Shown here: piece by piece, positions 1-64,000 of the stretch
How positions within the stretch are numbered: the stretch's first letter is position 1
Layout of the letters: each line of letters begins with the position of its first letter
Origin: an uncultured Flavobacteriaceae bacterium
Lineage (GTDB): Bacteria > Bacteroidota > Bacteroidia > Flavobacteriales > Flavobacteriaceae
Length of the DNA: 64,000 nt
Direction of reading: 5' to 3'
Assembly: GCA_964014735.1 (NCBI GenBank)
Contig: CAXHBH010000001.1
Location: 51,588-115,587 of the forward strand
Made by a program: the position numbers and the translations under genes
Notes under the pieces: generated by a model
What the model was told of the DNA's origin: nothing
What the model saw: only the letters and a program-made list of their open reading frames with translations
Databases searched by the model: none

Positions 1-1157
1 AACGCACGCAATAGTCGCTGAAATACTTGTCCAATAAACAAACCTAGCGGAAAACTTCGCATGATCTGCAACTCTTCTTTTGGAGAGGATTTTTCTTCTA
101 AAAATCTAAAGATCGTAGCAGGCTTATTGTATCGAAACATACGTGAAAATAAAAAGCTACCCTTGTGGTTGTGTCTTGACAGCACATCTAAAAAGAGCAA
201 ATCATACCACCAAAATCTATTGCGTTTTTCAAACTGTCGCATGTCTGTATTTGACTTAAGGAAATTAACCAAAGCTGTAGCCTTTTGTTCTATAAAAGCA
301 AAGGTAAAACCCGTACTTGGTTTGGTCCATCCACCGGCCGAACCGATGTGAAGTACGCATTTGCTATTGTGTTTGGCAAATGGGTAACAAGTCATGGGTA
401 TGCTTCCAGCTTCTCGTTCTTCAATGTTATAATCACGAATGTTTTTTTCGCTTAGGTAAGCACGTAGTTCCCGTTCATAAGCGGCGGGTTTTAATTTTTC
501 TTTTGAGAAAAGGGTGTATTCGATTAGGGCTTCTTTTTCGCTTGAGGGCAATACATATATAAATCTCGTGCTACCTTTTTGTGCTACTGTAAAGTCCATA
601 AAAGTTGCTGTGTTAACATCAAAAAGGGGCTTTTTGGTTTTGATAAACCAACCCATAAAATGTTGCTGAAGTACGGGGTAGCGTTTTTGCTCTAGTACAA
701 CCTGCCAATCAAAAATACTATTAAAGAAAAGCTTGGTGTTATAGGTTTTTTTATTGCTCACTATCCTAACTCCTGACGCATGTGCTTCAAAAGAATTGAC
801 CACTTCAAACTTCAGAGTAATGTTGTTGTTTTGCTCAATAAGTGATCGCATTGAAGTATAATAGGAGCTGCTGCGCATCATTTTATAAGAGAGCGGGCTT
901 ATCTTTTCATTTAAAGTTAGACTTGAAGACTTAAAGCAAATACGATCCCATTCTTTGACAATGTGTGCTGCCCAGTGTGTATTGGTTTTGGTTTCCCAAA
1001 AACACCAAGTACGGTCGTTTTGTTTATTGGGATCTTCTTCCAAAATAAGCATCTGTTTGTCATTAAACTCTCCTGATTGTATGAGTTTTTGAATAATCTG
1101 AAGCGTAGCAGCACCAGCACCAGCAAATATATAATCGTAAACCTGTTCTTTTTCCAC
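1..1157 (-). CDS. crtY: lycopene beta-cyclase, CrtY family (3' end runs off the window start)
   Basis: Uninterrupted minus-strand frame from GTG at 1157 to position 3. It is absent from the ORF track because there is no stop in the window. My translation starts VEKEQVYDYIFAGAGAATLQIIQKL (dinucleotide-binding fold), then DRTWCFWE and GSAGGWTKPSTGF, typical of CrtY-type cyclases. Confidence 0.8.
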   Translation of the reverse strand, partial: MEKEQVYDYIFAGAGAATLQIIQKLIQSGEFNDKQMLILEEDPNKQNDRTWCFWETKTNTHWAAHIVKEWDRICFKSSSLTLNEKISPLSYKMMRSSSYYTSMRSLIEQNNNITLKFEVVNSFEAHASGVRIVSNKKTYNTKLFFNSIFDWQVVLEQKRYPVLQQHFMGWFIKTKKPLFDVNTATFMDFTVAQKGSTRFIYVLPSSEKEALIEYTLFSKEKLKPAAYERELRAYLSEKNIRDYNIEEREAGSIPMTCYPFAKHNSKCVLHIGSAGGWTKPSTGFTFAFIEQKATALVNFLKSNTDMRQFEKRNRFWWYDLLFLDVLSRHNHKGSFLFSRMFRYNKPATIFRFLEEKSSPKEELQIMRSFPLGLFIGQVFQRLLRA

Positions 1158-1227
1158 CTTGCCAAACGTACAAAATATGCCGATTAAGCACAATAGTATA
1201 AACATTTCAATCAATTATATTTGCAGC

Positions 1228-2049
1228 ATGTTTGAATCAATTATTAATTTCTTTGAAAATACCTCACCAATATTGGGTGCACTCTACGCTACACTTTTCA
1301 CTTGGGGTCTTACCGCATTAGGCGCATCATTTGTTTTTTTCTTTAAACGAATGAACCGCGCTGTTCTTGATGGCATGCTAGGATTCACAGGGGGAGTTAT
1401 GGTAGCAGCTAGTTTTTGGAGCTTATTGGCTCCTGGCATTGAAATGAGCCCTGGCGATGGTTTTGTAAAGGTCATACCTGCTGCTGTTGGATTTACACTT
1501 GGAGCCTTATTTATTTTTGGATTGGACAAAGTCTTGCCACACTTACACATTAACTTTAAAGAGTCAGAGGGGATCAAAACCCCTTGGCACCGCACCACCC
1601 TTATGGTTTTGGCTATCACGCTTCACAATATACCGGAAGGTTTAGCCGTGGGGGTATTGTTTGGCGGAGTTGCAGCTGGACTACCAGAGGCATCTATTGC
1701 TGGTGCTGTGGTTTTGGCCATTGGTATTGGTATACAAAACTTTCCAGAAGGAATTGCTGTTTCAATGCCCATGCGTCGCTTGGGTCTAAGCAGACGCAAA
1801 AGTTTTTTTTATGGACAGGCTTCTGCTATTGTTGAGCCTATTGCTGCTGTAATAGGAGCTTTAGCAGTTACTTTTTTCACCCCTATTTTACCTTACGCAC
1901 TTGCTTTTGCAGCCGGCGCCATGATTTTTGTTGTCGTCGAGGAGGTGATTCCAGAAACCCAACAGGACAAATACACAGATATTGCAACATTAGGGTTTAT
2001 TGGAGGGTTTGTAGTTATGATGATATTGGATGTTGCCCTAGGAGGTTAA
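1228..2049 (+). CDS. ZIP family divalent-metal transporter (ZupT-like)
   Basis: ORF 1159..2049. Multi-TM protein with ZIP signatures LAITLHNIPEGLAVG and GIGIQNFPEGIAVS. ATG at 1228 (MFESIINFF) is preferred over the TTG at 1159, which abuts the crtY start. Confidence 0.85.
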   Translation: MFESIINFFENTSPILGALYATLFTWGLTALGASFVFFFKRMNRAVLDGMLGFTGGVMVAASFWSLLAPGIEMSPGDGFVKVIPAAVGFTLGALFIFGLDKVLPHLHINFKESEGIKTPWHRTTLMVLAITLHNIPEGLAVGVLFGGVAAGLPEASIAGAVVLAIGIGIQNFPEGIAVSMPMRRLGLSRRKSFFYGQASAIVEPIAAVIGALAVTFFTPILPYALAFAAGAMIFVVVEEVIPETQQDKYTDIATLGFIGGFVVMMILDVALGG

Positions 2050-2051
2050 CA

Positions 2052-2609
2052 TTATTTTCTATTGGCATTCGCAATTTCATTGAAACTGACACTTTTATAA
2101 TTAAAAACCACTTCTTTAATTAGATAGGCCCCATAGGTTTGTACCCAGTCTTTGTGAAATGACAAATCAATGAATGTAGGAGGCATTATTTTAAATGCTA
2201 CATTATATAAATCTGCATTATCACCAGGTAGCGAAATGTTTCTGGCATAATGAAAGTTGTCAATTAAATTTATATGAGGCACCAAATCAACGAAACTTGT
2301 TAGTCCAGTTGTGGTATTAGTTACTTTTGCTGAAATATGCAGGTATGGGACAAAACCTCCAGCAGGGGTACCGGTTGGAATATTTGTAACATCCCAATTT
2401 ACTCTAGCTTCTAAATGTACATTTGTGTCCGCTACACCAAGGTGTCTATTAGTTGGCTCAATGCGGTCTTTTACAGCACCTTCAAAAATCATTACAATAC
2501 CCTGCTCAAGTCTTTCCTCTCCTATTATAAGTTCTTGAGAATTAATATAACTTGTAACCAAGAAACATGCTATAATTGCACATTTGACAAGCCTTTTTTT
2601 ATTTTTCAT
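2052..2609 (-). CDS. periplasmic iron-uptake protein, P19/Tp34 (COG3470-like) family
   Basis: ORF 2052..2609 with a signal peptide. The pattern VHLEA...GGFVPYLHI...HYARNISLPG...YNVAFKIMPP matches the HLEAD / GxxxPYL / HYG.N / I.PP pattern I recall for this family. It overlaps the upstream SCO gene by 11 nt. Confidence 0.6.
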   Translation of the reverse strand: MKNKKRLVKCAIIACFLVTSYINSQELIIGEERLEQGIVMIFEGAVKDRIEPTNRHLGVADTNVHLEARVNWDVTNIPTGTPAGGFVPYLHISAKVTNTTTGLTSFVDLVPHINLIDNFHYARNISLPGDNADLYNVAFKIMPPTFIDLSFHKDWVQTYGAYLIKEVVFNYKSVSFNEIANANRK

Positions 2610-3273
2610 TTGCTAAAATATTAATGTCGTTAATAATTGATTCTATTGAAGAAAGTTTAGTGCCATCATAGTAACCTCTAATTCGTTTTTCGGCATCTAT
2701 AAGAACAAAATTTTCAGTGTGAATCATGTCATGAGGACCGCCGTCGCCATTATCTTTTACCACTAAATAAGATTTGCGCGCTAACTCATAGATTTCTCTT
2801 TTATTTCCAGTCACAAGATTCCAGCGTTTATCATCTATTTTGTTTTCAATGGCATAGCGTTTGAGTTGCGCTACAGAGTCTATTTCAGGAGTTACACTAA
2901 AAGAAAGCAATTTAACATCTGGATAAGGACTGAGTTTTTGCTGCAGCGCATACATGTTTTTGGTCATAATAGGGCAGATACTCGGGCAGGTTGTAAAGAA
3001 GAAATCTGCTACATATACAGTATTTTCATAATCTTGCTCTGTTATTGTTTCCCCGTTTTGATTTATCATAGAAAAGGGAGAGATGGCGTGGTACTTTTTT
3101 ACATACTGTATGCTTTCGTCAACCAATTCGGGGTCAACCATTGCAGGTTGGTATACCGGCAATACTTGTTTAGGCTTTAGTGCTTTGTAAAATAACCCCA
3201 CAATTAAGATAGATAAGCCTAACAACACCAAAGCCAGTTTTTTAAACTTTGCAAAAAAACGTACTAACTCCAT
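2599..3273 (-). CDS. SCO1/SenC family copper chaperone / thiol-disulfide protein
   Basis: ORF 2599..3273 with an N-terminal TM anchor. It has the FFFTTCPSICP (CxxxC) motif and a later conserved His (GPHDMIHTENF), typical of the SCO family. Confidence 0.85.
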   Translation of the reverse strand: MELVRFFAKFKKLALVLLGLSILIVGLFYKALKPKQVLPVYQPAMVDPELVDESIQYVKKYHAISPFSMINQNGETITEQDYENTVYVADFFFTTCPSICPIMTKNMYALQQKLSPYPDVKLLSFSVTPEIDSVAQLKRYAIENKIDDKRWNLVTGNKREIYELARKSYLVVKDNGDGGPHDMIHTENFVLIDAEKRIRGYYDGTKLSSIESIINDINILANEK

Positions 3274-3344
3274 ATGTCAAAGATACAATTTATACGTTTT
3301 ATAGCTCGTTCAAATCCCTTACATTTGTTCACTAAATTTTTTCC

Positions 3345-4685
3345 ATGGAGCTTTTCCTCATAAAAGGTGGTCAGCTGATTTTAAGTTTATCTCTGCTTAT
3401 AGTATTACACGAATTAGGACATTTTATTCCGGCAAAATTATTTAAGACACGAGTTGAAAAATTCTATCTGTTTTTTGACGTTAAGTTTTCACTTTTTAAG
3501 AAGAAGGTAGGTGAAACCGTATACGGTATAGGGTGGCTTCCACTTGGTGGTTATGTAAAAATATCAGGGATGATAGATGAAAGCATGGACACTGAGCAAA
3601 TGTCCAAACCAGCCCAGCCTTGGGAGTTTCGTGCCAAACCAACATGGCAAAGACTAATCATTATGTTGGGTGGGGTTACTGTTAATTTGTTACTCGGCTT
3701 CTTGATTTATATGATGATTATGTTTATTTGGGGTAAGAGAGTTTTCAGTAGTGATGATTCTACCTATGGATTGGCACCATCACCAAAAGTTGAGGCATTA
3801 GGTTTTAATCTTGGCGATAAGGTTGTTTCTGTGGACGGCGAACCTTTAGATGGACTGATCGAAATTAATCCTTGGTTGCTTTTTCGAGATGCATCTCAAG
3901 TTGAGGTGACCCAGGCTGATGGCACAAACGCATACATTACGATTCCAGAAGATTTTGGGAAGGAGTTGTTTGCTGGTGGCGAAATGCCGCCTTTTATTCC
4001 GAATATGCCTGCCATAATTGAGAAGGTAAATGTTGGTTCAATAGCTGAAGCCGCAGGATTGTTAGCTAATGATCAAATTGTTGGAATAAATGGTTTGGAA
4101 ATTTATTCATGGAATCCAGCAACTACACCAACTACTCAAGTACAAAATGCTATAGAACAGCGCAAAGAAGACGCATTGGTAATACGGATTGTCCGAGAAG
4201 GGGAACTAAAAGACGTAGAAATCACAGCGCCTATAGGTTCTAACATAGGTTTTTATTTTAAAGACACGCGTGCGAAGTCCATTACACAAAAATATGGTGC
4301 TACTGAAAGTATTGTAGAGGGTTTTAATTACGGTTACTGGACTTTATTTGATTATATAGCTGGATTTAAGTTTATTTTTACAAAAAAAGGAGCAAGTCAG
4401 CTGGGTGGTTTTGGTACTATTGGCAGTCTTTTTCCTGCCAAGTGGAACTGGCGTGTTTTTTGGGAACGCACGGCTTTAATATCTATTATTTTGGCGTTTA
4501 TGAATGTCTTACCTATTCCAGCTTTGGATGGTGGTCATGTTGTATTTTTAACCTATGAAATGCTTACCGGGCGTAAGCCACACCAAAAAGTATTGGAGTA
4601 TGCTCAGATGATAGGAATCATTTTATTATTGGGCTTGTTTGTTTTTGCCAATGGCAATGACATATATCGTTTTATACTGTCCTAA
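3345..4685 (+). CDS. rseP: RIP (site-2) zinc metalloprotease RseP
   Basis: ORF 3345..4685. HELGHF zinc motif at the N-terminus, a central PDZ-like region, and a C-terminal NVLPIPALDGGH motif. Confidence 0.9.
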   Translation: MELFLIKGGQLILSLSLLIVLHELGHFIPAKLFKTRVEKFYLFFDVKFSLFKKKVGETVYGIGWLPLGGYVKISGMIDESMDTEQMSKPAQPWEFRAKPTWQRLIIMLGGVTVNLLLGFLIYMMIMFIWGKRVFSSDDSTYGLAPSPKVEALGFNLGDKVVSVDGEPLDGLIEINPWLLFRDASQVEVTQADGTNAYITIPEDFGKELFAGGEMPPFIPNMPAIIEKVNVGSIAEAAGLLANDQIVGINGLEIYSWNPATTPTTQVQNAIEQRKEDALVIRIVREGELKDVEITAPIGSNIGFYFKDTRAKSITQKYGATESIVEGFNYGYWTLFDYIAGFKFIFTKKGASQLGGFGTIGSLFPAKWNWRVFWERTALISIILAFMNVLPIPALDGGHVVFLTYEMLTGRKPHQKVLEYAQMIGIILLLGLFVFANGNDIYRFILS

Positions 4686-4754
4686 TCAAGGGAATGTTAT
4701 TTTCTATATATGCATTTGATACGAGTAAAATAAAAATTATATTTGCCCACATTT

Positions 4755-4828
4755 TCCTCCTTAGCTCAGTTGGTTAGAGCATCTGACTGTTAATCAGAGG
4801 GTCCTTGGTTCGAGTCCAAGAGGGGGAG
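4755..4828 (+). tRNA. tRNA-Asn (anticodon GTT)
   Basis: Cloverleaf folded by hand: acceptor TCCTCCT/AGGGGGA, D arm GCTCAGTTGGTTAGAGC, anticodon stem-loop CTGACTGTTAATCAG, T arm CTTGGTTCGAGTCCAAG. Confidence 0.9.
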
Positions 4829-4866
4829 CAGGTAGTAACCGCTACATCACACATTTTAAACCAAAG

Positions 4867-4892
4867 CCCACCCTGTAAGGTGGGTTTTTTTT
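4867..4892 (+). terminator. Rho-independent terminator after tRNA-Asn
   Basis: CCCACC-CTGTAA-GGTGGG hairpin followed by T8. Confidence 0.7.
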
Positions 4893-5084
4893 CATATTAG
4901 CAAAAACTCTTTTCAGCTAAATAGACTACATAAATATACGAAAAACATCAAAATTGGCAGTTGTCAGGCAGTTAAATTTAGTCTTACGTAAAACAAATAT
5001 TCCCTGCTATAAGTACCCAGGTGGTTTTATTAAATCAACTGAAAACTGGCAGTTAATTCTAAAGCCCTGTTAGAAATTTGTTTG

Positions 5085-5642
5085 TTACTGGCAAGCTGAA
5101 TCAGAAACTCTTCGAACTCCAGAACAATAAGCTTCGCCCCTATTATTATAAGTGAAGCCGTCACAACCGCAAACAGGTTGATATTCTTTAGTTGACGCAC
5201 AGGGATTAGGAACTTTATTGTAATCAATACAGTCGGAAAAATACTTATCAATAAATTCTCTATACTCTTCTGAACCAAACGACATACCTGCAATAACATC
5301 AATTGTAGATTTAGCGACTTTGAGGGCATCATTTGATGATTGAATATTAAATTTTGAACCATCCATACTGGTTAATTGATTGGAATCACATTTTAGCCTT
5401 ATGGTAGTGTAGAAATAATATCGAAGTACATATCCAATGGTTTGTTCAGTTTTACCATAAAGTTCATCAAAAACAGAGGCATCTGAAATTGTAGTCTCTA
5501 AAACTCTATGGGGGATATTAAAGTTATTGTTTTGTCTTAAAGCTTCTAGCTCAAAGATAGTGTCCTGAATTTTGACTGTTTCTTCTTGTTCACCCAGACA
5601 AGAATAAGAAGCCAAAGCAAAGAATAAAATAAGTTTTTTCAT
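5085..5642 (-). CDS. lipoprotein with C-terminal Kazal-like domain
   Basis: ORF 5085..5657, trimmed to MKKLILFFALASYSC (lipobox). The C-terminus CASTKEYQPVCGCDGFTYNNRGEAYCSGV...ACQ fits the Kazal cysteine/PVCG-DG-TY-N pattern. Confidence 0.6.
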   Translation of the reverse strand: MKKLILFFALASYSCLGEQEETVKIQDTIFELEALRQNNNFNIPHRVLETTISDASVFDELYGKTEQTIGYVLRYYFYTTIRLKCDSNQLTSMDGSKFNIQSSNDALKVAKSTIDVIAGMSFGSEEYREFIDKYFSDCIDYNKVPNPCASTKEYQPVCGCDGFTYNNRGEAYCSGVRRVSDSACQ

Positions 5643-5837
5643 ACCCAAAACTACCAAAATTTTACCAAAATCTTGTCTACCTGACGTTTTGTAACGTTTT
5701 CTTAAGAATCATTAAACGCAGTAAGTCATTAAACAGTAGGCACACTCCAATAGTGGGCTGTGTAAATAGGGACTGTATTTAGGCATAAGTTTCCTACTGA
5801 AAAATAATTTTATATTTTTATTATTCAAAATCATATT

Positions 5838-6596
5838 GTGAAAAAACTACTCTTACTCTCCGCTTTATTAATCTTTGCTTGTAGTAGTGATGATAGCTCT
5901 GATGATAATGAAAATAAATTACTTAATTCCAACGGAAGAATTGTACCAACAATAGTTTATGGCACACAAGAATGGAGTGTAGAAAATGCTGATTATACTT
6001 CATATTCAGATGGTACACCAATTCCTCAAGTTACAGATGATAGCGAATGGATAAGTCTAACAACTGGTGCTTGGTGTTATTATGATAACGACCCAAATAA
6101 AGGTAAACTATACAATTGGTATGCGGTAGCGGGTATACACGATGATGACCCAAATACACCAAATAAAGGATTTGCTTCAGAGGGATGGCACGTACCAAGT
6201 GACTCTGAATGGTCGATATTAGTAGAATATATGATTGCTAATGGATACAATTACGATGGCTCCTCATATTCTTTTAGTCCTTGTCCGCAAGTTAATAATA
6301 AAATAGCTGAATCTTTGGCTTCTAATTCTGGCTGGAATCCTTCAATAAACGAAGGAACACCAGGATACGACCAAAGCGCTAATAATAGTAGTGGGTTTAA
6401 TGCTTTACCAGCTGGTTATCGCGACCCTTATCTTGGTTGGTTTATGCTTGAGGGAGATAATGCGATTTTTATGACTTCAAGTGAGGACTTAAATGATTAT
6501 GCAAGAGACCGCACTCTAATTAATAGTTACCCTTTTTTAGTAGAGTCTGGTTGCTCAAAAACAGATGGTTACTCTGTTCGCTTGGTAAGGGATTAA
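5838..6596 (+). CDS. FISUMP (Fibrobacter succinogenes major paralogous) domain lipoprotein
   Basis: ORF 5838..6596 with lipobox LIFACSS. Motifs YGTQEWSVEN, GKLYNWYAV, GWHVPSDSEW and GFNALPAGYR are characteristic of the FISUMP domain. Confidence 0.75.
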   Translation: MKKLLLLSALLIFACSSDDSSDDNENKLLNSNGRIVPTIVYGTQEWSVENADYTSYSDGTPIPQVTDDSEWISLTTGAWCYYDNDPNKGKLYNWYAVAGIHDDDPNTPNKGFASEGWHVPSDSEWSILVEYMIANGYNYDGSSYSFSPCPQVNNKIAESLASNSGWNPSINEGTPGYDQSANNSSGFNALPAGYRDPYLGWFMLEGDNAIFMTSSEDLNDYARDRTLINSYPFLVESGCSKTDGYSVRLVRD

Positions 6597-6600
6597 TATT

Positions 6601-8055
6601 ATGAAAAAACTATTACTATTATTATTTATTCCTTTAGTCAATAGTGCTCAAATAATCCCTGAATATTCAGATTACAATCAAAATATTATTTGGGAAAGTG
6701 TATTCACAGAAGGTGACCCAGGAAAAGTAAATAGAGGTTTAGTAGATTCTGACGGGAATTTAGCTGTTGTTTTTATGCCTGATAATAAATCAAGAATTCA
6801 TAAAATTAATGGTCAAAACGGAGAACTAATATGGTCCATAACTATAAACAATACTGTAGGCTTTGGCATTACAGAAATTAATGATAATAACAGAGCTGAC
6901 TATATAGTTAGTGGTGGATCAGGGAATACACAAGAAAGGTGGTTGGCAAGGCTAAATGGAGATGATGGGTCAATAATATGGAGTCAGGATTATAATTCAA
7001 GCGGAAGCTCATCAATGTTTGATGGTATAAGATCAACTATTATAGGCAATGACGGATATATTTATGGCTCAGGATTCATTGGCGGAGACGAGTCTGATAC
7101 AATTTTTATTGTTTATGGTGGAAATGCGATGGTGATAAAAGTAAATCCCTCAAATGGACAGGAAATTTGGACAGCAATCAATAGTCAAACAGAATATGCT
7201 GTCTCAATTGTTGAATCCTCGAACGGAAATCTATTTTACGGATCAACTAATTACGAAGATGACCTGACTCTAACAAAGTTAAATAATAGCGGTAATGAAT
7301 TATGGACTCGTAATCTTTTGGGTACAGAGGCAATAATACCTGCGGATTTGGGTATATATAACGACATAATTTATTATGGCGGACATAGGGAAAGAGAGGG
7401 TAATGGAGAGCCGTTTGACTATTCGTCTATCAAAATTGATTTAGAGGCTAATATACTCTGGTCTAAACATTATGCAAATCCAAGAGGATACGATTTAAAA
7501 TATATTAGAAATGAATTATACGGAATAAAAATATCGGATGAAGGAATTTATTTGTTTGGGGGAACTGGGGATGAAAATGAGTCATATTCTGCTGTTAATG
7601 CTCCTTTTGAATCTTCAGATATTTGGAACGGATGGGTTTTATTTACTGATTTTAATGGCAATATAATTAGAAGTGATGTTTTTTGCCACGAGGAGACAAA
7701 TACTGCGACTGAATATGGAGATTTAACTGAAAACGGATATGTAATTTTTAATGACACTGATGCGTTTGGAGATACTGAAGTTGGTGTAATGAAGATTGTA
7801 AATCCAAGTTTAACAAATAATAGTTATAATGTTTTGAACTTGCTAGATTTTTTTCCAAACCCTACCACATCTCAATTGTCTTTAAACAGCGACAAAGACT
7901 ATGATATAGAAGTATACGATATGACAGGTAATAAAGTAATGGCACTTACAGGAAACACTATCAATATGGAACAACTGTCTACCGCTACATACATAGTTAA
8001 AGCAACAGACAAGTCCAACAACGAACAGTTAACCTGTAAGGTTGTAAAGAATTAA
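6601..8055 (+). CDS. secreted beta-propeller-like protein with T9SS type A C-terminal sorting domain
   Basis: ORF 6601..8055 with a signal peptide. It has repeated G-x-x-(I/L)W motifs (GELIWS, GSIIWS, GQEIWT, GNELWT, ANILWS). The C-terminal FFPNPTTSQLSL...YIVKATD...KVVKN is typical of Por/T9SS CTDs. Confidence 0.8.
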   Translation: MKKLLLLLFIPLVNSAQIIPEYSDYNQNIIWESVFTEGDPGKVNRGLVDSDGNLAVVFMPDNKSRIHKINGQNGELIWSITINNTVGFGITEINDNNRADYIVSGGSGNTQERWLARLNGDDGSIIWSQDYNSSGSSSMFDGIRSTIIGNDGYIYGSGFIGGDESDTIFIVYGGNAMVIKVNPSNGQEIWTAINSQTEYAVSIVESSNGNLFYGSTNYEDDLTLTKLNNSGNELWTRNLLGTEAIIPADLGIYNDIIYYGGHREREGNGEPFDYSSIKIDLEANILWSKHYANPRGYDLKYIRNELYGIKISDEGIYLFGGTGDENESYSAVNAPFESSDIWNGWVLFTDFNGNIIRSDVFCHEETNTATEYGDLTENGYVIFNDTDAFGDTEVGVMKIVNPSLTNNSYNVLNLLDFFPNPTTSQLSLNSDKDYDIEVYDMTGNKVMALTGNTINMEQLSTATYIVKATDKSNNEQLTCKVVKN

Positions 8056-8098
8056 ACCATAGGCACATTGCTCTCTTTTTGTACTGCTAATTTTAAAC
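8053..8098 (+). repeat. junction repeat copy R1 (TAAACCATAGGC... family)
   Basis: TAAACCATAGGCACATTGCTCTCTTTTTGTACTGCTAATTTTAAAC. Its first 3 nt are the stop codon of ORF 6601..8055. Confidence 0.85.
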
Positions 8099-8127
8099 TT
8101 TGAAAATAATTATATTTATAAATTACT

Positions 8128-8943
8128 ATGTGCCGATTTAGAATGTTCTTAAGAATACTTTTTTTATTTACTTTGATGACCCTTTCAGGGTGTAAAGACG
8201 GTCACATTTCAAATACAGAGGCTCAGTATTCAATTGTATTGATTGTAGGGCAATCAAATACCCATGCAGGAATTGGCATGAACCGTGAACTAGACGGTTC
8301 AGTAGATGGCATCAGTCAGCTTGGGCGCTTCGGTAATGACGATATGCAAATCATCAGGGCTGAAGAACCACTTCAACACCACACTAAAGATGATAACAAA
8401 ATTGGTTTTGGTTTAACCTTCGCAAAATTGCTTAAAGAATATTTAGATTACCCAAACCAGATTATATTAATACCGTGTGGCTTTGGTGGTACTGGCTTTC
8501 AAGGAAATCATTGGAATAAAGGGGATTATTTGTATTCAGATGCAGTTAAACGAGTAAGAACAGTTATAGATAATATCCCAGGAAGTGAATTGACTTCAAT
8601 CTTATGGCACCAAGGCGAAAGTGATGTGGGAAGTCCGTCCTATCAAACAGATTTAGATAATTTTATTTTAAATTTAAGATCTGACCTAGATGCCATTGAT
8701 ACTCCATTCATAGTTGGTGGCATGGTGCCATTTTGGGTTGATCAGACGACAGAAAGAATTAAACAACAACAAATAATAATGAATGTTGTAAACCTCCACA
8801 AAAATATCGGATATGCCAATCCCGAACTACCATTCCGCATTGAAAAACCAGATAACCTTGTAGATGTTATCCACTATGATGCCGCTGGACAAAGAGAGCT
8901 AGGGAAAAGATACTTTAATGAATATCACTCATTAGTTGATTAA
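8128..8943 (+). CDS. sialate O-acetylesterase-like (SASA/SGNH) carbohydrate esterase, lipoprotein
   Basis: ORF 8128..8943 with lipobox LSGC. It carries the IVGQSNTHAG (GQSN block) and ILWHQGESD motifs of the SASA/DUF303 family. Confidence 0.7.
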   Translation: MCRFRMFLRILFLFTLMTLSGCKDGHISNTEAQYSIVLIVGQSNTHAGIGMNRELDGSVDGISQLGRFGNDDMQIIRAEEPLQHHTKDDNKIGFGLTFAKLLKEYLDYPNQIILIPCGFGGTGFQGNHWNKGDYLYSDAVKRVRTVIDNIPGSELTSILWHQGESDVGSPSYQTDLDNFILNLRSDLDAIDTPFIVGGMVPFWVDQTTERIKQQQIIMNVVNLHKNIGYANPELPFRIEKPDNLVDVIHYDAAGQRELGKRYFNEYHSLVD

Positions 8944-9185
8944 GCCTTTATAATGGTAGTTGCTCAATTAAAGCTCCAGTTTCATTAAACTTTACTCAAA
9001 ATAGTTTGACTTCACATCCTTAGGCTTAATATTGTGAGTTTCTTTTCAGATATTATATCCCAAATTACAAACTAATTGTGTTACAATAATGGGCTACTCA
9101 AAATGTTTAGATATGTTAAAAAAAAGGTTAAATATTTTTTTGAGCACCACCATATAAAAACAACTAATATTTTTATATTTAGTTT

Positions 9186-9359
9186 ATGAAATTTTTAGAA
9201 AAATACTATCCTCTTTTATTAGCCTTTTTTAGTTTCTTATATTCAATATATCTATGGTTTAGAGGAAATGAACTAGAGGGAATATACGTAGGCCTTTGGC
9301 CAATAACAATCTTGGGTTTTGCAATAGCCTTTAGACAAAGACGAAAAGATTCAAATTAG
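9186..9359 (+). CDS. small two-TM membrane protein (57 aa), hypothetical
   Basis: My translation is MKFLEKYYPLLLAFFSFLYSIYLWFRGNELEGIYVGLWPITILGFAIAFRQRRKDSN. It falls below the track length cutoff. A TTATATTTA box lies 4 nt upstream. Confidence 0.35.
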   Translation: MKFLEKYYPLLLAFFSFLYSIYLWFRGNELEGIYVGLWPITILGFAIAFRQRRKDSN

Positions 9360-9364
9360 ACTTT

Positions 9365-9487
9365 ATGAATAATAAGTTAATGTTTATTGTAGGATGTATA
9401 ATCTTTGTGATATACAACTTCTTTTATTTTAAAATTGTTCTGAGACAGAAATTTGGTGATAAAAAGGATAAACCCCCCAAACCATAG
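9365..9487 (+). CDS. small one-TM protein (40 aa), hypothetical
   Basis: My translation is MNNKLMFIVGCIIFVIYNFFYFKIVLRQKFGDKKDKPPKP. The stop is the TAG inside repeat R2. Confidence 0.25.
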   Translation: MNNKLMFIVGCIIFVIYNFFYFKIVLRQKFGDKKDKPPKP

Positions 9488-9523
9488 GCATATCCTCTTC
9501 TTTTAGTTCTGCTACTGTCAATC
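9478..9523 (+). repeat. junction repeat copy R2
   Basis: CAAACCATAGGCATATCCTCTTCTTTTAGTTCTGCTACTGTCAATC. Confidence 0.85.
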
Positions 9524-9537
9524 ATTATATTTAAATT

Positions 9538-10083
9538 GTGAATAAATTAAGCTTTTTATTTCTTTTAATTTCAATTTTAATGAATGGCCAAAGTATTGAT
9601 ATAATTAACCCTGAAAATGGTGTTGGTGTAAATAATTGGAGTATAATTAATGATGATGTTATGGGTGGAGTTTCATCATCTAACATTACTATAAATGATC
9701 AGAATAATATAGTTTTCAGCGGTTTCTTATCACTTAAAAATAATGGCGGGTTTGCATCATCGAGATTAAATTACAGCAAAGAAACACTAGTGGGAGTAAA
9801 ATCTTTCAAAATTAAATTTAGAGGTGATGGGAATATATATAAACTCAGACTTAGGCAAAATAACAGACGCGCTTCTTACTCACATAGTTTCAAATCCTTG
9901 AGGGACCAATGGACAGAAATAAATATTTTAGTTACTGACTTTAAACCAACTTGGAGAGGCAATACTTACAATAATTATCCTGACTTACAAATCGATAAAA
10001 TAAATAGCATTGGATTGCAAATATCTGATAAGCAAGAAGGGGAATTCAAATTAGAATTAAAATACCTTAAAGCACTTTATTAA
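9538..10083 (+). CDS. CIA30 (complex I intermediate-associated protein 30)-like domain protein, secreted
   Basis: ORF 9538..10083 (GTG start) with a signal peptide. The WSIINDDVMGGVSSS and NNGGFASSR motifs are typical of the CIA30 family. Confidence 0.7.
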   Translation: MNKLSFLFLLISILMNGQSIDIINPENGVGVNNWSIINDDVMGGVSSSNITINDQNNIVFSGFLSLKNNGGFASSRLNYSKETLVGVKSFKIKFRGDGNIYKLRLRQNNRRASYSHSFKSLRDQWTEINILVTDFKPTWRGNTYNNYPDLQIDKINSIGLQISDKQEGEFKLELKYLKALY

Positions 10084-10110
10084 ATATTAATTAGAATATT
10101 TGTGATGTCT

Positions 10111-10156
10111 TAAACCATACACATATTCTCTTCTTTAAGTTCTGCTACCTTTAAAA
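10111..10156 (+). repeat. junction repeat copy R3
   Basis: TAAACCATACACATATTCTCTTCTTTAAGTTCTGCTACCTTTAAAA. Confidence 0.8.
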
Positions 10157-10184
10157 TAAGAGTTATATTTAAGCTATAAGAGAG

Positions 10185-10712
10185 GTGAAATCGGTTGGAA
10201 TTAATTATGATAGACTATCCTATGCGATTTTTTCTCCAATAGCAGGGGTTGCGTTAATAGCGGGAATTATAAAGAACGATTACCCATATGTTAATAATGA
10301 TCAATTCCTCGCCCTTATACTTTTTTTGTCAGTTGTTCTTACTATTTACTTTTTCTTGAAATCATTTAATGTATTGATTGTTGATTCGTTTGGTATTGAA
10401 CTAAAATATCTTTTGTTTCCTTCAAAAAGTATTAAAAAAAGATGGGCGCAAATAAATAATTATGCAATAGTCAGAATCAAAAGGGAGGGGGGCAAGAGAC
10501 AAATAACCTACACTCGCAGCGAACTTTGGTTTATTGATTCTAATGATATGGTATTATTTAAAACATACAAAAAAGGAAGAACAAATTTAAATCAAGCATT
10601 GAAAATGATTGAAAGATTCACAGATGAGAGTGTTATTGATTTAGAGAATACGGATATTTACTCTTGCTCAATAGGCAAGCAAAAGGTTATTTATAAGAGA
10701 CCCCTCACTTAA
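10185..10712 (+). CDS. two-TM membrane protein with possible bacterial PH-like C-terminal domain, hypothetical
   Basis: ORF 10185..10712 (GTG start). It has two N-terminal hydrophobic helices followed by a soluble domain. The fold assignment is a guess. The stop TAA is the first 3 nt of repeat R4. Confidence 0.5.
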   Translation: MKSVGINYDRLSYAIFSPIAGVALIAGIIKNDYPYVNNDQFLALILFLSVVLTIYFFLKSFNVLIVDSFGIELKYLLFPSKSIKKRWAQINNYAIVRIKREGGKRQITYTRSELWFIDSNDMVLFKTYKKGRTNLNQALKMIERFTDESVIDLENTDIYSCSIGKQKVIYKRPLT

Positions 10713-10748
10713 ACCATAGGCAAATCTTCTTCTTTTAACTTTTAATCC
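10710..10748 (+). repeat. junction repeat copy R4 (3' half diverged)
   Basis: TAAACCATAGGCAAATCTTCTTCTTTTAACTTTTAATCC. Confidence 0.75.
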
Positions 10749-10798
10749 TCTTTGTATGACAGGTGTAAGGTAATTATATATTATCCTTACATTTGATT

Positions 10799-11287
10799 AT
10801 GAATGAATTTAAGGTTTCTAGAAAGCTGTTTTTGAAGCAAAGTTTAGATGACGTTTGGGAAGTCATTTCTTCAAAAGAGTCTTTGGAACTTTTCCATCCT
10901 TATTGCTTAAAAAATAAGGTGATTTCTTGGGGTGATACTAAGGTAGATGAATTAGTATATTTAAATGGCTTAGTTTTTATTAGAGAATTTACCTCATGGA
11001 ATCCAAACCACGGCTTTGAATTAACCATTGGAAAGAGGGATGGAAAAAAATCAAAAGTCAAATGGGAAATTACAATGTCAAATTCGGGCTGTTTAATATC
11101 AATTTCAATTTGGCCATATAAGTCAAGTAAGGTTTCTAAGATATTATATCCCTTTGTGAATGTTTTTATCGTAAGACCAAAGTTGAAAAAGTATTTAAGT
11201 TCCGTATTGAAAGGACTAAATTTTTACCTAACCAATAGGACAGTTGTAAAAAAGAACCAGTTTGGGTCGCATTCGTGGTTTTCATAA
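10799..11287 (+). CDS. SRPBCC/START-like small protein, hypothetical
   Basis: ORF 10793..11287, with the ATG at 10799 preferred. The N-terminal pattern FKVSRKLFLKQSLDDVWEVISSKESLELFHP resembles SRPBCC ligand-binding proteins. The family call is weak. Confidence 0.45.
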   Translation: MNEFKVSRKLFLKQSLDDVWEVISSKESLELFHPYCLKNKVISWGDTKVDELVYLNGLVFIREFTSWNPNHGFELTIGKRDGKKSKVKWEITMSNSGCLISISIWPYKSSKVSKILYPFVNVFIVRPKLKKYLSSVLKGLNFYLTNRTVVKKNQFGSHSWFS

Positions 11288-11362
11288 AAAAGTCAAAAGG
11301 CGATAGAAAAATATGGAAAAAAAGGAAGAGCACGGGGTTATAGAAATGATATCAAAACTACC

Positions 11363-11408
11363 TAAACCATAGGCGTATCTTCGCTTTATAGTTCTGCTAA
11401 TTCTAACA
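11363..11408 (+). repeat. junction repeat copy R5
   Basis: TAAACCATAGGCGTATCTTCGCTTTATAGTTCTGCTAATTCTAACA. Confidence 0.8.
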
Positions 11409-11439
11409 CTCTTAACTTTAATTTCGGTATCTTGTTCAA

Positions 11440-11958
11440 ATGAAAAAATTAATCTTAGGTTTTATTATAGTAAATTTTTTTGCAACAGATTACATAAACG
11501 CCCAGCAATTGTCTAAAAACGATGTATTTGATGTATTGTCAAAATGGGAAGGTAAATGGAAAAATAGTGTGGTTTTTGAAGAATCTGTTTGGGTGTCTAA
11601 AAGTTTTGAAACTCGAGGGATAACAGACTCAAAGTTGATTCTTTCCAATAATTATATTGAAATGACAGCTTACAGTGGAAGTGAAACTAACAAACATATT
11701 GTTTGTTATGACCAAAATTCAAACCAGTTCAATAGATGGGAATTTAAAAGCGACAGTAGCAATACTTTTTGGACAGGAAAGTGGAATCAAAGGGAGAGCA
11801 CTATGACTTGGAGCTATATAGATTTTTCAAGTACTGGTATCAGCGGTGAAATAATTGAAAAGTTTAAGTCAGATGAAATAATCAATGTAAAAGTTATTAT
11901 GAAAGATAAAAATGGAAAACAACTGCTTCTAATAACTTCTAAAGCTCAAAAAATATAA
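11440..11958 (+). CDS. secreted hypothetical protein
   Basis: ORF 11440..11958 with a signal peptide ending INAQQ. I recognise no family with confidence. Its stop lies in TAAACCA, the first 7 nt of the repeat motif. Confidence 0.5.
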   Translation: MKKLILGFIIVNFFATDYINAQQLSKNDVFDVLSKWEGKWKNSVVFEESVWVSKSFETRGITDSKLILSNNYIEMTAYSGSETNKHIVCYDQNSNQFNRWEFKSDSSNTFWTGKWNQRESTMTWSYIDFSSTGISGEIIEKFKSDEIINVKVIMKDKNGKQLLLITSKAQKI

Positions 11959-12046
11959 ACCACGCTAAAAATATTAATTCACATATATCGATGATGCCCA
12001 CATAGGCTAAAGATAAACGCTACCTTATTTTTAGTATTTTTGTATT

Positions 12047-12643
12047 ATGAAAACAAAACATTTATTTTGGATTGTTCCCCTTGCAATTATTGTTATTTTA
12101 TTTTTTTCACTTTTTAGTTTTAATAACAGCGCTGTTCGAAAATTAGAAGCTGTTAAAACAAGTTTGTCAAATGTAGAGTCATCTTACCAGCGAAGAGCTG
12201 ATGTCATAACAGGACTTCTAAATACGGTTAAGGGTGCAGCAAACTTTGAAAAAGAAGTACTTACCGAAGTGGTTGAAGCAAGGGCAAAAGCAGGTCAAAC
12301 AAACATCAATTTAAATGACTTAAACGCCAATAGCATCAATCAATTTGCAGATGCACAGCAAGCTTTGTCAGGTGCTTTATCACGACTTTTGGTAACCGTG
12401 GAGCGCTACCCTGAGCTTAAGGCTACACAAAACTTTTTAGAATTTCAATCTCAGTTAGAGGGTACAGAAAACAGAATTAATGTGGAGCGCAACCGATATA
12501 ATCAAGCGGTGAATACATACAATACACACATAAAGGTTTTTCCAAATGCAATCTATGCAGACTGGTTAGGATTCTCTGAGGAATTTCAAAGATTTCAATC
12601 AAGCGAAGGCTCCCAAGATGCTCCAGAAATCAGTTTTGACTAG
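12047..12643 (+). CDS. lemA: LemA family protein
   Basis: ORF 12047..12643 with an N-terminal TM. RRADVITGLLNTVKGAANFEKE and VERYPELKATQNF...NRYN are typical LemA blocks. Confidence 0.9.
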   Translation: MKTKHLFWIVPLAIIVILFFSLFSFNNSAVRKLEAVKTSLSNVESSYQRRADVITGLLNTVKGAANFEKEVLTEVVEARAKAGQTNINLNDLNANSINQFADAQQALSGALSRLLVTVERYPELKATQNFLEFQSQLEGTENRINVERNRYNQAVNTYNTHIKVFPNAIYADWLGFSEEFQRFQSSEGSQDAPEISFD

Positions 12644-12649
12644 TCTCAT

Positions 12650-13096
12650 ATGGAATTAGCATCATTTCTCTCACAAGAACAAATCCAAGAGCTTGTAGTT
12701 GTAATTTCAAAAGCAGAGCTTTTAACTTCTGGAGAGATAAGACTACACCTTGAAGAGAAGTGTACAATTGACGCCCAAGCACGTGCTGTTGAAGTGTTTG
12801 AAACGCTTGGTATGGAGCATACTAACCTCAACAATGGTGTATTGATTTATATTTCATACGGAGATCAAAAATTTGCTTTATGTGGCGACAAGGGCATTCA
12901 TAAAAATCTTTCCAAACGTTTTTGGACTTCGCTTGGCAATGGACTAAGACGCGCCTTTAAAAACCAAGACTATTTTAAGGGAATCTCCAACACCATCATG
13001 GAATGCGGCAGGCAGCTAAGAGTACATTTCCCCTATCAACATGACGATATAAATGAGCTCGAAAATCATGTTACCTTTGAAGAAGATCTAACATGA
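12650..13096 (+). CDS. TPM (TLP18.3/Psb32/MOLO-1) domain protein
   Basis: ORF 12650..13096. It sits in the conserved position after lemA. GEIRLHLEE...NGVLIYISYGDQKFALCGDKGIH resembles the TPM/DUF477 fold. Confidence 0.7.
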   Translation: MELASFLSQEQIQELVVVISKAELLTSGEIRLHLEEKCTIDAQARAVEVFETLGMEHTNLNNGVLIYISYGDQKFALCGDKGIHKNLSKRFWTSLGNGLRRAFKNQDYFKGISNTIMECGRQLRVHFPYQHDDINELENHVTFEEDLT

Positions 13097-13899
13097 AAAA
13101 GCAGTTTTTATATGTAATAGCTCTTTTGTGCTTTGGTGCTCAGTCATACGCACAATACGAAATTCCGAAAAAGCCAAGTAATCAAAGAGCAGTATATCAA
13201 TACAAAAAAGGCAAAATATTAAAGCCTGACCAAGTTAGGGTATTAAACCAAAAGCTTGTTAGGTATGCAGACAGCACCTCTACTCAAATTGTGGTCGCTG
13301 CCATAAACTCAACTGAAGGTGAAGACATACTTTATTTGGGCGCTCAATGGGCCAACAAATGGGGTATTGGTCAAGAAAAACAAGACAATGGAATTTTTAT
13401 TTTAGTAGCCAAGGGCGACAGAAAAATATCCATAAATCCGGGTTATGGTGTTGAAGAATACCTCACTGATGCCTTAAGCAAGCGAATTATCAATAATACC
13501 ATTAGACCCGCGTTTAAAAAGGGCGATTACTACAAAGGTCTTAATAAAGCAACTGATCAAATTATTGCAATACTTGATGGCAATTTTGACGCGAGCGAAT
13601 TAAAGAAAAGAGATTTTACCCCATGGGATTACTTTTTCCTTTTTATTTTTCTGGTCCCATTTATTATTATAGCGCACTTGATGTGGATAAGGCGCGAATG
13701 GAAGAAAAGAAAGGAGGACGGACAAGATGTTACCTTTGGCGAAATATTTAGGGACTATACTTTCAATGATGGGGTATTATACCATCCAGGCGGAAGCATT
13801 TCCAGTCAACAATCTTCAGGATCTTACGGCGGCGGCTTTGGCGGCGGCGGCTTTGGTGGTGGTGGCTTTGGCGGCGGTGGCGCTAGCGGAGGTTGGTAA
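13093..13899 (+). CDS. TPM domain protein, YgcG-like, with TM segment and Gly-rich tail
   Basis: ORF 13093..13899, with a 4-nt overlap with the previous gene. It contains STQIVVAAINSTEGEDI...DNGIFILVAKGDRKISINPGYG and a C-terminal (GGGGF)n tail. Confidence 0.85.
   Translation: MKKQFLYVIALLCFGAQSYAQYEIPKKPSNQRAVYQYKKGKILKPDQVRVLNQKLVRYADSTSTQIVVAAINSTEGEDILYLGAQWANKWGIGQEKQDNGIFILVAKGDRKISINPGYGVEEYLTDALSKRIINNTIRPAFKKGDYYKGLNKATDQIIAILDGNFDASELKKRDFTPWDYFFLFIFLVPFIIIAHLMWIRREWKKRKEDGQDVTFGEIFRDYTFNDGVLYHPGGSISSQQSSGSYGGGFGGGGFGGGGFGGGGASGGW
13828..13881 (+). repeat. tandem GGC/GGT-rich 15-nt repeat encoding (GGGGF)3
   Basis: GGCGGCGGCTTT GGCGGCGGCGGCTTT GGTGGTGGTGGCTTT GGCGGCGGTGGC, inside the YgcG-like gene. 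Confidence 0.8.
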
Positions 13900-13987
13900 T
13901 AATTACCTTAAACGGTATTATCCAATTGTCTAGTCAAATTCAATTTGAACTTGTTAGTCTGGAGAATTAGAATTTAATTAAATAACT

Positions 13988-14410
13988 TTAGCTCTCTAAA
14001 GATGAGTTTAGGATAATCGTACAATCTAATACGCCTGAAACGGGGCAGTCCCTTTTTGCTTCTTCTGCCAACTCCTGAAACTTTCCAATGCTAATTCCTG
14101 AAACTTTGCCTTTTAGATTTAAAATTATAGAAACAAATTTGCCGTCTTCAAAAGTTAGAGCCGCATCAGTGTTTAACTCATCTGGGCTATATCCAGCTTC
14201 ATTCAAAACAAAACTTAGTTTCATATTAAAGCAGCCAGCTAGAGCAGCTGCAATCAGCTCCTCAGGATTTGTTCCTAGCTCACCGTTATCATTTTCAAAC
14301 CTTGTTTTAAAACTATAAGGCATATCTTTAAATGCCTTGCTTTGAACATTTAAGAAACCATTTCCGTTGGCGCCATCACCTTTCCAAATCGCATTTACTT
14401 TTCTTACCAT
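13988..14410 (-). CDS. osmC: OsmC family peroxiredoxin
   Basis: ORF 13988..14410. The two conserved Cys contexts (AAALAGCFNM and RDCPVSGVL) and the length are typical of OsmC. Confidence 0.85.
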   Translation of the reverse strand: MVRKVNAIWKGDGANGNGFLNVQSKAFKDMPYSFKTRFENDNGELGTNPEELIAAALAGCFNMKLSFVLNEAGYSPDELNTDAALTFEDGKFVSIILNLKGKVSGISIGKFQELAEEAKRDCPVSGVLDCTIILNSSLES

Positions 14411-14437
14411 TGTTTGTGTTTTTTATGAATATAATAC

Positions 14438-15733
14438 TTAATTCCGAATCCTTTGCGCTTCTTCAGACAAGTTGCTTTTTATAATTTCAATTTCTTGTGT
14501 TGGGTTATTTAAAAGATTATTTTGCTCATAAGCATCACTGTTTAAGTCATAAAGTAACTCTGTTCCATCGGCCTTTACAATGAGCTTATATTGGTTATCC
14601 CTAACGGCATAACTTACCACTCCATTTAGCGACTTTTCTGCATACGCATGTGTTCTTATAGTGGTATTTGCGTTTCCAATTAACGAATAAAAACTCCTGC
14701 TGTTGTGCTTTGCTGTTATTTCCCCACCTGCCATTTGGGCAATGGTTGTAAAAAGATCTGTAGACTGTATAAGCGCTGCTTCACGTACCCCTTTCCTGCT
14801 GACCCCAGCACCAGCAATTACCATGGGAACATTAATACCACCTTGATAGATGCTTCCCTTTGCCCGTCTAGGTCTATATGGTGTTTGAATAACTTGACTT
14901 GGCGTTCCATTGTCACCCAAAAAAATGACAATGGTATTTTCTAAGCCATTTGGAATGGCAGCAATTACGCGCCCAAGCTCTTTATCCAAAGCTTCAATAG
15001 CTGAAAAGTAATATGGCAATGGGTTTGTTTCAATGCTAACATCATCAGAAGGCAAACTTCCTTGTTGATGTAAATTTGTAGGCGCAAGATGAAATGGCGT
15101 GTGCGGTGCGTTATAGGCAAGCCATAAAAACCAAGGTTTTTCTCGGCTACCGATCCATTCTATAGCTCTATTGGAAAATGCTGTGGTGGTATAGGTAGTA
15201 TTGTCTACTCTAATACCATTGATAACCTCTTTCCAATTGGTGTAGGAACTCACACCACCTCCTAAAACCCCAGAGAAATGATCTATACCCATGGTGTTGG
15301 GGTCTGTAATGTTATTTGACAAGTGCCATTTCCCAATTAGTGCAGTATCATAAGTGCCATTTGATTGGGTTTTAATAAAATCATGCAAGGTTTCTTCGCT
15401 TAACGAAATATCTTGCTCCACCTCCAAAACCCCATTATGGTAGCCAAGCTTTCCCGTTATTATAGATGCTCTTGTTGGAGAACATACAGGATAAGCCCAC
15501 ATATTGTCAAAAGTAATTCCGCTACTGGCCAACATTTCAAGTGTTGGCATTTGAGGTTTTTTTGACCCCTCTGAATAGTTTGGAGTAGCATCTTTGCCCA
15601 TATCGTCTGCAATTACAAACAGAATGTTTGGCGGTGGTGTTTCCGAAATGACTTCTTTTTCAGAGACTTCTTGTTTGCCGCAAGACAAAATAAGAATGCA
15701 TATCATTAAAAGGATGCTAATAGTTCTCGCCAT
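14438..15733 (-). CDS. sulfatase (formylglycine-dependent arylsulfatase family), lipoprotein
   Basis: ORF 14438..15754, trimmed to MARTISILL...LSCG. It has NILFVIADDMG and the CSPTRASIITG (C-x-P-x-R) sulfatase signature. Confidence 0.9.
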   Translation of the reverse strand: MARTISILLMICILILSCGKQEVSEKEVISETPPPNILFVIADDMGKDATPNYSEGSKKPQMPTLEMLASSGITFDNMWAYPVCSPTRASIITGKLGYHNGVLEVEQDISLSEETLHDFIKTQSNGTYDTALIGKWHLSNNITDPNTMGIDHFSGVLGGGVSSYTNWKEVINGIRVDNTTYTTTAFSNRAIEWIGSREKPWFLWLAYNAPHTPFHLAPTNLHQQGSLPSDDVSIETNPLPYYFSAIEALDKELGRVIAAIPNGLENTIVIFLGDNGTPSQVIQTPYRPRRAKGSIYQGGINVPMVIAGAGVSRKGVREAALIQSTDLFTTIAQMAGGEITAKHNSRSFYSLIGNANTTIRTHAYAEKSLNGVVSYAVRDNQYKLIVKADGTELLYDLNSDAYEQNNLLNNPTQEIEIIKSNLSEEAQRIRN

Positions 15734-15793
15734 GGTATGGTTATTAGACACCATAAATTTAAAAAAGTTTGTTTTAAAAAAATTAATAGATAC

Positions 15794-17203
15794 TTAGAGC
15801 TTTGCATTTGAAACTCGCGCGGTAACCTCAATATCTGCAGCTTTGAAGGCATTAAAGCCTCCAGCAACGTCAATTACATTGTGGATGCCCCTGCTTTTAA
15901 GAATTGAAGCAGCAATCACAGAACGATAACCTCCCGCACAATGCACATAAAAGGGTTTATCTGCGGGGAATTCAGCCAAATGATGGTTTATAAAATCAAG
16001 TGGCGTATTTTCTGCAATTGGTATATGCCCTGAATCATATTCGGTTGTTTTACGCACATCAAAAATATGAATACTGTCTTTTTCAAGATCGGCTTTAAGC
16101 GTTGTTGCTGAAACAGAAACAAGGCTGTCTATTTCTTTAGAAGCCTTTTTCCAAGCGTCAAAACCACCCGCTAAATAGCCAATAGTATTATCAAACCCAA
16201 CTCGTGATAGTCTCGTAATGGCTTCTTCTACGCGTTCATCATCGGCAACCAACAAAATAGGTTGTTTTACATCAGCGATTAGTGTGCCTACCCACGGAGC
16301 AAAACCACCGTCAAGACCAATAAAAATAGACCTTGGAATATGTCCTTTTATATAGTCGTTGTGCTGTCTTACATCCAAAACAATAGCACCAGTTTCATTG
16401 GCTACAAGTTCAAATGCACCTGACGATAGGGCGTGTTTCCCAGTTTCAATTACTGCATCCAAATCCGCATACCCTTCTTTGTTCATCTTAACATTGAGCG
16501 GAAAATAGTCTGGAGGTGGAAGTAGTCCCTCGTTGACTTCTTTAATAAATGTCTCTTTGTCCATGTCGGCACGAAGTGCGTAATTCATTTTTTTCTGATT
16601 GCCAAGGGTGTCAACCGTTTCTTTCATCATGTTTTTCCCACAGGCAGATCCTGCACCGTGAGCTGGATATACAATAACATCATCGGCAAGAGGCATGATT
16701 TTGTTACGCAAGCTATCAAAGAGTATTCCCGCCAATTGCTCTTGGGTTATATCTGCTCCTTTTTGTGCCAAGTCTGGACGGCCAACATCTCCTAAAAAGA
16801 GCGTATCGCCCGTAAAAATAGCATGGTCTTTTCCGTTTTCGTCGCGTAGTAAGTAGGTGGTGCTTTCCATGGTGTGACCTGGAGTGTGTAAAGCGATAAT
16901 ACTGGCTTCACCTAATTTAAATTCTTGTCCATCAGTGGCAATAAGTGCTTTAAAATTTGGGTTGGCATTTGGACCAAAAATAATTGGTGCATTTGTCTTT
17001 TTGGCAAGGGTCAAATGACCACTTACAAAGTCTGCGTGAAAATGCGTTTCAAATACATATTTTATGTTAGCACCATCTCGCTCAGCCCGTTCCAAGTATG
17101 GGCCTGTTTCGCGCAACGGATCAATGACGGCTGCTTCGCCATTACTTTCAATATAGTATGCGCCTTGCGCCAAACAACCAGTGTATAACTGCTCTACTTT
17201 CAT
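15794..17203 (-). CDS. MBL-fold persulfide-dioxygenase-like hydrolase fused to two rhodanese domains
   Basis: ORF 15794..17236, trimmed to MKVEQLY. It has the HFHADFVSGH metallo-beta-lactamase motif and a C-terminal rhodanese active site HCAGGYRS. Confidence 0.85.
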   Translation of the reverse strand: MKVEQLYTGCLAQGAYYIESNGEAAVIDPLRETGPYLERAERDGANIKYVFETHFHADFVSGHLTLAKKTNAPIIFGPNANPNFKALIATDGQEFKLGEASIIALHTPGHTMESTTYLLRDENGKDHAIFTGDTLFLGDVGRPDLAQKGADITQEQLAGILFDSLRNKIMPLADDVIVYPAHGAGSACGKNMMKETVDTLGNQKKMNYALRADMDKETFIKEVNEGLLPPPDYFPLNVKMNKEGYADLDAVIETGKHALSSGAFELVANETGAIVLDVRQHNDYIKGHIPRSIFIGLDGGFAPWVGTLIADVKQPILLVADDERVEEAITRLSRVGFDNTIGYLAGGFDAWKKASKEIDSLVSVSATTLKADLEKDSIHIFDVRKTTEYDSGHIPIAENTPLDFINHHLAEFPADKPFYVHCAGGYRSVIAASILKSRGIHNVIDVAGGFNAFKAADIEVTARVSNAKL

Positions 17204-17367
17204 GCGATGTCTGCTATTAGTCTTACAAAAGTACAAATTTAGCTTGCTTCAGCTTGTTGGGGGCAACCTATTTTATTGAACAGCAAGGTAGTCTAAAAGA
17301 AATTGTTTTAGAAAGAGAATACGAGTCTTACAATGGTAATCAGCCAATGGTGACCTAATTTCTAAGG

Positions 17368-18096
17368 CTACCTTTGTTCGTAAACTTCTTCAAAAGGCAC
17401 CCTACAGCGTTCGCCCCAAATGCCTTTATTACCATCACGCACGCCACACGATATAATCATATTTATGTCTGCCCCCCTTGTTAGCTTGAGCAATTTTTTT
17501 ACGCTTTTGCTGTCAAAACCTTCCATGGGGCAGGTATCGTATCCTTTTTCAGCCATGGCAAGCATGAAGGTCTGTGCCGCAAGCGCACAAGACTTGTGTA
17601 CGACGGTTCTCATTTGGGTTTCGGAGACTTCACGAACTACTGGTCGAAAAACCCCCATTACAAATACGATGAGTTTTCTTATTATTCCCAGCAATCGGAA
17701 AAATCGCGCATACAACAACGGCATCAATTTGCCGTAGTACACCTCTCTTACTGCGATGCGTTTCGCTTGTCTGTCTTTTGGGCTGTTTCTTTTGACATTT
17801 CCTTTTTCAAAATTTAGTAGGAACTTGGCCCTGGATCGAAAAAGATCTTGGCGGGTGACAAAAACAACCCACTGCGCTGCGGTTGAGGCTGCTGTTTGAC
17901 CCAGACAGGCTTTGGTTAGCGCTTCTCTCCACTTAGGGTCAACGAGATGTATGAATTGCCACAGCTGCATGTTTGAACTTGTAGGCGCCAGTGTTGCCTG
18001 CCTGAGACAGTCTTCAATGTCATTTGGCGAAATTGATTTTTTATCACTGAAAATGCGCACAGAACGCCTGTGCTCCAGGAGGTTTTGTAAATGCAT
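17368..18096 (-). CDS. nitroreductase family protein
   Basis: ORF 17368..18096. The N-terminal LEHRRSVRIFSDK and APTSSNMQLWQF motifs are typical of FMN nitroreductases. Confidence 0.8.
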   Translation of the reverse strand: MHLQNLLEHRRSVRIFSDKKSISPNDIEDCLRQATLAPTSSNMQLWQFIHLVDPKWREALTKACLGQTAASTAAQWVVFVTRQDLFRSRAKFLLNFEKGNVKRNSPKDRQAKRIAVREVYYGKLMPLLYARFFRLLGIIRKLIVFVMGVFRPVVREVSETQMRTVVHKSCALAAQTFMLAMAEKGYDTCPMEGFDSKSVKKLLKLTRGADINMIISCGVRDGNKGIWGERCRVPFEEVYEQR

Positions 18097-18234
18097 ATAT
18101 AAAGATACAGTAATTAATAAGAGGAGGAAATGGACTGTCTATTGATTGTTATTTTTTATCATTTCGTTAAATAAGTCCCATTACCTTATGGTTACCAACA
18201 ATTAGTCTACTTTTGCCGCTTAAATTTAATATCC

Positions 18235-18402
18235 TTGAAACGATTTCAATTTGTAGATAAGTCCACTGGCGGCAGTGTTAAAAATGATTTACTTTCTGGA
18301 ATTACGGTCGCCTTAGCCTTGGTACCTGAAGCCGTGGCCTTTGCCTTTGTGGCGGGTGTATCGCCTGTTGTTGGACATTATGGTGCCTTTATGACGGGTT
18401 AA
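18235..18402 (+). pseudogene. N-terminal remnant (55 codons) of a SulP family anion permease
   Basis: My translation is [55 protein letters not shown] followed by TAA TAA. This matches the conserved SulP N-terminus. No remainder of the ~500-aa gene follows. Confidence 0.7.
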
Positions 18403-18418
18403 TAACGTCTATTTTTGG

Positions 18419-18712
18419 CTATTTTATGCTTTTATACAACATGCTTATTTGCTTGGCTAACGCTACATCAAGCGCGGTAACGGCATTTTGGTCATGGGTG
18501 CGTAGGGAAATCGAAATGCGGTTGTAGCTATTCTTCCAGTCGGGATGGTGACCTAGTTTTTCGGCCATGTCTGCAACTTTTGACATAAAATCAAAGGCTG
18601 TTTTGAAGTCTTTAAATACCAAATTTGTTTTGATGAACCCTGCATCCCATTGCCAATCGTTAGCATGCGTGTCAAGGGCCTTAAAAATACTTGCTGCGTT
18701 GTAGTGTTTCAT
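18419..18712 (-). CDS. phhB: 4a-hydroxytetrahydrobiopterin (pterin-4a-carbinolamine) dehydratase
   Basis: ORF 18419..18712, 97 aa. The motif LGHHPDWKNSYNRISISLRTHD is the PCD signature. Confidence 0.85.
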   Translation of the reverse strand: MKHYNAASIFKALDTHANDWQWDAGFIKTNLVFKDFKTAFDFMSKVADMAEKLGHHPDWKNSYNRISISLRTHDQNAVTALDVALAKQISMLYKSIK

Positions 18713-18823
18713 TAGATTTTAAGGCCAATGTATTCTGCGCAAAATAGCATTAGTTGATTTTTATAAATATACAATTTTAACACAACACCATCTAACCAAA
18801 ATATATGGTAAATTTGTAGACCT

Positions 18824-20272
18824 ATGAAAAAGATTATTATTATCGGATCTGGATTTTCTTCTTTATCCGCCGCCTGTTATTTGGCAAAAAAGGGAAATCA
18901 AGTACAAGTACTGGAAAAAAACGATTCACTTGGCGGACGCGCCCGACAGTTTAAAAAAGACGGTTTCACTTTTGACATGGGCCCATCGTGGTATTGGATG
19001 CCCGATGTATTTGAATCGTTTTTTGGCGATTTTGACAAGCAAGTATCTGATTACTACAAACTTGATCGTTTGTCGCCAGGCTATCAAGTTATTTTTGGTA
19101 AGGACGATATCTTTCCTGTGGAGGATAGCATCACCAAAATTGCAGCCCGATTTGAGGAAATTGAAATCGGAAGTGGCGCAAAACTCACACGGTTTTTAGA
19201 AAAAGCACGTTACAATTACGACATAGCCGTTAAGGATTTGGTGTATAGGCCGGGTGTATCGCCACTAGAATTGGTTACGCCTCAAACCGTCAAAAAAGTA
19301 GGCCTGTTTTTTTCCAATATTAGAAGTCAGGTTGAAAAGCAGTTTACCAATCCCAAATTGCGCTCTTTATTACAGTTTCCCGTTTTGTTTTTAGGAGCAA
19401 AACCAGAGAGTACTCCTGCATTTTACAATTTTATGAATTATGCCGATTTTGGTCTGGGCACTTGGCATCCTAAAGGTGGTATGTACCAAATTGTGGATGG
19501 TATGGTTAGCTTGGGGAAATCGCTAGGTGTAAGGTACTACACCAGCCATGGCGTAGACGAAATTTTACTTAACAACGGTAAGGCTTCTGGGGTTCGCTCT
19601 GGAGACAAAACATTTGAAGCAGATATAGTCATCTCAGGAGCAGACTACCACCATACTGAAACCTTATTGCCCAAAGAAAAGCGCGCTTATAGTGAATCCT
19701 ATTGGGACAAAAAGACCTTTGCGCCCTCATCTTTGTTGTTCTATATAGGGTTGGATAAAAAGCTGGATTCACTTGCGCACCACAACCTCTTTTTTGATGT
19801 GGATTTTGACGCCCATGCAGGGAGTATTTACGACACCCCTGAATGGCCAGACGAACCTCTCTTTTACGTGAATTTACCATCACAGAGTGACCCATTAATG
19901 GCGCCCAAAGGAAAGGAAGCTTGCTTTATTTTGATTCCCATAGCTCCCAATTTAGAGGACACCCCAGAGTTGAGAGAAAAGTACTTTGAAATTGTACTCA
20001 ACCGCATGGAACAGTTGACCGATACCGAAATAAAACCACATATTTTATTTAATGAATCTTTTTGTGTCAAAGAGTTTAAAGAAGTATATAATTCCTACAA
20101 AGGAAATGCCTATGGGATGGCCAATACGCTTTTACAAACTGCATTTTTACGACCTAAAATGAAGAGTAAAACGGTTGACGGGCTATATTTTACAGGTCAG
20201 CTTACCGTTCCTGGTCCTGGAGTGCCACCGGCTTTAATATCAGGAAAAATTGTGGCAGATTTTATTCAATAA
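18824..20272 (+). CDS. crtI: phytoene desaturase family protein (CrtI-like)
   Basis: ORF 18824..20272. It has the FAD fold KKIIIIGSGFSSLSAACYLAKKG...LEKNDSLGGRA, the block GPSWYWMPDVFE, and a C-terminal GQLTVPGPGVP. Confidence 0.75.
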   Translation: MKKIIIIGSGFSSLSAACYLAKKGNQVQVLEKNDSLGGRARQFKKDGFTFDMGPSWYWMPDVFESFFGDFDKQVSDYYKLDRLSPGYQVIFGKDDIFPVEDSITKIAARFEEIEIGSGAKLTRFLEKARYNYDIAVKDLVYRPGVSPLELVTPQTVKKVGLFFSNIRSQVEKQFTNPKLRSLLQFPVLFLGAKPESTPAFYNFMNYADFGLGTWHPKGGMYQIVDGMVSLGKSLGVRYYTSHGVDEILLNNGKASGVRSGDKTFEADIVISGADYHHTETLLPKEKRAYSESYWDKKTFAPSSLLFYIGLDKKLDSLAHHNLFFDVDFDAHAGSIYDTPEWPDEPLFYVNLPSQSDPLMAPKGKEACFILIPIAPNLEDTPELREKYFEIVLNRMEQLTDTEIKPHILFNESFCVKEFKEVYNSYKGNAYGMANTLLQTAFLRPKMKSKTVDGLYFTGQLTVPGPGVPPALISGKIVADFIQ

Positions 20273-20286
20273 ATACCAATTTAATT

Positions 20287-21003
20287 ATGCAAACTATTTT
20301 TCACTCAGCCGATTCTCGAGGCAGTGCCGATCACGGTTGGCTACAAGCCAAACACAGCTTTAGCTTTGCTGGTTGGTTTAACCCCGAGCGTATACAGTTT
20401 GGCGCACTGCGCGTGCTTAACGATGATATCATTCAAGGTGGTATGGGCTTTGGTACCCACCCGCACGATAATATGGAAATCATTACCATTCCATTGCTTG
20501 GCGATTTGGAGCACAAAGACAGCATGGGTAATACTGAAGTGATTCGGGAAGGAGAGATACAAGTAATGAGGACTGGTACTGGCGTATACCATTCTGAGCA
20601 TAACAAAAATACAGATAGGGAAATCAGCCTGCTTCAACTTTGGATTTTTCCAAACAAACGCGACGTAGCACCCCGCTATGATCAAATCCCTATTGACAGC
20701 CTTCACAAAAAAAATGAGCCCTTTCAGATTTTGTCACCATACCCCGAAGATCAAGGGGTTTGGATTCATCAAAATGCCTGGTTTCATATGCTTGATTTGG
20801 AAGCGGAAAATATCACTTACTATGAACTAAAATCAGAAGGCAATGGCGTTTATGCCTTTGTCATAGAAGGAGAGGTAGAAATAGGAGAGCAAGTACTTGG
20901 AAAACGGGATGCCTTGGGTATTACAGAAACTGCTACCTTTGAAATTAGCGCACATCAAGACACCCAAGTGTTGTTGATCGAGGTGCCCATGGTGGTGGAT
21001 TAA
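20287..21003 (+). CDS. pirin family protein
   Basis: ORF 20287..21003. It has the cupin metal site GFGTHPHDNMEIITIPL and HSEHN. Confidence 0.9.
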   Translation: MQTIFHSADSRGSADHGWLQAKHSFSFAGWFNPERIQFGALRVLNDDIIQGGMGFGTHPHDNMEIITIPLLGDLEHKDSMGNTEVIREGEIQVMRTGTGVYHSEHNKNTDREISLLQLWIFPNKRDVAPRYDQIPIDSLHKKNEPFQILSPYPEDQGVWIHQNAWFHMLDLEAENITYYELKSEGNGVYAFVIEGEVEIGEQVLGKRDALGITETATFEISAHQDTQVLLIEVPMVVD

Positions 21004-21013
21004 AACGCTCTTA

Positions 21014-21700
21014 ATGATAAAACAAAACATCAAGGTTTTTGGCATGACCTGTTCAGGCTGTGAGGCCGCTATTGTTGCGGCTGTAACACAAATAGAAGGC
21101 GTATTTAAGGCTGTAGCCAATCACAAAAAAGACCTATTAACAATATGGGCACAACCAGCTGTTTCAGACCTTGTTATTAAAGCTACACTTCTTAAAAAAT
21201 ATGTGCTTATTGATGCAGCAGCACAAGAACCTTCAAAGCTCAAGCAACTATTTCCCCTTTTTCTGATTTTTGGATTTATCATTAACGCAATTGTTTTGAT
21301 TCACTGGTCTGAGTGGAACATGACAGTCATGATGTATGATTTTATGGGGACATTCTTTATGGTATTTTCATTTTTCAAGCTGCTGGATATAAAGGGATTC
21401 CAAGCCAGTTTTAAGATGTATGACCCGTTGGCTGCTGCATGGCCAGCATATGCTTTGTTTTACCCATTTATCGAGCTTGCTTTAGGCGTATGTTATATCC
21501 GTGATTTTATACCCGACTGGGTTTTATGGGTTACCATTGTTGTTTTGAGCACCACTACGTTAGGCGTAGTTAAAACCCTGCTAAAAAAGAGCGCCATTCA
21601 ATGTGCCTGCTTGGGTAGTGTGCTAAAGCTTCCCATGACAGAAGCCACTTTTATCGAAAATGCCATGATGATTGTCATGGCTGGAAGTTTGTTACTTTAA
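21014..21700 (+). CDS. heavy-metal-associated (HMA) domain fused to MauE/DoxX-like membrane protein
   Basis: ORF 21014..21700. An N-terminal FGMTCSGCE CxxC metal-binding motif is followed by 4-5 TM helices with a CAC motif (IQCACLGS). Confidence 0.65.
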   Translation: MIKQNIKVFGMTCSGCEAAIVAAVTQIEGVFKAVANHKKDLLTIWAQPAVSDLVIKATLLKKYVLIDAAAQEPSKLKQLFPLFLIFGFIINAIVLIHWSEWNMTVMMYDFMGTFFMVFSFFKLLDIKGFQASFKMYDPLAAAWPAYALFYPFIELALGVCYIRDFIPDWVLWVTIVVLSTTTLGVVKTLLKKSAIQCACLGSVLKLPMTEATFIENAMMIVMAGSLLL

Positions 21701-22222
21701 CTGATTAACGAAAATTTCCAAGGCATCATTAAAAGCAGCAAGATGCGTTGCTTCAGTAATTCCCTTTTCCTCATCAAAGGTTTCCTTGTATGAAGGCAGA
21801 GCAAAACATGGAATATTTGGCATATCTCTAGAGAGGCGTAAATAAGCAAGCTCTAAAACTGTTTTAGCACCACGAGGCCCGGTTGAGGTGGATAGTAGAA
21901 ACATGGGTTTGCCACACCAAATGGGTTTTTCGAGTCTTGAAATCCAATCGAATATATTTTTGAAAGCGGTTGTATAAGCGCCGTTGTGCTCAGCAAAGGA
22001 AATGATGATACCATCACTTGCTTGCAGTGCAGCCTTAAAGGAATGTGCATTTTCTGGAATGCCTTCTTTTTCACGATCGGTGCTGTAGAGTGGCATCTCA
22101 TAATCGTTTAAATCTAACAATTTAATTTGAGCATCGGGCACTTGTTGGGCAGCAAAGTGTGCCAGTTTTCGGTTGATGGAATTTTGACTCGAACTCGCGC
22201 CAAAGGCAACAATGTTAGGCAT
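21692..22222 (-). CDS. NADPH-dependent FMN reductase family oxidoreductase
   Basis: ORF 21692..22222. It has a flavodoxin-like N-terminus IVAFGASSSQNSINRKLA and the block FAEHNGAYT. Confidence 0.8.
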   Translation of the reverse strand: MPNIVAFGASSSQNSINRKLAHFAAQQVPDAQIKLLDLNDYEMPLYSTDREKEGIPENAHSFKAALQASDGIIISFAEHNGAYTTAFKNIFDWISRLEKPIWCGKPMFLLSTSTGPRGAKTVLELAYLRLSRDMPNIPCFALPSYKETFDEEKGITEATHLAAFNDALEIFVNQLK

Positions 22223-22277
22223 AGCTTATTTTTTAGCTAAGATAGGCAATTGCAAAAATGTAAGGAAATAGTTTGCT

Positions 22278-23099
22278 TTATTGAAGTTCAATTTTAGCCA
22301 AGAATGCATCGTACAAATTTGTTTCTTCGGATGTTATCCAAAAGTTTTTGGCATCTATAATGCTTATTGCTTCAATTTGTGCTCCGTTAAAATTAAGTTC
22401 ATATTGATTGATATTTGCATCCGCTATAGCAGACAGGGAGAAGTTGTCAATCACATATAAATACTGGCTATCGTCTCTTTTATAACCCGTCAGCGCCAAG
22501 ATTTTACTTTGTTGGTGAAAATCAGCTCCCGTTATCAACGACCCAACAGGCAACGACCCCATTTTTGTTGCAGGCCCTCCTGAGGGAGAAATCACATAAA
22601 CCTCAGAAGTAAGCGTACTTCTGTTTTTGGTGAAAACCACCATTTTATTTTCTATGTGGACGATGCCTTCCGCATCAAAGTGAGTAGCTTGTTGAAAGTC
22701 AAAATTATCTTGTTCTGGATAATTAAAAGGGATGGAGTCTAAAGTGTTAGCACCACCATTACTTAAGTCTACTTCCAATAGGTATAGGTTTCTTCGGGTT
22801 CCAAAGTTATTTCCCATATCGGCAATAATCATGTTGCCGTTAACTATAGTCATGTCTTCCCAATCAATATTTTGTTTGTTTATTATCCTTTTGTCAAGGA
22901 GCTTTCCTTTTGTACTGATGGCATAGAGCGTGGCCTCGTTTCCAGAATCGTTGAGGGTCCATAGCGTATCATTAAGTACGGCTAGACCAGAAGTTTCTTC
23001 AAGAATATCTGGCAGATCGTACTTTTCAACTGCTGTTTGTGCAAAGACGCAGGAGTAGACCAGTAATAAAAGTAAACCTTGTTTGTGTAGATGTCCCAC
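22278..23099 (-). CDS. secreted hypothetical protein (possible SdiA-regulated/phytase-like beta-propeller)
   Basis: ORF 22278..23099 (GTG start) with a signal peptide. ETSGLAVLNDTLWTLNDSGN resembles that family. The assignment is weak. Confidence 0.45.
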   Translation of the reverse strand: MGHLHKQGLLLLLVYSCVFAQTAVEKYDLPDILEETSGLAVLNDTLWTLNDSGNEATLYAISTKGKLLDKRIINKQNIDWEDMTIVNGNMIIADMGNNFGTRRNLYLLEVDLSNGGANTLDSIPFNYPEQDNFDFQQATHFDAEGIVHIENKMVVFTKNRSTLTSEVYVISPSGGPATKMGSLPVGSLITGADFHQQSKILALTGYKRDDSQYLYVIDNFSLSAIADANINQYELNFNGAQIEAISIIDAKNFWITSEETNLYDAFLAKIELQ

Positions 23100-23185
23100 T
23101 CAAATTATTTTTAACAAATATAAAACACTAAATATGATGCTCTAACATTTTTATATCCTTATTTTTGTTCCCCTATCTTTAACTC

Positions 23186-23860
23186 ATGGGGCAACAAGTA
23201 GTTTTAAGCTTTTTTACTTATAACAAAAACAAGTTTTGGGCATTCACCCAAATGCAACGTGCCATCCCACAGCTACAACAGCAACCAGGCATACAGTTTT
23301 TCAGAACCTTAGGCACAGGTGCTGGCTTGGGCTTTAGTCTTTGGCCTGATTTTTCTACCTATGCGTTGCTTACCATTTGGGAATCTAAATCAGCAGCCAC
23401 AGCTTTTTTGAATACAAGTTCGCTAATGGAAAGTTATGTGGTCAAATCAGTATCCCAAAAACATTTTCAATTACACCCCTTGCAAAGTCACGGCCTTTGG
23501 GGGAAAACAAATCCATTTGAGCCGTCAAAAAGGCCTTTAGCACCCGATGAAAAAATAGGCATCATCACCAGAGCCACGCTTAGGCCTAGCCGCTTGCTGG
23601 AATTTTGGCGTGAAGTACCTGCGGCTTCAAAAGCTATACAGCAAGCCAAAGGGGTGTTGTGGTACAAAGGGATTGGCGAATGGCCCTTGGTACAGCAGGC
23701 TACGTTTAGCCTTTGGAACAGCCTAGCGGAAGTAAAAGACTTTGCTTATAAAAGCACCCACCATGCTGCGATTGTCAAAAAAACACGCAAACGAAATTGG
23801 TATAAAGAAGATTTATTTGCACGCTTTGCTGTGCGTCCACTACATTTGAAAGATGACTAA
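23186..23860 (+). CDS. CrtA-related protein (candidate carotenoid 2'-hydroxylase of the myxol pathway)
   Basis: ORF 23186..23860. The call rests mainly on context: it overlaps the crtD-like gene by 8 nt and precedes the cruF-like gene. This matches the crtA-OH/crtD/cruF trio described for myxol-producing flavobacteria. Confidence 0.5.
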   Translation: MGQQVVLSFFTYNKNKFWAFTQMQRAIPQLQQQPGIQFFRTLGTGAGLGFSLWPDFSTYALLTIWESKSAATAFLNTSSLMESYVVKSVSQKHFQLHPLQSHGLWGKTNPFEPSKRPLAPDEKIGIITRATLRPSRLLEFWREVPAASKAIQQAKGVLWYKGIGEWPLVQQATFSLWNSLAEVKDFAYKSTHHAAIVKKTRKRNWYKEDLFARFAVRPLHLKDD

Positions 23861-25319
23861 AGCAATTGTTATTGGTGCTGGCGTTGGCGGATTGGCAACA
23901 GCCATCCGGTTGGTCAAAAAAGGCTATGCCGTTGAGGTTTTTGAAGCCAATGAATATGTGGGCGGAAAGCTATCCACCTTTAATCTTGGGGATTACCGCT
24001 TTGATGCAGGTCCGTCTTTATTTACCATGCCACAGTTTGTAGATGCCTTGTTTGAACTTTGCGATGAAAACCCGACTGATTTCTTCCAGTATTCGCGAAA
24101 AGAAGTTGCCTGCCGCTATTTTTGGGAAGATGGCAAACGCCTCACAGCCTATGGTGATACAGATCGCTTTGCGGAGGAAGTGGAAGACAAACTAGCTGTT
24201 CCTGCCAACACCCTTAAACGTTATTTGTCAAAAGCAAAAAAGAAATTTGACCTTACCCGCAGTTTATTTTTGGAACACTCCCTACACAAATGGCAAACTT
24301 ATATGCGCAAGGAAACGTTCATAGGAATTGCTAATTATTTCTCATTTGAAATAGACACCACCTTAAACCGTGTGAATACGGCTCAGCTCAAAGAACCCCA
24401 TTTGGTACAATTCTACAATCGCTTTGCTACTTATAACGGTTCAAATCCGTATAAAACACCTGGCATGATGACCTTGGTGCAGCATCTGGAACAGCACTAT
24501 GGCACCTATATTCCTAAAAAGGGAATGGGCGACATCAGTGCTTCGTTATATGCACTCGCCAAACGCATGGGAGTTAACTTTCATTTAAGCAGTCCTGTGA
24601 CTGAAATCCTGATTGAAAACAAAAAGGCAGTTGGCATTCGTGTAAAAGAGGAAAAGCATGCTGCTGATTTGGTGGTATCTAATATGGACATAGTGCCTAC
24701 GTATAGGAAGCTACTTCCAAACCAAAAACAACCTGAAAAAATCCTTTCACAAGAGCGCTCAAGCGCTGCGGTTATTTTTTATTGGGGTATCTCGAAATCC
24801 TTTCCACAACTCGACTTACACAATATCTTTTTTTCTGATAATTATAAGGAAGAGTTTGCTGCAATATTCAACACCAAAACGCTTTATCAAGACCCTACGG
24901 TTTATGTCAACATCACCAGCAAAGAAGTGCCGGCCGATGCCCCAGCGGGCAAAGAAAACTGGTTCGTGATGATCAATGCGCCTCATAACACAGGGCAAGA
25001 CTGGACGGCTGTGGCACAACAGTTACGTGAATGGGTAATTGCCAAACTAAACCGTAACCTCAATACCGACATTCTACCACTTATTGAAGAAGAGTGGGTG
25101 ATGACACCTGATATTATTGAGCAACGCACCCAATCTTATTTGGGTGCGCTGTATGGTGCCTCATCAAATGATAAAATGGCTGCTTTTTTGCGACACCCAA
25201 ATTTCTCTCGTGAAATTTCAAACATGTATTTTTGTGGGGGGAGTGTACATCCAGGAGGAGGGATTCCCTTGTGTTTGTTGTCGGCAAAAATTGTAAGCGA
25301 TTTAATTCCAACGCCATGA
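23853..25319 (+). CDS. crtD: phytoene desaturase family protein, CrtD-like (1-hydroxycarotenoid 3,4-desaturase candidate)
   Basis: ORF 23853..25319. It has the FAD fold KAIVIGAGVGGLATAIRLVKKG...FEANEYVGGK and a C-terminal GGSVHPGGGIP. Confidence 0.65.
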   Translation: MTKAIVIGAGVGGLATAIRLVKKGYAVEVFEANEYVGGKLSTFNLGDYRFDAGPSLFTMPQFVDALFELCDENPTDFFQYSRKEVACRYFWEDGKRLTAYGDTDRFAEEVEDKLAVPANTLKRYLSKAKKKFDLTRSLFLEHSLHKWQTYMRKETFIGIANYFSFEIDTTLNRVNTAQLKEPHLVQFYNRFATYNGSNPYKTPGMMTLVQHLEQHYGTYIPKKGMGDISASLYALAKRMGVNFHLSSPVTEILIENKKAVGIRVKEEKHAADLVVSNMDIVPTYRKLLPNQKQPEKILSQERSSAAVIFYWGISKSFPQLDLHNIFFSDNYKEEFAAIFNTKTLYQDPTVYVNITSKEVPADAPAGKENWFVMINAPHNTGQDWTAVAQQLREWVIAKLNRNLNTDILPLIEEEWVMTPDIIEQRTQSYLGALYGASSNDKMAAFLRHPNFSREISNMYFCGGSVHPGGGIPLCLLSAKIVSDLIPTP

Positions 25320-25975
25320 AAGATTACCTAATTCCAGTGACAAGTACCGCCAAAATATCGGTCGGGCTTATTTGGTTGTTCCATATTTCTGGGCTTTGCG
25401 GCATCTTGTTTATAGATCGGGAGTTATTTTTAGAAACGACGCCGATAAACTTATTTGTAACCTTTATCATGCTATTTGTCAACCAACCACAAATGGACAA
25501 GGGCGTGGCTTTGGCTGCGGGTTTTGCTTTTACTGTGGGCTTCGCCGTGGAGTTTTTGGGTGTTAATTACGGACTTATTTTTGGAGAGTATGCCTATGGC
25601 AATAACTTGGGCTTAAAAGTAGGTGGCGTACCATTACTGATAGGCGCCAATTGGGTCATGCTTACCTTTATAACAGGTGCCGTGGCTGCGATATTTTTTA
25701 ATACATCTGCATTTAGAGCTGCTGTTTTTGGTGCATTTCTAATGGTGCTTATAGATTTGGTGATAGAGCCTGTAGCCCCAAAGTTTGATTTTTGGGAGTT
25801 TGCGAATGTTACGGCTCCTTTGTCTAATTATATTGGATGGTTTCTGGTTGCCTTTCCCATACAATGGATTTATCAAACACAAGTAAAAATTAAAGACCGC
25901 GTCTTTTCATTTCAACTCGTTTTGGTGCAGTTTTTCTTTTTCGGCGTGTTTAGCCTTATTCAATTAGCCTCGTAG
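25316..25975 (+). CDS. cruF: carotenoid biosynthesis membrane protein, CruF-like (carotenoid 1',2'-hydratase candidate)
   Basis: ORF 25232..25975, trimmed to MKDYLIP (ATGA overlap with the crtD stop). It is polytopic, with GVNYGLIFGEYAYGNNLGLKVGGVPLLIGANW typical of the Caroten_synth/DUF422 family. Confidence 0.6.
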   Translation: MKDYLIPVTSTAKISVGLIWLFHISGLCGILFIDRELFLETTPINLFVTFIMLFVNQPQMDKGVALAAGFAFTVGFAVEFLGVNYGLIFGEYAYGNNLGLKVGGVPLLIGANWVMLTFITGAVAAIFFNTSAFRAAVFGAFLMVLIDLVIEPVAPKFDFWEFANVTAPLSNYIGWFLVAFPIQWIYQTQVKIKDRVFSFQLVLVQFFFFGVFSLIQLAS

Positions 25976-26037
25976 TTCAACGGATAGAATAGAAGTTTCC
26001 TAAACTTTAGATCCAGGTTCGATTCCTGGCGAGGCTA
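25966..26037 (+). tRNA. tRNA-Arg (anticodon CCT)
   Basis: Hand-folded: acceptor AGCCTCG/CGAGGCT, D stem GTTC/GAAT, anticodon stem-loop GAAGTTTCCTAAACTTT, T arm CCAGGTTCGATTCCTGG. The first 10 nt overlap the cruF-like stop. Confidence 0.85.
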
Positions 26038-26188
26038 CTTTTTGCCTTGGCAGCAGTTGCGCAATAACGAATCGAGGTTTATACCTTTTGGGTAATTCTT
26101 AGCGGGGCTACAAATGAAACAAGTTAAAATTTTTTGAGAAAAAGATTTATTTCTCAAATAACATTTATTATGTGAACAACTATTTTAT

Positions 26189-26656
26189 TTATTGAGTACT
26201 TCGTTCATAAGAGAAACCACCAGCCTTATTTTGGGACCAAGATGTAAATTTTATATCCAGATAAATGTCATCTTCAATTAGATGTAAAACCAAGTCTTTT
26301 CCTACAACATTTTTTGGCTTTGAAACAGCTGTTCTAAAGTTATCAAAAACCAATGTACTAAGAACATTTGTTGTCCCAATAGACCACTCAGTCCCAGATG
26401 GACTACTATACTTACTTTCGTTTGTTTCGGTCTTGATATTATAAATCTGACCCCCATTGTTACCACGTGTAATCCAAACCTTGGAATTAATGCGATCTTG
26501 GTTAGCTTCATCTGTTGGATCTGCACCATCAATTTTTGTAAATGTAATTTTTTCACCATTCCAAATAGTGGCGGAACTAACGTCGTTAGGCTCATCATCC
26601 TTAGCACATGAAACTAACAAAAATATAAACGACAACAGTAAATAGATTTTTTTCAT
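26189..26656 (-). CDS. hypothetical lipoprotein
   Basis: ORF 26189..26803, trimmed to MKKIYLLLSFIFLLVSC (lipobox). No family recognised. Confidence 0.5.
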   Translation of the reverse strand: MKKIYLLLSFIFLLVSCAKDDEPNDVSSATIWNGEKITFTKIDGADPTDEANQDRINSKVWITRGNNGGQIYNIKTETNESKYSSPSGTEWSIGTTNVLSTLVFDNFRTAVSKPKNVVGKDLVLHLIEDDIYLDIKFTSWSQNKAGGFSYERSTQ

Positions 26657-26933
26657 TTTATATAATTTTAAACCGTCTTCAAATATACGTATCAACAAGC
26701 CAATTTTCATAAATAATTTTGTTGTTGGTATTTTTACGCGTTGTTCATAGTTAATATAAACGTATACATTTGTGTCTACAAAAACTATAGCTACTTGGAA
26801 CAACTCTATTTTTCGTCCTTTGATGAGTCGTGCAAAGTTGGCCCTGAAGTACCAGTAGGCGCATACTGGGGCATTTGGGATAAAAATGAAAATTTAAAGT
26901 TTTAACTTTACGCCCAACCTTTTTACTTAAAAC

Positions 26934-28949
26934 ATGTGCACTAAGCGATTTAGTATTGCAGTATTAACTCTCTTATTAATAAATGCCTGCACCTTCATCT
27001 CCAATAACAAAGATAAGCAGGCCATTTCAAAAAAAGTAGCCAACATATTAGAACAGATGACCCTAGCCGAAAAGGTTGGTCAGATGACACAGATAGACAT
27101 ACGTTTGTTAGACGACCCAAGTGATATTAAAACCTATCATATAGGCTCTATTTTGAGTGGAGGTGGCGCCGTTCCAAAAAACAATACGCCATTGGGCTGG
27201 CTTGAGATGGTCAATGGGTTTCAAAAAACCGCCATGGAAGATCGTTTGGCAATTCCGATTATTTATGGCGTAGATGCCGTACACGGACACAATAATGTTT
27301 TGGGCGCAACTGTATTTCCACACAACCTTGCATTAGGCGCTGCCAACGATGCAGATTTGGTATATCGTATAAATAAGGCCACTGCAACTGAGGTTGCTGC
27401 AACCGGAATCCATTGGACGTTTTCTCCTTGTATTACCGTTCCACAAGATCCCAGATGGGGACGTTTCTACGAAGGCTTTGGTCAGTCAACGGAGCTTGTA
27501 AATGGACTTACCACAGCAGCTATAAAAGGGTATCAAGATCAACTTGCTGAAACAAATGACAAACAGGTAGCGGCTTGTGCAAAACACTTTATTGGCGATG
27601 GCGCAACCGTTTGGGGAACTGGCACAAGAATAGACGGTTTACACACCTACTATATTGACCGTGGGGATGTTCAGTTAGACGACAAGACGTTAAGAGAACT
27701 TTATTTACCACCTTATAAAACAGCAATTGCTGCAGATGTCAAAACCATAATGGTAAGTTTTAACAGTGTCCGCGGAGAAAAATGCCACGGGAGCAAATAT
27801 CTTCTAAGTGACCTCTTAAAAGACGAGCTTGGCTTCAAAGGATTTGTGGTATCAGATTGGGCTGGAATTGATGAAATTCCTGGCGACTACAAGTCTGATG
27901 TAATCAATGGAGTTAATGCGGGTATTGACATGGTAATGGTCCCAGGTATTATGCAAGGTCAAAACCAGCAACACTACAAGGTTTTCATTCAATACCTTAT
28001 TGAAGCTGTAAATGAGGGCAGTGTTAGCATGGCAAGAATTGATGATGCAGTAAGCCGTATTTTAAAAGTAAAATTGGAGATTGGATTGTTTGACAGCCCA
28101 TATATTGATGATTCCTATTTAAATCAAATTGGAACTGCAGAACATCGAGCTTTGGCACGTGAAGCAGTTCAAAAGTCAGCGGTATTACTCAAAAATGAAA
28201 ATATTTTGCCATTGCCTAAAAACGCAGCTATTACTGTAGTTGGATCAGCAGCAAACAACCTTGGTGTTCAAAATGGCGGTTGGACAACTGACTGGCAAGG
28301 TATTTTTACCCCCGGCTTTGTATTTCTAGATTACAACGCGGATGAAAAACTGACGAGCAAAGAGTATTACAGTCAACTCGAAAAGATTTTTGAAAATAAA
28401 TTTGAAAAAAGTAGTTGGATGGGTCATTTTGAAGAAATAGACTTAGATAATGATGGAAAAGTCAATGCGGCAGATTTTAAAGGATTTATGGCAAACCGTG
28501 TTTTGCAGCCCAACGGAACAACAGTGTTGGAAGGGCTTTTTCAGGTAGCACCCGAAGCCAGTATCACGTATAGCCCAAACGCCACAACAATATCAGAAAA
28601 CAACATTGTTCTCGCTGTGATTGGGGAATATCCATACGCTGAAGGAATTGGAGATGACGGCGATTTACGACTCAATAAGGCCGATCTTGAAACGCTTGAG
28701 CGCGTATATGCTAGTGGAAATAAGACCATCGTTTTGTTGATGTCTGGCCGACCACTTATGGTACACGAACAGCTACAAAATTGGGATGCTTTTGTTGCTT
28801 CTTTTTTACCAGGAATGGCAGGCGAAGGCTTAGCAGATGTACTTTTTGGAGACGCAGCACCCAAAGCAAAACTTAGCTTTGATTGGGACTTGACGCATGA
28901 CGGGAAAGGCATACTGTTTCCTATGAACAGTGGTCTTACTTATGAATAG
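26934..28949 (+). CDS. glycoside hydrolase family 3 (beta-glucosidase/BglX-like) with inserted EF-hand pair
   Basis: ORF 26934..28949 with a lipoprotein-type signal. It has the GH3 blocks GVDAVHGHN, KHFIGDG and GFKGFVVSDWAGIDE (nucleophile Asp). An insert at about aa 457-526 carries DYNADEKLTSKE and DLDNDGKVNAAD loops. Confidence 0.9.
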   Translation: MCTKRFSIAVLTLLLINACTFISNNKDKQAISKKVANILEQMTLAEKVGQMTQIDIRLLDDPSDIKTYHIGSILSGGGAVPKNNTPLGWLEMVNGFQKTAMEDRLAIPIIYGVDAVHGHNNVLGATVFPHNLALGAANDADLVYRINKATATEVAATGIHWTFSPCITVPQDPRWGRFYEGFGQSTELVNGLTTAAIKGYQDQLAETNDKQVAACAKHFIGDGATVWGTGTRIDGLHTYYIDRGDVQLDDKTLRELYLPPYKTAIAADVKTIMVSFNSVRGEKCHGSKYLLSDLLKDELGFKGFVVSDWAGIDEIPGDYKSDVINGVNAGIDMVMVPGIMQGQNQQHYKVFIQYLIEAVNEGSVSMARIDDAVSRILKVKLEIGLFDSPYIDDSYLNQIGTAEHRALAREAVQKSAVLLKNENILPLPKNAAITVVGSAANNLGVQNGGWTTDWQGIFTPGFVFLDYNADEKLTSKEYYSQLEKIFENKFEKSSWMGHFEEIDLDNDGKVNAADFKGFMANRVLQPNGTTVLEGLFQVAPEASITYSPNATTISENNIVLAVIGEYPYAEGIGDDGDLRLNKADLETLERVYASGNKTIVLLMSGRPLMVHEQLQNWDAFVASFLPGMAGEGLADVLFGDAAPKAKLSFDWDLTHDGKGILFPMNSGLTYE

Positions 28950-28979
28950 TCTTTTAGACAACGCGCAAGAAGTGTATCT

Positions 28980-29474
28980 TTGAGCATGCGTTTTTATTAT
29001 TTGGTTTTTTTTATGTTTTTGGTCGGATGTAAGCAAAAGCAGCCACCTCTTTCTTTTGACAGCTCTGTTGTAGTTGATACTATTGTTCAAAAAACACCAC
29101 TTAAAATACCCGCCTCAAGCCATGAAATAAACTGGTCCAACTTGTTAGCATTGATGGAGTCTTTGCACGAAATCCACTCAGATCAACGTGCCATTACGCT
29201 TAAAAATATTAAGGAAGAAGCCGCCAAAATAAATGCCCAACCGTGGCCAAAAGAATGGGACATTAAGCCTATTCGCGCGCGTTTTAATGTGTTTGTAACA
29301 CATGCGAGTATTGCTTCAGACCAAAGATTGGAGGACAATGCCCTTATACAACAAGGTCAAGCTATCAATAAGATGAAAGAAAGCTGGAATATATTTGCTA
29401 ATCAAATTACTAGTGATAAAACGCTAGCTCCTTTTAACCCCGCAATCGGCCAACCCATAAACAAAACCGAATAG
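28980..29474 (+). CDS. hypothetical lipoprotein
   Basis: ORF 28980..29474 with lipobox FLVGC. No family recognised. It has a 51-nt convergent overlap with the next gene. Confidence 0.45.
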   Translation: MSMRFYYLVFFMFLVGCKQKQPPLSFDSSVVVDTIVQKTPLKIPASSHEINWSNLLALMESLHEIHSDQRAITLKNIKEEAAKINAQPWPKEWDIKPIRARFNVFVTHASIASDQRLEDNALIQQGQAINKMKESWNIFANQITSDKTLAPFNPAIGQPINKTE

Positions 29475-30239
29475 TACTGCGCTACTGCTGTCTATCACTT
29501 TTTTGTTACGTTTACTTGCCATTTTTGAAAACGAAGGTAATGGCAAGTTTAGATGTTCACAGGCTTGAGTATAAAAATAGGCTCTCTGGTGATGAACTGG
29601 ACTAACACAATGAAGTATTTTTCCCCAATGCCCTTCCTCGATTACTGCCATTAGAAAACGTACTACGTCCTCTTGATGAACAAGGTTTGTTGGTGCTTTT
29701 GGCGCTGATAAATTGGTTCTGCCCGCAAGTTGTTTTGCTGGGTGTCTTTTGCCCCCAATCAGTCCGCCCAACCTCACAATTGATGCTTGATTCGTGCAAG
29801 TTTGAATGCTTTTTTCAGCTTTCAATAGTTGTTGTCCGATTATGCTATCAGGTTTAGGGATACTTTCTTCGTTAACTATGCCTTGCGAAGCACCAAACAC
29901 GCCTATGGTACTAAGCAATAATAGTTTACATGACGGATATTTTGCAAGTGCAGCTACAATTGTTTTGATTCGACTTGCATACTTGGCATCTGGGTTTTTC
30001 CTAAGTCCAGGGGGAAATGCAATAATAAGGGTGTCAACATCTTCTACGAAGAGGTTTAAGTTACCAATAATAACTTCGTTATTGAGCTTTATTAAAAATG
30101 GCTCTATGCCCATATTTTGTAAGAGCTCTAAACTGTCTTTAGATGTAACACTTCCACGAACATGATGCCCTTGTGCTATAAGTGACTCGGCAAGTGATTT
30201 CCCCAACCAACCACATCCAATAATAGCTATCTTTTTCAT
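29424..30239 (-). CDS. NAD(P)-binding Rossmann-fold oxidoreductase (atypical SDR/NmrA-like)
   Basis: ORF 29424..30239. N-terminal MKKIAIIGCGWLGKSLAESL dinucleotide-binding motif. Confidence 0.7.
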   Translation of the reverse strand: MKKIAIIGCGWLGKSLAESLIAQGHHVRGSVTSKDSLELLQNMGIEPFLIKLNNEVIIGNLNLFVEDVDTLIIAFPPGLRKNPDAKYASRIKTIVAALAKYPSCKLLLLSTIGVFGASQGIVNEESIPKPDSIIGQQLLKAEKSIQTCTNQASIVRLGGLIGGKRHPAKQLAGRTNLSAPKAPTNLVHQEDVVRFLMAVIEEGHWGKILHCVSPVHHQRAYFYTQACEHLNLPLPSFSKMASKRNKKVIDSSSAVLFGFVYGLADCGVKRS

Positions 30240-30317
30240 CTTTGTAAATGTATCTTTTTTACCAACAACTCAAAGATTAATTTTTTTTCCATATCTTTTA
30301 CTCAGCAAAAATCATAA

Positions 30318-30782
30318 ATGCCTATAAAAAGTTTTCAAGCAGCCCGTCAAAAACTCATTCCTAAGCGAAAGAAATTCCTTTTGGTTAGAGACTATATGAC
30401 TCGCGACTTGATTTCGTTTTCCCCCCAGCAATCCATCCTTGAAGTAATGCGTATTCTAATTCGCAATAAAATTTCTGGTGGGCCTGTTTTGGACGAAATG
30501 TCTAGATTAATTGGGATTATTTCTGAGGCAGACTGTATTAAGTATCTTTCGGAAAGCAAGTATTTTAATCAACCTTTCTTTGATCGTAAGGTATCAGATA
30601 GCATGTCAGAAAACCCAGATACAATAGAAGCAGATAAAACTATTTTTGATGTCGCTACTGTGTTTCACAAAACCAACCGCCGTAGGCTCCCTGTTTTGGA
30701 ACAAGGCCGGCTGGTAGGGCAAATAAGTAGGCAGGATGTTGTTAAAGCAGCGTTGTTGTTGAGAAGTCAACGATGGCGCTAA
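30318..30782 (+). CDS. CBS domain pair protein
   Basis: ORF 30318..30782. It has two CBS-like units (VRDYMTRDLISF...GGPVLD and VSDSMSENPDTI...RRLPVLEQGRLVGQISRQD). Confidence 0.85.
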   Translation: MPIKSFQAARQKLIPKRKKFLLVRDYMTRDLISFSPQQSILEVMRILIRNKISGGPVLDEMSRLIGIISEADCIKYLSESKYFNQPFFDRKVSDSMSENPDTIEADKTIFDVATVFHKTNRRRLPVLEQGRLVGQISRQDVVKAALLLRSQRWR

Positions 30783-30814
30783 AGTGAATTATATAACCTT
30801 AAAAACCCCTTATC

Positions 30815-31140
30815 GTGAGCACCATTCAAAATAGCGTTATGCTAATCTGACATCTGGGTGATAACCCGGAAGAAGTAAAATTAGACTCAAACAAAAAGTT
30901 AACCACTTTTTCAATAGTTACCAATTTGCGATATAAAAATAAAGAAGGCGAACCTATTGAAAAAACTCAATGGCACCGTGTTGTTGCGTGGAATAAGTTG
31001 GCTGAAATATGCCTCGAACACCTAAAAAAAGGAAGTCATGTAGCTTGTCAAGGACATTTGGAATATCGCGAGTTTGAAACAAAAGCTGGTGAAAAAAGAC
31101 TACTCCAGAAATCCATTTAAACGAAATGCAGATACTCTAA
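30815..31140 (+). pseudogene. ssb: ssb-like (short single-stranded DNA-binding protein paralog) with one nonsense codon and one homopolymer frameshift
   Basis: My translation is VSTIQNSVMLI*HLGDNPEEVKLDSNKKLTTFSIVTNLRYKNKEGEPIEKTQWHRVVAWNKLAEICLEHLKKGSHVACQGHLEYREFETKAGEK. After the A6 run at 31092-31097 the conserved end KKTTPEIHLNEMQIL* is in the next frame. The TGA at 30848 replaces the Gly of MLIGHLG. Confidence 0.7.
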
Positions 31141-32043
31141 TCAGTCGTAAATATCCGCTGCTACACGATAGGTATTGGCGTGTGCCTCAACGATGATATT
31201 TACATCTGGGGCATAGCCTCCACCCATACTACATTGCACAGGAATATTACGACTATAACAAGCGGATAGAACCATTTCATCTCTTTTTTTGGAACCTTCA
31301 AGCGAAAGTGATAAACGCCCGAGTTTGTCTTTTTTTAAGACATCTACACCAGAAAGGTAAAACACAAAGTTAGGCTCGAAATTATCAAATAACTTATAGA
31401 GCACTTCATCCAACATACTTAAGTATGCGGTGTCTTTGGTGTTATCCGCTAATGCAATATCCAAGTCACTCTTTTCTTTTTGGAAAGGGTAGTTTGCTTT
31501 GCCGTGAACTGAAAATGTAAATACAGCTTTATTGTTTTGAAACAGTGCCGCCGTACCATTCCCTTGATGAACATCTAAATCTACAATTAAGATTTTTTTC
31601 GCTAAGTTATTGTCAAGCATATAATTTGCAGCAATAGCTTGATCGTTGAGTAGACAAAATGCCTCTCCACGGTCATAAAAGGCATGATGTGTCCCTCCCG
31701 CAATATTAAATGCGACACCACTTTCTAGCGCAAAAATACAGCCTTGTAATGTCCCCTGAGCAATGATACACTCTCGTTCAATGAGTTCAGCAGAAAGGGG
31801 AAACCCAATGCGGCGCGCTTCTTTTTTTGAAAGCGACAAGGTGTTTAGTTGTTCGTAATAGTCAGTAGAATGTGTTCGTGTAATGTGCGTATTTGTAATT
31901 CGCTTGGGTGCAAAAAACTGCTCTTTACGGCAGGTTCCTTCTAATAACAGTTGTTGTGGTAATAATTCATACTTAGCCATGGGAAAACGATGTCCATCTG
32001 GAAGCGGATGTGCGTAAACAGCATGATGGGCAATGCGAATCAT
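31141..32043 (-). CDS. histone deacetylase-family amidohydrolase (AcuC/HDAC-like)
   Basis: ORF 31141..32049 (ATG at 32043). It has the motifs GGTHHAFYDRGEAFC and VDLDVHQGNGTA. Confidence 0.85.
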   Translation of the reverse strand: MIRIAHHAVYAHPLPDGHRFPMAKYELLPQQLLLEGTCRKEQFFAPKRITNTHITRTHSTDYYEQLNTLSLSKKEARRIGFPLSAELIERECIIAQGTLQGCIFALESGVAFNIAGGTHHAFYDRGEAFCLLNDQAIAANYMLDNNLAKKILIVDLDVHQGNGTAALFQNNKAVFTFSVHGKANYPFQKEKSDLDIALADNTKDTAYLSMLDEVLYKLFDNFEPNFVFYLSGVDVLKKDKLGRLSLSLEGSKKRDEMVLSACYSRNIPVQCSMGGGYAPDVNIIVEAHANTYRVAADIYD

Positions 32044-32350
32044 TACCACAAATATAGGCCTTTGACTTTTCTACATGCTTTTAAAATTAAAGCACTAACC
32101 ATTAAAAAAACCAATTATGAAAACTAGAAAAATAATGCCCTCGTCTGAATTTAGTTTCAATAAGACGTGAAAAATCGAATTAATATCTTGACTCAAAGTG
32201 TAAGAAAAGCAAGGGGCGTCTATTAGAAAACCAAAAATGAAAAGCTTTTTGTTAAAACGGTGTTTCATCCCAATAAGATTAGGATTTTTAAAAGTAAAAA
32301 TTATTTAATAACCCAACCAAATTATTTAGAATTTGAAAGAAGTAGAAGTA

Positions 32351-34024
32351 CTATGAGGTAAGCTTTTCTAGCTGAGCAGCAATTGCGTCATCTTCTATTT
32401 TTCCAAAAAGAAGGGAAGCATTGCCAAGTAAGTGGTTGCTTTTAACAGGCATTTTTTCTTTAAAGCTGTTCCAACAAATACCCTTATCTAACAGTAACAT
32501 CTCTCGAAGTTTTTTGGCAGTATATGGTAAAAAGGGTTCGGATAATACAGCCAGTCCAGCAGCTACTTGAATGGCTATGTGCATGATTGTAGCTACACGC
32601 TTAGGGTTTGTTTTGATTAGCTTCCAAGGTTCTTCGTCAGCCAAATATTTATTACCCAATCGCGCTAGTTGCATCATTTCTTGACAGGCCGCACGAAACT
32701 TATATTGCTCAATTAATTTTCCAATTTTTGACGGTGCAGCTGAAAGCGTTTGAAGGGTTTCATTATCAACGGAGCTGTATTTGTTGGGTTCTGGAACAAC
32801 GCTTTCATAATACTTTTTCATCAAGACCATTACACGATTTATAAAGTTTCCAAAAATAGCTACTAGTTCGCTGTTGTTTCGGGTTTGAAAATCTTGCCAT
32901 GTGAAGTCGTTGTCTTTAGCTTCGGGTGCATTTACCGTCAGCACATATCGTAGGACATCTTGTTTATCGGGAAAATCCTGAAGGTATTCATGTAGCCAAA
33001 CGGCCCAATTTTTTGAAGTTGAAAGCTTTTGCCCCTCCAGATTCAGAAACTCGTTTGCAGGTACATTTTTAGGTAGTATATAATTGCCCATAGCTTTTAG
33101 AAGAGCTGGAAAAATAATACAATGGAACACGATATTGTCTTTTCCGATAAAATGAACAAGTTCAGTATTTTCATCCTTCCAGTAAGGCACCCAGTCTTTA
33201 CCTTCTTTTGCTGCCCATTCTTTTGTAGCAGAGATGTATCCAATTGGTGCATCAAACCAAACATAAAGTACTTTGTTTTCACCCCCATCAACTGGGACTG
33301 GAATACCCCATGATAAGTCACGGGTTACGGCTCTTGGTTTTAGTCCTTCGTCAAGCCATGATTTGACTTGACCCAGAACATTTGGTTTCCAATCTTTTTG
33401 ATGCTCGTCAAGTATCCATGAACGTAAAAAAGCTTCATATCTATTAAGCGGTAAATACCAATGTTTAGTTTTTTTAAAGCTTGGAACTTCGCCTGAAATC
33501 GCTGACTTAGGATCGATCAAATCCGTTGCGTTTAGCGAACTTCCACAAGACTCACACTGATCGCCATAGGCTTCTGGATGATGGCATTTTGGGCAGGTAC
33601 CCAAAACATACCTATCAGCCAAAAACTGATCTTCTTTGGCGTCATAAAACTGTGCCGAAGTCTGGGTCTCAAACCCATCTTTGTCATGAATTGCTTTAAA
33701 GAACTCTTGTGCTGTTTCGTGATGCACTTTGCTCGAAGTTCTCCCGTAATAATCAAAAGAGATGCCAAAATCGTTAAATGCTTTGTTGATAATATTGTGA
33801 TACTTATCAATAACTTGTTTAGGTGTTACGCCATCTTTTTTGGCTTTCATCGAAATGGCAACGCCATGTTCGTCACTCCCACATATAAACAATACCTCAT
33901 CCCCCTTTAGGCGTAAGTAGCGGGTATAGATATCAGCAGGTACATATACGCCAGCCATATGGCCAATATGGATAGGCCCATTTGTATATGGTAGTGCAGC
34001 GGTAATGGTGTGGCGTTTAGTCAT
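32351..34024 (-). CDS. metG: methionine--tRNA ligase (no C-terminal tRNA-binding domain)
   Basis: ORF 32351..34024. It has a HIGH-type motif PIHIGHMAG, Zn knuckles CPKC...CESCG, and a KMSKS-type motif KLSTSKN. Confidence 0.9.
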
Positions 34025-34110
34025 GAAAAATTTATGCGCATAAAAATAGTGATTTTATACCCTAACTTACTTGAGGCTGCTTATATTTAATAATCTCAAA
34101 TCTCAATATT

Positions 34111-34476
34111 ATGAGTATACATATTAAAAGTAAGAAAGGTTAAGACATAGCTTGCGCCTATTTAGAAAAGCAGGGCTATAACATTAGACATCGTAATTTC
34201 TAACATCAAAAAGCCTAGATTGATATCATTGCATCTAAAAATGAAATACTCGCCATTGTTGAAGTTAAGTGGTGTATCTCAGATTTTTATGGCGCTCCGG
34301 AAACATTTGTAACTCCAAAAAAGCAGAAGCTTTTGGGGAGTGCCGCAGATTTCTATGTGCAAAAATTTAACTGGCAAGGTGAAACACGTTTTGTTATCAT
34401 TAGTATTTTAGGCCAGACCCTTAATCATGAGATAAATCATATTAAACATGCTTTTTATTTAATTAAAATGTTATAA
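34111..34476 (+). pseudogene. yraN: YraN (UPF0102) family endonuclease-like gene with three in-frame stop codons
   Basis: A single 122-codon frame reads MSIHIKSKKG*DIACAYLEKQGYNIRHRNF*HQKA*IDIIASKNEILAIVEVKWCISDFYGAPETFVTPKKQKLL...ETRFVIISI...INHIKHAFY. The stops are TAA 34141, TAA 34201 and TAG 34216. There is no frameshift. Confidence 0.75.
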
Positions 34477-34526
34477 TTATAACAGTTTGTTTAATTAGTA
34501 ATAACTTTATGAAATAATTACAATTC

Positions 34527-35186
34527 ATGAAAACTATTGCCGCTGCTGTAGAAGCGCATATCAAGTCAAAGCCTTTTTTAATTAGCGCACTTACCCAAGG
34601 AATTATCAACCTTACATCACTATCTCGCATGATGCAAGATGAGATTCAGGGACAAACCCAAAAAGCTGTTCGCACAGGCGCCATTGTGATGGCGCTCAAA
34701 CGCCTATCTACAGATTTGGAGTTTCGCCACTCGCACAAAATAATCAAGACCTTAAAAAATATTGGAGATATAACAGTTCGCTCTGCACTTATTGATTATA
34801 ATTTTAAAGTATCAGACACCTTGCTTGCAGCCCAAGCTAAGCTACTTTCCCAACTACAATTATCAAGCGAAAACTTTTATACCTCTTCAAGAGGCGTCCA
34901 CGAGTGTAATATTGTTGTGAGCCAACACCTAGCTCCTCTGGTTGACAAACATCTTGCGCAAGAGCTTTGTTTACACAAAGAGGAAAATTTATCTTCTATT
35001 ACATTAAAGCTCCCAACAGAGAATGTTGCCATTCCAGGAATTTATTACTTTGTTTTTCAGCGGCTTTCGTGGGAGGGAATCAATATTTGCGAAGTCATTT
35101 CTACATCAAACGAGTTTACCATACTTGTCAATGATGTGCAAGTTGACAAGGCTTTTAGGGTTGTTAAAGATCTTAAGCAACTGTAG
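34527..35186 (+). CDS. hypothetical protein, possible ACT-like C-terminal domain
   Basis: ORF 34527..35186. The C-terminal INICEVISTSNEFTILVNDVQVDKAFRVV resembles aspartokinase ACT repeats. The assignment is weak. Confidence 0.45.
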   Translation: MKTIAAAVEAHIKSKPFLISALTQGIINLTSLSRMMQDEIQGQTQKAVRTGAIVMALKRLSTDLEFRHSHKIIKTLKNIGDITVRSALIDYNFKVSDTLLAAQAKLLSQLQLSSENFYTSSRGVHECNIVVSQHLAPLVDKHLAQELCLHKEENLSSITLKLPTENVAIPGIYYFVFQRLSWEGINICEVISTSNEFTILVNDVQVDKAFRVVKDLKQL

Positions 35187-38100
35187 GCATTTGTAATGTT
35201 TTTAATAATTGGATGGCATTTTCTAAGGATTTCACCTCACTGATGACCAGCACCAATTTGTGTTTTTCCATGCTCTTTTTTTCTTTAATTTGAGCTTTAC
35301 CTAAATTTCCAACTTTACTCAACAAATGTTGAAATGCTGTTGTTTGATAAAAGTCACTTTCAGGGCTGGCTTCAAAAGTACAAATGCATTTGTGCTTTTT
35401 TAATACTATTTTCTCGAATCCTAACGATTCACCCAACCATTTGAAGCGAACACTTTCAAAAAGTGCTAATGTTGGCTCAGGTAAGTTTCCAAATCGGTCC
35501 TTGAGCGCATCTCCAAAAGCAGTGAGTTCGTCTTCAGTTTTTAGTGCAGAAAGTGCTTGGTATTGTACCATTCGTTCTTTAACATTGTTGATATAATCCG
35601 TAGGGAAGAAAACCTCAACATCTGTGTCTAAAACCAGCTCTTTTGGTTTGGGTTCTTCACCTGGATATAATGCTTTAAATTCATTTTGCTGTAATTCTTC
35701 AATGGCACCTTTTAGTATTTTTTGATAAGTTTCAAACCCAATATCATTAATAAATCCACTTTGCTCACCACCCAATAAATCTCCTGCGCCTCTAATTTCT
35801 AAATCTTTCATGGCAATTTGGAACCCTGACCCTAGTGCTGTGTATTGGCTGATGGCTTCCATGCGTTTCCGAGCATATGGTGTGAGTACTGAAAAAGGCG
35901 GGGTAATAAAATAACAGAACGCTTTTTTGTTGCTGCGACCAACGCGACCACGCATTTGGTGTAAATCACTCAGGCCGAAATTATTGGCATTATTGATGAA
36001 TATGGTATTGGCATTTGGAACATCCAAGCCACTTTCAATAATAGTAGTGGCTACCAAAACATCAAAGTCTCCTGCTATAAAACCAAGCATCAGCTTTTCC
36101 AATGTATTTCCTTGAAGTTGGCCGTGTGCAGTTGCTATGCGCGCATCAGGCACAAGACGCTGTATTGCTCCAGAAACTTCTTTAATATTTTCAATACGGT
36201 TGTGTACAAAAAAAACTTGTCCACCACGTTGTAATTCGTAAATAACAGCATCGCGAATTTGTATTTCGTTCCAAGATAAAACCTGACTTTCGATAGGATG
36301 TCGGTTTGGTGGTGGTGTATTGATAACCGATAAGTCTCTTGCAGCCATTAGACTAAACTGAAGGGTTCTTGGTATGGGTGTGGCGGTGAGTGTGAGTACG
36401 TCCATATGTTCTTTCAGCGCGCGCAACTTTTCTTTAACGCCAACTCCAAACTTTTGTTCTTCATCAACTACAAGGAGCCCTAGGTCTTTAAAAGAAACTG
36501 ACTTCCCTACCAATTGATGAGTACCAATAAGTATGTCTATGGTACCATTATCAATTCCCTCTAAAACTTCCTTTTTTTGTTTTGTACTTCTAAATCGATT
36601 GAGATAATCCACCGTTACGGGGAAGTCTTTAAGCCTATTTTTAAAGGTATTATAGTGCTGAAATGCAAGTATGGTTGTAGGGACCAATACAGCTACTTGC
36701 TTACCATTATCAACAGCCTTAAATGCTGCTCTAATTGCCACCTCTGTTTTGCCAAACCCAACATCACCACAAACCAGTCGATCCATGGGCTTTTGGTCTT
36801 CCATATCTTGTTTAACGGCTTCCGTAGCTGTCCGCTGATCTGGCGTATCTTCAAAAACAAAAGATGCTTCAAGCTCGTGTTGTAAATAGGTATCAGGTCC
36901 AGATGCAAAGCCTTTGTTAATACGTCTTTTGGCGTAGACTTTGATAAGGTTAAAAGCAATTTCCTTAACTCTTTTTTTGGTTTTTTGCTTGATTTTTTTC
37001 CATGCTCCAGAACCTAATTTATATATTTTGGGTGCAGCACCGTCTTTTCCGTTGTATTTCGAAATTTTATGAAGCGAGTGTATACTCACATAAAGGATAT
37101 CCCTATCCCCATAAAAAAGCTTGATGGCATCTTGAGTTTTGCCCTCAACGTCAATACGCTGAAGACCCCCAAAAGTTCCAATACCGTGATCGATATGCGT
37201 AACATAATCTCCAACTTCTAATTCAGTCAGTGCCTTTAGAGATAAGGCTTGTTTTTTGGCATAGCCATTTTTTAATCTAAACCTGTGATATCTTTCAAAA
37301 AGTTGGTGATCAGTGTAGCAAACAATGTTTTCATCTATGTCTATAAAACCTTGAAATAACGGTGCGACCCAGCAATGAAAAGAAGTCTCAGGAGTAAGCT
37401 CCTCAACAATTTGAACCAGTCGTTTTTTTTGGGCATCTGAGGCACAAAAAACATGATTAATCAACTGCTTTTCTGTGTTTTCATTCAGCTGGTTTACAAA
37501 CCAGTCGAATCTACGTTGAAAACGTGGCTGTGGTTGGCATTCAAAAACCACAACATTTTCCTTGGTTTTGGAAGTAAAATGCACCTGCTTGTGTACAGCC
37601 AAATCATACTCAAACTGTTTTCCATCTACTAAAAGAGCCTCGGGCTGTAAGCGTTTAATTTGGCCAGAAAGTGCAACATATGATTTTTCTGCGTTTGCAT
37701 ACAAATGGTCCAATGAAGATTGAATTGTGTCCATATTTTGTAAGCAAATCAAACTCCCCTTTTCTATAAACGATAATAAAGATTGCCGCTTCTCGTTTAT
37801 TTTTTTTTGCTCTATATTGGCTAAAATCTGTACAGCAATTAAGGCTTGGGTCGAACGCTGACTGCTAACGTCAAAACTTCGAATAGTATCAATTTCATCA
37901 CCAAAAAACTCTATTCGAAAGGGTTCTTCATGGCTATAGGAGTGCACATCCAAAATGCCACCCCGAACTGCAAATTCTCCAGGTTCTGAAACAAAGTCTA
38001 CACGCTTAAAGCCAAATTCAAAAAGCGTTTCGTTGACAAAATCGATACTTAATTTATCACCCTTTTTTATGGCTAGGGTTTTGCGCTGTAATTCTTTTGG

Positions 38101-38487
38101 TGTCAATACTTGTTCTGAAAGTGCTTCAGGATATGTAATGATGAGTTGCCGTGTAGTATTCTTGATTTTTAGAAGCACTTCTGATCTTAACAACACATTG
38201 GCATTTTCCGTTTCTTCAGTCACGTAGGGGCGTCGGTAACTTGTAGGAAAAAAAATGGGCGCTTCGTTAAGTAAAACCTCCAAGTCGTTTAGAAAATACG
38301 CTGCTTCTTCTTTATCATTGAGCACCCAAATCAAGGTGCCGTTGTGTTGTTTGTATAGCGATCTGACTAAAAAGCTTTGTTTAGATCCAATAAGACCAGA
38401 AGCCAATACGCTACCGTGGTCTGAAGCACTTTGGTATACAGCCCTAAATTGTGGATTGTTTTGATACAGAACGGGGAGTTCGTTCAC
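35173..38487 (-). CDS. mfd: transcription-repair coupling factor
   Basis: ORF 35173..38487, 1104 aa. It has helicase motifs GDVGFGKTEVA, VVDEEQKFGV, TATPIPRTL and HGQL...QMRGRVGRS, plus a UvrB-like N-terminus. Confidence 0.95.
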   Translation of the reverse strand: MNELPVLYQNNPQFRAVYQSASDHGSVLASGLIGSKQSFLVRSLYKQHNGTLIWVLNDKEEAAYFLNDLEVLLNEAPIFFPTSYRRPYVTEETENANVLLRSEVLLKIKNTTRQLIITYPEALSEQVLTPKELQRKTLAIKKGDKLSIDFVNETLFEFGFKRVDFVSEPGEFAVRGGILDVHSYSHEEPFRIEFFGDEIDTIRSFDVSSQRSTQALIAVQILANIEQKKINEKRQSLLSFIEKGSLICLQNMDTIQSSLDHLYANAEKSYVALSGQIKRLQPEALLVDGKQFEYDLAVHKQVHFTSKTKENVVVFECQPQPRFQRRFDWFVNQLNENTEKQLINHVFCASDAQKKRLVQIVEELTPETSFHCWVAPLFQGFIDIDENIVCYTDHQLFERYHRFRLKNGYAKKQALSLKALTELEVGDYVTHIDHGIGTFGGLQRIDVEGKTQDAIKLFYGDRDILYVSIHSLHKISKYNGKDGAAPKIYKLGSGAWKKIKQKTKKRVKEIAFNLIKVYAKRRINKGFASGPDTYLQHELEASFVFEDTPDQRTATEAVKQDMEDQKPMDRLVCGDVGFGKTEVAIRAAFKAVDNGKQVAVLVPTTILAFQHYNTFKNRLKDFPVTVDYLNRFRSTKQKKEVLEGIDNGTIDILIGTHQLVGKSVSFKDLGLLVVDEEQKFGVGVKEKLRALKEHMDVLTLTATPIPRTLQFSLMAARDLSVINTPPPNRHPIESQVLSWNEIQIRDAVIYELQRGGQVFFVHNRIENIKEVSGAIQRLVPDARIATAHGQLQGNTLEKLMLGFIAGDFDVLVATTIIESGLDVPNANTIFINNANNFGLSDLHQMRGRVGRSNKKAFCYFITPPFSVLTPYARKRMEAISQYTALGSGFQIAMKDLEIRGAGDLLGGEQSGFINDIGFETYQKILKGAIEELQQNEFKALYPGEEPKPKELVLDTDVEVFFPTDYINNVKERMVQYQALSALKTEDELTAFGDALKDRFGNLPEPTLALFESVRFKWLGESLGFEKIVLKKHKCICTFEASPESDFYQTTAFQHLLSKVGNLGKAQIKEKKSMEKHKLVLVISEVKSLENAIQLLKTLQMPTVA

Positions 38488-38619
38488 GACTGCTTTTTAG
38501 CAAAAATACAAAGTAGTTGGCGTGTATGACTAAAGAACGTTATTTTTTAAACAAATTTATTCTTTGCTGTGAGTTAATAACACCTCAATATTATTTAGAG
38601 TTATTACATTTGCCACCCA

Positions 38620-39117
38620 ATGGATAATCTAATAATACGTAAAGCCACCCAAAACGATGTGCCATTAATACTTGGACTGATTGAAGAGCTGGCATCATTT
38701 GAACGCGAACCAGATGCTGTAGCAGTAACAGAACCGGAACTTTTACAGGATGGTTTTGGTGAAAGCCCATCGTTTAGTTGCTTTGTCGCTACTATTGAAA
38801 GTAAAGTAGTAGGCATGGCCTTATTTTATCCTTGTTATTCTACTTGGAAAGGCAAGTCATGGCATTTGGAAGATTTGATTGTAACTGAACCTTACAGAAG
38901 AAAAGGAATAGGATTTGCGCTGTTAAAGAAATTTATCTTTTTCGCCCATAATACGGGAGTGCGTCGAATCCAATGGGTGGTATTGGATTGGAATACCCCC
39001 GCCATTAATTTTTATGAAAAACATGGAGCAAAAGCGCTGTCTGACTGGAATATAACACAAATGACAGCCGGAGCAATGCAAAAATTTATAGCAGAACAAG
39101 ACGATGCGTGTATTTAA
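38620..39117 (+). CDS. GNAT family N-acetyltransferase
   Basis: ORF 38620..39117. It has the acetyl-CoA motif YRRKGIGFALLKK. Confidence 0.85.
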   Translation: MDNLIIRKATQNDVPLILGLIEELASFEREPDAVAVTEPELLQDGFGESPSFSCFVATIESKVVGMALFYPCYSTWKGKSWHLEDLIVTEPYRRKGIGFALLKKFIFFAHNTGVRRIQWVVLDWNTPAINFYEKHGAKALSDWNITQMTAGAMQKFIAEQDDACI

Positions 39118-40354
39118 ATTTGGAGGAGCATCTGTAAAAGATGCAGAAGGTGTAATTAATGTGGTAAAGGTACTTACCGAAATAGGAAATAAAGACACAC
39201 TAATTGTTGTTTCCGCAATGGGGAAGTCTACCAATGCTTTTGAGGGAGTTGTAGACGCTTATTTTAAAGCTCCTGACTCTTGCAAAGCGGCTTTGCAAGA
39301 CTTGGAAATATTTCATCAAGATATTGTGAAGAAACTATTTAAAGATTCAAATGGTCCAGTTGCAAAACGGGTGAAAAATTTGTGCGCTCAGTGCGAAACT
39401 TTTTTGATCAATAACCGATCACCACATAGGGCTTTTGTATATGATCAAGTGGTGAGTTTTGGCGAGCTATTATCAACATCAATTATTTGTGCTTATTTGA
39501 ATCATGTAGGTATTGCTGCTAAATGGATTGACGCACGGAGCTGTATAAAAACCGACAACTTTTATCGTAGCGCACACCTCAATTGGGAGCAAACCCAATC
39601 GGCCATTCAAGATCAAATTCAGGGGAATGTACTAAAAGTCACACAAGGATTTATTGGCTCTGATGAAAACAACTTCACCACCACTTTGGGCAGAGAAGGT
39701 TCGGATTACTCGGCTGCTATTTTTGCTTATTGTATGGGGGCAATAGACGTGACAATTTGGAAAGACGTAGATGGTGTTTTGAATGCCGACCCACGAGTTT
39801 TTGACAAAACTCAATTGCTTGAGCACATGTCATATCAAGAGGCCATTGAGCTTGCTTTTTATGGCGCATCTGTCATTCACCCCAAAACCTTACAGCCACT
39901 TCAAAAAAAAGAAATCCCTCTATATGTAAAGTCTTTTTTAAACCCAAAGCAAAACGGCACAAAAGTAGGTAAAGGCGTGCGCATGCAACCTGAAGTTCCT
40001 TGTTATATTGTCAAGAGAAGTTTGTCTTTGTTGCGCCTATCGACAAGGGATTTCTCTTTTGTGGTTGAAGATAATATCAGCGATATTTTTAAGCTTTTAC
40101 ATGAGCATAAGATGTCGGTAGATGTAATTCAAAATTCTGCCATCAGTTTTTCTGTTTGCGTACAGGACAAGTATAATAATATGGACGACTTATTGCTTTC
40201 ATTACGATCTCGTTTTGATGTAAAACATACACCGGATGTTTCTCTTTATACAATTCGTCATTTTGAGGAAAACTCCGCCGCCTCTATATTAAAATCAAAA
40301 GAGCCTATTCTAGAGCAGCGTACTGCAACCACCCTTCAATTGGTTTTAAAATAA
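39104..40354 (+). CDS. lysC: aspartate kinase
   Basis: ORF 39104..40354. It has the N-terminal VFKFGGASVKD, LGREGSDYSAA, and C-terminal ACT repeats. Confidence 0.9.
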   Translation: MRVFKFGGASVKDAEGVINVVKVLTEIGNKDTLIVVSAMGKSTNAFEGVVDAYFKAPDSCKAALQDLEIFHQDIVKKLFKDSNGPVAKRVKNLCAQCETFLINNRSPHRAFVYDQVVSFGELLSTSIICAYLNHVGIAAKWIDARSCIKTDNFYRSAHLNWEQTQSAIQDQIQGNVLKVTQGFIGSDENNFTTTLGREGSDYSAAIFAYCMGAIDVTIWKDVDGVLNADPRVFDKTQLLEHMSYQEAIELAFYGASVIHPKTLQPLQKKEIPLYVKSFLNPKQNGTKVGKGVRMQPEVPCYIVKRSLSLLRLSTRDFSFVVEDNISDIFKLLHEHKMSVDVIQNSAISFSVCVQDKYNNMDDLLLSLRSRFDVKHTPDVSLYTIRHFEENSAASILKSKEPILEQRTATTLQLVLK

Positions 40355-40379
40355 CTATATTTCGGTAGTACCTATCCCA

Positions 40380-42188
40380 ATGCCACTTGTATACCCAAAA
40401 GATATAGCACTAGCCCTTGGCCTTTCTAAAATTGGATTTCTAGGTCGCTCTATTGGTTCTATTGTAATGTGGTTTTTACGACTTCACAAAATCAACACTA
40501 TTTATGACTGTTGTGTTGCAAATGGGGACGGAACACATTTCACCTCATCTCTTCTTTCCCAATTTGGGGCCAATTATCACATTAGCCCTACGGAATTGAA
40601 GCGGATTCCTAAACACGGACCTGTTGTACTTGTTTCTAATCACCCTTTAGGTGGATTGGACGGCATCATACTTATACATTTTTTACAAGACGTACGCCCA
40701 GATTTTAAATTGATGGCAAACTTCATATTGGACCGGGCCACCTTACTTAAGAGTTGGTTTATAGGTGTAAATCCATTTGATGACACCTTGACTTCAAAAT
40801 CAAGTATAGGTGGATTTAGAAAGGTATTACGTCATCTTGATAATGGTGGTCTTTTCGCGGTTTTCCCTGCAGGGGAAGTAGCATCCCAATTAAAAAAACA
40901 GGTGCCAATTGACTCAGTTTGGAATGCGGCAATTATGCGTTTAATCCAACGTGCTAAAGTCCCAGTTGTGCCTGTTTATTTTCATGCTCGAAATAGCCCA
41001 TTTTTTTATCGATTGGCAAAGATTCACCCCCTGTTTCGAACCGCAAGGCTTCCTGCCGAATTACTTACACAACGCCACAGAAAAATAAATATTCGCGTAG
41101 GCAAGTCGATTGCCGTAAAAGACCAGGACAATCATCAATCCATTAATGATTATACGGATTTTGTAAGACGTAAGCTATATATGCTTTCCAATATTTATGA
41201 GCGCAAGTCTATTCTCAAACGCGTACCAACTCCAATAAAGCGAAAAAATAATAAAGCGATGCCCATTGCCCAAGCTGTGCCAACGTCACTGCAAGAGCAT
41301 GAAATAATCAATCTTAAAAACGAGGGTAAGTCATTGCTTATGTTAAAAGACTATGAGTTGTTTTTGACTTCTTCAGACTTGATACCAAATATATTAACAG
41401 AAATTGGTCGTAAACGCGAGATTGCTTTTAGAGCTATTGGTGAAGGCACCAACAAACCACTTGATCTGGATCATTTCGACAACAGCTACCTGCATCTATT
41501 TTTATGGGATCATAAAGCCTATGCCTTGGTTGGTGCCTATAGACTGGGATTGGGTAAACAGTTGATGAACGCACATGGCATTTCAGGATTTTATTTGGCT
41601 GAACTATTTAAGTTTGAACCTGAAATAATGTATATGTTCAATAACAGTATAGAACTTGGCAGGGCCTTTGTCTGCCAAAAATACCAACAACGTCCTATGC
41701 CACTTTTCTTACTATGGAAGGGCATTATTCACGCTACCTTGCGTTATCCAGAATATGATTATTTAATGGGTAGTGTTAGCATCAGTAACCAGTTTTCAAA
41801 GTTCACCAAATCGCTTATGATTGAGTTTATGCGTTCGCATTATTACGACCCTTACTTGGCACAATACATAACTCCAAAAAAGGAATTTAAAGTTAAGCTC
41901 GACGATGCGGATAAAGAGTTTGTCTTTGGTGAGACATTAGGCGACCTTAATAAGTTTGATAAATTAATTGATGAGTTAGAACCTGGCACTTTAAGATTAC
42001 CAGTGCTTATTAAAAAGTATATTAAACAAAATGCTCGTGTTGTCTCTTTTAACTCAGACCCTCTTTTCAATAACGCCATAGATAGCTTAATGTATATCAA
42101 AATTAAAGACATCCCCTCAAGTACAGTTAAGCCAGTTCTCGAAGAATTTCAGGCTTCACTGGAACAAATAACTTACAACAGCAAATAA
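40380..42188 (+). CDS. bifunctional acyltransferase: N-terminal lysophospholipid acyltransferase + C-terminal GNAT-like N-acyltransferase (OlsF-like aminolipid synthase candidate)
   Basis: ORF 40380..42188. It has LVSNHPLGGLDG and FPAGEV (LPLAT blocks). The C-terminal half resembles OlsB/hemolysin-type N-acyltransferases (LGRAFV...LLWKGI). Confidence 0.6.
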   Translation: MPLVYPKDIALALGLSKIGFLGRSIGSIVMWFLRLHKINTIYDCCVANGDGTHFTSSLLSQFGANYHISPTELKRIPKHGPVVLVSNHPLGGLDGIILIHFLQDVRPDFKLMANFILDRATLLKSWFIGVNPFDDTLTSKSSIGGFRKVLRHLDNGGLFAVFPAGEVASQLKKQVPIDSVWNAAIMRLIQRAKVPVVPVYFHARNSPFFYRLAKIHPLFRTARLPAELLTQRHRKINIRVGKSIAVKDQDNHQSINDYTDFVRRKLYMLSNIYERKSILKRVPTPIKRKNNKAMPIAQAVPTSLQEHEIINLKNEGKSLLMLKDYELFLTSSDLIPNILTEIGRKREIAFRAIGEGTNKPLDLDHFDNSYLHLFLWDHKAYALVGAYRLGLGKQLMNAHGISGFYLAELFKFEPEIMYMFNNSIELGRAFVCQKYQQRPMPLFLLWKGIIHATLRYPEYDYLMGSVSISNQFSKFTKSLMIEFMRSHYYDPYLAQYITPKKEFKVKLDDADKEFVFGETLGDLNKFDKLIDELEPGTLRLPVLIKKYIKQNARVVSFNSDPLFNNAIDSLMYIKIKDIPSSTVKPVLEEFQASLEQITYNSK

Positions 42189-42598
42189 GAGTCGACGAAG
42201 TTTTTACAAAAAGCTTTTATTTCTTCTCTTGTTTTAGCAAAAGCTGCGTTAATTTCGTTCTCGTTTTCCGAAATAAGCTTAGAAGGATCTGTAAAATTTC
42301 GATGCCATCGTTGTGCTTTTTCACTAGGGATATGTGGGCAGTTTTCTTGAGCATGATCACAAACTGTTATGATGTGATCGAAAGATATTCCCGAATATTC
42401 GTCTACGTTGTTAGATGTGTTTTGACTTATGTCAATTCCAGCATCTTGCATGATGCTAACCGCTCTTGGGTTTAAGCCATGGGTTTCGATACCTGCACTA
42501 TATACCGAAACGCTTTGACCGCCAAAAAACTGCATATATCCGTGTGCCATTTGGCTTCGACACGAATTTCCAGTACAAAGAATTAAAATTTTTTTCAT
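42173..42598 (-). CDS. arsC: arsenate reductase (thioredoxin-coupled, LMW-PTP fold)
   Basis: ORF 42173..42655, trimmed to MKKILILCTGNSCRSQMA (CX5R P-loop). The second Cys pair is in ITVCDHAQENCP. Confidence 0.8.
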   Translation of the reverse strand: MKKILILCTGNSCRSQMAHGYMQFFGGQSVSVYSAGIETHGLNPRAVSIMQDAGIDISQNTSNNVDEYSGISFDHIITVCDHAQENCPHIPSEKAQRWHRNFTDPSKLISENENEINAAFAKTREEIKAFCKNFVDSYLLL

Positions 42599-42638
42599 AA
42601 TAAACAAAGTAACATCTCTTGAAACAATAAAATGTTTT

Positions 42639-43601
42639 TTAAAGTTTAAATTCACTTAAAAAATGACCCGTATCCATCAATTGCTTGATTTTGGATAGAA
42701 TTACTTTGCTTAGGCGTAGGTGGCTTTGATTTGTCCATCCTGCAACGTGAGGAGAAAGAATAACCCGGTTGCTTTCTTTCAAAAACTGCCAATCATCAGA
42801 TTGCTCAACATTTAAATCAAAAGCTGCGGTCTCAAAATCGAGTACATCTAAGCAAGCTCCTTTGACTTTACTGGATTTTAACCCATTGACAAGGTCTTCA
42901 ATAACCACTTGATTGCCTCGGGCAGTATTTATTAACCAAAATGACTTTTTCATTTTGTCGATAAATAAATGATCTACGTATTGATGCGTACTTTCATTTA
43001 ACGGGAGGTGAATACTAATTACATCTACTTGTTTATAAATTGTTTCAAGCGGCACTTGCTTGGCATATTGATCACCTATATTATTCAACATGTCATGGCA
43101 TAAAACTTGTACATCAAAACCAGCTATTTTACGTGCAAACTGTTTGCCAGTATGTCCATAGCCTATGATACCTATTGTTTTTCCCCCTAATTCTTCACCG
43201 CGATTTGCTTCCCTGCACCACTTGCCAATGCGCACTTCTTTATTGCCTTGTGGTAATTTATTCATCAAACCTAATAGCATACCAAGGGCATGTTCGCCTA
43301 CCGATGGGCTATTGCCTTCAGGGGCAGCCAATACAGCAATACCCATTGTCTTTGCTGCTTTCACGTCAATGTTTTCTAGTCCTGAACCTACACGGGCAAT
43401 AAACTTCAATTTTTTGGCTTTCTGTAAAAATGGCTTATCAATGGGAAACCGACTTCTGATCACTAAGCCATAATATTGCGAAATATCTTGCGTGATGATT
43501 TCTTTTGAAGATTGGGTATCCACAACATTTTCAAATCCCAAAACTACCAATTGCTCTTCAAGAAAGGGGTGATTGTTGTCTAGGTGTAAAATGCGCATCA
43601 T
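42639..43601 (-). CDS. D-isomer-specific 2-hydroxyacid dehydrogenase (phosphoglycerate dehydrogenase-like)
   Basis: ORF 42639..43601. It has the NAD motif IGIIGYGHTGKQFARK and the catalytic region NTARG...SPHVAG. Confidence 0.85.
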   Translation of the reverse strand: MMRILHLDNNHPFLEEQLVVLGFENVVDTQSSKEIITQDISQYYGLVIRSRFPIDKPFLQKAKKLKFIARVGSGLENIDVKAAKTMGIAVLAAPEGNSPSVGEHALGMLLGLMNKLPQGNKEVRIGKWCREANRGEELGGKTIGIIGYGHTGKQFARKIAGFDVQVLCHDMLNNIGDQYAKQVPLETIYKQVDVISIHLPLNESTHQYVDHLFIDKMKKSFWLINTARGNQVVIEDLVNGLKSSKVKGACLDVLDFETAAFDLNVEQSDDWQFLKESNRVILSPHVAGWTNQSHLRLSKVILSKIKQLMDTGHFLSEFKL

Positions 43602-43602
43602 G

Positions 43603-44961
43603 CTAAAAGCCTAAAATGACCTTGGCAATGTAGAAAAAAAGGAAAATGCCAAAAATGTCGTTGCTTGTGGTTATAAAAGGCCCAGTGGCTATGGCTGGGT
43701 CAATATTGTTACGGTCTAAAATGATGGGCACAAAGGTTCCTATAAGCGCAGAGACCACAATCACACACAACATTGACAAGGCAATTGTAAGGCTCACAGA
43801 TATTTCAAGGCCAGTAAAATGCCCAAATATCAACAAGAGTGCACTTAAGGCAATTCCATTGATAAGGCTGAGTCCCACTTCTTTAATTAATCGATTAAAT
43901 AGGCTTCCTTTGACAATATCATTCGCCAAACCCTGCACAATAATGGCCGAGGACTGTACACCTACATTTCCAGCCATTGCGGCGATTAGTGGGGTAAAAA
44001 AGAATAGCGTTTTGTATGATGGGTGTTGCATTACTTGTTCAAAGCCCTCTAGAATAAATACACTCCCCAATCCACCAATTAGTCCTAAAATCAGCCATGG
44101 CAAACGTGCCCTTGTAAGTTCTACAATGCTATCATCAGCTTCTACATCAGAGGCAATACCAGCTGCCAATTGGTAGTCTTTGTCTGCTTCTTCTTTAATA
44201 AAATCCACAATATCATCAATAGTAATTCTGCCAAGTAATTTTTTTTCGTCATCTACTACTGGAACTGCTTCCAAATCATATTTAGCCATAAGCTTGGCTA
44301 CTTCTTCACCCTGTTCGTTTATATTGACAAAATCAACCTTGGGAATATATACGCTTTTGATTTTGGCTTTATCTTTTGCGGTAAGCAAGTCTTTTAGCGA
44401 TAGACGACCTATCAGTATATTTTCATCATCAACTACATAAATGGAATGTACCCTTTTGACTTCTGAAGCCTGTGTTCGCATCTCGCGCATACACTTGGTA
44501 ACCGTCCAATTTTCATTGACCTTAACCAATTCTTTTGCCATCAATCCACCTGCAGAATCTTCGTCATAGGTAAGCAGTTCTTGAATATCTTGAACCCGTT
44601 CTTCGTCTTCTATTTGCGCAATTACTTCTGCTTGTCGCTCTTCTGGTAGTTCGGCAATCAAATCAACCGCATCATCGGTATCCAGCTCTTCTACTTCTTC
44701 AGCAATTTCCTTAACGGAAAGCAACTCAAGGATAGACTCTCGAATATCTTCGTCTACTTCTGTTAATACATCGGAAGTTTTCTCAGAGTCGAGCAGTTTA
44801 ATTAGATAAATACCTTCATCAATGGATAGTTCGTCAACTATTTCCGCTAAATCAGCGTAGTGGTATTCACTAGCGCGTTTTTTTAATGCCTTTGCATTGC
44901 GTTGCTCAATGTCACTTTTGAATTGCGATAGGATTTCGTCATTGAGTTGAAAGGGTGTCAT
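43603..44961 (-). CDS. mgtE: magnesium transporter MgtE
   Basis: ORF 43603..44961. It has an acidic N-domain, a CBS pair and a C-terminal TM domain with [14 protein letters not shown]. Confidence 0.9.
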
Positions 44962-45721
44962 CAGCTATTTTTTGTGTCAACAGTATAAACTCCGATACAC
45001 CCAAGCGCTCTGGGCGTTCATCAAAGATACTATCTTCTTTTAAACTAGCCGAAAGCCCAAAGGATTTTAGGCTATTACGCAAGGTTTTTCGTCTTTGTTG
45101 AAAGGCTGTTTTTACAACTCTAAAAAAGAGTTTATCGTCACAGGGCAATTTGTAATCTGCTTTACGTTTCAAACGAATAACTGCAGAAGCTACTTTTGGA
45201 GGTGGATCAAATACAAATCTTGAGACATTAAACAGGTATTCTGTTTCAAAGAATGCCTGCGTTAACACTGATAAAATGCCATAGGCTTTACTACCTGCTT
45301 TTTCACAGATACGCGCTGCAACTTCTTTTTGAAACATACCAGCAAATTCGGGTACCATTTTTCGCTGTTCAATAATCCGAAATAAAATTTGACTGGATAT
45401 ATTATATGGAAAGTTTCCTATGATGGCTACTTGCGCATCAAAATGATCAGCAAATACCATTTTTAAAAAATTACCCTCCAAGATACGGCCTTTCAATTGG
45501 GTAAAATGAGATTTGAGGTAGTCAACAGACTCGGTATCAATTTCAATTACGTATGTATCAAACGGTTTTTCCAATAGGTATTGGGTAAGTACTCCCATAC
45601 CTGGACCAACTTCTAGTACATGCTTATAACCCGTTCCGGATAGGGTATTGGCGATATTTTGCGCAATGTTTAGGTCGGTTAAAAAGTGCTGTCCGAGGTG
45701 TTTTTTTGGGCGAACACTCAT
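44939..45721 (-). CDS. rsmA: 16S rRNA (adenine1518/1519-N6)-dimethyltransferase
   Basis: ORF 44939..45721. It has [21 protein letters not shown] and GNFPYNISS. Confidence 0.9.
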
Positions 45722-46035
45722 GCGTATGACTTCAAAAACTCCAAACGACTGGCAAAAGCCACCCAGTCTTGAGGGAAAACACGATATAGTTTTTGCAGTA
45801 CCAGTTGATGCCCTAATTCTTTAACCCAACGCATATGCTCGCGATCTGCACAATAGAATTGCATACTAAAAGTGGTTCCTTTAATGGGCTCCACACCATC
45901 CACAAATTCAACACGCAACAAGTCTATTTGTTGTACGTTTTTGGCAACTTCTGGCAGCAACTCTTTATCAACGTATGTTGCCCAATCTTTTTCAATATTA
46001 GGCTCAACAATAAAAGTGATGTTGTAAATCCGCAT
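45718..46035 (-). CDS. DUF4286-like small protein
   Basis: ORF 45718..46095, trimmed to [12 protein letters not shown]. It occupies the conserved position between serS and rsmA. The family call is from memory only. Confidence 0.5.
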
Positions 46036-46036
46036 A

Positions 46037-47308
46037 TTAGTTAATGATGTCAAACCCCGTATAGGGTACAAGTGCTTTTGGTATGTGTATGCCATCGGAT
46101 TTTTGATGGTTTTCCAGTACTCCTGCTACAATACGTGGTAGCGCTAGTGCACTTCCGTTGAGTGTATGCGCCAGTTGTTTTTTTCCGTCTTTGGCTTTAA
46201 AGCGTAGTTTTAATCTGTTGGCCTGAAAGGATTCAAAATTAGAAACGGAACTCACCTCGAGCCAGCGATTTTGTGCAGTAGAAAAAACTTCAAAATCATA
46301 TGTTAAAGCTGAGGTAAACCCAAGATCACCGCCGCACAGCCGAAGTATACGGTAAGGTAAATCTAAGGAAGATAAAAGCTTTCCTACATGAGTTACCATC
46401 TCGTCTAATGTAGCGTAAGATTGATCTGGATGCGCTATGCGCACCACTTCAACTTTGTCAAACTGGTGTAAGCGATTAAGACCACGAACATGTGCGCCAT
46501 AACTACCTGCTTCACGTCTAAAACAAGGGGTGTAGGCTGTTAGTTTAACAGGAAATTCGTCTTCTTGAATCAGGCTATCACGGAATAGGTTTGTGACAGG
46601 TACTTCTGCAGTTGGTATAAGGTATAAATCATCTTCTGTGACATGATACATTTGACCTTCTTTATCTGGTAATTGTCCGGTTCCTAACCCAGATGCTTGG
46701 TTTACTAAATGGGGAACTTGTACCTCAGTGTAGCCAGCAGCGGTATTAAAATCTAAGAAATAATTAATGAGTGCTCGTTGTAGCTTGGCGCCCTTACCAG
46801 TGTAAACAGGAAATCCAGCACCCGTGATTTTTGCGCCCAACTCAAAGTCTATGAGCTTGTATTTTTTAGCTAATTCCCAATGCGGTAACGCATTATCGTC
46901 TAAGGCTGGGATGCTTCCCTTTCGAAAAACTTCTTCATTGTCTTCATCAGAACTACCACTTGGAACACTTTGGTGTGGAATATTAGGTAGTTGATATAGG
47001 ACTTCTTGTAACTGGACAGAGACATCTTGAAGCTTATCTTGAAGTTCTTTTGAGCTTGTCTTTAAGGCAGCCGATTCTTCTTTTTTGGCTGCGGCTTGTT
47101 CTCCAGCTCCTTGTTTTAACAGCTGTCCTATTTCTTTGGCAATGGTATTTGCTTCTGCTAGGGTTTGGTCAAGCTTTGCTTGGGTAGAACGACGTTCTTC
47201 GTCCAAGGACAGAAGGGCTTTTAACTGAGGCGCTGCATCGATATTGCGTTTTTGCATAGCAGCCACCACTTGGTCAAAATGTTCACGAACGTGTGCAGGA
47301 ATCAGCAT
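46037..47308 (-). CDS. serS: serine--tRNA ligase
   Basis: ORF 46037..47308. It has an N-terminal coiled coil and class II motifs FRREAGS, GLNRLHQFDKVE and NGSALA.PR. Confidence 0.95.
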   Translation of the reverse strand: MLIPAHVREHFDQVVAAMQKRNIDAAPQLKALLSLDEERRSTQAKLDQTLAEANTIAKEIGQLLKQGAGEQAAAKKEESAALKTSSKELQDKLQDVSVQLQEVLYQLPNIPHQSVPSGSSDEDNEEVFRKGSIPALDDNALPHWELAKKYKLIDFELGAKITGAGFPVYTGKGAKLQRALINYFLDFNTAAGYTEVQVPHLVNQASGLGTGQLPDKEGQMYHVTEDDLYLIPTAEVPVTNLFRDSLIQEDEFPVKLTAYTPCFRREAGSYGAHVRGLNRLHQFDKVEVVRIAHPDQSYATLDEMVTHVGKLLSSLDLPYRILRLCGGDLGFTSALTYDFEVFSTAQNRWLEVSSVSNFESFQANRLKLRFKAKDGKKQLAHTLNGSALALPRIVAGVLENHQKSDGIHIPKALVPYTGFDIIN

Positions 47309-47319
47309 AATCGTATTTT

Positions 47320-48255
47320 TTACAAAGGTAAAGTTTTGTAATCAGTAAGAATAAAATCCTTGTCTTTTTCCAATTGTTCTTGTAAGTCTGCCATACAATC
47401 AAACTTTACTTCGTCTCTAACACGGTCCAATAAAGCCACTTGAAGATTTTGACCATATAAGTCACCAGACCAGTTTATTATATGTATCTCTATGCTCTGT
47501 TGTTGACCGTTTAATGTTGGATTTGTACCAATATTCATCATGCTCAGATACCATATATTATCTACATTAACTTGTGCTGCGTAAACCCCTTTTTTAGGGA
47601 TTATTTTATCTAGGTGACTTATAAAGATATTTGCTGTTGGGAATCCAATAGTTCTTCCTTTTTCTTGCCCTTTAACAACTGCTCCGGAAAGTGTAAATGG
47701 ATGGCCCAAATAGGCGTTTGCAGTTGCAATGTAACCATCTGATAAAGCCGCTCTAATTTTGGTTGAACTGATGGAAATATTATCCAACTGCTGGGCACTG
47801 ATCTGTGTGACGCCAAAATCATAAATATTGCCTAAATGTTCTAGATCATCCACATCTGCAGCTCTGTTTTTTCCAAATCGGTGATTGTGGCCAATAACAA
47901 TTTCTTTGGTGTTAAGCATGTCTATTAATATGGTTTCAACGTATGCCGCAGCACTCAACTGTGAAAAACTTTTGGTAAATGGATGCACTACTACATGGTC
48001 TAAACCAAGCCGTTCCAATGTTGCAGCACGTTCTTTTAATGTTTGAATGAGCAGCATTGGTGTATTGGGCTGAAGTACTTTTCTAGGATGAGGATCGAAG
48101 GTCAATAATATTGCAGCATGACCTGATTTTTTTGCCCTTTCCACCACTTTTATTATGATTTCTTGATGTCCTAAGTGTACTCCGTCAAAAGTACCGACAG
48201 TAACAATGGTTTTTTTGGATGTTGAAAACGTGGCGCTATCTCTGATTATGCTCAT
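47320..48255 (-). CDS. ribF: bifunctional riboflavin kinase / FAD synthetase
   Basis: ORF 47320..48255. It has VGTFDGVHLGHQ and GFPTANI...GTNPT. Confidence 0.9.
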   Translation of the reverse strand: MSIIRDSATFSTSKKTIVTVGTFDGVHLGHQEIIIKVVERAKKSGHAAILLTFDPHPRKVLQPNTPMLLIQTLKERAATLERLGLDHVVVHPFTKSFSQLSAAAYVETILIDMLNTKEIVIGHNHRFGKNRAADVDDLEHLGNIYDFGVTQISAQQLDNISISSTKIRAALSDGYIATANAYLGHPFTLSGAVVKGQEKGRTIGFPTANIFISHLDKIIPKKGVYAAQVNVDNIWYLSMMNIGTNPTLNGQQQSIEIHIINWSGDLYGQNLQVALLDRVRDEVKFDCMADLQEQLEKDKDFILTDYKTLPL

Positions 48256-48833
48256 GCGGGATCTAGGGCATTTCCATTAAACATATTCATTGCATTAGAC
48301 GCACCGTCAACCACAAAAGACAAACACGCTTGTGCTGCTTTATCTACACCAAATGGAAGCAACTTTTCTTCATCTGATGTCCACGGCTGCAAAACAAAAT
48401 CAACTTGCCTACCCCTGCCAAAAGCTGAGCCAATCCCAAAACGTAGTCTTGCATAGTTTATTGTATTTAACTGGCCGCAGATATCTTGAAGGCCATTGTG
48501 ACCTCCTGCAGAACCTTTTCGTCGCATTCTCAAGATTCCAAAATCTAAGTGGATATCGTCTGTGATGACCAATACATTTTTTAGCGGAATATTCTTTTGT
48601 TTCAACCAGTAGCACACGGCTTTGCCGCTTTTGTTCATAAAGGTATTGGGCTTTAATAGATAAACTGTTTTTCCTTTATGTCTGAAATGAGCTAGGTCAC
48701 CCAAGCGTAGGGTTTCGAAACTGACTTCTTTTTGTTTAGCTACCTTTTCAAGTACCTCAAAACCAATATTATGTCGGGTACCGCTGTATTCCAAACCTAT
48801 GTTGCCCAAACCAACAATTAAGAAAGATTTCAT
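48252..48833 (-). CDS. pth: peptidyl-tRNA hydrolase
   Basis: ORF 48252..48920, trimmed to MKSFLIVGLGNIGLEYSGTRHNIGF. It has GSAGGHNGL. Confidence 0.9.
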   Translation of the reverse strand: MKSFLIVGLGNIGLEYSGTRHNIGFEVLEKVAKQKEVSFETLRLGDLAHFRHKGKTVYLLKPNTFMNKSGKAVCYWLKQKNIPLKNVLVITDDIHLDFGILRMRRKGSAGGHNGLQDICGQLNTINYARLRFGIGSAFGRGRQVDFVLQPWTSDEEKLLPFGVDKAAQACLSFVVDGASNAMNMFNGNALDPA

Positions 48834-48890
48834 AGCCTTTTCATTTTTTTTGGCTGATGAAAAAAAAGGTATGCGTAGTTTCATCAGTGT

Positions 48891-48930
48891 AAAAATAAAA
48901 AAAGCATCCCAGTGTTTCATAAGATGCTTT
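48891..48930 (-). terminator. candidate intrinsic terminator downstream of rplY
   Basis: On the minus strand: AAAGCATC, a 14-nt loop, GATGCTTT, then a T-rich run (TTTTTATTTTT). The loop is rather large. Confidence 0.45.
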
Positions 48931-48951
48931 TAAAAATTGATTTATTTTGAT

Positions 48952-49605
48952 CTATTCTTCTGTTGGGGCGCCTCCTTCAATACTTCCTTCAGCACCTTCT
49001 TCAGCTCCTTCAGCACCTTCTTCAGCACCTTCCACTTCATCTTCAATTTGAAGTGAGACCCTAGATGTACGTACTTGACACACAACGGTGTTGTCAGGGT
49101 GTAAGAATTTGAATTTTTCGACAGCAACTTCTGTTACATAAAGCTTGTCTCCAAGCTCAAGTCCTGATATGTCTGCTTCAATACTATCTGGCAGGTTGGC
49201 TGGTAAGGCACGTACTCTGAGCTTACGCTTGTTACGACTTAATACCCCTCCTGAGTTAAGCACACCAGGAGCTGCTCCCCTAATCACAACAGGAATGTTC
49301 ATTGAAACTTCCTTATCGTCAAATAATTGATAAAAGTCAATATGTAGGATTTTATCAGAAACAGGGTGAAACTGAATGTCTTGCAAAATGGCGTTAAACG
49401 TTCCGCTATCGCTTAAGTCGATAACCACCGTATGCGCATTTGGAGTATATATAAGCTTGGCAAACGCTCTTTCGTCTGCGGCAAAGTGCACTGGCGCTTC
49501 CCCTCCGTATAATACGCAAGGAATCTCTCCAGCATTACGTAAGGCTTTGGTAGCTACCTTGCCCACGCTTTCTCTTTTAGATCCGTTGATGGTAATTGAT
49601 TTCAT
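48952..49605 (-). CDS. rplY: 50S ribosomal protein L25 / general stress protein Ctc
   Basis: ORF 48952..49605. The N-terminus is [26 protein letters not shown]. The tail is acidic and Gly/Ala/Glu-rich. Confidence 0.9.
48988..49029 (-). repeat. 2 x 21-nt tandem duplication in the rplY tail (7-codon unit)
   Basis: TTCAGCACCTTCTTCAGCTCC / TTCAGCACCTTCTTCAGCACC on the + strand, with 1 mismatch. It encodes the repeated Gly/Ala/Glu heptad of ...[16 protein letters not shown].... Confidence 0.8.
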
Positions 49606-49617
49606 ATTTATTGTTTA

Positions 49618-50559
49618 TTACATGATAAATTTGCTTGATATAGACTCGTTATTATGTACATTATACATCACATCAGCAAACAATTGAGCACAGCTCAATA
49701 CTTTAATTTTTTTAATCTTTTTCGCAAGTGGTATAGAGTCAGTTACAATGAGTTCAGTAAGGTTTGATACTTTAACACGGTTGTATGCTTCGCCTGACAG
49801 TAAGGGATGGGTACAAACAGCACGTACACTTTTTGCCCCACGCTCCATCATCAGGTCAGCTGCACGAGTCAACGTTCCTGCCGTGTCAACCAAATCATCT
49901 ACAAGTACAACATTTTTTCCTTGTACATTTCCAATAAGTTCCATGTGAGAAATTATATTGGCTTTTTTGCGTTGCTTGTAACATATTACAACATCACTTT
50001 CCAAATATTTAGAATAGGCATATGCTCGCTTCGACCCTCCCATGTCGGGTGAGGCTATGGTAAGGTTGTCAAGGTTTAATGACTTGATATATGGCAAAAA
50101 CAATGAAGATGCAAATAAATGATCTACAGGTTTTTCAAAGAATCCTTGAATTTGATCTGCGTGCAAATCCATAGTTATAATGCGAGTAGCACCAGCTGTT
50201 TCCAACAATTTAGCGACTAATTTGGCACCTATCGGAACCCTTGGTTTGTCTTTGCGGTCTTGTCTGGCCCATCCAAAATAAGGCATTACTGCAGTAATAT
50301 GTCTTGCTGAAGCCCGTTTTGCTGCGTCTAACATAAGTAACATCTCCATCAAATTATCCGAAGATGGATTGGTAGAGCCTATAATAAATATGCGTGAGCC
50401 ACGCACCGACTCTTCGAAAGAAGGTTGATATTCACCATCGCTGTAGCGGGTGAATAAAACGTTGCCCACGGGAATGCCGTATTGCTTGGCTATATCTTTG
50501 GCAAGTGTCTTCGTTTGCGAACACGCAAATATCTTCGATTCGATGGTTGTTTTTCCCAT
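49618..50559 (-). CDS. prs: ribose-phosphate pyrophosphokinase
   Basis: ORF 49618..50637, trimmed to MGKTTIESKIF. It has DLHADQIQGFF and VLVDDLVDTAGT. Confidence 0.9.
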   Translation of the reverse strand: MGKTTIESKIFACSQTKTLAKDIAKQYGIPVGNVLFTRYSDGEYQPSFEESVRGSRIFIIGSTNPSSDNLMEMLLMLDAAKRASARHITAVMPYFGWARQDRKDKPRVPIGAKLVAKLLETAGATRIITMDLHADQIQGFFEKPVDHLFASSLFLPYIKSLNLDNLTIASPDMGGSKRAYAYSKYLESDVVICYKQRKKANIISHMELIGNVQGKNVVLVDDLVDTAGTLTRAADLMMERGAKSVRAVCTHPLLSGEAYNRVKVSNLTELIVTDSIPLAKKIKKIKVLSCAQLFADVMYNVHNNESISSKFIM

Positions 50560-50668
50560 AGTTTTTTGTGCGGGGTGCAAATGTAGGAATTTATTTGAGC
50601 ATGTATAAATGCTTAAAGGTTTTTTCTTGACAGGCATTAAAAATATTGGCTACATTTGTCGTCCATTT

Positions 50669-50750
50669 ACCTCGGTGGCGGAATTGGTAGACGCGCCGGA
50701 TTCAAAATCCGGTTCTGCAAGGAGTGTGGGTTCGATTCCCACCCGAGGTA
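50669..50750 (+). tRNA. tRNA-Leu (anticodon CAA)
   Basis: Hand-folded: acceptor ACCTCGG/CCGAGGT, anticodon stem-loop CCGGATTCAAAATCCGG, a long variable arm, and T arm GTGGGTTCGATTCCCAC. Confidence 0.9.
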
Positions 50751-50823
50751 CAATTTATCCCCAAGAATAATTTTTTATTTTTGGGGATAATTTTTTTTAA
50801 CTTGCTTTTCAAATATTTAACCA

Positions 50824-51642
50824 ATGAAAAAAGTACTCTTATTCTCCGCTTTATTAATACTTGGATGTTCTGAGGATGAAAACTCAAATATTCAAAATAT
50901 AACAAGTGAGAATGCACTGGTTGACACATTTACATACTCTTACATAGATAATGACACAAACTCATCTGATTATGGAAATCAAGTTGAGGTAATCGAGCAT
51001 TACAACTACATTGGAAATAAATTAGTTTCTATTGATATCTCTTTTGATGGAAATGAAACTATTGGAGCTTATAGTTTAGAATATAATGATGTTAATCAAA
51101 TTACAAAATACAATATCTAGGGAGGAGATTCAGCCGAATATGAATATGATGAATTTGGGCGTGTAATTATTTATACTTACACTGATGTAGATGATTTTCC
51201 TACCCCCAATATTAGTATTGGAAACTACACTTACAATCAAGATGGTACTGTATCATTTGCTTTTGAAACTGACGAAGATTCATCGGATGTTTATTATTTA
51301 GATCAAAATGGAAATATTATTAGAGTCACGAATGTATACAATACCTGGGATGGGTCTACACAGATTACCACCTATTTAGAATCAAGCTACGACAACAAAA
51401 ACAACCCATTTAAAAATGTTTTGGGAGAATCTGTTTTTGTAAGGTATGGTAGCCCCATAAGTTATGGTGATTATAATAATAATGTGATATCTACTAATGG
51501 TAACCCATGGTTTTACACTTATAATGAATATGATTTTCCTATAACCATAAATTCACCACTTGGACTTCAGGACACATCAGATGGGTATTGGAATTCCAAA
51601 TGGATAAATATTCAAGCAGATATAACTTACACAAGTTATTGA
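50824..51642 (+). pseudogene. lipoprotein gene with YD-repeat-like motifs, interrupted by a single in-frame TAG
   Basis: Track ORFs 50824..51120 and 51421..51642 are in the same frame. My translation of 51121..51420 has no stop, so this is one 272-codon frame with a TAG at 51118. It has lipobox LILGCS and AEYEYDEFGRVIIYTY right after the stop. Confidence 0.6.
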
Positions 51643-51715
51643 TTTAGTTGAATAAAATAAGTTAATTTTTCACTTTTATAAGTTTCTGTAAACTCTCTCA
51701 GCTTTTCAAGGTCTT

Positions 51716-52578
51716 TCAAGAAAAAGTTTGATAATTGGAGTACGTTGTGTACAAATTATGCCCACCACTAATATACTTATAATGTACTACTGCAACACCA
51801 TAACCCCCTTGATCATAAACATACTTTTCAATGGTCATACCACTGCTGGCATCTGATGTAACTGTTGTTTTTGTGTCTGTATTGTTGAATGCAGCCCAAT
51901 GGTTTAGGACTGTTTGTGCGCCCTTAAAATAATTGTTTCCAACATATGGAAGTGTGTCATCTGCAGTGCCGTGTAAGTGAACCATAGGCATAGGATGCGA
52001 GGGGGTTTTTGTACAGTCTAGCATGGTGCCTGAAACCGAAGCCACCGCCGCAAAGGTTTCACTTTTATAGTTGGCTAGCCCATAAGCGATCATGCCACCA
52101 TTCGAATAACCAGTAGCATAAATACGGTCTTTGTCTACGCTGTAGTTAGTTGAAAGTTCGTTAACAAGTGCTGCTATAAAGCCAAAGCAGTCCGCATCGC
52201 TTTTGTTGTCGCCCCCATTTGGGCGAGTATTCCAATGTGGAGATTCATCTAAATTACTGCCTATGGATACACCAAAATAAAGTTTTCACTTTCTGCTAGC
52301 GATCGCATGTCTGCATATATCATGTACTCGATCGCATTCCCGCCAAAACCATGAAAATTGAACATTAGCGGTATTGCGGTTGTGCTGTTATGGTTGCTGG
52401 GCACAAAAAGCACGTATTCCCGAGTGAGACTATTGTGTTCAAGGGTTAGCCTATTCTTATTCGCGGTGTTTGAGCCTTTGTCATTGTCTTTGCCAATTTC
52501 AACAGCGTTATGCGTTTCGTTACACCCCACTATAAAGAAAACGCTCATAAAGATCAAAAAAAAGATGCTTCTATTCAT
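51716..52578 (-). pseudogene. PHB-depolymerase-family (LpqC-like) esterase with one frameshift
   Basis: The N-terminal ORF 52261..52578 ends ...ENFILVYP*. The continuation GVSIGSNLDESPHWN...RIYATGYSNGGMIAYG (GxSxG)...HLHGTADD is open from 52285 in another frame and joins ORF 51716..52093. The indel must lie within 52261-52285. Confidence 0.7.
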
Positions 52579-52602
52579 TTCTTTAACGCCAGTTATACAT
52601 TT

Positions 52603-53037
52603 TTACACTGCCTTCAGCACATGGGTTACAACACCCCAGATGATAAGTTCATTGTCTTCTGTTACTTGTAGGGGTTTGTATTGTTTGTTTTCGGGCATCA
52701 GCCACACGCAGTCTTCGGCCACCTTGAGCCGTTTTACGGTAAACTCCCCATCCACAAAGCACACGGCAATTTTGCCGTCTTCAGGATCTAAACTGCGATC
52801 AATTACGAGCAAATCGCCGTCGTCTAGGCCAGCGCCTACCATAGATTGCCCTGCAACCCGCGCATAGAAGGTAGCCGCTTCGTTTTTTACCACAGCCCTA
52901 TCAAGGCTGATGCGCACTTCTTTAAAGTCGTCGGCGGGGGAGGGAAAGCCCGCCGAAATGCCTTCGCCGGCAAGCCAAACATCGGCTTTGTTGCTTGTGT
53001 CGGGGCTGTAAAAATGGAGGGTTGTTGCTTTTTTCAT
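52603..53037 (-). CDS. umuD: UmuD-like S24 (LexA-type) autopeptidase, translesion polymerase accessory subunit
   Basis: ORF 52603..53037. It has AGFPSPADDF, the Ser site GQSMVGAG and the Lys site FTVKRL. Confidence 0.85.
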   Translation of the reverse strand: MKKATTLHFYSPDTSNKADVWLAGEGISAGFPSPADDFKEVRISLDRAVVKNEAATFYARVAGQSMVGAGLDDGDLLVIDRSLDPEDGKIAVCFVDGEFTVKRLKVAEDCVWLMPENKQYKPLQVTEDNELIIWGVVTHVLKAV

Positions 53038-54299
53038 CTTACCGTAATAATGTCTTGAATATCTGTGGTGTAACGGGGCGATAAGTGGGCTTGTTTCATT
53101 TTAAAAGTTCTGCTCAGGTCTTGGTTGGCGAGTTTGATTTTATACGGGCCATACTTGCGGTGCAGTAGATCAATGCGCTTCATCAATGCGTCATGGCGGC
53201 TGTCTTCGCCATCAAATAGCGTGAGTTGTTGTGTGTTTTTGGGTACAATTCCCGTGACCATAACACCTGCTTTTTTATATTGAATACCATCTTTGAAAAT
53301 ATGTTCCAAACCCTTTAGGGCATACTTGCTAATGGTCAAACTTGACTGTGAGGTAAAGGGCATGGTAACCAACATTCCATTGCGGTACTGCGGCAAGTCA
53401 GGCATAAACGGATTGCTACGAACAAATACATATACAGCATGGCAGCTGCTGCCTTGTTTGCGTAGTTTTTCGGCACAAAGCGTTGCATAGGTCGATATGC
53501 GTTCGCGCACTTCCTCATAGGAAGTAATAAGTGACTCGAAACTGCGGGTAGTAGCAATGGCTTTTTTGGGGGAGGCTATCATTTCCATCGGAATTGTTGC
53601 GCTTCCTTCTAAGTCTTTTTTTAGGCGCAGCCCCACGACACTCATCTGTTTGCGTACCCAATTGTCACTTAGCTGGGTAAAGTCATAGGCGGTTTTCACT
53701 TCGTTAAGTGCCAACCGGCATGCGTGTTGACGACCAATGCCCCAAACATCTGCAATGGGTAGCCACTTGAGGGCCTTAATGCGCTTTTCTTCCGAATCAA
53801 TTACATAGACGCCTTTGGTTTTTTCAGCAAATTTTTTTGCCACACGGTTGGCTACTTTAGCAAGACCCTTGCTTGGGCCAAGTCCAATGCTAACGGGCAT
53901 GCCAGTCCATTTGCGCACACGCTTGCGTATTTGTTGTGCATAGGTCTCCATGTGATAGCGGTCAAAGCCGTCAAAATGTAAAAATGCCTCGTCAATGCTG
54001 TACACTTCTAGCTCAGGTGTAAACTGACGCAAGACATCCATCACACGCTGGCTCATATCACCATAGAGTGGATAATTGGACGAAAAAACCTGAACGTTGT
54101 ATTGTCTAAAAAAAGACGAAAACTTGTGTGCAGGCGCCCCCATGGGTAGTCCAAGGGCTTTGGCTTCGTTACTGCGCGCAATCACACAACCGTCATTGTT
54201 GGACAAAATAGCAATGGGCTTGTCGTTTAATGTGGGTTGAAAAATGCGCTCACAAGAAGCGTAGAAGTTATTACAATCGACTAAAGCAAACACATTCAA
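53034..54299 (-). CDS. umuC: Y-family translesion DNA polymerase (UmuC-like)
   Basis: ORF 53034..54299 (TTG start). It has FALVDCNNFYASCERIF, SNNDGCVIARS and YSIDEAF. Confidence 0.9.
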   Translation of the reverse strand: MNVFALVDCNNFYASCERIFQPTLNDKPIAILSNNDGCVIARSNEAKALGLPMGAPAHKFSSFFRQYNVQVFSSNYPLYGDMSQRVMDVLRQFTPELEVYSIDEAFLHFDGFDRYHMETYAQQIRKRVRKWTGMPVSIGLGPSKGLAKVANRVAKKFAEKTKGVYVIDSEEKRIKALKWLPIADVWGIGRQHACRLALNEVKTAYDFTQLSDNWVRKQMSVVGLRLKKDLEGSATIPMEMIASPKKAIATTRSFESLITSYEEVRERISTYATLCAEKLRKQGSSCHAVYVFVRSNPFMPDLPQYRNGMLVTMPFTSQSSLTISKYALKGLEHIFKDGIQYKKAGVMVTGIVPKNTQQLTLFDGEDSRHDALMKRIDLLHRKYGPYKIKLANQDLSRTFKMKQAHLSPRYTTDIQDIITVR

Positions 54300-54399
54300 A
54301 ACTACATTTTTTTACTGTAGTATTAAATAGTTTTTTTCAACTAAATCCTGCGTTAATAAACGCAAATACAGTACATTTGTTTAGTACAACCACTCCTAG

Positions 54400-57138
54400 A
54401 TGGACAAGTATTCGTTTCTCAATGCAGCCCATACGGCTCATTTTGCGCAGCTTTACGACCAATACCTCATAAACCCTGATAGCGTAGAGCCTAGCTGGCG
54501 TGCCTTTTTCCAAGGATTTGACTTTGGTGTAGAGAATGGTGCTGAATATGCTGACGAAAAGGTTCCACAGTCTGTTCTCAAAGAATTCCGCGTCGTAAAA
54601 CTTATTGATGGTTACCGCGGAAGTGGACACCTCTTTACACGGACCAACCCCGTGCGAGAGCGTAGAAAATATAAGCCAACCCTTGCTATCGAAAATTTTG
54701 GATTGACCCACCAAGATCTGGACACGGTATTTTCGGCTGGCGAAATCATAGGCATTGGCCCGGCAAAACTGGCTGATATCATTGTGCACTTGGAGCGTAT
54801 CTACTGCGAATCCATAGGTTTGGAGTATATGTTTATCCGTCATCCGCAACGCGTAAACTGGATTCAAGAATGGATCAACAAGAACGGTAATCATCCATCA
54901 TTCGATGATAATGAAAAAAAGCATATTCTTAAAAAACTAAATGAGGCCGTTGCTTTTGAGAGTTTCCTACACACCAAATACGTTGGCCAAAAACGCTTTT
55001 CTCTAGAAGGTGGCGAGTCTTTGATTCCAGCCTTAGATGCCTTGATTGAAGGCGCTGCCAAAGGCGGGGTAGAGGAGTTTGTGGTTGGCATGGCGCACAG
55101 AGGTCGTCTCAATACGCTGACCAATATTTTTGGTAAGCCCGCTCAAGACATTTTTAGTGAGTTTGATGGGAAAGACTATGAAGAGGAGGTATTTGACGGA
55201 GACGTTAAGTATCACCTAGGATGGACCTCAAAACGCCTCACAGATGCAGGCTATCAAGTAAACATGAATATTGCACCCAACCCTTCTCATCTGGAAGCAG
55301 TGAACGCTGTAGTCGAAGGTATTGCACGTGCGAAACAAGATAATAATTACAATGGCAATACCCGAAAAGTAATGCCCATTCTCATTCATGGTGATGCTGC
55401 TATTGCAGGTCAGGGAGTGGTATATGAAGTGGTGCAAATGGCACAACTCGATGGCTACAGAACAGGCGGTACAATACATATTGTGGTCAATAACCAAATA
55501 GGCTTTACCACCAATTATTTAGATGGGCGTTCAAGCACCTATTGTACAGATGTTGCCAAGGTTACCCTTTCACCTGTGTTGCATATAAATGCTGATGACG
55601 TAGAGGCTGTGGTTCATGCCATGCATTTTGCTTTGGCCTATCGCAACCGTTTTTCACGTGATGTATTTATTGACTTGCTTGGCTATAGAAAATATGGCCA
55701 TAACGAAGGGGACGAACCACGATTTACGCAACCTAAGCTCTACAAAGCCATAGGTAAGCATAAAAACCCACGAGATATCTACGCTGCCAAACTGATGTCT
55801 AAAGGTGTTATTAAGCAAGTTGATTTGGACCAGATGGAAGCCGATTATAAGCAAACACTTGAAAAAAAGCTCGAAGATGCTCGACAGGCTTCCAATACAA
55901 TTATCACACCATTCATGAAAGACGAATGGACTGGATATCAACGTGCCAAGCAAAAAGACATGCTGCAGGCTGTTGACACCACCATTGAGCTCAAAAAATT
56001 GGATGCCATTGCAAGTACACTTACCGAACTACCTTCAAATAAAAAATTCTTGCGTAAAACACAGCGCTTGGTAAAAGACCGAAAGGCCATGTATTTTGAG
56101 CGTAATCAATTGGATTGGGCCATGGGCGAGTTGTTGGCATACGGCTCCTTACTTTCAGAAGGGCATGATGTTCGTATTTCCGGGCAGGATGTTGAGCGCG
56201 GTACATTCTCTCATCGCCATGCCGTCATGAAGGTCGAAGATTCTGAAGAAGAAGTAATTCTTTTAAATAGTTTGGACAAATCTCAAGGGCGTTTTAACAT
56301 CTTTAACTCTTCTCTTTCTGAATATGGCGTTATGGGATATGACTATGGTTTTGCCATGGCCAGCCCAAGTGCCTTAACTGTATGGGAAGCGCAGTTTGGT
56401 GATTTTAGTAACGGCGCACAAATTATGATTGACCAATACCTTTCATCTGCTGAAGACAAATGGAAAATGCAGAATGGTTTGGTTTTGTTTCTTCCCCATG
56501 GTTATGAAGGACAGGGTGCCGAGCATTCTTCTGCTCGCATGGAACGCTATTTACAGCTATGTGCCAAAGACAATATGTTCGTGGCTGACGTAACTACACC
56601 GGCCAATCTATTCCATATGTTACGGCGGCAGCTTAAATCAACATATCGAAAACCATTGGTGGTATTTACACCCAAAAGTTTATTGCGACATCCAATGGCC
56701 GTTTCTTCCAAAGAATCGTTGGCAAAAGGTCAGTTTATGCCTTTAATTGATGATGACACAGTTAAGCCTAAGGAGGTAAAGACACTTGTATTGTGTACAG
56801 GTAAGTTTTATTACGACTTATTTGATGCCCGCGATAACAAAAAGCGTAAAGATGTGGCATTGGTTCGCCTTGAACAATTATTCCCCTTGCCTAAAGATGA
56901 GATAGCCGCGGTTATGAAAAAGTATACCAAAGCAGAAGTGGTGTGGGCACAGGAAGAGCCACGAAACATGGGCGCATATGGACATTTATTGTTACATCTT
57001 CCGCAAGCACGGGATTTCCGTGTTGCATCTCGCCGTTTTTACGGTGCCCCTGCAGCTGGAAGTTCAACACGATCCAAGCGACGCCATAAAGAAATTATTG
57101 AGTACGTATTTGATAAAACCAAAGACAATATGCGCTAG
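54400..57138 (+). CDS. sucA: 2-oxoglutarate dehydrogenase E1 component
   Basis: ORF 54400..57138, 912 aa. It has the ThDP region GMAHRGRLN and HGDAAIAGQGVV..., plus LPHGYEGQGAEHSS. Confidence 0.95.
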   Translation: MDKYSFLNAAHTAHFAQLYDQYLINPDSVEPSWRAFFQGFDFGVENGAEYADEKVPQSVLKEFRVVKLIDGYRGSGHLFTRTNPVRERRKYKPTLAIENFGLTHQDLDTVFSAGEIIGIGPAKLADIIVHLERIYCESIGLEYMFIRHPQRVNWIQEWINKNGNHPSFDDNEKKHILKKLNEAVAFESFLHTKYVGQKRFSLEGGESLIPALDALIEGAAKGGVEEFVVGMAHRGRLNTLTNIFGKPAQDIFSEFDGKDYEEEVFDGDVKYHLGWTSKRLTDAGYQVNMNIAPNPSHLEAVNAVVEGIARAKQDNNYNGNTRKVMPILIHGDAAIAGQGVVYEVVQMAQLDGYRTGGTIHIVVNNQIGFTTNYLDGRSSTYCTDVAKVTLSPVLHINADDVEAVVHAMHFALAYRNRFSRDVFIDLLGYRKYGHNEGDEPRFTQPKLYKAIGKHKNPRDIYAAKLMSKGVIKQVDLDQMEADYKQTLEKKLEDARQASNTIITPFMKDEWTGYQRAKQKDMLQAVDTTIELKKLDAIASTLTELPSNKKFLRKTQRLVKDRKAMYFERNQLDWAMGELLAYGSLLSEGHDVRISGQDVERGTFSHRHAVMKVEDSEEEVILLNSLDKSQGRFNIFNSSLSEYGVMGYDYGFAMASPSALTVWEAQFGDFSNGAQIMIDQYLSSAEDKWKMQNGLVLFLPHGYEGQGAEHSSARMERYLQLCAKDNMFVADVTTPANLFHMLRRQLKSTYRKPLVVFTPKSLLRHPMAVSSKESLAKGQFMPLIDDDTVKPKEVKTLVLCTGKFYYDLFDARDNKKRKDVALVRLEQLFPLPKDEIAAVMKKYTKAEVVWAQEEPRNMGAYGHLLLHLPQARDFRVASRRFYGAPAAGSSTRSKRRHKEIIEYVFDKTKDNMR

Positions 57139-57159
57139 AGCAGCGCCAAAACAGGAGTT

Positions 57160-58362
57160 ATGATTTTAGAAATGAAAGTGCCCTCTCCGGGCGAATCAAT
57201 ATCAGAAGTAGAAATAGCCGAATGGTTGGTTAGTGATGGTGATTATGTAGAAAAAGATCAAACCATTGCCGAAGTCGATTCCGACAAGGCTACCCTTGAG
57301 CTCCCCGCGGAGGAGAGTGGAATCATTACACTTAAGGCCGAAGAAGGTGATGCGATTGCTGTAGGCGGCATTGTATGTCATATAGACACTGCTGCAATCA
57401 AGCCAGAAGGTCTGGATATAAAACCTGCTCCGGTCAAAGCAACCGTTTCACAAGCCTCAACAACAACTGCTCCCGCTAAAACATCTTATGCTACTGGGAC
57501 AGCCTCCCCAGCAGCTCGAAAAATTATTACTGAAAAGGGAATAGATACAGCTGCTATTCCAGGCACCGGTCGTGACGGCCGTATAACAAAAGAAGATGCC
57601 CTAAATGCTGTTCCTTCAATGAGGACCTCAGAAGGTGACAGGCCATTATCTCGCAAGAAAATGTCCATGCTCCGCCGAAAAGTAGCTGAACGCTTGGTTG
57701 CTGCCAAAAATGAAACAGCCATGCTTACTACATTTAATGAGGTCAATATGTCACCCATTTTTGACTTGCGGGCCGAGTATAAGGAAGCCTTTAAAGCAAA
57801 ACATGATGTTGGACTTGGGTTTATGAGCTTTTTCACCAAAGCCGTGGTCCGTGCAATAAAAGAATTCCCAGACGTAAACTCCATGATTGATGGCAACGAA
57901 CAAATATTGCACGACTACTGTGATATTAGTGTAGCCGTTTCGGGACCTAAAGGGCTTATGGTTCCTGTAGTTCGAAATGCTGAATCCATGGACTTTAAGG
58001 ATTTAGAGACCGAAATTAAGCGTTTAGCAATCCGAGCACGTGATGGACAAATCACTGTTGATGAAATGACAGGTGGGACCTTTACCATCTCCAATGGAGG
58101 GGTGTTTGGATCTATGCTTTCAACACCAATCATCAATCCACCACAATCAGCTATTTTAGGTATGCACAATATTTTACAACGTCCAATTGCTGTTGATGGT
58201 AAGGTTGAAATTCACCCTATGATGTATTTGGCGCTTTCTTATGACCATCGGATTATTGATGGACGCGAAAGTGTAGGATTTTTGGTAGCTGTAAAAGAAG
58301 CACTAGAAGATCCCGTCAACTTACTGATGCATGGTGATGTCAAAAAAGCATTGGCACTTTAA
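57160..58362 (+). CDS. sucB: dihydrolipoyllysine-residue succinyltransferase (E2 of 2-oxoglutarate dehydrogenase)
   Basis: ORF 57160..58362. It has the lipoyl site [10 protein letters not shown], an E3-binding segment ASPAARKI, and the catalytic SYDHRIIDG. Confidence 0.95.
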
Positions 58363-59231
58363 CCATTAATAGCCACAACTTGCTCAACTTTTCCAGGTAG
58401 CATTTCGCGCATCATGGTTTCGATACCATTCTTAAGGGTAAATGTAGAGGAAGGGCAACCACTACAAGCGCCTTGTAAGACGACGTGGACGGCCTTTGCG
58501 TTTTCATCAAAAGATTGAAACACAATATTCCCGCCATCAGAAGCTACAGCAGGCTTGATGTATTCATCCAATATCCGTACAATCTCTTGCTCGATTGGAG
58601 TGTGATTAATTTCTACATTTGCTTCCTCTTTCGAAAATGGACTGAAGCTAGGGGACAATATGGGTTTGTTTTCCGCAATGTGCTCTCTAATAAAAGTGCG
58701 TACTTGTTGCACTACTTCTTCCCAAGTTGAAATTTCGTATTTTGTTATGGACACAAAGTTTTCGTCCATGTATACTTCTTTGACAAAAGGAAAGTGGAAT
58801 AAAGCTTGTGCTAGGGGTGCATCTTGGGTTGTATCTATGGAAGTAAACTCCACACTTGCGGGCACCAGTTTTTTATTTGCCACAAACTTCATCACAGCAG
58901 GGTTCGGAGTGCTTTCGGCATAAACACTAGCTGGAGCCGCTTTTTTTGTTTTGGTGACTTCACCTCCGTCAGCGAGGTACTTTTCTAATTGTTCAACAAC
59001 TTCTCCTTGTACATCACTCCATTCCACAATGGGAAAACGTTCTAAGGTCAATTGAGTGCCGTTGAGGGTTACAGCCTTCACAAAAGGCAAATAAAATAAT
59101 TGCTGTGCTAATGGAACTTCAATGGCTTCTGAAACATTGTTAAACGCATAAGCGCGCTCAACAAGTGTAATATCAGTACTTAAAACAAGTAAATCTGGAT
59201 TTTCAGATGGTAATATGCGAAAACGACTCAT
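58359..59231 (-). CDS. NifU/Nfu family Fe-S cluster protein (tandem Nfu_N domains + NifU C-terminal CxxC domain)
   Basis: ORF 58359..59246, with the ATG at 59231 preferred. It has [11 protein letters not shown] and a C-terminal [11 protein letters not shown]. Confidence 0.8.
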
Positions 59232-59305
59232 AAACTTTTTATGCAAAAATACGTATTAGAACAATAGTAGTAGAAACTACACAGTAGATTTTTGTACTTT
59301 ACAGC

Positions 59306-59818
59306 ATGCTAATAAAAACCATATTAAATCACACGCCCACTTATGGCGAAAACTGTTTTTTTGCTGATAATGCTACTCTCATTGGAGATGTATTGATGGG
59401 CGATTCTTGCTCTGTGTGGTTTCAGGCAGTAGTTCGTGGCGATGTAAATCGTATTGTCATTGGAGACAACGTCAATATTCAAGACGGGGCTGTTATTCAT
59501 GCAACTTATAAGACTGCTCCTACTACAATAGGTAACAATGTATCAATTGGGCACAATTCCATTGTTCATGGATGCAGCATTTACGACAACGTATTGGTTG
59601 GTATGGGTGCTATTATTATGGATGACGCAGTTGTGGAATCCAACAGCATTATTGCTGCTGGAGCGGTGGTTACCAAAAACACCATAGTGCCATCCGGAAC
59701 GGTTTTTGGTGGTGTGCCTGCCAAAAAAATTAGGGATACTTCACCTGAACTAATTTCAGGAGAAATAGCGCGTATCGCAAAAAATTACAGCTTATATGCA
59801 AGCTGGTTTAAGGATTAA
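59306..59818 (+). CDS. gamma-class carbonic anhydrase-like hexapeptide-repeat protein
   Basis: ORF 59306..59818. It has a left-handed beta-helix repeat pattern with VRGDVNRIVIGDNVNIQDGAVIH. Confidence 0.85.
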   Translation: MLIKTILNHTPTYGENCFFADNATLIGDVLMGDSCSVWFQAVVRGDVNRIVIGDNVNIQDGAVIHATYKTAPTTIGNNVSIGHNSIVHGCSIYDNVLVGMGAIIMDDAVVESNSIIAAGAVVTKNTIVPSGTVFGGVPAKKIRDTSPELISGEIARIAKNYSLYASWFKD

Positions 59819-60588
59819 ATTTTTAGCTGATTAACATGGTCAACACCAAAAGATTTCCAGAGGTCAATTTTTGGAGAAGTTGTGGTATAATAGGCAGTCC
59901 TACCGCCACTTTTATTGTAGAGGTTGTTTAAGTCTAGTAGTCTACGAGTTTGCTCGGCTACCGCCGTACTACAATCCACAATTGCTACATTTTCGGGAAG
60001 TATTTTTCTTAGGGTCTGCGTTAAAAAAGGGTAGTGGGTACATCCCAGAACTAAATGATCGATAGGTTTTTTTAGCATTGGGTACAAGATATCACGCAGT
60101 TGTTTTTCAGTTGCTTGGCTATCTGCTTTACCTTCTTCAACCAACCCTACCAGTCCATGCCCTACCTGGCTGATTACTTCAAGCTCTTGTGTATAATCTT
60201 GAGCTGTGCTTTGGAACAGTGTACTGGTAAGGGTTCCAGCAGTTGCAAGCACCCCTATAACTCCTGTTTTACTGTCTAATGCTGCTGGCTTTATGGCAGG
60301 TTCAACACCCACAAATGGAATTGAAAAATGCTCCCTGAGCTGTGAAATAGCATTGGTCGTTGCCGTGTTGCAGGCTACCACTACTAGTTTACACTCTTGC
60401 GCAACCAACCATTTGGTAACGGCCATTGCACGTGATGTAATTGTCTGTTTTGTTCTTTTTCCATAAGGTGTGTAAGCCTGGTCAGCCACGTAAAGGATAT
60501 CCTCACTGGGAAGCATTTCTTTAAGTGCATTAAGCACAGATAATCCGCCTACTCCAGAATCGAAAACACCAATGGGTTTAGAATGCAT
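59815..60588 (-). CDS. murI: glutamate racemase
   Basis: ORF 59815..60588. It has IGVFDSGVGGLSV, VVACNTA and LGCTHYP. Confidence 0.9.
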   Translation of the reverse strand: MHSKPIGVFDSGVGGLSVLNALKEMLPSEDILYVADQAYTPYGKRTKQTITSRAMAVTKWLVAQECKLVVVACNTATTNAISQLREHFSIPFVGVEPAIKPAALDSKTGVIGVLATAGTLTSTLFQSTAQDYTQELEVISQVGHGLVGLVEEGKADSQATEKQLRDILYPMLKKPIDHLVLGCTHYPFLTQTLRKILPENVAIVDCSTAVAEQTRRLLDLNNLYNKSGGRTAYYTTTSPKIDLWKSFGVDHVNQLKI

Positions 60589-60594
60589 GCTTAA

Positions 60595-60631
60595 AAATAA
60601 AAAAACTGCCTCGAAAGGAGGCAGTTTTTTT
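60595..60631 (-). terminator. intrinsic terminator after the ompH/skp genes (symmetric hairpin)
   Basis: CTGCCTC-GAAAG-GAGGCAG, flanked by an A-run on one side and a T-run on the other. The minus-strand reading gives stem plus T-tail right after the ompH stop. Confidence 0.7.
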
Positions 60632-60652
60632 AGATAATATGTTTTGTTGGGC

Positions 60653-61156
60653 TCAGATTCCCAATGCCTTTTTAACGTCTGATGAAAGATCTTTTCCTTC
60701 TGCCATTAATAAAGCACCACCAAGACTTGCATCAATAACGTAATCAAAACCTTGTGCTTTGGCAACTTCTTGCACTTTGGCACGCGCATTTTCAATGATG
60801 GGACGTAATAAGTCTGCCTGCTTCTTTTGAATGTCTTGAGAAGCTGTTTGCCTGAACTGTTGAATGTTTTGTTCCATACCTGCCAACTCTTGTTGACGCG
60901 CTTGGTTTGTCACGTCTGTTTGGTTTTCAGCTTCAGCAGAATAAGTTTGTAATTTGGTTTGGTATTCTTTTATAGAGGCTTCGATTTCTGTCTGATAATC
61001 TTTTTCTAGTTTTTGAACCTCTTCCTGAGCGGCAATTACGCTCGGCATTTCGCTGATTATTTTTTGGAAGTCTAAGTGTGCTACTTTGCTTTGTGCATAA
61101 GTTACGTTGCTAAGCATTAAAATTACTGTGAGTAATAATGTAGATAAATATTTCAT
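60653..61156 (-). CDS. OmpH/Skp family periplasmic chaperone
   Basis: ORF 60653..61156 with a signal peptide. It is a coiled-coil-rich 167-aa protein in the canonical position downstream of bamA. Confidence 0.85.
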   Translation of the reverse strand: MKYLSTLLLTVILMLSNVTYAQSKVAHLDFQKIISEMPSVIAAQEEVQKLEKDYQTEIEASIKEYQTKLQTYSAEAENQTDVTNQARQQELAGMEQNIQQFRQTASQDIQKKQADLLRPIIENARAKVQEVAKAQGFDYVIDASLGGALLMAEGKDLSSDVKKALGI

Positions 61157-61176
61157 TTTATTAAGTTAATTAAGTG

Positions 61177-62100
61177 TTACTTTTTTTGTTGTGCTTGTTT
61201 ACGTTTTTCTTTAAATTCATTTTTTTTTCTTTCAAGCTCTTCTAATCGTTCTTTTTTTCGTTTGGTTAGGGCTTCTTCTTTTTCTTTTTTCTTCCTTGCA
61301 ATTTCTTGCTCGCGTTCTTGTTTTTTAATTTCGTACTCAGCTTTTCGTGCCTCTCTTATTTCTTCTTTACTTTGAATAGAAGCAGCATCAGCTTGTGTTT
61401 TATTTTCTGTTTTTTTAGCTTCTTTTTGTCGTTTACGCTCAGCTTTTCGTTCTTCCGCTAACTTTCGGCGTTCTGCGTTTTGTTGCTGTATTTTTTTTCC
61501 TTTCTCATTAATTGTTGGGTTAGAACTCTGTTTACGTTCTTGTTTTTTGGTTTCAGCCAAAAAAGCTTGAGCCTTTTTCTTGTCATTAATTTCAAGGAAT
61601 TTAATAACAAGTTCGCTAATATCGTATTTTTTTTCAGAATGAAGAACTAGAATGTCCGCGGTACTGTCAAAAACATAGTTTAGTTTTCTGTCACTGGCAA
61701 TTTCACGTATTGCTGTTAGTATTTCGTCTTGGGCTGGTTGTGCTAGTTTTAGCTTTTGCTGAATCCAGTCACCCTCAACTCCAAAGCGCTGTTCTATATA
61801 CTGATTAAGTTTCTCCTGCTCGAAGGCAATGTCATCTTTACGTTCTTCAGCTATTTCATCGGTAAGAAGTGGTCTTTCAATTTCAAGAATCTTTGTTTGC
61901 TCATCTAATTTTTTTTGCCTTATGTCAATTTCGTTTCGCCATGATGCAATCTTTGTTTCCAAGTCTTGGCTTGATTCTGTGAAGCCGCTGTGTGTTGCCA
62001 AAACCTTGTCAATATCTAAAAACCCTATCCTGACATTACGTTGTCCATATGTAAAACCCGTTACAGAACAGCACAATAATAATGACCAAAAAAGCCGCAT
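61177..62100 (-). CDS. OmpH/Skp family protein with long Lys/Glu-rich C-terminal extension
   Basis: ORF 61177..62100. It has a signal peptide and a Skp-like core, followed by a ~130-aa K/E/R low-complexity tail. Confidence 0.75.
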   Translation of the reverse strand: MRLFWSLLLCCSVTGFTYGQRNVRIGFLDIDKVLATHSGFTESSQDLETKIASWRNEIDIRQKKLDEQTKILEIERPLLTDEIAEERKDDIAFEQEKLNQYIEQRFGVEGDWIQQKLKLAQPAQDEILTAIREIASDRKLNYVFDSTADILVLHSEKKYDISELVIKFLEINDKKKAQAFLAETKKQERKQSSNPTINEKGKKIQQQNAERRKLAEERKAERKRQKEAKKTENKTQADAASIQSKEEIREARKAEYEIKKQEREQEIARKKKEKEEALTKRKKERLEELERKKNEFKEKRKQAQQKK

Positions 62101-62112
62101 TTATTTTTTTTA

Positions 62113-64000
62113 TTAGAATTGTTGACCTATGATAAAGTGTGTTTCCCATCCATTCGGATTTAAGTCATTTGGCAACTCACTATCAAATCCATATCCAAAA
62201 TCTATGCCTAACAATCCAAAAGCGGGCATAAAAATTCGCACGCCAAAGCCTGCTGAGCGTTTACTATTAAACGGATTAAATTCACGAAAATTGTTATAAC
62301 CATTACCAGCTTCTAAAAAACTTAAAGCATAAATAGAAGCACTTGGCTTTAACGTTATGGGGTAACGCAATTCAAGCGAGAACTTGTTGTACACAGTTGA
62401 TCCATCTCTACTAGACAGTGATTGGTTTTCATAACCTCTTAGTGCAATGGTTTCCCTACCATCCATAGCATATTGTTGAAGCCCATCACCACCTAAGAAG
62501 TAACGTTCAAATGGAATATTCCCCCTGTCAGGGTTGTATGCGCCTAAAAATCCAAATTCTGCGTGGGTACGCAATATTAATTTATCAATAATTCGGGTAT
62601 ACCAAGATCCTTCAAAATTTAACTTATAGTACTCCAACCATTTAAATCTTTCTTGATCAATTTTTGCTTGGTCAGGACTGCCATTTGCATCTTGATATTC
62701 AGCTTGATCTTTCAAGTTGGCATAATCAATATTGTTTACCAATGAATATGGAAAGGTGAGTTTAGCACCAATAGTAAATGAGGAGCCACCAGTTGGGAAT
62801 ATAGGATTTGTATAGGTGTTGTTTCTGGATAATGCTATTGCATAAAACAGATTGTTTGAAACGCCATCTCCAAAAGTAAATAAGCCAGTATAATAGTTGT
62901 TTAAGTCAAAGTATTGATACCCTATTGTTTGTGAAAGCGTAAAATAATCATCAGGAACTTGAAGTCTTCTAGCCAAACCAAAATTTATACCACGAATCTT
63001 GAAATATTGTGACTTATCAGCCAGTCCTGTCATATAATTATATCGGTACTGAGTTGTTTGAGAAATAGAAGTTGAAAAGCGTACGGGTTGCTCCCCACCA
63101 AGCCAAGGTTCTGAAAACGAAAAACTATAAGTTTCAAAGAAACGACTAGCTTGAAGACGAAGCGCCAATTGCTGTCCGTCACCCATAGGAACCGGTTTGT
63201 ATTCTTTCTTATTGAATATATTGCGCATGGAAAAATTATTGAACGAAAGCCCTAGGGTTCCAATAAATCCACCACCGCCATAACCACCTTGTAGTTCAAT
63301 TTGACTTGCGCCTCTTTCAACCAAACCATACTCAATATCTACAGTGCCAGCGTTGGGATCTACATCTTTGAAGTCAGGGGATATTTGCTCTGCATCAAAA
63401 AAGCCCAATTGTCCTAATTCACGTACCGAACGCACTACTTTATCCTTGCTGTAGAGTTCACCAGGACGTGTACGAATTTCTCTATAAATAACGTGGTCAT
63501 TTGTTCGATCGTTACCTCTTACGCTGATTCTATTAAAATAAGCAGGCTTACCCTCGGTAATGCGTATTTCAAAGTTTATGGTATCATTTGCAGCGCTTAC
63601 CTCAACAGGGTTTATGCTCGAAAATAAGTAACCGTTGTTTTGGTAAAGGTTCGTGAGGTCTTCTCCATCTGGTTTAGTTTGGTCTGCAATACGCTTACGC
63701 AACAATACTCCATTGTATGTGTCTCCTGGCTTAATGCCAAGCACCCTTCTAAGTTGCGCATCACTGTATACGGAGTTACCAATAAAATCAACATCGCCAA
63801 AATAGTATTTGTCCCCCTCTTGGAGCTTTATAACTACATCAATTTTATTGTCATCAACGATGATGCTATCGGAAACGATACGTGCATCACGATAGCCTTT
63901 TTCTTTATAAAAGTCTAGAAACTCCTTTATGTCTTCATCATAATCGGCTGCTATGTATTTTGAGCGCTTCCAAAAACGACCTGGTAGTTCTAGTTTTGTT
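62113..64000 (-). CDS. bamA: outer membrane protein assembly factor BamA (5' end beyond the window end)
   Basis: Track ORF 62113..63744. The frame stays open upstream to 64000 (my translation: ...FWKRSKYIAADYDEDIKEFLDFYKEKGYRDARIV...DKYYFGDVDFIGNSVYSDAQLRRVLGIKPGD, POTRA repeats). It has a C-terminal Omp85 barrel ending ...HFIIGQQF. Confidence 0.9.
   Translation of the reverse strand, partial: TKLELPGRFWKRSKYIAADYDEDIKEFLDFYKEKGYRDARIVSDSIIVDDNKIDVVIKLQEGDKYYFGDVDFIGNSVYSDAQLRRVLGIKPGDTYNGVLLRKRIADQTKPDGEDLTNLYQNNGYLFSSINPVEVSAANDTINFEIRITEGKPAYFNRISVRGNDRTNDHVIYREIRTRPGELYSKDKVVRSVRELGQLGFFDAEQISPDFKDVDPNAGTVDIEYGLVERGASQIELQGGYGGGGFIGTLGLSFNNFSMRNIFNKKEYKPVPMGDGQQLALRLQASRFFETYSFSFSEPWLGGEQPVRFSTSISQTTQYRYNYMTGLADKSQYFKIRGINFGLARRLQVPDDYFTLSQTIGYQYFDLNNYYTGLFTFGDGVSNNLFYAIALSRNNTYTNPIFPTGGSSFTIGAKLTFPYSLVNNIDYANLKDQAEYQDANGSPDQAKIDQERFKWLEYYKLNFEGSWYTRIIDKLILRTHAEFGFLGAYNPDRGNIPFERYFLGGDGLQQYAMDGRETIALRGYENQSLSSRDGSTVYNKFSLELRYPITLKPSASIYALSFLEAGNGYNNFREFNPFNSKRSAGFGVRIFMPAFGLLGIDFGYGFDSELPNDLNPNGWETHFIIGQQF

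Follow-up and report, generated by a model that had tools for sequence, protein, structure and literature searches.

Why should a row of small and apparently unrelated genes, lying between a tRNA-Asn gene and lemA in the 64-kb stretch of DNA analysed here (the window), be punctuated by copies of a single repeat? An earlier note, made from the sequence alone, had proposed cassette-wise units joined through an unrecognised junction. The five copies that it described, R1 to R5, are present as reported: they start at 8053, 9478, 10111, 10710 and 11363, all on the + strand and at no other place in the 64 kb, with start-to-start distances of 1425, 633, 599 and 653 nt, and are the same five copies as those of the repeat family D2 (starts at 8054, 9479, 10112, 10711 and 11364). 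The 12-nt core AAACCATAGGCA has 24 matches in the window with up to two mismatches, against 8.1 +/- 2.8 expected, and only at R1 to R5 do matches with zero or one mismatch extend into the longer motif. A profile of 70 nt, derived from the copies of other genomes, likewise matches the window at these five places and no others (E 2e-13 to 2e-6). The described overlaps with stop codons are also seen, since the TAA of R1 (8053-8055) ends ORF 6601-8055, the TAA of R4 (10710-10712) ends ORF 10185-10712, the TAG of R2 (9485-9487) ends ORF 9365-9487 and the TAG of R5 (11370-11372) ends a 19-codon ORF beginning at 11313, while a further stop, at 11956-11958, is contained in TAAACCA. Single-strand folding of the repeat gave nothing significant (z +0.2 to +1.1), in line with the lack of stem-loop potential noted before.

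Read on the opposite strand, the repeat is the end of a tyrosine recombinase gene, of which it covers the final ~15-25 codons. In at least 13 loci the motif continues into an opposite-strand ORF of 348-360 aa ending in ...YSFRHSGA...GHSSLNVSLTYLRGLEVAELKEEDMPMV*, and these ORFs match the Pfam Phage_integrase family at 3e-10 to 8e-12; intact recombinase genes terminate in ...GHSSLNVSLTYLRGLEVAELKEEDMPMV*. The minus-strand translations of the window copies give the same tail. R2, the top-scoring copy (9478..9521, +; 48.5 bits, E 2e-13), reads L-T-V-A-E-L-K-E-E-D-M-P-M-V and has lost the stop codon, and R5 (11363..11415, +; 40.5 bits), in which the right arm is partly retained (TTCTAACACTCTTAAC), reads L-E-L-A-E-L-stop-S-E-D-T-P-M-V-stop. 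R3 (10111..10154, +; 34 bits) reads L-K-V-A-E-L-K-E-E-N-M-C-M-V-stop and lacks its right part, with ~45 nt absent relative to the full copy 5' of the homologous gene in locus L020. R4 (10710..10753, +; 27 bits) carries a 9-nt internal deletion and reads K-L-K-E-E-D-L-P-M-V-stop, and R1 (8053..8097, +; 26 bits, E 2e-6) reads L-K-L-A-V-Q-K-E-S-N-V-P-M-V-stop. R1, R2 and R3 all end in GCTA.

The site as a whole comprises the last ~24 codons and the stop codon of the recombinase gene, ~72 nt, and reads AAACCATAGGCATATCTTCTTCTTTTAGTTCTGCTACTTCTAAACCTCTTAAGTAGGTTAAACTTACATTTAT on the cassette strand. The lengths of the recombinase-tail fragments peak sharply at 23-25 codons (53 of 140), and non-coding copies show at least 90% conservation at most of positions 1-62. 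Recombinase genes compared with one another have a third-codon identity of 0.40-0.46 across the body of the gene, but of 0.90 over the final 12 codons. Recombinase-attached and cassette copies are separated by one or two synonymous differences in L016, L055 and L046, which argues against the idea that every insertion simply replaces the recombinase tail. We consider it likely, with a probability of roughly 0.72, that the repeat serves a tyrosine recombinase family of marine Flavobacteriaceae as its recombination (att-like) site. The junction that had gone unrecognised is the 3'-terminal coding sequence of such a recombinase gene.

The loci in other genomes were found by a pattern derived from the window and thus form an ascertained sample. 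The scan located the motif in 43 genomes, almost all of them of marine Flavobacteriaceae, with 58 stretches carrying it. A profile then identified 159 copies in these stretches, with at least two in 39 stretches and at least four in 13. The single orientation seen in the window extends to these genomes, where the copies of each of the 58 stretches share one strand, with one exception. Copy spacing is irregular, with a median of 638 nt, and 84% of the enclosed ORFs lie on the repeat strand. Of the longest ORFs, 86 of 101 do so, 31 of these 86 stopping within the TAA or TAG of TAAACCATAG. The earlier note had pointed to array ends as the place to look for a tyrosine or serine recombinase. Among 11 loci with an intact tyrosine recombinase gene, 10 have it at the end of the array and in convergent orientation to the cassettes, and additional copies lie on its 3' side, again in 10 of 11. 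For instance, 11 copies precede the recombinase in L016, a Polaribacter chromosome, and five do so in L055; genomes of this type stack small, usually one-ORF cassettes behind the 3' end of the intact gene. Where the recombinase is intact, cassettes are mostly oriented towards it, with a site copy between neighbours. At ~10 loci besides the window the array starts shortly past the 3' end of a tRNA.

The enclosed genes appear to be separable units. Twelve ORF families are present in at least two genomes, and none of 28 comparisons across loci found homologous cassettes with a common neighbour family. An identical recombinase protein, P0019, is accompanied by different downstream gene sets, with the divergence of its loci beginning at a degenerate site copy. 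Gene content varies in repeat-bounded units, as the earlier note had suspected: cassettes of the window occur elsewhere with different neighbours, and in the relative L034, RseP and tRNA-Asn are followed by a different small array at the orthologous place. The sites beside homologous cassettes in different genomes have similarities of 0.76 and 0.79, against a random-pair background of 0.78, and therefore give no indication of which site side travels with the cassette. The cargo is heterogeneous and no immunity family is prominent.

To the left of the island in the window, the chromosomal hotspot is marked by tRNA-Asn(gtt) (4755..4829, +; ARAGORN and Rfam). The leftmost unit (4899..5670, -), comprising a Kazal-like lipoprotein ORF (5085-5657) and its flanks, starts directly past the tRNA terminator hairpin at the junction sequence CTTTTCAGCTA (4909-4919), which matches the middle of the repeat and is the starting point of right-half copies adjoining tRNAs. 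This block has 89.9% nucleotide identity over 772 nt with L005, where it lies behind tRNA-His instead, and Kazal-like homologues occur within the arrays of L055, L042 and L031. A degenerate copy suspected at 5730, here R0 (TAAACAGTAGGCACAC..., 5730..5800, +), gives a gapped alignment to the full copy that holds the corresponding place next to the Kazal unit of L005, but is missed by the 70-nt profile and is not significant alone; it is probably a decayed repeat copy.

The ORF families named before are recovered by Pfam, beginning with a two-gene unit (5838..8055, +) of a FISUMP lipoprotein (5838-6596; 1e-29) and a PQQ_2 beta-propeller with a T9SS sorting tail (6601-8055); T9SS tails with a ...KVVKN end abut the repeat at ~10 other loci. 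A SASA/SGNH esterase cassette (8128..8943, +; 6e-32) is followed by a conserved two-gene cassette of mini membrane ORFs of 57 and 40 aa (9186..9487, +), with homologues in L058, L023, L004 and L044 at 76-96% amino acid identity; the pair ends 2-6 nt 5' of the repeat in all three loci with downstream sequence. The junction between esterase and mini-ORF pair has probably been lost, the one trace of a copy there, at ~8985-9036, being very weak. There follow a CIA30-like cassette (9538..10083, +; 5e-39) and a 2-TM cassette without Pfam match (10185..10712, +), whose homologues adjoin repeats in L020, L018 and L027, the one in L020 with 83% identity across the first 30 aa before the locus ends. The SRPBCC-like cassette (10793..11287, +; weak Pfam match, 2e-4) has homologues at 80% in L013 and 74% in L056, the latter with repeats 84 nt 5' of its start and 27 nt 3' of its stop. 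The last cassette encodes a 172-aa secreted protein without Pfam match (11440..11958, +), and its homologue in L015 (66%) is flanked by two repeats, the next copy lying 2 nt past the stop. At the position of that full copy the window has a vestige of a terminal copy, R6 (TAAACCAC..., 11956..12005, +). Its segment ACATATATCGATGATGCCCACATAG aligns with recombinase sequence just inside the site, with 5 of 300 shuffles scoring equally, and was not picked up by nhmmer; it is tentatively assigned to a stub of the lost recombinase gene. Six of the window units thus recur in arrays of other genomes: Kazal-like, mini-ORF pair, 2-TM, SRPBCC, 172-aa and T9SS tails.

The window itself has no recombinase, as had been stated: tblastn matches C-terminal fragments only, and a Pfam scan of 40 window ORFs found none. 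The copies score 26-48 bits, against a typical 45-70. Island GC is 0.29-0.33, against 0.38-0.42 in the flanks, and two metagenome contigs with an identical LemA (six on record) have 99.97% identity across the island. Given the missing recombinase, the weaker, truncated copies and the same array in the near-identical contigs, we read the window as a fixed, decaying 'orphan' array, a remnant without its recombinase.

Other explanations have to be weighed against this reading. The repeats might be inert pseudogene stubs, left when small integrative elements, each of a recombinase with cargo, inserted serially at one tRNA-proximal place, the recombinases later losing everything except their 3' ends. 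Longer stubs of 31-81 codons (~20 of 140 copies) and the two tandem recombinase genes, each followed by cargo, in L155, L157 and L158 are in favour of this, as is the frequent tRNA adjacency of the arrays, such islands being known from tycheposons (bioRxiv 10.1101/2020.12.28.424599). However, independent deletions would not produce the sharp length mode or the 11 near-identical 72-nt units of one array, nor would non-coding stubs retain conservation of at least 90% at most positions. Furthermore, the units measure merely ~640 nt, homologous cassettes never keep their neighbours and the window island has no partial tRNA-Asn repeat, all of which makes this account unlikely.

The earlier note also raised a shared promoter-upstream or operator module and a conserved 3' UTR element. 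That the repeat is mainly a shared regulatory module of this kind (an operator, an element upstream of promoters, a 3' UTR or a terminator), which travelled with the genes when they were copied and resembles a recombinase tail only secondarily, is now disfavoured as quite improbable, despite the Bacteroidetes-type -7 box just past most copies. ORFs start a median of 105 nt past the motif start; of the cassette ORFs, 27% have TAnnTTTG in the 60 nt before them, compared with 4% of random windows, and 63% have TAnnTTT[GA]. Four of the five window copies (R1-R4) are followed by such a box, TATATTTA or TACATTTG, including TATATTTA at 8111 and 9526 before the SASA and CIA30-like ORFs and TACATTTG at 10788 before the SRPBCC-like ORF. 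Nevertheless, the conserved 72 nt do not include the box, which is found on the side specific to the cassette, and the conserved part is collinear with recombinase coding sequence through the stop codon; no other gene in the 64-kb window has an upstream copy, and a terminator-like fold is absent. A classical integron remnant (CALIN), MITE, REP or CRISPR, already dismissed in the note, is the least probable of all. Same-strand arrays, cassette-sized units and conserved junctions recall such elements, but they are refuted by the absence of a hairpin or attC-like fold (z at least 0.2) and of R/L box symmetry, by the associated recombinase, which reaches 28 bits with the integron-integrase model where the cutoff is 265, and by irregular spacings, with neither terminal inverted repeats detected nor an Rfam match at the repeats.

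Under the preferred reading of a recombination site, the recombinase would insert, excise and shuffle cassettes by double-strand site-specific recombination between sites, a step that we infer from comparative anatomy alone, and each cassette would carry its own promoter, with a -7 box (TAnnTTTG or similar) just beyond the site. The window recombinase would formerly have stood beside lemA and then have been deleted. The remaining sites would be decaying, with right arms truncated and two or three junctions almost erased. The array would now be the counterpart of an integron 'CALIN', a set of accessory genes that has become fixed and in which each gene is transcribed independently. Part of the pattern may reflect whole-element accretion followed by deletion, in view of the longer stubs and tandem recombinase genes. 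Judged from sequence, the arrays look like an undescribed integron-like gene-capture system, of which no published description was found in the literature.

The arrays share with integrons and CALINs a tyrosine recombinase at one end of a same-orientation array, small cassettes that mostly hold one gene, vary widely in function and are each delimited by a conserved site of 60-75 nt, variation between strains and the existence of recombinase-less orphan arrays. They differ in having a recombinase other than IntI and a site that shows neither a hairpin nor a single-strand fold and lies inside the 3' coding end of the recombinase gene rather than upstream of it. In addition, the cassettes converge on the recombinase, apparently with their own promoters, whereas integrons rely on a single Pc. 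The rAID-1 arrays of gut Bacteroidales, recombinase-associated acquired interbacterial defence arrays, consist of a tyrosine recombinase followed by short low-GC genes with repetitive intergenic motifs, and were called integron-like by their authors, the acquisition mechanism being unknown there (bioRxiv 10.1101/471110; 10.1101/2025.05.03.651265). This analogy, drawn by the earlier note, holds only for the architecture, although the phylum is the same. The present arrays are set apart by gene orientation and cargo: rAID genes are co-directional with and downstream of the recombinase and comprise orphan immunity genes (SUKH and others), while here 84% are convergent and the content is heterogeneous.

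A recombination site within the recombinase's own coding sequence is also found in SSV-type ('suicidal') archaeal integrases, where the att site lies inside the integrase ORF (PMC7253208). There, however, whole viruses or plasmids integrate into tRNA genes, and integration splits and inactivates int, while here small cassettes would be inserted, the site is at the extreme 3' end and the gene stays intact beside the arrays. In marine bacteria, flexible islands are also formed by tycheposons and other integrative elements that target tRNAs (bioRxiv 10.1101/2020.12.28.424599). Like tycheposons, the present loci belong to streamlined genomes of marine bacteria and combine tyrosine recombinases with accessory cargo in islands next to tRNAs and with remnants of older insertions, but they have a recombinase-tail repeat instead of partial-tRNA repeats and ~0.6 kb units instead of integration and replication modules of several kb. 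Finally, the Xer-dependent pdif modules of Acinetobacter plasmids are likewise discrete gene modules between short double-stranded tyrosine-recombinase sites, in that case 28-bp XerC/D sites of alternating orientation, and are moved by a recombinase encoded elsewhere; the arrays described here differ from them in having 72-nt direct repeats, a chromosomal location and a dedicated adjacent recombinase.

The junction repeat of the window is, in sequence, the 3' end of a tyrosine recombinase gene read on the opposite strand. Five direct copies, R1 to R5, lie on the + strand at 8053/4, 9478/9, 10111/2, 10710/1 and 11363/4, with spacings of 1425, 633, 599 and 653 nt, and their two conserved blocks are AAACCATAGGC and, 15 nt further, GTTCTGCTA. 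Matches to the 12-nt core with up to two mismatches number 24 in the window against 8.1 ± 2.8 expected, and the longer motif is reached by the five clustered ones only. A 70-nt profile built from the copies of other genomes, the kind of motif scan for which the earlier note had called, recovers exactly these five in the 64 kb (E 2e-13 to 2e-6). The positions and spacings of that note are therefore reproduced, and its ORF boundaries, stop-codon overlaps and Pfam assignments are all correct. On the minus strand, all five copies translate to the recombinase tail: R1 and R3 read LKLAVQKESNVPMV and LKVAELKEENMCMV, each closed by a stop, R2 reads LTVAELKEEDMPMVW, R4 reads KLKEEDLPMV and a stop, and R5 reads LELAEL, a stop, SEDTPMV and a second stop. 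The palindromic TTAA at the left edge of the repeat supplies the TAA of the recombinase on one strand and very often that of the cassette ORF on the other, which explains the stop-codon overlaps.

The absence of a stem-loop from the repeat, claimed from the sequence alone, is borne out by single-strand folding of the consensus 75-nt site on both strands and of three window copies (MFE -1.4 to -3.9 kcal/mol; z +0.2 to +1.1 relative to shuffles). No inverted-repeat structure is found at the window copies, and Rfam at gathering thresholds returns three tRNAs in the window and leaves the repeat unmatched. The window likewise holds no recombinase, as had been stated: tblastn yields tail fragments only, and none is present among the 40 ORFs scanned with Pfam.

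With regard to other genomes, the pattern AAACCATANNCNNATN12GTWCTGCTA was searched in one representative genome per species; being exact, it gives an ascertained sample, to which 43 genomes, often through several contigs each, contribute 58 stretches. Nearly all come from marine Flavobacteriaceae, Flavobacteriales, Polaribacter or Formosa MAGs or single-cell genomes, and a match labelled Alphaproteobacteria (L041) looks like a chance match. The similarity among the aligned matches extends rightwards well beyond the 44 nt first described and, in at least 13 loci, continues into an opposite-strand ORF of 348-360 aa. This ORF encodes a tyrosine recombinase (Pfam Phage_integrase, 3e-10 to 8e-12), whose closest solved structure is the XerC-like protein 4a8e (7e-8) and whose C-terminus ends in LYSFRHSGAIEIFKRTGS and, shortly after, KLQRAMGHSSLNVSLTYLRGLEVAELKEEDMPMV and the stop. 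The best NCBIfam match of the recombinases of loci L033 and L008 is XerA_Arch, at 48 bits for a cutoff of 220. Public data contain 3,220 clusters of the family at 90% identity (E <= 1e-10), annotated only as 'integrase'; no homologue was found in plasmid or phage collections by tblastn at E <= 1e-10, and the motif has no match in IMG/VR viral contigs.

The full site spans about 72 nt, AAACCATAGGCATATCTTCTTCTTTTAGTTCTGCTACTTCTAAACCTCTTAAGTAGGTTAAACTTACATTTAT. Beyond it, the recombinase genes go on with AGATGAATGCCCCATAGC, while the cassettes go on with TATATTTGA and then ATG, that is, a -7 box of the Bacteroidetes type ahead of a start codon. The lengths of the recombinase fragments peak sharply at 23-25 codons (53 of 140), positions 1-62 of the non-coding copies are at least 90% conserved at most positions, and third-codon identity among the recombinases, which are about 46-53% identical as proteins over most of their length, rises from 0.40-0.46 to reach 0.90 over the final 12 codons. 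Together, these features point to a precise DNA-level unit and not to random gene wreckage. Among 115 full-length homologues (from the set P0001-P0120), 35 have altered C-termini, diverging after D-M-P or after the catalytic T-Y. The contigs that bear these homologues are mostly 1-6 kb long, which fits assembly breaks at a repeated site, and marine metagenome assemblies probably do break at these repeats. Three metagenome contigs encoding the homologue P0019 (L155, L157 and L158) carry two tandem recombinase genes with convergent cargo after each, and a conserved same-strand ORF of about 114 aa, to which no function is assigned, lies about 380 nt downstream of the P0019-type recombinase.

With the profile, 159 copies are recovered across the 58 stretches, at least two in 39 of them and at least four in 13. 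Within a stretch, all copies are on one strand, with one exception. Their spacing has a median of 638 nt (IQR 456-977; range 179-4194 nt outside the window). The inter-repeat units outside the window number 102, and 86 of the 101 that bear an ORF (84%) have it on the repeat strand, opposite to that of the recombinase, for example in L016, L055 and L141-L142. These cassette ORFs have a median length of 156 aa; 51 of the 86 have a signal- or TM-like N-terminus, and in 31 the stop falls within the TAA or TAG of TAAACCATAG. On the Polaribacter chromosome of L016, in OX044349.1, copies and same-strand ORFs alternate, eleven of each, up to a convergent recombinase at the array end; in L055, five copies are followed by the recombinase. 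A recombinase flanking an array end was among the checks proposed in the earlier note. Furthermore, of the 11 loci with both a recombinase and extra copies, 10 have these copies 3' of the recombinase, and arrays abut the 3' side of a tRNA, as in the window, in L034, L005, L017, L044, L051, L142 and L146 too.

The cassettes are reassorted between genomes. The 101 cassette ORFs form 76 families, 12 of which occur in at least two genomes, and homologous cassettes of different genomes shared a neighbour family in none of 28 comparisons. The window units mostly recur in other arrays, in most cases with the repeat just before or after them: the Kazal-like ORF in L005 (86%) and L055, the 2-TM protein in L020, L018 and L027, the SRPBCC protein in L013 (80%) and L056 (74%), the 172-aa protein in L015 (66%), and T9SS tails in other arrays. 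The pair of 57-aa and 40-aa membrane ORFs (9186-9487) has homologues in L058, L023, L004 and L044 (76-96% aa identity) and ends 2-6 nt ahead of the repeat in the three loci with downstream sequence, which suggests genuine mini-proteins that function as a pair. Over 772 nt, the DNA of the Kazal unit (4899-5670) matches positions 6778-7540, in repeat orientation, of L005 (MAG MED-G59) at 89.9% identity; the block follows tRNA-His there and tRNA-Asn in the window, and in both genomes it starts near a CTTTTCAGCTA junction just past the tRNA terminator. At the orthologous locus L034 (RseP 76% identical), RseP and tRNA-Asn are followed by a small array of different cassettes with a longer recombinase stub last, so that gene content does differ at an orthologous position. 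Likewise, contigs encoding the identical recombinase P0019 have different downstream gene sets, and their divergence begins at a degenerate copy of the site.

The cargo is very mixed. Pfam assigns 49 families to 97 cassette ORFs from other arrays, and among the 25 listed there is no immunity family, the commonest being YadA_head, DUF2834, SnoaL_2 and GDSL with three members each; a beta-lactamase fold, GDSL lipases, OmpA and many DUFs are also represented. In the window, Pfam recognises SASA, CIA30 and SRPBCC cassettes, and an exact look-up of the CIA30 protein gave no record. Cassette proteins 96-99% identical are shared by L010, a MAG labelled Saprospiraceae, and L028, a Bacteroidia single-cell genome; contigs binned as Aeromicrobium and Neomarinimicrobiota (L017 and L054 are cited for the same observation) also bear true repeat copies. 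Both observations are more likely due to mis-binned contigs than to cross-lineage transfer.

In the window, the array occupies an island between tRNA-Asn (4755-4829) and lemA (12047), starting about 70-80 nt past the tRNA; GC is 0.29-0.33 across 8.8-12.2 kb, compared with 0.38-0.42 in the flanks. Its five to seven units begin after the tRNA-Asn terminator with a CTTTTCAGCTA junction (4909) and the inverted Kazal unit, the one cassette on the opposite strand, followed by a decayed copy, R0 (5730), FISUMP with a T9SS protein, and R1. Next come SASA, an uncertain lost junction, the mini-ORF pair, R2, CIA30, R3, the 2-TM protein and R4, and finally SRPBCC, R5, the 172-aa ORF, a vestigial copy, R6 (11956), and lemA. 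TATATTTA or TACATTTG boxes precede five of the window ORFs, from which individual transcription of the cassette genes seems probable.

The array looks inactive. The window copies score 26-48 bits, compared with a typical 45-70; R1-R3 end at GCTA, R3 is without roughly 45 nt that L020 has upstream of its homologous gene, 9 nt are deleted from R4, and a search for a putative lost junction between SASA and the two mini-ORFs gave a very weak alignment only. Just before lemA, ACATATATCGATGATGCCCACATAG (11980-12005) is similar to the recombinase sequence directly inside the site (ACATTTATAGATGAATGCCCCATAG) and might be a stub, the last trace of a deleted recombinase; 5 of 300 shuffles score equally and nhmmer does not detect the match. 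Two of the six metagenome contigs on record with an identical LemA are 99.97% identical across the island, so that no sign of ongoing turnover is seen. In a lemA-anchored scan of metagenome contigs, the closest relatives, whose LemA is 79-82% identical, carry tRNA-Arg upstream of the gene and neither array genes nor repeats, a comparison that shows the absence of the island in those relatives and nothing more. We conclude that the window array is fixed, recombinase-less and decaying, the counterpart of an integron CALIN. Elsewhere in the window, tRNA-Leu(caa), several small ORFs without Pfam match and a minus-strand umuD/umuC-like pair (Peptidase_S24, 52603-53037; IMS polymerase, 53034-54299) occupy 50669-54299, which may be another tRNA-adjacent islet.

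Taken as a whole, these data favour, with a probability of roughly 0.55, a widespread integron analogue in marine Flavobacteriaceae (Polaribacter, Formosa and many uncultured lineages). In it, a dedicated non-IntI tyrosine recombinase would capture and shuffle cassettes, each of one gene with its promoter, through a 72-nt site on double-stranded DNA formed by the recombinase's own 3' coding end. The resulting arrays, next to tRNAs, would reach a dozen genes or more, and the window would hold a recombinase-less fossil of one of them. Judging from sequence, the recombinase would catalyse both insertion and excision of cassettes at the site, on double-stranded DNA. Candidate crossover points are offered by half-site breakpoints at TCAGCTA/TCTGCTA (positions ~30-36), where (T)TCAGCTA opens the right-half copies beside tRNAs and GCTA closes many of the left-half ones; by the inverted arms TCTAAACCT and AGGTTAGA around CTTAAGT, over the catalytic Tyr codon; and by the variant recombinase tails, which indicate either the left end, after D-M-P, or the T-Y codons. 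Co-inheritance of the site with homologous cassettes is undetected (0.76 upstream and 0.79 downstream, background 0.78), and the recombinase-attached copies differ slightly from cassette copies, a difference that speaks against a mere exchange of the recombinase tail each time a cassette inserts.

The main rival is the accretion of whole recombinase-bearing elements with deletion afterwards, a history supported by the longer recombinase stubs and the tandem recombinase genes. It leaves unexplained, however, the precise unit, its conservation and the reassortment of the cassettes. The cassette model and accretion are not exclusive, and the feature is best described as a recombinase-associated cassette array with putative recombination activity. 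The earlier reading of the repeat as a junction between single-gene cassettes was essentially right, and is extended here by the identity of the junction and the family of the enzyme.

Bacteroidota have a major role both in the carbon cycle of the ocean and in the gut, and the assembly of their flexible gene pools is poorly understood. The locus would represent an independent solution to cassette capture, with another recombinase family and a double-stranded site. Since the site is the tail of the recombinase gene, it provides a concrete 72-nt substrate together with a candidate enzyme, and the interest is high because site and enzyme can be tested directly as a pair for gene capture, in a marine group that dominates ecologically. 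Moreover, the 72-nt site can serve as a search key for cassette arrays in marine metagenomes and, if active, the pair might become a gene-stacking tool for Flavobacteriia genetics.

Integrons, the textbook case of cassette-wise gene capture, are essentially proteobacterial and rely on IntI and folded attC sites. The present arrays share with integrons and CALINs their same-orientation, mostly single-ORF, site-bounded cassettes and an integron-like working. Membership of either class is rejected, as the earlier note had it: the recombinases of L033 and L008 score 22.6-28.3 bits against TIGR02249 (integrase_gron), whose cutoff is 265, the site forms no attC hairpin, and the window has no recombinase. 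MITE, REP and CRISPR were dismissed correctly as well, there being no inverted repeats or palindromes, irregular spacings (599-1425 nt in the window) and no Rfam match. Tycheposons resemble the island in their marine, tRNA-adjacent setting, the island abutting the 3' side of its tRNA, and differ in their partial-tRNA repeats (10.1101/2020.12.28.424599); between 4830 and 13000 no partial tRNA-Asn repeat was found, the best local match (17 nt, 3 mismatches) being noise. SSV-type archaeal integrases are a precedent for an att site within the integrase ORF; the candidate site here covers the last ~24 codons of the recombinase ORF, and a few homologues have tails that diverge after D-M-P or T-Y. 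Integration of the SSV type splits the integrase gene (PMC7253208), whereas the recombinase genes beside the arrays are intact.

A literature search on Flavobacteriaceae and Bacteroidota, with incomplete coverage of subscription journals that leaves novelty unproven, found no description of the system; what it returned was general papers on integrons, rAID-1, and polyimmunity loci beside XerC/D (PMC3482391). Of the systems described, rAID-1 of gut Bacteroidales is the closest in kind. To our knowledge, it is the only comparable system in Bacteroidota, and a mechanism of acquisition is still lacking for it. It is recognised by a recombinase that exceeds 44% identity to B. fragilis BF9343_RS08045 (10.1101/471110) and defined by at least two genes downstream of, and co-directional with, the recombinase, with immunity cargo (10.1101/471110; 10.1101/2025.05.03.651265). 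The analogy drawn in the earlier note thus holds in part. Co-directionality fails, the cassette genes lying on the opposite strand in 86 of 101 units, and so does the cargo: orphan immunity genes dominate in rAID-1, while Pfam searches of the window and the 97 ORFs find none prominent here. The low-GC genes, the repetitive intergenic motifs and the link of the array to a recombinase are common to both, and the system described here offers a possible route for the rAID mechanism.
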